A DNA stretch of 63,825 nucleotides, filler included, from Reclinomonas americana ATCC 50394 (taxonomy: Eukaryota): NCBI GenBank assembly GCA_048213135.1. It is 8 parts of 3 records of this genome, joined end to end, with 100 filler letters (N's around TTAATTAATTAA, not from the genome) between each part and the next. Parts side by side here need not be neighbours in the genome. Positions count along the whole stretch, not along the records: positions 11,127 to 34,802 come from PS015273.1; 7 more parts are not named here. The stretch is one strand, 5' to 3'. The notes beneath the pieces are model-generated. The model was given only the letters and a program-made list of their open reading frames with translations. It was not told where the DNA came from and made no database searches. Each line of letters begins with the position of its first letter. Within the stretch, counting starts at the first letter, position 1. This document shows positions 1 to 63,825 of this stretch, piece after piece. The position numbers were made by a program, and so were the translations under genes.

Positions 1-238
1 CTCCTCCTCCTCCCTCCCTCCCTCCCTCCTCCCTCCCTCCTCCCTCCTCCTCCTCCTCCTCCTCCTCCTCCTCCTCCTCCTCCTCCTCCTCCTCCTCCTC
101 CTCTCCTCCTCCTCTCCTCCTCCTCTCCTCTCCTCTCTCTCCTCCTCCTCCTCCTCTCCTCCCCTTCTCCCCCTCTCCTCTCCTCCCTCTTCTCCCTCTC
201 CCTCTCCCTCTCTTCTTACCGCTACGTATGTGCACAGC

Positions 239-3200
239 GTTCTCCCAACCGGCCAGTGCAAGTACGTCCATGAATAATGCCTTGCCTTTCCATCTATCAT
301 CATCACTCAGTCTGTTTCTTTTTGTGCAGGCGATCAAGGTCACAATGCATCGGCAGCCACCGATCACAATCCCTTCATGAGTCCCTACGCGTCCAGTCGC
401 TGCGTACCTTGCTGTGTGTGATTTGGCTTGCACCTCCCACATTCACTCACTACCACCAATGCCACAGTTGGCCTTGGGCAGTCGGCAGGTGCACCGCCAG
501 TCGGTTGCGTAGACAGACACTCTGCGCGAGAGGTCGTTGCGTGTGCTCATGATCTCGCTTCTCGTTTTCCAGGCAACAATTATCCACCGCCGCCGAGCCA
601 GACTTTCCCCGACTACACTGCTGGTGCTCAACAACCTGCCTCCGTGTCGTTCCAGCTCCCGGCAGCGGATTTCGGTGGTGCGCCGCCGTCGCAGTACTAT
701 GGCGCTCCGATGGAACCGTTGCGTCTGCAGACCACCCACTCACGGATTCTTTCCTTGTTTGTTGAATGTCTGTCTCACCCCCCTCGGCTCAGTTTGCAGC
801 GCACGCCGTCGGGTCTCAATTTCGTGCCGACGGCGCCGACGCCCTCGGATGCACTCGCGGCGGCCACATCAACCCTCGGTGCCGTAATGTCGCAGCTGCC
901 GAGTCCTCGTTGCGCTGCGCACCACCAGCTTGTACTTGTGCTCTCGTCTCATCTCAACTTTGGTTTTCTCCAGGTCGGTGGACTCCGCGTGTCACTGCAG
1001 CCGAACCGGAAGAAGTCTCTGATATTGAAATTGCGACTGAAGAGATTGACGACCCGACACCGGCAGCAACTCCGCAGTACGCTCCGTCGCCTCGTGTCGC
1101 CACACCGACGTGGGTGAGTGTGTGTGGTGCTGCTGCAGCCATGTGCCTGACACTTGCAAGTGTGGGCTCATGCGGTGTGCAGGCGGAGATGCCGAAATCG
1201 TCGCTGTCTCGTCCAATGTCTGGACAAAGCTCCGGATTCAGCTCTGTTCGGCACACAGAGTCCGCACAGCAACGTTTCGTGGCTTTCACCGTCGCTCTCG
1301 CTCCTGTGGCTGACAGATATTATTCCTTCTTGTTTCGTGTATCAGCTCTCAGCTATGCTCCTCCGCCCGCCGCCTCGGCCTTTGCTGCGCGCAGTGGAAG
1401 TGGTGAGAATCGCCTTCTGTGTGTGTGTGGGCTGTTGTCTATCGCGTCCGCCTATTCACTGTTGGCTGCGCAGGCGAGTTTTCCGTGAGCTCGTTGGATG
1501 CCGCTCCGAAATGTGCGTGCATCTCTTCTTCTTCCTTTGTTTGTTTGCTTCGTCTCCATCCGCTTATGTTTCCCTTCAGCTGTTTCATTCGTCAATGGCA
1601 ATGATGTTGGTCGGAGTGGTACGGAAAAACATACCTGCTCCCGCTTCTGTGTGTCACTCTCTGACTTGTGTTCCCATTGCAGGCTCGCCCTACACTAGCA
1701 TCTTTGCGGTAAGTGTCCGCCTTTTTCAATCCCACTTTCTCTCTTCCTCACGTATCCTGTTCGACACCACAGCAGCAGCCGTCGTCACCACGATCGTACA
1801 CCGACGAGTACTTCCGCAAGGAGCTGGAGTCGCGCTACCAGGCGATCAAATCTGGGTCGTCCGCGCCCTCGTCCCTGTCGTCCATTCCTCCGCCTGCGAC
1901 GCAGGTGCTGGAGAGCAGCAGTCCACGCCGCGCTGCCCCGTTGCCAGTGTCGCCTCGCAGTGTTGGAGTGGACTTGCGTTCGCCGGTGATTTCCGCACCG
2001 CGGCCTTCGTCGCTGTCTCCGAGGGTGCGTCTTATGTGACAAATTGAGGGAGGGCAAGGCGGAGAGAGGGAAAGAATGAAGGAGAAGGGAGGAGAGATAT
2101 ACAGAGGGTAAGAGAGAGGGGGAAAAGAAAGAGAGAGAGGGAGATATACAGAGGGAAAGAGAGAGGGGAAAGAGAGAGGGGTAAGAGAAAGAGAGAAAAA
2201 GAGAGGAGAGGAGCGCGGGAGAGAGTCAGAGGGAAGGAAAGAAAGAGAGTGAGAAAGTATATTTTGCTCATCTCGGTTGCATTCATTTTTCTCAGCCGCT
2301 CTACGAGCAGCCAATGTCGGCACTGGCACCGCCCTCGGCCAAGGTCTCGCCGACCGCGCTGCCCGTTTCCTCCCCACGAATGTCTGCCGCGACGGCGGAA
2401 TTGCCAAGACCGTCTGTTGCGTGCTGTCTACACCCATACAATTCTGTCCTTCATATGTGCTCATTCCCACCCCCTGTTGCAGGTCTCCCCGACCAAGGTC
2501 TCCTTCTCCGCTCTCGTCTCGTTTCGGTACTGGTGATGCTCACTTACATGTGTGGGACAGCCGTCTGTGTTTTTGCAGCCTTCACCATTCGACAAGGATG
2601 CACGGACGCGCGCCGTGTATGCCGAGACGTTGGCACTCCAGCGACAGGTCTGTGGCGGCCGCATATCATCGTCGATTCTGTTTGACTTGCTGCTGATCAT
2701 CCCGTGTCTGTAGCTGGAGGACCGTATCCGCTTGATGGTGGCTTCATCGTCGCCTCCGGTGGCGCCGGTGCCCACCAAGTCACCCGTGTCACCCATTGCA
2801 AGTGGTGGTGCAATCGGCACAGTTTCGTTCTTTTTTGTGTTCGTGATCATTTGAATGTGAGAGCTGAGTGAGACTTTTGCCGCGAGCAGCTCACTGGCAC
2901 TCATGTGGGCGACGTGTCTCTTTCGTTGGTTGGTGGTGTGTGCGTGTGTGTGCGCGCGGCAGTCAATCATGTGCTGACTTATGCCTTCTGCAGAGTCCCC
3001 TCCGCAAGCGCGATGCGTACAACGAAGCGCTTCGCGTTCAGGAGCAGGTCCGTTCTGTTCATTTTCAAGAGCGTGCTCTATCATTGCCTCACTTTGTCGA
3101 TCGAAAATAGGTGGAGGAGCGAATCCGATCTGCTGAGCGCCTCGCCGCTCGCGGACCGCAGAGCCCATTGGTCGCTGATGCGCGCAGTCCGGAGATGCGG

Positions 3201-3573
3201 GGAGTTGCGTGGAAAGGCGGCAGTAATTGTAGCACAATGTAGATGTGCTCACTTGGTGCCTCTTCAGATTCACCGCCTGGACATGGATGCGGAGCGCCTG
3301 CGACTCGAGTTGCAGCTGAAGCGGCTGGACGAGGAGAATCAAGTTCGCTCCTCGACCGATTATACCTCCAAGTGTTGCGGAGGGGAATGGGAGAAAGGGG
3401 GACAGGGGAAGGGGGTACAGGGGAGGGAGAGGGAGAAACGAGGAAAGGGGAATTTGAGAGAGAGAGAGGAACACGCATGAACTGTATTGGCAGAAACATA
3501 AGAGTTTGTTGAAAGGTAGAGAGGGAGACAGACAAAGAGACATGTGCACAAGATAGAGAGAGAGAGAGAGGAG

Positions 3574-3610
<37 letters not shown>

Positions 3611-4201
3611 GAGGAAGGAAGGAGAGAGCGACGTACGGTAGGTAGTAGGTAAGTAGTAGGTCGGACGCGTCGTTCGGTTACGGTAGGAACGGTACGGGTT
3701 CGGGTACGGTAACGNNNNNNNNNNNNNNNNNNNNNNNNNNNNNNNNNNNNNNNNNNNNNNNNNNNNNNNNNNNNNNNNNNNNNNNNNNNNNNNNNNNNNN
3801 NNNNNNNNNNNNNNNNNNNNNNNNNNNNNNNNNNNNNNNNNNNNNNNNNNNNNNNNNNNNNNNNNNNNNNNNNNNNNNNNNNNNNNNNNNNNNNNNNNNN
3901 NNNNNNNNNNNNNNNNNNNNNNNNNNNNNNNNNNNNNNNNNNNNNNNNNNNNNNNNNNNNNNNNNNNNNNNNNNNNNNNNNNNNNNNNNNNNNNNNNNNN
4001 NNNNNNNNNNNNNNNNNNNNNNNNNNNNNNNNNNNNNNNNNNNNNNNNNNNNNNNNNNNNNNNNNNNNNNNNNNNNNNNNNNNNNNNNNNNNNNNNNNNN
4101 NNNNNNNNNNNNNNNNNNNNNNNNNNNNNNNNNNNNNNNNNNNNNNNNNNNNNNNNNNNNNNNNNNNNNNNNNNNNNNNNNNNNNNNNNNNNNNNNNNNN
4201 N

Positions 4202-4246
<45 letters not shown>

Positions 4247-5832
4247 GGAAAGGGAGAGATGCAGTCGGATGGATAGATTGGCGAGCTGTCTGGAGATCGG
4301 TGGATCAAGAGTAGAGATGTTTGGAAAGGACATTTGAAAGCATGGGTGTGTTTGAAAACGAAAGAGGGGGAGGCTGAGTGATACGCAGGAACGACAACTG
4401 AGGGTGTAAGAGAGTAAGAGTGAACGCGAGAATGGGACAGATGTGTGAAGTGAATGTGCGTGCGTGTGAGACACGAGAGAGAAATGACTGGAGGGGCAGG
4501 CAGGTAGTTTAAGTGGACGCAGTGGCTTCCTGACGGATCTCAGGCATGCTGAGTGAGTGTGAGGGACACGAATGACAGAGTAACTGGCGGACTGACAGAC
4601 AGCAAGTTCTGAGAGAGTGCATGGGGCAGTCGAGGAAACGAAACGCAGAGCAACTGGCGGTCTGACAGTCAGAAAGTGCTGAGAGAGTGCGATGAGCAGA
4701 CGAGGAAACAAAAGGCAGAGAATATGGCGGTCTGAGAGTCAAAGAATGCCAATAAGCTCTGAAAATAACGATTGCACAATTAATCACACAAGCGCACTCT
4801 CTTCTCATACTGCCACTTCACAGATCTCGCGAAATTGGATCAGCTGGAGCTGGAGGGCCGATCCTCGAGTCCCGAGGTCAGTCTAGCATTTCCTCGCCTT
4901 TTCCAGTCCCTCCTCCCTCAATTGCCTCCCCAAATCAGGCTGGGTATTTGGAGGACGCCACGCGTGACATTGGCTACCGCCTCCAGCTGCAAGAGCTGCG
5001 CTCCACACGCGACTCCATTGGGAGGGACCGTGGAATCGAGAAACAACGTGCGCTCTCGCAGCGTGCGCAGGAGGAGGCGGAGGCGCTGCGCCAGAAGCAG
5101 CTGGAGATTCTGCGCGCCAAGGAGCTGCAGTATTTGCGGGAGCGGCGCTTGCTGGCGCAGCAGTTTGGCGTGATGGCGCTTGAGCAGCGTCCGGGAGTGG
5201 CGCTCGGGAGTGTCAGTGCCAAGGATCCGACGTTTGTGGAGAGTGAGGTGAGCGGAGTGGGAAGGAGAGAGAGAGAGAGAGATGGGGAAAGGGAGAGGCT
5301 TGACTGTTGTTTTACTGTTGCATGTTGCGCTCACTCCATCTCCTCTTCCTCTGCAGGCACACCGCCTCGCTGTGGAATTCCAGCATCTGCGTGATCGCTC
5401 GCTGGACACGGTGGAGAGCACCGAGTCTTTCCTGCAGAATCACCAGGTGCGCGGTTTTCATCAGCGATATTCTCGATGTTCACTCGCTCAACCAACCATG
5501 CAGCTGGATCAAGTGCGGCACGAAGAGCGGCAGCGCGACTTTGAGACGCAGCTCCGACTCGCCGAATTGGAGCGGCTGCAGAGTCGGCAGCGACTGGAGG
5601 GCAAGATGCGACAAGCGGTGTGTTGAGGGCAAGAGAGGAATTCGCTCCCTTCTCTAGTTTCCTCACTACTCCTCCCGTTCAGTACGCCATTGTGGAAAAG
5701 GAGGAGAGCGAGCGCTTGCGCCTTCACCACCAGCTGCAACAGGAGGAGCTGCAAGAGCGCGAGGAGGCCAATCGGCGTCACCGCTTGATTGATCACGATA
5801 TTTTCATGCAGGGAGCACGCGAGTTTTATTGA
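239..5832 (+). CDS. Multi-exon gene (5' incomplete) for a Pro/Ser-rich, largely disordered protein with a C-terminal coiled coil; function unknown
   Basis: About 20 exons with GT..AG boundaries and CTCAC/CTGAC branch sites. Most junctions join in frame, e.g. ...LPRPS|VSPTK|PSVFLQPSPFDKDARTRAVYAETLALQRQ|LEDRIRL... and ...EMRG|IHRLDMDAERLRLELQLKRLDEE... The gene ends ...HDIFMQGAREFY-TGA at 5832. Confidence 0.7.
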
Positions 5833-5886
5833 GGCAACGCACGATTTTTTGCACAATGTGACATGTATGTACCAAGGTGACGAGTA

Positions 5887-6583
5887 TTATTGCGTGGGAG
5901 TGCGCTGGAAAAAGTTGGATATGGAGGCAGCGGCGGCGGCTGAATTGCCAGATGTGGAGTTGCGTCGTCTGTGCAAGGTGGAATGAGAAAGGGAGAAAGC
6001 CAAGAGACAGCAGCCGTCGGCGCAACTTGGCAGGTTGTTCTGGGTGCAGGGGACGCGAAGCTGGTCTCTTGCGTGTCGTGCTTGCCGCCTCGCCAGTGCA
6101 CTTGTCCATGTGTGTGTTGAGCAGGAGGAGGGCAGCGTTCTTGTCAACGCCTTCGCACGTGCCATGGCACATTGGGCACACCAGTTGTACGCCAGTGCAC
6201 AGCACGCTCGGTTGCTTTGTGCGCGGTGGCGACTGTCACCATCGAATGAGTGGGTAATCTCTGACTGAGCACAGCAGAGACGGAGGGGCGTGAGCTGTTG
6301 TTGTACGCAACTCGCGGGCGAGGGGCGGGTCGACTGAGCATCACGCAGTGGCGATCGAGGTGTTCGTTGAGCGCCAGGGCGGCGGCTGTCTTGTTGATGC
6401 TCTCGACGACGAAGCCGCAGGTGGGGCATTGGAGGGTGGCGCCTCGAGCCATGAGGGCAGACTGAGAGGGCGAGGGGAGAGAGGGAAGAGTGAGACTGCA
6501 AGCAAAAGAAGAATCAGACCGTCGTGCTGATTCTCAGGAAGTAACCTGCGACTGTCTCTCTCTTCGAGGTATCTCAAAGTCTC
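5887..6583 (-). CDS. POLK: DNA polymerase kappa, C-terminal exons (two UBZ4 zinc fingers, NLS, PIP box)
   Basis: Spliced translation gives CPTC...LNEHLDRHC, CPMC...LNTHMDKC, basic RKRP...AKRR and a terminal ASISNFFQRTPTQ*. This matches the UBZ-UBZ-NLS-PIP tail of Pol kappa. Confidence 0.8.
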
Positions 6584-7056
6584 NNNNNNNNNNNNNNNNN
6601 NNNNNNNNNNNNNNNNNNNNNNNNNNNNNNNNNNNNNNNNNNNNNNNNNNNNNNNNNNNNNNNNNNNNNNNNNNNNNNNNNNNNNNNNNNNNNNNNNNNN
6701 NNNNNNNNNNNNNNNNNNNNNNNNNNNNNNNNNNNNNNNNNNNNNNNNNNNNNNNNNNNNNNNNNNNNNNNNNNNNNNNNNNNNNNNNNNNNNNNNNNNN
6801 NNNNNNNNNNNNNNNNNNNNNNNNNNNNNNNNNNNNNNNNNNNNNNNNNNNNNNNNNNNNNNNNNNNNNNNNNNNNNNNNNNNNNNNNNNNNNNNNNNNN
6901 NNNNNNNNNNNNNNNNNNNNNNNNNNNNNNNNNNNNNNNNNNNNNNNNNNNNNNNNNNNNNNNNNNNNNNNNNNNNNNNNNNNNNNNNNNNNNNNNNNNN
7001 NNNNNNNNNNNNNNNNNNNNNNNNNNNNNNNNNNNNNNNNNNNNNNNNNNNNNNNN

Positions 7057-7713
7057 GTGGCAACCAGGGACCCACATCGGGACCCCTCGAAAAACTGTGG
7101 AAGACAACCTCAAAGGTGCATCGCGATACTCACCCTGTCCCACGTGTGTTTTTGTTGAGTCTCACCCATCCACAGGGCTCGTCGGATGGAGCGGCAAGAA
7201 GGAGAAGACGCAGCAGCGACGAGGACGAGGACCTGGAAGACGAGGGGGGCGAGGAAGATGTGGAGTTGCTCGACGATCGGCGCGAGGACGCCGAGTACGA
7301 ATTGGAAGAGGCCTCGGATGACGAGGGCGAAGAGGGCGAGGATGGCGAGAAGCAGGCGTTTCAGCCCATCCAACAGGAAGAGATGATTTTGGAGGAGGCA
7401 GTGCCGATGGTTGAGGATGACGTCGCACCGCCAGCTGTCGATGTGAAATCGGAGGGCAGATTACCACCGCAGCCCTGCATCGTTGAGGATGAGCAGGTTG
7501 GTTGTGTCACACTCTCTCTCCACTCGCTTTTTTTCGTGCGAACTCAGTGTTGCTGGTCACTGCAGGATGGCCCGATTGAGCATCACAGACTTGAAAGTGC
7601 AGCAGCGCCGGCGCAGGTTCGCACGTCATTTCTTTTGCAGGTTTCAATTGTTATCGTGTGCTGACATCGTCCACCAGAGCGACACGCGCCAGGCGCGACC
7701 AGCCCGCCAGCGG
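7057..7713 (+). CDS. Acidic, disordered exons, probably the Pol kappa linker, on a contig that looks inverted
   Basis: In-frame exons GNQGPTSGPLEKLWKTTSK|GSSDG...DEDEDLEDEGGEED...EDEQ|DGPIEHH... with plus-strand GT/AG sites. They lie between the Pol kappa N- and C-terminal pieces. Confidence 0.45.
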
Positions 7714-7786
7714 GTGAGTCGCAGATGGTGAAAGAGAGAAAANNNNNNNNNNNNNNNNNNNNNNNNNNNNNNNNNNNNNNNNNNNN

Positions 7787-7798
7787 TTAATTAATTAA
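7787..7798. other. Artificial all-frame-stop spacer TTAATTAATTAA (also at 11071, 34847, 42625, 44998, 56200 and 62757)
   Basis: The identical 12-mer is always centred in a run of Ns. Confidence 0.95.
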
Positions 7799-7941
7799 NN
7801 NNNNNNNNNNNNNNNNNNNNNNNNNNNNNNNNNNNNNNNNNNCTCTCCTTCCTTCTCCCTCTCCCTCTCCCTCTCCTTCTCCCTCTCCCTCTCCCTCCCT
7901 CTCCCTCTCCTTTTCCCCCTCTCACCCTTCTCCTTCCACAG

Positions 7942-8253
7942 GCCCCCACATCATGGGCCTCCAACTCGACAAACCCGGCCTCGGCTCCGCCGACAAGGCC
8001 CACGTCGACCGCGTGATTTTCGAGGCCTCCAAGGGCAGTCGCTTCTTTGTGCGCGAGCAGCAGCGCGAGGCCGAGATCAACAAGCGCGGGGAGCAGTTGG
8101 CGCGCAAAGTCGCGCGCTATCGACAGCAGGATCCGCCGACGTCGCTGGAGCGCGCCCTGGCCGAGGCCGATCGACTGATGGACTCGTTTCGGGCGGAGCT
8201 GCGGGCGTCGTGCGGGCGCACGTGGATGCATGTGGATATGGATGCGTTTTATG
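7942..8253 (+). CDS. POLK: DNA polymerase kappa N-clasp and start of the catalytic (IMS) domain, on a contig that looks inverted
   Basis: MGLQLDKPGLGSADKAHVDRVIFEASKGSRFF...TWMHVDMDAFY contains the N-clasp motif (KxG...I.EASKGS.F) and Y-family motif I (VDMDAFY). The exon has an AG acceptor at 7940-7941 and a GTGAGA donor. Confidence 0.9.
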
Positions 8254-9731
8254 GTGAGAGAAGAGGGGGAGAGAGAGAGGGGCAAACAGGAGGGGGGGAT
8301 TGGAGGAGAACAAGAAGAAGAAAAAGAAGGAGTAGGGGAAGGAGGAGAAAAAGAAAAGAATCAGAGGAGAAGCAGTGAGGAGGAGGAGAGCAAGTCCCTC
8401 GCCANNNNNNNNNNNNNNNNNNNNNNNNNNNNNNNNNNNNNNNNNNNNNNNNNNNNNNNNNNNNNNNNNNNNNNNNNNNNNNNNNNNNNNNNNNNNNNNN
8501 NNNNNNNNNNNNNNNNNNNNNNNNNNNNNNNNNNNNNNNNNNNNNNNNNNNNNNNNNNNNNNNNNNNNNNNNNNNNNNNNNNNNNNNNNNNNNNNNNNNN
8601 NNNNNNNNNNNNNNNNNNNNNNNNNNNNNNNNNNNNNNNNNNNNNNNNNNNNNNNNNNNNNNNNNNNNNNNNNNNNNNNNNNNNNNNNNNNNNNNNNNNN
8701 NNNNNNNNNNNNNNNNNNNNNNNNNNNNNNNNNNNNNNNNNNNNNNNNNNNNNNNNNNNNNNNNNNNNNNNNNNNNNNNNNNNNNNNNNNNNNNNNNNNN
8801 NNNNNNNNNNNNNNNNNNNNNNNNNNNNNNNNNNNNNNNNNNNNNNNNNNNNNNNNNNNNNNNNNNNNNNNNNNNNNNNNNNNNNNNNNNNNNNNNNNNN
8901 NNNNNNNNNNNNNNNNNNNNNNNNNNNNNNNNNNNNNNNNNNNNNNNNNNNNNNNNNNNNNNNNNNNNNNNNNNNNNNNNNNNNNNNNNNNNNNNNNNNN
9001 NNNNNNNNNNNNNNNNNNNNNNNNNNNNNNNNNNNNNNNNNNNNNNNNNNNNNNNNNNNNNNNNNNNNNNNNNNNNNNNNNNNNNNNNNNNNNNNNNNNN
9101 NNNNNNNNNNNNNNAAGGGGGAAGGGAGGGGAAGGGGGAAGGGGGAAGGGAGAGGGAAAGGGAGAAGGAGAGGGAGAGAGGGAGAGAGAGAGAAGAAGAA
9201 GAAAAAATGAAGAAGAAGAAGAAGAAGAAGAAGAAGAAGAAGAAGAAGAAGAAGAAGAAGCAGAAGAGAGAAGGAGAAGGACAGGGAGAGAAGGAGGAAG
9301 AGGGAGAGGGAGAGAAGGAGGGAGAGAAGGAGGGAGAGAAGGGGGAAAGAGAAGAACAGGAGAGGGCAAGGGAGAAGGAGAAGGAGAGGAAGAAGGAGAA
9401 TGAGACGGAGAGTGAGAGGGAGAGGGGGAAGGAGAGGGTGAGGGAGAAGAGAAGGAGAGGAAGAAGGAGAGGGAGAAGAGAAGAAGTAGGAGATGGAGAG
9501 AGGATGAGACAGGTCATGAGTGAGTGAGAGTGCGGCCAACAAGAGAGACTGAGAGAGGGAAAAGGTGGGAGAGACTGAGAGAATGAGAGAGTGAGAGTGA
9601 GAGAGAGAGAAGGATGAGAGTTGAATGAGAGTGAGAGAGTGAGCATTTGGGGCCTCGTAATGTGCGAGAATGAGAGGAGAGAAGCTCGAGTTGAAGTCGA
9701 AAGTGCGACACTGTGTGTGAGTGAGAGAGAC

Positions 9732-9780
9732 CTGTGGGAGTTGGAGGTCTTCCTGTCTCTTGTTCATGAGAGCCTTGCAT
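9732..9780 (-). CDS. POLK: Probable first coding exon of Pol kappa
   Basis: MQGSHEQETGRPPTPT-G|GT ends in phase 1 and joins in frame to the phase-1 exon at 7942 (G-PHIMGLQ...). A CT-rich intron follows it, matching the CT-rich start of the 7843-8404 contig. Confidence 0.55.
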
Positions 9781-9868
9781 TTATCCCTTCAGCACACTCT
9801 CTGTGTGAGTGAGTGTGTGTGAGAGAGAGAAAGAAATGGGAGGAATGCGTGTGGTGCGCGCGCTCAAT

Positions 9869-9893
9869 CACGTGTTGCGGGAAAATGACGTCA
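9869..9893. promoter_or_regulatory. Cluster of E-box (CACGTG), E2F-like (GCGGGAAAA) and CRE (TGACGTCA) motifs about 90-110 bp upstream of the putative POLK ATG
   Basis: Motifs read directly at 9869-9874, 9877-9885 and 9886-9893. Confidence 0.4.
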
Positions 9894-10388
9894 CCGCACA
9901 CAGGACAACTCATGACTTCCGTCTCCCGTCTTGTGATCAAGTTGAATTGGAGAGGGCTGGAGATTCACAGCAACAACTCCACCCTTTCGTGTTGCAACGC
10001 TCCCCTGAGCCGAGAAAGAGGAGCTGATGATGCCGACAAAACTCTCGAGCGAGCTCCTCATGGCTGCATCTCCTTGCATTATCAGCCCTTCCTTGGCTGC
10101 GTGCCCCTCTCCCCCACTGGCTGTAGAATCACAGTAAAACACTTCACCCTTCGCTCCACTGAGCCGAGAAAGAAGACTAACTTGCTCCCGGCTGCCGCTC
10201 CTGCAGAATAACAAGAAACAACTCCGCCCATCCGTGCGGCATCGATCCCCTGCGCCGAGAAAGAGGAGATGGCCAAGCATCGACGAGCTCTTCCTGGCCA
10301 ACCATCCCTGCCTGCATCTCCCTGCAGAAAATCAGCGTAATCTACTCCTCCTCGCCTGGCTACACTTCTCCTTCACCTTTCCCCCAAT

Positions 10389-11592
<1,204 letters not shown>

Positions 11593-13798
11593 TCGTTTGA
11601 GTGAGAGTCGTGAAGGTGTGGGACACTGAAGTTCATGCGTTTGCCTTTGCCTTTGCCTCTGAAAGGGAAGACGATTGTTGGGAGAAGCTCATGCTTGCTT
11701 GTGCCGATGTCGTAGTCGGCGAGTGATGTGTGGACTTTCGTCAAGTGGAGAAGCGTACGCGTTTTCTGTCGAATTCGTGCACCATCATGCAGGCGACTTG
11801 TGAGGATATGTGTGTAGGGCAGAATGGCGCAGGCGGTTGGTGATGTGCATGCTGCGTGGTCGCTCTCTGAGCTCTTGTGCGTGCGATGCCTCTTCGATAT
11901 CGCGACGTCGACGTCGAGAACAATTCGAGTTGCAAGCCGCAAGAACAACTTTACTAATCCAAACAGCAACACAGCTGCATGATGATCACCATCTTAAATG
12001 AGCATCACCAAGCGAGGCACCAAGGTAAGAGCGAGAGAAGTCGAAATTCAAATATTGGAATGTGGTGAATGAAGTGTTTTGTTTTATGCTGACACAGTTT
12101 CTTTCAGTGGAACGAGCAGTCTCCAACAAACTATCGCAGAAAACGCTATGCGTCTATGCAAGTGCGTCAAATCCACTGCTCACCCACGGTGAAGATCGCA
12201 GTTCTCGACTTGTTCGAATTCGGAGAGCGAACACACACAAACACACACATAAGGAACCTGCTGCTGCCTCAAGACTGGTATTTGCGTTGATGTTTTGGAT
12301 TTGGTTGAACTTGGTCATCAAGACAGCTGTTGCTTGTTTGTTGGTGATCGAAGAATTCGAAATGTTCAAGCAAAACCGAATTTATACGGACGCAGCACAG
12401 CATTGCCTGTGCCCCAGTATGTAGCATATCCGGTTTTCGGTCCACTAGCATGTCAACGCAGGGGGAGGCTGACAGTCGCTTCCTGCATTTTTCGTGCGTT
12501 CGGACTCCCGGCTCTCGATTTGGAATGAGGCCGGTAATTCCTGCCAAATATGGACAAGGGAACATTCATTCGTTTCACGTACCCTTCTTGCCTGTGTTCA
12601 CCACCGCCAAGCACACAGCGTGCATCACGTGTCTCGCCACGCATCGCGATGTCGTTTCTCAATTACGCATGCAATTTGGTCAATTCGCACACAAGGTCCT
12701 CTCCCGGCCACAGCGATTTGAGCATGCAGGGGCGTGCACGCTCCGCTCGTGCAGCCGAAACATGGTCTGCCACACTGTACCAGGAGATCATGTGCACATC
12801 GGACATGCATATCCGGATCTGCGCATGCGCATGCAGCGCAGGCGTTTACTTTTTCAAATCCGAAACCGAACAACACACCACACTATTCGTCTCTCGCGCA
12901 GCGCGTGATCGGCCTCTTCTCACCACTACTGCTCACATGCGGACGCCTCCACCTGCAGCATCAGCCACCACAACCGGGCACGAATATTCGCAGCGCAAAT
13001 CTGTGCGATATTGAGTGGCCGGACATGCAAAATGAGAGCTGTTTGGAGTGAATCCGCGAGTCATAATATCAAACAGTTTTCATTTTCTTCCTCGCCTTTC
13101 TCGGTGAGCTCACCACGCAGCACAGATAAACGCACTCTCACGAAGGTGGAGAGGGACGATGCATGCAGCAGTCGCCTTGTCTCTATCTCTTCTTTGTTCT
13201 CTCCCTCTCACTCTCACTGTCTCTGTTGTGCGTTGAGCGAGGCGCTCGGAATGCACTTGCTCTGAGTGATGCAGCGCAGACTCTGCACACACACTACTCC
13301 ACACAGAGTGAGAAAGAAACACGCGCAAAACAGAGTGTCTCATGCTGCGAAATGCATGTTCTTTAGCTCCTCCGGCTTGGTTTTCTGTCTCTCCGTGTTC
13401 GATTGCGCACCTGCGTCCTCCTCTGCGTTGCACACTGCTCTTCACAAGTGCCTCATGTGTGTGAGTGTGTCTCTAAGAGTGTGTGTCTATGTGCCTGCAG
13501 TAAGAGGGCGCTTTTGCATGTCTCATGATATCATCATTATCGATATCACTGGCTCTCCTGTCTATCTCTCTGAGTCATTGAGCTGCATGGTGTGTCTGTC
13601 TCTGTAGTGGTGGTGTGTGTGGCGTGTGTGCATGTGTGCGTGTGTGTATGTGTGTGCGCGCGTGTGTGAGCTCGAGTGTGTCCCCCCTGTTTTGGTCGCC
13701 GGCGCCTCTCGATATCTCCGTCTGCACATCGCTCCCCTCTTGACTGACTGGCTGTTTATTGACTTGTGTATGTGTGTGTGTGTGTGTGTCTGCAGGTC

Positions 13799-23224
<9,426 letters not shown>

Positions 23225-23908
23225 AGGGGGTGGTGGTGGAAGGGGAGAGAGAAGGAAAGGGGGTGGACGGAGAGAAAGAGAGAGCGAAGGAAGGGGGGAG
23301 TTGGCTTGTTTAAGGAACGAGTGACGGGAGAGAGTGTACGCAGACATGCGCGTTATGTGTGTCTGCGTGCAGGGTGATTTTTGTGCGTTCGATTCAGCAG
23401 ACTCGAGTAAAATGGGATTTTGCAAGCTCGAGAATTCGTCGTCTCCAATCGTTCTACTTTTATTTGCTTGTTCACCTTTTGTGTTTCCCTCTTGCCTGTG
23501 CTCTGATCTGCCTTCGGTCTTTGACTGTAAGCAAAGCAAGTGAAAAGCCCCGTTTGTTGGTGACTGATCGCCTCGGAAGAAATATTCGTGACCACATGAA
23601 GAGGCCCACAGTTGTGTGCGGATCAGTGAAATTCGGTGAACAAGCAAATAAAAATAGAAGATTGGAGACGACGAATTTGAATGAGGTGGCTCCTGATCGC
23701 TCAGTGATAGTTACTGTTTAGTATACTGAGGTTTCTGGAAGAGAAGAACGGAGCAGTCACAACCGTAATCCGATTGCATCTGTCCGTTCTTCTCTTGTTT
23801 GTATTCACAAAGAGCGCTGCTGTTCCTCTGGAAGAAAACTCCAGAATCCTCAGTATGGCTAACAACAAATATCACTTTCTGTACACAATGACAAACAATG
23901 ATGCGATG

Positions 23909-26900
23909 TCATTCGTCGCCGTCATTATTGGCGACATCTCGAATTTCCAACCTCACTACCTCTGCACTACTCAGAAGCAAAGCGTTGATGACAGAGTCGC
24001 CGACAAGTTGCACGTGTGGTCCCAATGCCAGCTGCTCCTCAGCAGCTTGGTAAATTTCGACTCCCGAGCACTGTCTCGGCATCCCGGCTTCGTGTCTCAG
24101 CCGACGTCGGCAAAATACCACCACAGCCTTGACCGCAGACAGCATCACTGGACCCACCAACACCGCACCAACCAGAGAGAGTATCACGATACACGTGACA
24201 ACCTTGAAGCGCGCGGATGCCTGTGATGCGAACACGGTGGAGATGACAACCAGCGAGCCGAGACCAATGGCCTGTCAAGCACAATGAGTATGCATATATG
24301 TCCACACTCAACATGTGCGCGACTCACCTCCAGCACATTGTACAAGAGGTGTTCAAAGGCGCGAACAACGAGATGCACCATGAGGAAGGCGACACACACT
24401 ACCCACAGCGCCAATGGGAGAATCTCAATCGATCCCGTGGCAGCGAGCGGGAAGAGCACGGCAAGGACGATCAGACGTCGACACACTTGATATCCTGGTG
24501 TACAGGAAGCGTGAGTGCAAAAGTCACGCTCGGTGCGGTGTTGATCATCATCAGCGTGATGATGCAGGTGGAGCAGCGTAATATCCCTTACAGTGTGGGG
24601 TTTCTCTCAGTTTGTAATTCGCGTACGAGACTCATGTCGGCGATATATTGTGCGTACCCAGCAAAGACGTTACCTTATCTTCAATGTGATAGATATATAG
24701 CACAGACCACCCTTCCCTTCGCGCCACTCACCTTGATACCACACCACCGGAGGCCGGAAGTGATCATACAACACACCGAATCGACGCCGAGTCTGCCGCA
24801 CAGGCGTGACACCACGACATCTCACGCTGGTTACACATGCAATCACACAAACCTTCTCGTCATGCAGTCTCTTTTGCCGCCGCAAGCGCACGGTCCACCA
24901 CACCACAAGTACTGGCACGCTCAGAATGGCTGCAAATAGCACAGCGAAGAGCGGAATTATTCGCTGCCATCTGTGCACACACACACACTTGCTGATCAGC
25001 ATGGAAAGTGAAAGTCAAGCAGCTGCAAATAAAACGCAACACTCCCTCGTAGCACACAATGCTGGGCGAAAAGAGTACTACATGACTGTTGCCGACCTCT
25101 GTGCAGGTGAAAAAAGTGATGGCCGTCTCTGCTAGGCCCTCGTACGCTCCTAGCAGCAGTACAACTGTCGTCAGAATGTAGCGGTGCGGTGATGCAACGA
25201 GCTTGAACCACACGACAAATCGTTGCCACCGTCCGCCCGTCGAGCTGCTGTGATGCAGCCGTCCACGATGGATGCAGCGCACCAATGCTTTTGCAAGCAG
25301 ACAATGTAGAACAAAGCAGGCCCACAAGATCGCCAGCGACACAAATGGCGATACGACGCGAGCCAGCATGTCACCGACAGCGTCTGTGTTGAACGGGCAG
25401 CCGACATCCAGAATGTGCGGCACGACAAAGGTGAGAAGCCGGTTGAGAGAGATGAGTTCCACGTTGGGGTAGAAGAGCAGTGTGGTGGTCTGGAGCGTGA
25501 AGATGATGATTTCGGCAGATGCTGCAAGCAGGGACGAATGCAAGTCACTCTTTGTGACGATCGACCCTGAACAAGGTGTTCATACCTCCTCCAACGTCAA
25601 CCTGGAAAAACACATGGACGAAGAGCACAAAGGCAAGCATCTTTGCAAACGTCCACAAGCGCGCCCAGCCGGACGTGGTCTCGCACGGAATGCACACTCC
25701 CTGCCACTGAGAGTAGCCCTCCTGCATATTCCTGTGAGAATACCATCGTCCTCTCGCGGCACTGACATGTGACTCACCTTGCACGCTCCACACAGAGGTG
25801 AGTCTGACGCGCGATTCGTCTCCGCATTGCAGTATTCGGCGTCAACGGCAACCAAAGTTTGGCTTGTGCCATCACCGCGTTCACAGTAATCATAGGGACA
25901 GAGGTATGCCACCACAGCAGACGGTGGCGACACCAGCGTGCCTGTCCACCCTTTCGACAAGACACCCTCAATCTGCCAATTAGCATCGACGGGGAATGTC
26001 CAGAACTGCGACCGCATTGCCAGCTGCAGTCCGCCGAGGCAGTCGGCATTGGCTGGACACGGTACACACGTCTGGTTGAATGCGCTCGTCGGCAGCGCAT
26101 ACTCGCCAGGGGGACATTGCTGGCAACCAATGTCCGTGTAGCTGTAACCCGCAGGGCAGGCTGCCAGTGGCAATGAGAGCTCAGGCTGTGGACCGACAAA
26201 GCCACCACCAGAGCCAGTGGTGATGCTGATGCTCACAGAGTCACTGCTGTCGCGCAGATGCGGACGAGCGCTTTGGGTCGGATTCGCCCCTCGCTCGACA
26301 ATCGTCAACTGGAATGTCGCTGTTCCAGCAACAGTCGACTCGGACAGAGAGCTTGTCTGCACAAGTGGACGGGGGTCGTTAGCGTGGAACAATCTTTAAT
26401 GAAGAGATGAGCAAGCACGACAAACCGCTGGGCTGCAACCAGTAGAGCAAGTGACATGGAACTGGGTATTGTCCAGTGTGGACATGAACTGACCAAAGAC
26501 ATCCGTAGCGTTCACCTGAACGACTCGCGGCTGCTGCGGAGATGGATATGGCACGCCACTGGTCGAGTCCATCATCACAGAGTACAGCGCTGCAGCGGAG
26601 CGTGAGCCTTCAAAATACAAGTTAACAAATTTGTGCTCATCACGCTCAACGCAACTGCTGCCGACATCATTCGCCAGCGAGTTACTGGCCAGGTTATCAG
26701 TGACGCTTAATTGCCGCTGCAGCATCCACGAAGACCATCCGCCAGCAGCAGCGAACGACTGCGATACAGCAGCCAGCGTGGACGGCTTGCCACCACCGTT
26801 CCAAAACACGCCGCCACCGGCTCCTTCGCCGACCAGTCGCGGTTGACCCAGAGGCGCCACCGCTTGATTGCTAAACACTGATACACCATACAGGAGCACA

Positions 26901-29900
26901 CCGACAGAGCCCACTGTCGACTGTGTGATGTTGACGGCCAGGCCACCACCGCGTGCTCCACTCCAGTTGTTAGCAAACGTCGTTGAGATAAACGAAGTCA
27001 CCGTCGTGTCAACTACCGATGCTCCACCACCATCACCTCTCTCGGCCGTGTTGCTGACAAAGCGAGCATCTGAGCAGTTAAGCATGGAAGAGCCACCGGC
27101 AAAGAGTCCGCCACCAACTTTTGTCGCCGTGTTGTTCATCAGCAGCGAGCCCGTGATATTCACTTGTGGATTGTTGTCTGTGTACACACCACCTCCGCTC
27201 TCAGCTTGGTTTCCCTCCACTGTCACTGCCGTCATTGCCACTCGCGCAGTCTCCGCTGCCGATACGCCACCACCGCCGCCACCAGCGACACGATTGGCGA
27301 GCATTCTCGACCCCCGCAGCGTGGTGCTTGAGCTGCCAGCAGCATACAATGCACCGCCCCACAACTGTGCCAGGCCAGCACTCAGCGTGCTGCCCGTATC
27401 TGTCCACATTCCCAGTCCCTGTGCAGTCACATGTCCACCAGATGTGGCTGCTGTGTTGCTCAGGAACTGGGTGGTGGACGACGTGACATTGGCTGTTTGG
27501 GACACGTACATGCCACCTCCGGCCAAGGTGGCATTGTTGGTTGACATAATGCAGTTGGCGAGGCTGATCTGCGACACGCCATCGGCATACACGCCACCAC
27601 CATCTGCAGTCGCCTGATTGCCGCTGATTGTAGTGCCAGTCAACGTGTGCTTGCTGTTCTGGTCAGTGAACATGCCACTGCCAAAGGGAGCAGAATTGCC
27701 AACAATGAAGGCATTCGACCAGGAAGACGAGGACTGCAGGTCGGCAAACATTCCACCACCGAAATGGAGTGCCTTGTTGTTCTGCACACTCGTGCCACTC
27801 GACACGGCAAGCGTGGCGGTGGCAGTGAGAAATAAACCACCACCGCTCTGCACAGCTTGATTGCTGTCCACAACAGATTGTGATTGAATCTGCAAAAACA
27901 CCTGCTCGGCTCGCACTGCAAGACCGCCACCATTCAGCGCCGTGTTGCCGGAGATACTGGTATTGCTGATCGTGGCTGTGGTGGCCACCTCGTTGAATAC
28001 CACTCCACCACCGTATCCGCTAGGCGCTGAGTTCGACGAGACGAAAGAGTCCGTAATCTTGCAGCCCTGACCACTCATCGCCACGCCGCCACCACCCGTT
28101 GCCAGCGCAGTGTTCCCCGAGACATGAGATGCGGCAAGGAGAGACTGCGCTCCCACTAGCACACCGCCACCAGTAACGAGCTCGCCAGACACGGAGTTGC
28201 CCGAGATGACACATCCAGTTGCTGAGCTTGATGCGTCGAGTAGTAGAGCGCCACCTCCATGGGAGCGACCGGCAATGACGAGTGGAACAGATGATTGCAT
28301 GGAATTGCCAGCCAAAGTTGACGAGGAAACGACAGCACCACCGATGGCGAGCACCGCGCCGCCACCGCAGAATCCACCAGAAGGATATAGCGCATTGCCA
28401 GCACCAGCATCCTCCACGCGGTTGTTGACAAACTGAGAAGCACTGACGGTGGCAGCAGAGTTCACCAGCATCAGTGCACCACCACCATTGTGGTTGCTGC
28501 CTTGCCCATTGAGCGTGTTGCTGAGGCCGCCCGAACCGTCACGGAGAGACTGGTTGCCGATGAATGTGCAATTGGCAACGCTGAATGTGCCCTACGAACG
28601 AAGAAACAAATGGCGAGTGAGTGGGCTTCGATCCCGACAATATGGGCAAAAGAAACGGTGCAACCGCTGTTGTCGACGGTGCAACCAGTAACGCCGCTCC
28701 ACCGCCATTGAATCCGCCAAACGAGGAACCAATCGTGCTGTTGAAACCGCCCGCACCATTGTGCCACGACGTGTTGTTGAGAAACAGTGACTGGCTGAGA
28801 ATCTGCAACGCAAAAGTGAGCGGCTTCGCGCTCGGACAGCAGTTGCTATCTATTATTTTGCAGTGAGAGAACGAACAAACACAGACGCAGAGTTGGCCGC
28901 GGAACAGACGAGCAAGGCACCACCACCGGCAAAGGCTGACGAGCTGCTGCCGGAAGATGCGTTCCCGCTGCCTCCGTTACCTGAGGAGACAATGAGCTAG
29001 GGAGCTATTGACAGAGAATGTAAGCGTGCAAGAAGTAACCATTAACACCAGCAGTATTGTTGAAGAAGGTGGAGGCGGATATCTGTTCGCCAGCAGCGCG
29101 AGCGTAAGATCTTAAGATACTGGCGAGGCTGCCCGACTGGGTGACGAGGTCAATCAGACCTCAAGAACGCCACGCACAGCCGCCAGAATGGCACCCCCAC
29201 CACTGGCTGAACCGGAAGCGTCACCATGATTTGCATTGGACCCGCCCGCGGAATTCATCGAGGCAGAATTGGAATGGAACGCACAGCGCCGAACGGTTAC
29301 CTGCTCAAGTGCGACAGTTATGTGAGATGGGTAGACATACCGATGACAGAAGCAAGTGCACCTTACTCGTATTGCTTCCCAAAAACAATAGCAGCACACC
29401 ACCACCGTTGTGAGAGCTTGATACATTATTCGTACCCTGACTCGATCCGCCGTTTCCATTTATACTGGCCTCGCTTGCCACAAAGAAACAGTCCTGTATA
29501 ACCTTCTTGTGGAATCTTGTGAGCATCGCGCGAGAATAAAAACCACCGCATACAAACCAGTTTTGTGTCGATTCTCGATGCCGCCGCAACCAACAACATC
29601 GCTCCACCTCCATTAAATGAACCGGAAGCACTGGCCGATCCTATGTCCACAAGCGCCAGAGCAAGCAAGCTAATTTAAGCCCCAGCATGTGATCTCACTG
29701 TTTTCTAGTACATTGCAGACTGTGCAACACGTAGGTGTGTACCTGAGGTACTGGAGATGGAACCACCATTTCCATTGGCATTCGCAGTATTTGATGAAAA
29801 TGTACAGTTGCTGATGGTCTGCAACGACTGCGAATGTCTGTGTCAAGATCAATGTGAAGCGAGGATTGCGCTAGATATAGATATTAGAGTCTACAGCATT

Positions 29901-32900
29901 CTCTCACACCCTGAGTGCAAGCCACCAACCAGAGCGCAAACACACCTGGTTTGTCTTACCGACGCTGGTGAAGTTGATTAACATGACGCCACCACCGTTA
30001 GTGGTACTTCTGCTGTCCACACTGTCAGACCCTGTAAGCAACAGCAAACAAACTTAATCTTACGTAATTACACAAGTAAATCAACCAACAATGTGGATGA
30101 TCAAAACACTTAGTACGCACAACGCACGCAAGCAAGAGTAATCCACCTCCACTTACCGTTTCCATACACAACGGAACCTCCATTTCCGTTACTGTTTGCA
30201 GTATTTGAGGTGAATATGCTGTTGCTGACGGTCTGCGACAATCGGTGTACATGTGAGAGTCTCAATTAGCAATACATCGTGAATTACACACGCTGAGTAT
30301 TGAAGTACAACCGCGTCAATCTCACTCTCTCACTCGTTGAAAATCAATCGAAATAGGACAAAACACACACCTGCACTGCAGAACCGAGGTTTAAGTCGAT
30401 AAGCATGACTCCACCACCGTTGGTGCTGCTGTTGCTATCCGAACTGTGATAGGCTGACTCTAGAAGAAGAACGCACCAATAAAACAGTAACACACGCATG
30501 AGCAATCAATGGCCAGTCACAAAGGGCCCAGCAAAAACAGGAATTAGTCATTCACACACCAACTGGACTTCAGATTCATAACTCACCTCCGCCATTCCCG
30601 TTGCTGTTAGCAGTATTTGATGCGAATGTGCAGTTCCTGATGATCTGCGACAGATACAATCGGCCGCAGATTATTTGAGATCTTGATCTCTATCAACTGC
30701 TACCAATAAACAGTCAAGATCTCACGTATGGCACACCTGAGTTATAGATGTATCAAGGACGAGGATCAGCATAACACCGCCACCATTGGCGACACCGTTG
30801 CTGCTCGTACTTTGATTCAACACCCCTGCACAAATGAACGTCAACTCAGCGGGCACTATGCAACTCTCGCATGTCACCCAATGAGCAACACAAGGTTGGC
30901 ACCGCTACTCACCGGTACCGCCATTTCCATTGCTGTTCGCGGAATTGGATGTGAAATTACAGTTGCTTACTGTCTGTGAGACAACAATAATACTCCGCCG
31001 AGTTCGCTCAGACAAACAGCCATGCAGTCAGTCACAACGCACCTGGCTTGCAGGACTGCCAACGACGAAGATAAGCATGACGCCACCACCGTTCCCCGCA
31101 CTGCTGCTGCTCGCACTCCCACCGGTACCATTACTCCCTGCACATAGGCATCACATAATCCAAACAACCACACGTGCACTCAGCATGCCACGTTCCACAC
31201 CAGCAGCACACGCACACCAAGTGCGCTCAGACACTCACCGCCACTTCCGTTGCTGTTCGCAGTGTTCAATGCAAATTTGCAGTGGTTGACGGTCTGCGTC
31301 AACTGCGAGAGATTTCAGCGAATGACAACGCTCGCCTAACCACGCGATGCGCGTGACACAGGCATTGCAAATAACAGCCAGGTACCTGGCCCCCGACGAA
31401 CAGCATAACGCCTCCGCCATTCATGCTGCTGTCGCCATTTGCCCTCATGAAGGATATCCCTGCATGCAAACACACAACAACTGCGTCAACCATCTGTACA
31501 CTAGGCCGCGGAAATATTGGAGGCAATAATTACAGCCGATCATCTGCGGCTGAGATCGTCTAAACTCCGTTACTCACCGCCACTTCCGTTCTTGCTCGCA
31601 GTGTTTGATACGAAAGCGCAGTTGCTGATGCTCTGTGACAGGAAATTTAGTCTCAGAAAAAATTCACAATTGGTTTTGAGTTAACTCGTGCAAGCAAACA
31701 AGTAAACGACCAGGGAGAACACACGTGGACTGTGGAATTGCTTCCAACGGAGATCAGCATGACCCCGCCACCATTCAAGAAACCAAAGCTAGTCGCACTC
31801 CCGGGAGTTTCTATTCGTGAAGACCACATCAACGTCGACGATCACCACACAGACAAAAAAGTGCTTCACGTCTCACCACCGCCGTTCCCATTGCCGTTTG
31901 CGAAATTCGATATGAAAGTACAGTTGCTGATGGTCTGCGACACCAGCAGCAGGTCACAGCAAAAAGCAACACGTATTTGATATTTCAAACGCGCAAACTC
32001 AGAAGTAGACCGTCAAGTATAACGCACCTGATTTGCGTTATTGCTATCAACTGAAATCAGCATGACGCCACCGCCATGCAGGCCACCGTTCGCACTGGAA
32101 CTCTCGGAAGTCCCTGTACATGACACCACATAAAACGAATCAAAACCAAGGTCTCAACCACACATGCTTCTACCAACATCACCAGACTGACAGACGCAGA
32201 AACGGATAGTGCGTTCCGCAGCTCACCGAAACCACCATTACCATTTCCATTTGCAGTGTTCGATAGGAAGGTGCAGTTCATAATTGTCTGCAACAGCTGT
32301 GCGAGCAATCAGTTATCGAGTTATCAGAGTGAGGCGGAAGTTTGCTGTTACTGCCCACGTGCCTGACTTGTACTGGCGAACATTAAGACACCACCACCGG
32401 CAATCGACGCGTTCGAATCGGAAGCTACGATATTTCCATCGCCTCCACTTGAATTCTGATCTGCGTCGTTGAACATGAACGTTGAACCGTTGATCTGTCG
32501 ATGCCAATCATGAAATTCAGCAGCACATGACGTATCTTGAAATAACACGATCACTCACAGCCTGTGTGGTTGGACCAGTTCCAGCGAAGTGCGACCAGAT
32601 GACTCCACCACCGACTTGCACACCGATAGCGTTTCCTGATATCATATTGTCGTCTCCGCCGATTGCATCTCTCGACGCTGAGTTGTTGAGAAACAAACTG
32701 TAACTGACCTGTTCACACTTCATGTGATTCGACCACTCAGCGACATTAACAAGCACCATCTTGCACCACTTACTTCAAGGGTCGACGCTCCAGACGCCCA
32801 CACAACACCTCCACCGCAGTCACTCCCAGAACCTCCTTCGCCTGGGAGGGAGCTGCCTCCCTTGCAGCTGCCAGTGGCACTGTTTCCAGTGGCGGATACA

Positions 32901-34496
32901 CTCTACATAATTGTTGTCGTGAGAACATGATTCGAATCACGGCAGGTCAACACAAACCCTCATGATCACAGAAGTCGACGAGGAAACCGAGGCAAACGAA
33001 GCCCAAACAGCTCCACCACCGACTCCTTGACCGCCACTGGCGTGTGTGACGGAACATTCCGGACCGGCTGCTGAGCATTGTACTCCACTGGCACTATTAA
33101 CCACCGAATTGCCACTGAGCGATGTGCCGAGGAACTGGACATGCAGAGCATTGCTGACAAAAAGTCCACCGCCGCCCACATTCGTGAAACCGTTTGCAGA
33201 TTTCTCATCACCGTTTCCACATTGGAGTACGGTGTTGTTGGTCCACGCACCACTCACATCCGTCACCGTCGCCGAGATTGGATCCGCCACATACATGGCG
33301 CCGCCGCCAGTGTTGCCCTTGGTGAGATTCATCGCCGTGCTGTTGACGAAATGGGTACCGACCATGTTTACGGTAACGCCACCCGTTCCCGACACGAACA
33401 CCGCGCCGCCACCCGCAAAGCCCGACGATGTCGCTGTACTGCCTGAACCGACAACCGAGTTACTGGAGAACACACTGTCTTGCAAAAAGACAGTGGCATC
33501 AGCGGCGAGATTGACAAGTGACATAGCGGCTCCAGAGGCATCGTCGCCGACTTTGGTGCATCCATGCCAAGTGGAGCCCGTGATCCGAGCGACCGAGAAG
33601 CGACCGGATGCGACCACGGCAGAGGACAGTGTACCACGTGCAGATGCACGGTGGTTTACAAACTGAGAGTCGGAGATGGAGAGCGATGCGGAGGAAGTTG
33701 CGGGCAGGGCTGTTGCATCCAGCTGGAGCGCGCCTGCCGTAGCGCCAGTGAACGAGCAATTGGAGACGACGACCTGCGGAGATAGTGTGGTGGCCAGAGC
33801 GCTCCAAGAGACCGCCGGCTGACCGCCAGTCACGGTGAGGCCAATCATCTCGAAACGTGATGAATCTTGTACGACAACGGATGAAGACGCTTGCAAGATG
33901 GGCAGTGCCGATGATGATGAAGCCTGGAGGGTGATGTTGCGACCTGTGGAAACGAGAGTGAGCGAGCTTGGAAACGAATCGTGCGCAGCGGCTGCGCTCA
34001 CCACTTAGAGCGAGGGGTGCTGACAATAAAAAATTGTCGCCTGAGAACAGAACCTGCAAGGCCCACTCCGGTGACGTAGCCGCGTATCCACGCTGCTCAC
34101 ATGATGCCATGATCTGACTCAGAGCGCAGGGCGAAGCGGAATAACCACAGGGCGTGGATGAGGAGCCTGCGGCGGCGACATTCACTGGAGGATGCGGACA
34201 TGAGATATGATAACTTCATTGCCAAGAACACAAGAAGCACGCATGCTCATACGCTCACCTGTACAGAGAGGCGACGGAGGTGCGGATGCGAAAAAAGTTG
34301 CACGATCAGACGCAAGCGGAGTTGAGCGGCGGACAATAGTGTGGGGGACGGCGGGTTCGAAAGCACACGATGTGGACATGACTTGCTCTCCACTGTCGCT
34401 CGCAGCACACATGTGGAACAGAGCACTGATTAGAAGCAGCACTGTTGCCATCACTCCCACCGAGCATGCTGCAATCACACGACGTGTGTATCGCAT
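23909..34496 (-). CDS. Large receptor-like protein: signal peptide, PMP-type GGA/FxxN right-handed beta-helix, Cys-rich (GCC2/GCC3-like) segment and C-terminal multi-pass (about 7 TM) domain
   Basis: More than 30 exons. It has many FxxN...GGG[AV] repeats, CPAGYS...C.QCPPGEY...CVPCPANADCLGG and PLCGACKEGYS, then hydrophobic helices with FGVLYDHF...WY and CRRLIVL motifs. The stop is at 23909. Confidence 0.85.
29558..32287 (-). repeat. Tandem array of eight duplicated two-exon modules, each encoding one beta-helix rung
   Basis: A exons (phase 0 to 1): 32287-32227, 31934-31877, 31632-31578, 31293-31239, 30973-30913, 30644-30587, 30232-30178, 29818-29764. B exons (phase 1 to 0): 32113-32028, 31810-31725, 31459-31386, 31137-31043, 30825-30737, 30459-30371, 30031-29946, 29640-29558. 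Confidence 0.85.
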
Positions 34497-35290
34497 TTGA
34501 TATCGCGATCGAATCTGGATCGACGGCGTTTCGAATTCGCTGGCCAATGGCTTGTTCATCTGCGCCGCACACGGAGTCTGCACGCACGCCAACAGATGTG
34601 TGAGATGACATAAAATTTGCGAGAAGTGTGAACGCCGCACAGTGTCTTTTCGCGCTCCTGATCCAGCGAACGACGAACGGTGGGGAGGACGATCGAATTT
34701 TCTGACAAACTTCACATGTACACGAGGCGATTGCCTGACCTCGTCGATCCATGCGTCGTATAACAGACTTAGTCGACGGTGCACATTGCTGCACATATCC
34801 AANNNNNNNNNNNNNNNNNNNNNNNNNNNNNNNNNNNNNNNNNNNNTTAATTAATTAANNNNNNNNNNNNNNNNNNNNNNNNNNNNNNNNNNNNNNNNNN
34901 NNCCCCCCCCCCCCCCCTTCCTCGAAGCTCCAGAAAACTGGAGACAACGCCTTTGCCTGCAAGAAAATCGAGCGTAGAAACAGTAAAGAGGTGGAGGTCA
35001 GTAGCGAAGGACTCTGCCAGTCCATGAAACGTACACCACTCAAGGCGCAAATGAGAGAGAAAAAGAGACAAATAAGTGGAACGACACAGGTCAATCGCGA
35101 AGCACGAGTGAAGGCAGTCGCCTACTTTCATGTACCACATCCGCCTCCACTTCCTCTCCGACCACCATCTCTACAGAGCCGACGCAACAATTGGTCCAAC
35201 CGATTCCCCCGCCTTGGCCAACTGCATTCAACAATCAACCACATTCATGCCCTCACTCGCCGCCACACAATTTACGCACCATCAATCCCC

Positions 35291-38200
35291 TCACGGATCC
35301 CACTTCGCATCCCGCTTCTGCCTCTTCCTCTCCGGCTCGTCGGGACGCGCCGCCGCAGACCTCCCCAAATTAACGGCGGCGTACGACTGCGACACATTGT
35401 GCGGGGCAGTGGTGTACCACGGCCGCGACAACTCGCCATCAAAGCGCGCAGGAGACCGGCCAATAGTGCCCCCAGTGCCCGAGGCAGCAATACCACCACC
35501 AACACCAGCGCCACCAACAGCACCACCGGAGCCCATGGCCACATCGTAGGCTCGCTTGCTGCCGGCGGAAGGCTCATCGGCACGCGGTGGCGATGAGCTG
35601 CGCGACATGAGCGTCGGCGGCACGGTCTCCATGTGCGGATCGTTGTGGAGCGAGTCGCGGAACAGGCTGCGCTGTTGTGCCTGTTGCGCCTGCTGCATCT
35701 TTTGCAGCTGCAGCTGGTGCAGCAGCTCCAGGTCCAGCGAGTTGGACGACAGGCTGCGGTGGAGCGGTGGTGGACGGACCGGTGGCCGCAATGACGAGGT
35801 GGTTGTAGTCGACACGGAGGTGGTGGTCGCGCCATTCAAAGACGCAACCGAGTGTCCACTCTCGCTGTCCGAGTCCGCTTGCCCTCGCCGGCGGCGGGCC
35901 TGCGAGAAAGGAGAAAATATGGTAAGTCTNNNNNNNNNNNNNNNNNNNNNNNNNNNNNNNNNNNNNNNNNNNNNNNNNNNNNNNNNNNNNNNNNNNNNNN
36001 NNGTGGGCAACAACGACAGGACTGTGAAGGGGAGGGAAAAGTAGACACACAGATCCAGTGAGGGGCGGAGGAAGACGGAAGGAGAGAGTGAGAGTGAAAC
36101 AAACAGGAGAGGTACAATGAAGAGAACATGAGAGAAAAACAAACAGACAGACAGATAATTCGAAGGGGGAAAGCAGGCAGAGAGAGAGAGAGAGAAACGC
36201 AAGAGAGGTAGAATGAAGAGAACATGAGAGAAATACAAACAGACAGACAGATAATTGAAGGCAGGCAGAGAGAGTGAAAGAAGCAAGAGAGGGAGAAGGA
36301 AGAGAACACGAGAGAAAAACAAGCAGACAGACAGACAGACAAGTAGGCAGACAGGCAGAGAGAGAAAGAGACAGACTAAGAGAGCAGTGTTGACCACATT
36401 CTCCCACCCTCAAACAAACCTCCGAAATCTGCAGCGGCCTGTAATGCGTGCGGAAACCGGGCGACACTTGCGTGAAACCGCGCGCACTGAACGTCGGCTG
36501 CGCCTCTCGCGACTGGTGCTCCTCGGCAAGATCACATACCTCGGCCGCCGGTGCCGCTGGTGGCGGGGGCGGTGGTGGCGGAGGCGGAGGCGGAGGAGGA
36601 GGAGCTTGAGGTTGCGGTGGCACGTCCGTCGTCTCCGTGCGGTGAGAGGCGCCAGCAACCGACGACGCAGCATGCGACGCATGACCGTTTGTGGGCGTTT
36701 GGCGTGTTGTGTTTTCCGGAAGCGACGAACGGCGGAACCACTTGCGTCCACCACCAACACCGCCACCATTGCCTCCTCCACCACCAGCAGCAGCACTCGC
36801 GGCCTCAACCAACTGCGATGCCACTGTGGTCTGCGGCGGCTGGCCAGGGAGCACGACTTGCCAGTTGCGCATGACAGGACGGCCGCTCGCCGCCGCCGCT
36901 GCAGAACTCTGAGACACCCAAGCAGAAGTGAGTGAGCCAATCTATTCGTATGTGGCAATCATGCGACGAGCACAAGACGCACCAGAGCCGCATCGTCGGT
37001 TCCACGCGCACCGTGTCGAGGCTCGTGTGGGATCGTGTAGGGGCGGTATCGTGCTTCTTGCTGAGGGGTGAGCACGTCCTTGATGCCGACGCCTTCGGCA
37101 ATGGACACGGCGATCGACGGCTGGGGGTAGGTGAAGAAGCATGTGAGGGAGGATAAAGGGAGAAGGCGAAGAGAAAGGTTGCAACTGGGGGAAGAGGAAC
37201 TACGGTGGCAATAGTGAAAAGGATTACAAGAGGGATGACCACAGAAGGAGGGATGAGGAAGGATGAAAAGAAGAACGCAAGAGAGCAAAGAGTAAAGGAA
37301 GTGAGAATCAAAAGGAAAACTCGAGAGACAAGGGACGAGACTCGAAGACGCGCAAGGAGGAGTAACAATGAGAGAAGAAACAATGAGGCGGGAGAGAGAA
37401 AGAGAGAGAGAGAGATGGAGGTGAAAGCAGACAGATCCGAAGGAAGAGGGAAAGGATGGGACATCCAGTTCCAAGAGAGCTGCAAAGTGACACCAAACGC
37501 AATAAAGAGTGACAGAAGAAACAATGAGGCGGGAGAGAGAGATTCAGGTGAATGCAGATAGATCCATACTGAAGGAGGAAGGAAGAGGAAAAGGATGGGG
37601 ACATACGAGTTCCAAGAGAAAAGCAAGTCGGGGACGTGCAAAATTCAGGAAGAGAGGACAACAGGCAGGAAAGAGAGATGAGGAGAACGGGGAGGTTGAG
37701 GAGAGAACGACCTGGTGGAAGACGACAGTCTTCTTCAACCTTCTCCATCCTCCCACTCACCGGCCGACCATCACCGCGACCACTCGCTGCTGCTTCCGCG
37801 GGCGCTGATGCGGACGCGTCACCCGAGCGCTGTGACAAACAAATGAGGCCACGTTTTAAGAAGCTCACACTTCGGCGACACCGCACCTCATGCGGCGGCG
37901 AGCCGAGCTTGCCAGTGCGCTGCGTGGTGCGCACCGGCACAGAGGGTCCGAGGTGGGACGGAAACGTCGCAGGATCATGAGCCTCCGCACCTGGTCCGCG
38001 TTGTCGTTGGGCTTGCGAGCGGGCCTTGTAGTGCAGGACAAAGGCGACCGGCGCTTGTGGACCGGGAGTCACTGAACACCGCGAGTCAGCAATATTACTC
38101 CCCCTTTCCTTGCAACCCTCAGACTCACCCGATCCATTTCCATCGTGAGCTCCGGGTTTCGACAAGTCGATGCACGTGCTCGGCATGCCGTCGACTCCAC

Positions 38201-39353
38201 ACATTTCGGTGACGGGCGATGCTCGTGCACTGGCCGCTGCCTGCGCTGATGGACCGTCGATGGCCGGCGTCATTTCTCCCTCCTCCCCTCCGTCGCGCTT
38301 CCCGTCGGCGGAGGGCAGTTCACTGTCATCCACGTCCATTTGCGCCGCACCCGGGCCATGTTCCGCTGCGCGCAGGCAGTCAGCACAATCGGTGCATGAA
38401 CGAACACACAGAAAGGAAGCGTGCGTGCCTTCGCGTCGCGCTTTTCGCGCTGCTCGTCGAGCGGCCTCCCGTCGCTGCACGCGTGCCACGGTGTCCTTTT
38501 GGTGCGCGAGTGGGCGTGTCGGGTCGATTTTTTCAGCTGCGTCACAGAGGGGAAGGGAGAGAAGGGGAGAGGGAGGGAATGAAGGGAAAGGGAAGTGAGA
38601 AGTAGATGAGGGAAGGGGGTGACAAACAACAGCAGAGAAAGGGAGGAAGATAAAGGAGAACAACGGAATGAAGAAAACGGGAGGAAGTGAGGATTACTGT
38701 TGCGGTTGGAAGTCAGAAGGAAAAAGATAAGAGGCAAAGGTCACAAACGAGAATAGGGAAGCGCATGAATGAGAATAAGAGATCGACGGAAGTCGTTGAG
38801 AGTGGGTTGGCAAACACCTGCACAGATGAGAGCGAGAAATGGAGGCTGACAAAGTGGATAACGTTATGAGAAACAGGGGACGGCAAACAAGAAGTGCGAA
38901 CAGGAGTGCAGAGAAGAAACAAACAAGAAATAGATGCAGGATAAAGCTGGAAGAAAGAGGAAAAGTAAATGAGAGAATATGGTCGACAACAGCAGCGAAC
39001 AGGCGCGTGAAGAAGAGAACAATGTGGTGGAGGAAACTCGAGAGACGAGAAGACAACAATCGACAAGAACTTGCGGCACCTCACCTGTCATGAACAAGTC
39101 GAAAATGGAGAGAGCGTACTTGTGGGTCAGCAGCTTGCAGAACTGCACTCCGAGATTGTTGACCTTGTGCTTGTCGTTGGCTGGGCTGTAGATGGTGATG
39201 CCGAGCACTTTGGGGACGACGACCATGACCACGCCGGTTTTTGAGCTGCGGGAGAAACCGATGAGGCATAGAGAGATGAGAGGAATGGGGCACAGAGAGA
39301 TGAGAAGAACGAGGCACAGAGAGAGAGAGAGAGAGAGATGAGAGGAACGAGGC

Positions 39354-39387
<34 letters not shown>

Positions 39388-40342
39388 GAGGAACGAGGAA
39401 CAGAGAGGCGACAGGAACGAGGCACACAGAGACGAGAGGAAGGAGGCACACAGAGACGAGAGGAATGAGGCACAGAGAGACGAGAGGAATGAGGCATNNN
39501 NNNNNNNNNNNNNNNNNNNNNNNNNNNNNNNNNNNNNNNNNNNNNNNNNNNNNNNNNNNNNNNNNNNNNNNNNNNNNNNNNNNNNNNNNNNNNNNNNNNN
39601 NNNNNNNNNNNNNNNNNNNNNNNNNNNNNNNNNNNNNNNNNNNNNNNNNNNNNNNNNNNNNNNNNNNNNNNNNNCACAGCTGTGTGACCGCGGGAACGCA
39701 ACGACCAACATATCCTTCACCGACGAGTAGTTGACGCACGACTTGCCCGAGAGAGGACATACACCGCCGTTGGCAAGAGTGGCGGCCAGCACACTCAGAT
39801 GCGGCGTCGTCAAAAGCACCGAGTAGAGCTGGTAGAACAGATCGAGCGCGTCGAGCACATTGGTGTCGTGTGGAAACGCGTTGATCTCCTTCATGTGGTA
39901 GCAAATGGCGTGCTTAATGGACGATTGACCCTGCATGTGCAGTGAGAGTGAGAGACGCGCACGGCAGCAGGGACAAAAATAAGCATCTCGCACCTTTTCT
40001 TGCAAGAAGGTCGGCACGTCGACATGCACGCGTGGACCACCGGCCATGGCGCGCACAATGTCGAGACAGGCAGCCAGTCGTTCTTGCGGGGCCTTGTCGC
40101 GGAAGAGGATGCCTGTGTGCGGGGAAAGAGATTGGAAGGGAGAAAGAGGATGAGAGAGGCGAGAGACAGCAAGGATAGAAGGGTAAAAGAACGCAGAGGA
40201 TTGACTCACCTGCAAGGCACAGGGCGCCAGCGTCAATCAGAGGATTATACGGCTTGCGGTTGCGATCTAGTTGGAAGTTTTTGTCGCCTGCACGAGGAGA
40301 CGTGAGCAACAAAATGATTGCACATTCGGTCATTATATGCCT

Positions 40343-40386
<44 letters not shown>

Positions 40387-41916
40387 TCCTCCTCTCCTCC
40401 TCTCTCTCTCTCTCTCTCTCTTCTTCCTCCTCTCTCTCTCTCTCTCTCCCTCTCCTTCTATCTTTCTCTGCAACTCTCTGGTTGTAGATCTCGGCCTTCA
40501 TGCTGCCGTCAAGACATCTCAATCTTGTTGACTGTTACTCTCCCTCCTTCCCCTCCCATCCCCCTTCCCCCACCACGCACCAGTATACTGGCACGGCTCG
40601 ACGCCACAATAGCGCAGCACCGTGGCGGCACCGAGATGGTGGTGCGCCAGCAAATAAATAATTAGTTTACAAATGCCGGCGACGTAGAATTCCTCTTCCG
40701 AGTCGCCGAGATTGAAGCGCTGTCCATCTGACACACGCGGGGCGAAGGGCGAGGTGAGGCGGGTGGGATGGAGGGGAGGTGGGGAGATACACACGCACCT
40801 ACTGTACACACGGACACCGCCAGCTTCCCATCCGGATTCAGACTCTGCAACTCCTCGTAAATGGCCGAAATGCTTTCGCAGAATTCGCGAAAGTCGGGGA
40901 TGGCTGTGCGGGGGGATGGGAAAGGGGAGTAAGAGAAACAGAGGACATGGAGAGGGTTGCACGAAATGAGAGGGCAGAACAATAAGAGCGCGTGAAGGAT
41001 CTCGCAAGGTGAGAGGAGACGACAACAGGGCAGAGAACGATGCCAAAGGTGGAATCGCACATGAAAGCGGAGAAGGATAACAATTAAGAGTGTACAAAGA
41101 GAGGGCTCAGAGAGCGGAGAACGACGAAGTGATGCAGGAGCGAAGGAAACAGCAACGGAGTCAATCAGCCAGTTACGTACCCAGCCGGCCCTTGAGTGCG
41201 CGAGTCAACAGACTCAACCGAGTGGCATTCGAATGTGACGCGCCCGTGTGCTGGGAGAGCGCGTAGAATCTGCAGAATGCGGTGAGTGAGAACCGGTCTG
41301 CCTCCTTCAATCATGGATATCGGGATGCATGGTCTCCTTGAGAGCCTTGGACTGGATGCGTCGAACAGGCTGGGCATCTCTCGTCTCTGTGTGTGGCTCT
41401 CCGTCTTGGGGTTTATCTCGCTCTGTGCTCTCCTTCTCTCGCGGCTCACTGTTCTTTCGTCTGTCGCCGTATGAACACTCGCTGTGCGGTTTCTGTCTCT
41501 TCTGTTGTCTGTGCATCTACTTCTCTCCTTCTGTGCGCGTCTTTCGTCCAATCAACCCATTCTCTTTGGCTCTGTCAAACAGGCGGCAAACTTCTCGGTC
41601 CGTGATTGTCTCTGCCCCAGTCATCCCACATGTCTCCTCCCCTTCTGCGTCCGTGCTCTTGTTCCGCGCGGTTCTCTCGTTCTGCCTTGCTGTCGTCTGT
41701 GTATGTCCTTCCCTCCTTCGGCGTCTCTCTCGATCTGTCGACCTGCTCCTATCGCTTGTGCGCATTTCGCAGCCCACTCTATCTGCTCCATGTCCAGCGC
41801 TTGCGACGCAACGTATTGAAGTCCAACTCGCCGCTTCCCAGCTGCCCGTGCAGATCGCGCAGCACCGAGATCTCGTCCACATTGAGACCGGCTTCTGATA
41901 ATCGCGCTCGCACGTC
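35291..41916 (-). CDS. Glutaminase-family protein (5' incomplete) with a degenerate active site and a ~600-aa low-complexity C-terminal tail
   Basis: The spliced product LLTRALKGRLAIPDFREF...AVSVCTVDGQRFNLGD...GVEP...KPYNPLIDAGA...LAATLANGGVCPLSG...VVVPKVLGITIYSP...FCKLLTHKYALSIFDLFMTAEKIDPTR is colinear with animal GLS. Downstream exons continue in frame to ...KRDAKWDP* at 35291. Confidence 0.82.
36110..36345. repeat. Intronic ~100-bp imperfect tandem repeat
   Basis: The unit ATGAAGAGAACATGAGAGAAA.ACAAACAGACAGACAGATAATT recurs at about 36117, 36213 and, diverged, 36298. Confidence 0.6.
37370..37620. repeat. Intronic ~140-bp tandem duplication
   Basis: AGAAGAAACAATGAGGCGGGAGAGAGA and GGAAGAGG.AAAGGATGGG.ACAT..AGTTCCAAGAGA each occur twice about 140 bp apart. 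Confidence 0.6.
39262..39497. repeat. Intronic ~24-bp minisatellite
   Basis: Repeated GAGAGGAA(T/C)GAGGCACA(G/C)AGAGA(C/T) units run into a gap. Confidence 0.65.
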
Positions 41917-42531
41917 CTACGACGCAACGGAACGATGTGAGACGGCGGGAAGAGAGAAGGAGAGGAGAAGAGGGGAAGTCGAGCAGGTGTAAGGAGAAGG
42001 ACGGAGAGGAACGCAGAGGCAACAACAGCGAGAAGGCCAGAGGATTGGAGAAAAGTAGAGAAGCCGAAGAGATCTGAGAAGAGAAGAGGAAGAGAGCCCC
42101 TGAAGGTGAAAAGAGCGGGGGAGAAGCCAAGGCGAACAGAGATGAGAAGAGGAGGTGGAGGAGGATAAGGAGAAGAACAGAGGGAAGGTGCGAGGAACAG
42201 CAGGAGAAGAGGTGAACAGCTTAGAGGCAGAAGAGGAGAAGAAGAACAGAGAGCCGGAGAAGAGCAGTGGAGATCAGAGGAGCATGAGAGAAGAGAAGCA
42301 GAGAACAGGAGCAGAAGGGTACAGGAAAGGAGGAGAAGACCAGGTGAGAGGTAAAGGAGAATGAGATGAGTGGGAGAGAGAAGAGAAGAAGACAAAGAGA
42401 AGAGAAGAGCAGAAGGGCACACAAACAGGAGGAGAAAGTGAGAAGATATAATAAGAGAAGAAGAGAGCACAAGATTGATTTGAGTCTGACAATCACAATC
42501 ATCACACATGCTCACACACTCTCCTCAACAC

Positions 42532-42567
<36 letters not shown>

Positions 42568-42891
42568 ACTACTACCTCGCNNNNNNNNNNNNNNNNNNNN
42601 NNNNNNNNNNNNNNNNNNNNNNNNTTAATTAATTAANNNNNNNNNNNNNNNNNNNNNNNNNNNNNNNNNNNNNNNNNNNNTGACTTCGCACGTGGGGTCT
42701 GCAGCAGCTGCTACACGCTGACCTCTTACTCGAAAGCCCCATGAAAAGTGGAGGCAAATCGAGCAAGCAGGCGTTTTGCAGGAGGAATTCGAACTGCTTG
42801 TCAATATATCGATCGCGATATCGATATCTTGTCGCTCGGCAGCTTTTCAAAGCCTCTCTCTCCTTTTCTGCAACCTATTGCTGCTCGACAG

Positions 42892-43104
42892 ACACTGGAG
42901 GCGCAGCGGGAGGCGCAGGAGGAGCAGGAGCAGAGGGAGGAGCAGAGGGAGGAGGCACTTAAGCTTGCAATTGTTCCACTAGTACTGCAGCTGGAGGATC
43001 CGGAGGAGGAGGTGGAGGGCGAGGTGCGTCCCATGTGGGTGCGCGGCGTCGAGGAAACATTCTCTTCCCGCGTGCTCGACGTCGACGGGCCGGCGCCATC
43101 ATGA
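42892..43104 (+). CDS. Possible terminal exon of an unknown Glu-rich protein
   Basis: A CAG acceptor is followed by TLEAQREAQEEQEQREEQREEALKLAIVPLVLQ...DGPAPS*. No recognisable domain. Confidence 0.3.
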   Translation, partial: TLEAQREAQEEQEQREEQREEALKLAIVPLVLQLEDPEEEVEGEVRPMWVRGVEETFSSRVLDVDGPAPS

Positions 43105-43372
43105 TCAAGCGACCGTCGACGTCGATATTTATAAGAGGAATAGTGTACCACGCTTGTTCAACCTCCGAGGAGATCATCCGATGGTGGACTCATGCGCGTT
43201 GCTGCGTGAGAGCGAGTATGTGCCAGACCGAAATGATCTCTCTCTTGGACTAGACGACGTTTGCGTGTCCGCAGCGGACGCGTCTGACACTTCTCGCACG
43301 CCGAACACACGCAATGGCTTTCAAGGTGATCGTGCAGTGTTTGCTTGCGGCGTGCGCAGTGCTTGATGGCAG

Positions 43373-44422
43373 AGGTTCGTGCAGGTACTGCAAGGCCACA
43401 CTGAGGTGGTTCGATCAGTGGCAGTCACACCCGATGGCCAGCACATTGTGAGCGGCAGTTGGGACAGTACTGTATGGGTGTGGTCGGTGGCTAGTGGCGA
43501 GGAGGTGCGCCGACTGGAAGGCCACACGAGTGCGGTGACTGCAGCGGCAGTGACACCCGATGGCCAGCACGTTGTGAGTGGCAGTTTAGACAGGACTGTA
43601 CGAGTGTGGTCGGTGGCAAGTGGCGAGGAGGTACGCCGACTGGATGGCTACACGAGTGTGGTGAATGCAGTGACGGTGACACCCGATGGCCAGCACATTG
43701 TGAGTGGCAGTGCGGACAAGACTGTACGCGTGTGGTCGTTGGCAAGTGGTGGGGAGGTGCGCCGACTGGAGGGCCACACGGGTGGGTTGTATGCAGTGAC
43801 GGTGACACCGGATGGCCAGCACATTGTGAGTGGCGGTGCTGACTGTACTGTACGGGTGTGGTCGGTGGCAAGTGGCGAGGAGGTGCGCCGACTGGAGGGC
43901 CACACGAGTACGGTGGAGGCAGTGGCAGTGACATCCGATGGCCAGTACATTGTGAGTTGCAGCGCGGACGAGACTGTACGAGTGTGGTCAGTGGCAAGTG
44001 GCGAGGAAGTGCGCCGCTTGAAAGGCCACACGGATTGGGTGCGTGCAGTGGCAGTGACACCCGATGGCCAGCACATTGTGAGTGGCAGTGATGACAACAC
44101 TGTACGGGTGTGGTCGCTGGCGAGTGGCAAAGAGGTGCGCCGACTGGAAGGCCATACTGGGCCAGTGTATGCAGTGGCAGTGACACCCGATGGCCAGCAA
44201 ATTGTCAGTGGCAGTTACGACATGACTGTACGGGTGTGGCCCACAACACACGGCCATGCCAATGCCGAGCTGCTGGCTGCCCGATATGCCCATCAAGCCA
44301 TCATCGAAATCCAGCTGCCACCCGATGCGGACGACGACCCGCGGTGCCTCGTGGAGATTGTGCTGCGCTGCTTCATCGTCGAGGACGCGGAAGCTATTCT
44401 CTATGCTTCGCCGATTTTTTGA
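43373..44422 (+). CDS. Seven-bladed WD40 protein built of near-identical 42-aa (126-bp) repeats plus a ~55-aa C-terminal extension; start not resolved
   Basis: Seven copies of L.GHT..V.AVAVTPDGQHIVSGS.D.TVRVWSVASGEEVRR in one uninterrupted frame. There is an in-frame TGA at 43364 and no in-frame ATG, so an upstream exon is needed (CAG acceptors at 43372 and 43384). Confidence 0.85.
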   Translation, partial: RFVQVLQGHTEVVRSVAVTPDGQHIVSGSWDSTVWVWSVASGEEVRRLEGHTSAVTAAAVTPDGQHVVSGSLDRTVRVWSVASGEEVRRLDGYTSVVNAVTVTPDGQHIVSGSADKTVRVWSLASGGEVRRLEGHTGGLYAVTVTPDGQHIVSGGADCTVRVWSVASGEEVRRLEGHTSTVEAVAVTSDGQYIVSCSADETVRVWSVASGEEVRRLKGHTDWVRAVAVTPDGQHIVSGSDDNTVRVWSLASGKEVRRLEGHTGPVYAVAVTPDGQQIVSGSYDMTVRVWPTTHGHANAELLAARYAHQAIIEIQLPPDADDDPRCLVEIVLRCFIVEDAEAILYASPIF

Positions 44423-44665
44423 GCTTAACGTGCATCATAGGAGTCTTTGAAGAGTGGCAGAGAGAGAGAGAGCCACTCTGTGACGCGATGAACATTGAAT
44501 AAAGTGGTCTAGGAGACAACGTGCCAGGAGAATTGCCGCGCGGCTGTGGAAGGGTCGCCCGAGGCGGGGTGTCCCACAATCTCGAGCGCTGCACATGGCG
44601 ACTTGCACACCCTTCTACGTTAGTTGCGCAACTTCCGAAAAAGCCGCAACTTGTCGACTTTGCGG

Positions 44666-44681
44666 GCGGGAAATTTCGCGC
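44666..44681. promoter_or_regulatory. Back-to-back E2F-like sites (GCGGGAAA TTTCGCGC) in a CpG-rich promoter-like region
   Basis: Motifs read directly. A (CG)n tract lies at about 44807-44826. Confidence 0.35.
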
Positions 44682-45151
44682 GCTTTTCTCGCACACGCAC
44701 ACACCGAAAAGTCGCAAGGAGCAGTTCCGTCACTCTCCTCTCCACACACACACGCACTCTTTCCCCCGCTCTGTCACACACACACGCGCTGTTTCCATCA
44801 CAAAGTTGCGCGCGCGCGCGCGCGCGTGCCCTCAACATTTCCGCAGTCGGGACTTTACTCACGCACACACGCGCACTCTCCTCTTTCTCCACACGCGCTT
44901 CTCCGCTTCCCTCCACACACACACACACTCCTCTCACACTGCATCTGCCCCTGNNNNNNNNNNNNNNNNNNNNNNNNNNNNNNNNNNNNNNNNNNNNTTA
45001 ATTAATTAANNNNNNNNNNNNNNNNNNNNNNNNNNNNNNNNNNNNNNNNNNNNACTCTTTCACTTCTTCTCTCACCTCTCTTCCTCCTCCTCTTTCCCTC
45101 TCTTCCCCCACTCTTCCTCCTTCTCACTTTCACCCTTTCTTCCCTCCGCAG

Positions 45152-45440
45152 ACCAACATGTACGGCGTCTCCCCCGCGGCGCAGCCGTTCAGCACCCCCT
45201 CCACACCCGTGCATCACGGTGGGTCGCCTGCCATTATCTCACCATGTTGCGCTTCGCCTGTTCGCCGTTCCTCTTGTGTCTCTCACGGCGACGCTGACCA
45301 TCCATCCCACTCTCGCAGACATGCAGCAGGGCATGATGGGTGGCGGCTCGGCTGGCATGCCACTGAACATGGGCGGCGGACTGCCACCTCCACCTCCACC
45401 GCCGCCACCTCACAGAGATAGCGACATGTCGGCCCAGTGA
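45152..45440 (+). CDS. Last two exons of an unknown Pro/Gly/Met-rich protein
   Basis: TNMYGVSPAAQPFSTPSTPVHH|DMQQGMMGGG...LPPPPPPPPPHRDSDMSAQ* joined by a GT-AG intron with a CTGAC branch site. Confidence 0.55.
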
Positions 45441-45605
45441 AAGAGGCGGTGGTGAGTACGTCGGTGGAATGCAGCCGTGTAATGAAACGATCATGGAAAA
45501 AAGTGTTGTTTTGAAAACGACGGTTTGTTTGCGCATTTTAACTAGCAGGAGATTCAGGGGGACACACTAAGGGAGAGGGGAGAGAGAGAGATTGATGATG
45601 ACAAA

Positions 45606-63825: not shown

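Follow-up and report, generated by a model that had tools for sequence, protein, structure and literature searches.

Arthropod Dscam1 is a surface receptor gene with tandemly duplicated exons, in which the alternatives lie side by side and only one of them is used. In Tetrahymena, LRR repeats occur in arrays of 90-bp exons, the repeats having been duplicated with their intron, and younger arrays have introns longer than background (Xiong et al. 2019, PMC6564038). The brown-algal ROCO and NB-ARC-TPR genes are candidate receptors with one repeat per exon, and diversification by shuffling and splicing has been proposed for them (Zambounis et al. 2012, PMC3341825; PMC11378527). In the chlamydial Pmp proteins (Debrine et al. 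2023, PMC10715098), each beta-helix rung carries one FxxN motif paired with one GG(A/G)x motif, and these pairs frame variable omega-loops on a common face. The same paper places Pmp-like proteins in Trichomonas, in archaea and in bacteria of other groups as well. In the literature searched, no report was found of such exon arrays on a Pmp-type beta-helix.

The locus described here is a single gene on the minus strand of a 63,825-nt stretch of Reclinomonas americana ATCC 50394 DNA (the window). The gene model (23909..34559) has 35 exons in a single open frame of 7698 nt, or 2565 aa, with an uncertain start codon at 34559 or a later ATG, and its introns are 33 GT-AG and one GC-AG. In order, the modelled protein has an N-terminal hydrophobic segment, a Pmp-like beta-helix, a Cys-rich region and a multi-pass membrane body. 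The long exon E3 (32958..33943) encodes N-terminal beta-helix rungs in this model; a single-sequence fold of E3 was all-beta and was set aside for its low confidence (mean pLDDT 40). A second long exon, E28 (26426..28591), whose first rungs have long FxxN-to-GGG loops, is predicted by AlphaFold2 to form a regular right-handed beta-helix (mean pLDDT 75, pTM 0.79), with loops 18-37, 62-78 and 103-108 below 50. Every top Foldseek match to E28 is a beta-helix (E at best 5e-4), and Pfam PF02415 (Chlam_PMP) matches it below the cut-off, at E 0.07.

The C-terminal part of the model was checked against relatives. Exons E29-E30 (25586..26356) encode the Cys-rich region running into the first membrane segment, and have 24 relatives at E<=0.001, the best of them 35-42% identical. 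Exons E31-E35 (23909..25521) encode the membrane body, about seven segments in a hydropathy scan, and the E31/E32 boundary is uncertain. E31 is 33% identical to the protein P0123 (E 2e-30), and the C-terminal ~570 aa can be aligned continuously through the modelled junctions with two intron-free relatives, P0143 and P0123. Single short membrane exons gave no match to P0143 in pairwise BLASTP, but the longer alignment did match. Hidden exons in a 237-nt intron were excluded, as its flanks align gap-free to P0143. The gene's own product was absent from the protein-search matches, which reached 24-35% at best for E28 (proteins of 1265-3610 aa) and at most 42% for E29. One of 111 candidate metagenome stretches matched at E 2e-5; it is AT-rich, bacterial-looking DNA and was dismissed as a chance match. 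The window also contains a KIF9-like kinesin, at most 70% identical to any match listed, and the organism is probably flagellated.

The middle of the gene holds eight cassettes, each of one A exon and one B exon, as the first-pass annotation had proposed. All 15 introns between these exons are GT-AG, every A exon runs from phase 0 to phase 1 and every B exon (74-95 nt) from phase 1 to phase 0, all within the one open frame. On the minus strand, cassette 1 consists of A1 at 32287-32227 (61 nt) and B1 at 32113-32028 (86 nt), cassette 2 of A2 at 31934-31877 (58 nt) and B2 at 31810-31725 (86 nt), cassette 3 of A3 at 31632-31578 (55 nt) and B3 at 31459-31386 (74 nt), and cassette 4 of A4 at 31293-31239 (55 nt) and B4 at 31137-31043 (95 nt). 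Cassette 5 has A5 at 30973-30913 (61 nt) and B5 at 30825-30737 (89 nt), cassette 6 has A6 at 30644-30587 (58 nt) and B6 at 30459-30371 (89 nt), cassette 7 has A7 at 30232-30157 (76 nt) and B7 at 30031-29946 (86 nt), and cassette 8 has A8 at 29818-29743 (76 nt) and B8 at 29640-29558 (83 nt). An A-exon length of 55-61 nt had been claimed for all eight; this holds for A1-A6, but for both A7 and A8 the preferred length is 76 nt, making the range 55-76 nt. The 76-nt reading of the A7 donor agrees with the consensus and scores 8.1, compared with 4.4 at 55 nt. The A8 donor is ambiguous, with in-frame donors at 76, 67 and 55 nt, and 76 nt was taken as the best reading. A profile built from the A exons matched these eight and only one other place in the window, the latter at E 0.88; the eight matches, at E 1e-16 to 1e-19, are to the sequences from which the profile was made. 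A repeat search recovered eight A copies and seven B copies in register at a spacing of 302-422 nt. No broken or spare exon copies were found in the gene, where the open frame uses all exons, by the A-profile search of the window.

The other repeats had been thought to be confined to long exons. They are not, as short rung exons flank the cassettes on both sides. Upstream lie three single-exon rungs of phase 0-0, R1 (32902-32774), R2 (32708-32559) and R3 (32494-32363), the last of which ends in a GC donor. Downstream lie two more of the same phase, R12 (29502-29362) and R13 (29300-29160), and R12 resembles a cassette, A part followed by B part, that lacks the inner intron. Next come a ninth split rung, of A14 (29082-29040, 43 nt) and B14 (28980-28877, 104 nt), with its phase-1 intron earlier in the loop than in the eight cassettes, at codon 9, and the single-exon rung R15 (28665..28802, phase 0-0), for which the choice of donor is uncertain. 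The array is therefore larger than the eight cassettes, at 15 consecutive rungs each bounded by phase-0 introns. An F-led motif is present in 14 of the 15 (R1 is degenerate, and R12 lacks the N) and a GGG(A/V) motif in all of them. The F falls at codon 7 of the unit in ten rungs, at codon 6 in three and at codon 8 in one, counts in which A3 and R13 were corrected by eye. From the identity of these motifs, the cassette region would be expected to share the beta-helix fold.

The intron positions, described earlier as identical in all eight cassettes, are so for the phase-0 introns. The phase-1 intron sits in the omega-loop, between FxxN and GGG, but lies 12-19 codons past the F of FxxN, differing among cassettes by whole codons. 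The distance from FxxN to GGG is 26-28 aa in 13 of the 15 rungs. A long A part pairs with a short B part (P=0.006, 40320 pairings), a result that depends on the donors chosen: P is 0.05 with A8 at 67 nt, 0.23 with A8 at 55 nt and 0.65 with both A7 and A8 at 55 nt, and for the first six cassettes alone it is 0.12, computed before a one-residue correction to A3. The loops are Ser/Gly/Asn-rich and cannot be aligned among cassettes. Within A2-A6 the portion of the loop contributed by the A exon hardly varies. Through splice-site shifts, the loop intron may quicken the evolution of the loops.

Variable intron positions also fit a model in which loop diversity comes from local splice choice, through alternative in-frame A donors or an optional micro-exon that would alter loop length by a few residues. 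Seven of the eight A exons have at least one further in-frame, stop-free GT donor, no donor of A8 stands out, and intron A1>B1 contains a candidate 6-nt in-frame exon (32169-32164) between introns of 57 and 50 nt (P=0.02 from 300 shuffles, uncorrected, one of nine introns tested). However, Gly-rich codons create GT sites by chance, the modelled donor has the top score in seven of the eight A exons, and loop 1 is of the usual length without the micro-exon. We regard local splice choice as quite improbable. Intron retention as a loop extender was excluded: 7 of the 25 repeat-block introns have a length divisible by three, and because all seven carry a stop, retention never lengthens a loop.

The cassettes were proposed to derive from serial duplication of an intron-containing module, and their sequences bear this out. 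They are 64-82% identical to each other over 78 aligned nt, compared with 44-58% to five flanking rungs (R13 was excluded, its window being one codon off). Over 27 core codons in 28 pairs, pS averages 0.67 (range 0.34-0.90) and pN 0.17, which points to purifying selection on the alignable core. Synonymous sites are near saturation, and the cassettes are therefore old. The introns have diverged, as originally noted: their interiors are unalignable and show no homology above controls (mean z 0.74 and 0.40 within classes, 0.71 between classes, 0.58 for other introns). Adjacent cassettes are slightly more alike (rho 0.42, from pairs that are not independent). A tree of 13 rungs, with mostly low supports and R13 misaligned by one codon, gives no duplication order.

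The array could in principle still be a hotspot of DNA change, with unequal crossover or conversion, inside the gene and between paralogues, varying the number and order of its cassettes from strain to strain in the manner of the Tetrahymena 90-bp LRR exons. A-exon distances do not correlate with B-core distances (rho 0.08), a pattern that either past mosaicism or mere saturation could produce. Against ongoing exchange, no cassette pair exceeds 82% identity, the longest exact match between cassettes is 21 nt, and both the synonymous sites and the introns have the divergence described above. No cassette look-alike was found among the other DNA windows compared, by a short-word comparison that requires identity of about 90%. 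The continuing unequal crossover suggested in the first-pass annotation is thus very improbable.

Exon skipping was the other proposed source of diversity, on the grounds that any A exon could join any downstream B exon in frame. This is arithmetically true of A-to-B joins. However, 56 of the 105 non-adjacent joins inside the array shift the frame (49 keep it), and so do all 16 single-exon skips. Of the eight flanking rung exons, six could each be left out with the frame intact, and these are the single-exon rungs. Regulated or stochastic skipping of several exons at once would produce rods of varied length and chimeric loops, and 1597 phase-matched paths lead from R3 to R12, out of 65536 exon subsets. 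Skipping of B(i) through A(j) would fuse the first half of one loop with the second half of another, and the intron lies inside a loop that is expected from work on Pmps to bind ligands (PMC10715098). The array introns are longer than the rest (median 101 nt, compared with 64 nt for the gene's others), and two pairs of loop introns pair better than shuffles, A5>B5 with A7>B7 (p 0.015) and A1>B1 with A3>B3 (p 0.022), both uncorrected. There is a parallel in Ectocarpus, where ROCO genes have annotated variants with differing LRR sets (PMC11378527).

The splice sites argue otherwise. Skipped exons tend toward weak sites, and skipping is raised in bilaterians only (PMC6142364). Sites in the array are not weak: the median donor score is 8.1 and the median acceptor score 5.7, compared with 6.3 and 4.3 for the gene's 18 others, by a matrix that is based on 18 sites. 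The two duplexes are diffuse, represent 2 of 28 loop-intron pairs and leave no intron with more than two partners, and the repeat and intron-pairing scans of the array found no shared docking element, common partner intron or recurring inverted repeat. With the A part nearly constant in A2-A6, most chimeras there would amount to deletion of a whole cassette, not a new loop. Because every single skip shifts the frame, the sites are as strong as elsewhere and there is no common pairing partner, skipping is not favoured by the sequence, and we consider the multi-exon form unlikely. Phase symmetry is a requirement of any surviving duplication, and is no sign of design for skipping.

The array is probably the product of an old expansion, within the gene, of an intron-bearing rung, with constitutive splicing and a fixed row of different loops. 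In this model, the product is a multi-pass protein of the cell surface with a Pmp-type right-handed beta-helix as its ectodomain; a 15-rung run came to hold one rung per phase-0-bounded unit, and one rung had a phase-1 intron in its omega-loop. Unequal crossing over between neighbouring units is the most likely way in which that unit, both introns included, would have been copied head to tail to give the eight cassettes. Afterwards the introns would have lost all similarity, purifying selection would have kept the buried motif residues, and the loops would have drifted by substitution, by indels and by movement of the two splice sites that flank the loop intron. All 16 exons would normally be included in order, yielding one long rod, to which each copy would add one turn and one variable surface loop. 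The first reading of the locus had the loops lining one face; the Pmp literature (PMC10715098) and the model of the adjoining exon E28 support a stack of cassette loops on one face of the rod. By analogy with the Pmps, the row of eight loops would likely serve in binding, either to adhere or to sense prey or substrate.

How does this gene compare with the known systems? Its rungs carry the same FxxN/GGA-like motif pairs as the Pmps, and E28 is modelled as a right-handed parallel beta-helix with low-confidence loops between motifs. Unlike the Pmps, the protein has no autotransporter barrel and ends in its Cys-rich region and helical membrane segments, and its rungs are encoded by duplicated units that contain introns, one of which interrupts the loop. 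An unnamed protist family (P0123, P0143, P0137) combines a beta-helix with a Cys-rich region and a multi-pass membrane body, and its Cys-rich and membrane regions align with those of the gene. Atlas clusters of hypothetical proteins from ciliates and chlorophytes (Atlas scores 0.85-0.86) are counted with this family as leads only.

It is hardly likely that Pmp-like surface receptors of this lineage, several paralogues among them, carry an intron in the ligand-facing omega-loop of each rung and use paired skipping or shifted donors to make chimeric loops and rods of varied length, and so constitute splice-based variable receptors in a unicellular eukaryote. If RNA showed paired skipping, this would be a protist variable-receptor mechanism on a new fold, comparable in kind to brown-algal ROCO and Dscam. 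In the likeliest case, the gene illustrates cleanly how a repeat protein can grow when exons are duplicated together with their introns.

Three further comparisons can be made. First, Dscam1 differs in that the exons here follow an ABAB order, are all jointly in open frame and showed no shared docking element. Second, the Tetrahymena arrays resemble this one in having one solenoid repeat per same-phase unit and introns longer than background. They consist of LRRs in a single exon of fixed length, in thousands of genes, with young near-identical copies and links to retrotransposons, whereas this gene has a beta-helix, two exons per unit, variable length and old copies. Third, the 72-nt exons of brown algae can each be skipped in frame, as none of the 16 array exons here can; those algal genes have positively selected sites, inactivated exons and annotated splice variants, while in this gene no dead copies were found and the alignable core is under purifying selection. 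Like these repeat-per-exon genes, the Reclinomonas gene has introns of one phase that fall at a fixed point in each successive repeat, here through 15 rungs. Actively shuffling arrays would be expected to hold young, near-identical copies scrambled between paralogues or strains; within this gene, the cassettes are neither young nor near-identical.

On the minus strand at 29558-32287, eight A exons alternate with eight B exons, separated by 15 GT-AG introns. One A and one B exon together form a cassette that encodes a single beta-helix rung, with an inner (loop) intron parting A from B. The first-pass annotation had described eight such pairs, with A exons running from phase 0 to 1 and B exons from phase 1 to 0. 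The phases are as claimed, and a repeat finder recovered eight A and seven B copies in register, so this core observation holds. The A-exon lengths given there (55-61 nt) stand except for A7, which is 76 nt long, and probably A8, likewise 76 nt, where the frame is kept equally by a donor at 55, 67 or 76 nt. The loop intron does not occupy an identical position in all eight cassettes, as had been proposed, falling instead 12-19 codons past the F of the FxxN motif. Nor are the gene's other repeats all in long exons: single-exon phase 0-0 rungs lie upstream (R1-R3) and downstream (R12, R13, R15), A14/B14 is a ninth split rung, and phase-0 introns bound 15 consecutive rungs. R12 (29502-29362, minus strand) resembles an A plus B cassette without a loop intron, and is either the state predating intron gain or a precise intron loss. 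In the intron between R3 and A1 (32362-32288, minus strand), the frame requires a GC donor, the sole non-GT donor among the gene's 34 introns.

The array belongs to a gene (23909-34559, minus strand) modelled as one open frame of 35 exons and 2565 amino acids, uncertain at the start codon, the R15 donor and the boundary between membrane-body exons E31 and E32. The protein has a hydrophobic segment at its N-terminus, followed by a long stretch of repeats, then a Cys-rich region and finally some seven membrane segments. Its C-terminal 570 amino acids align with two intron-free relatives, P0143 and P0123, across the modelled junctions, which supports the splice rules used. A 237-nt intron (24731-24495, minus strand), roughly four times as long as is usual in this gene and with several donor-like sites inside, is probably single, since its flanks align to P0143 without a gap. 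Two eukaryotic beta-helix matches, P0061 and P0033, have an end region matching Pfam PF06011 (TRP-like), above the cut-off in P0061, and the membrane body of proteins of this type may be related to that family.

The gene sits wholly between gaps, several of which in the window (e.g. 34803-34902) are built as 44 N, a 12-base AT spacer and 44 N. Convergent with it, at about 14900-23224 (plus strand), is the gene of a large surface protein, rich in Thr, Ala and Ser and encoded almost without introns, that carries several fibronectin type III domains and ends in a hydrophobic tail. A low-complexity ORF (45606-46637, minus strand) repeats Lys-Ala-Gly triplets in alternation with acidic stretches. 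A KIF9/KIF6-like kinesin gene (60656-62760, minus strand), at most 70% identical to the proteins listed, suggests a flagellated host without a close sequenced relative.

The eight cassettes share 64-82% identity over 78 aligned nt, versus 44-58% with five flanking rungs (R13 excluded). They thus represent a burst that came later than the run of rungs around them. This burst is itself old, given a mean pS of 0.67 and pN of 0.17 (27 core codons, 28 pairs), a longest exact match of 21 nt, and intron interiors without class-specific homology, the last confirming the divergence noted earlier. Class flavor survives only in splice signals, with GTGAG starting six of eight A donors and GTG(C/T)G six of eight B donors. 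A rung tree gave no resolution of duplication order. WD40-like repeats in an intron-free run at 43367-44422 (plus strand), highly similar in ORF translation, are much closer to each other than the cassettes are.

The array is a real structure produced by old duplication, and it is most likely spliced constitutively. That the gene encodes a splice-based variable receptor is improbable. Frame-compatible joins between array exons do exist, as the first-pass annotation held, but they make up fewer than half (49 of 105 non-adjacent joins); all 16 single-exon skips shift the frame, which is kept in 1597 of 65536 exon subsets. All seven repeat-block introns with lengths divisible by three contain stops, no intron serves as a shared pairing partner, and no spare or dead exon copies were found. 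Array splice sites equal the gene's other 18 in strength (on a small training set); according to PMC6142364, skipped exons tend toward weak sites, and skipping was raised only in bilaterians across 65 eukaryotes. Within a cassette, a longer A goes with a shorter B (P=0.006; 0.05-0.65 with other A7/A8 donor choices). In favor of diversification, array introns exceed the gene's other introns in length (median 101 vs 64 nt, p=8e-5). Longer introns are linked to skipping in PMC6142364; in Tetrahymena, arrays have longer introns simply when they are younger (PMC6564038). Among 28 pairings of loop introns, two are stronger than in shuffled sequences (p 0.015 and 0.022, uncorrected), and of nine long introns one contains a candidate 6-nt in-frame exon (P=0.02, uncorrected). 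This candidate micro-exon lies at 32169-32164 (minus strand) in the A1-B1 intron, with sub-introns of 57 and 50 nt. Annotated variants also exist for Ectocarpus ROCO genes (PMC11378527).

The long downstream repeat exon E28 is predicted to form a right-handed beta-helix of regular build (pLDDT 75, pTM 0.79), with its long FxxN-to-GGG stretches below pLDDT 50. In structure it is matched best by generic beta-helices, and in sequence it is related to Pmp-repeat proteins (24-35%). According to Debrine et al. (PMC10715098), FxxN and GGA(I/V/L) of Pmp rungs pack against each other, framing an omega-loop; these loops all emerge on one face, and those of PmpE correlate with tissue tropism. Mapped from the motifs and the E28 model, the phase-0 intron would fall in the first strand near the rung start, whereas the phase-1 intron would interrupt the omega-loop. 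Ser, Gly and Asn make up 69% of loop residues (114/166). The FxxN-to-GGG span, after a one-residue correction to A3 and R13, is 26-28 amino acids in 13 of 15 rungs, 29 in cassette 8 and 31 in cassette 7.

Our literature search, with most subscription journals outside its scope, turned up no published exon array in a gene of the Pmp-like beta-helix type. The array does not match the Dscam pattern. The protein works like a Pmp passenger domain carried by a membrane protein of a protist; lacking a barrel, it is no chlamydial Pmp. In layout, the gene belongs with the arrays of one repeat per exon described from Tetrahymena and brown algae (PMC6564038, PMC3341825 and PMC11378527), and differs from these in its fold, its two exons per unit and its lack of young copies.
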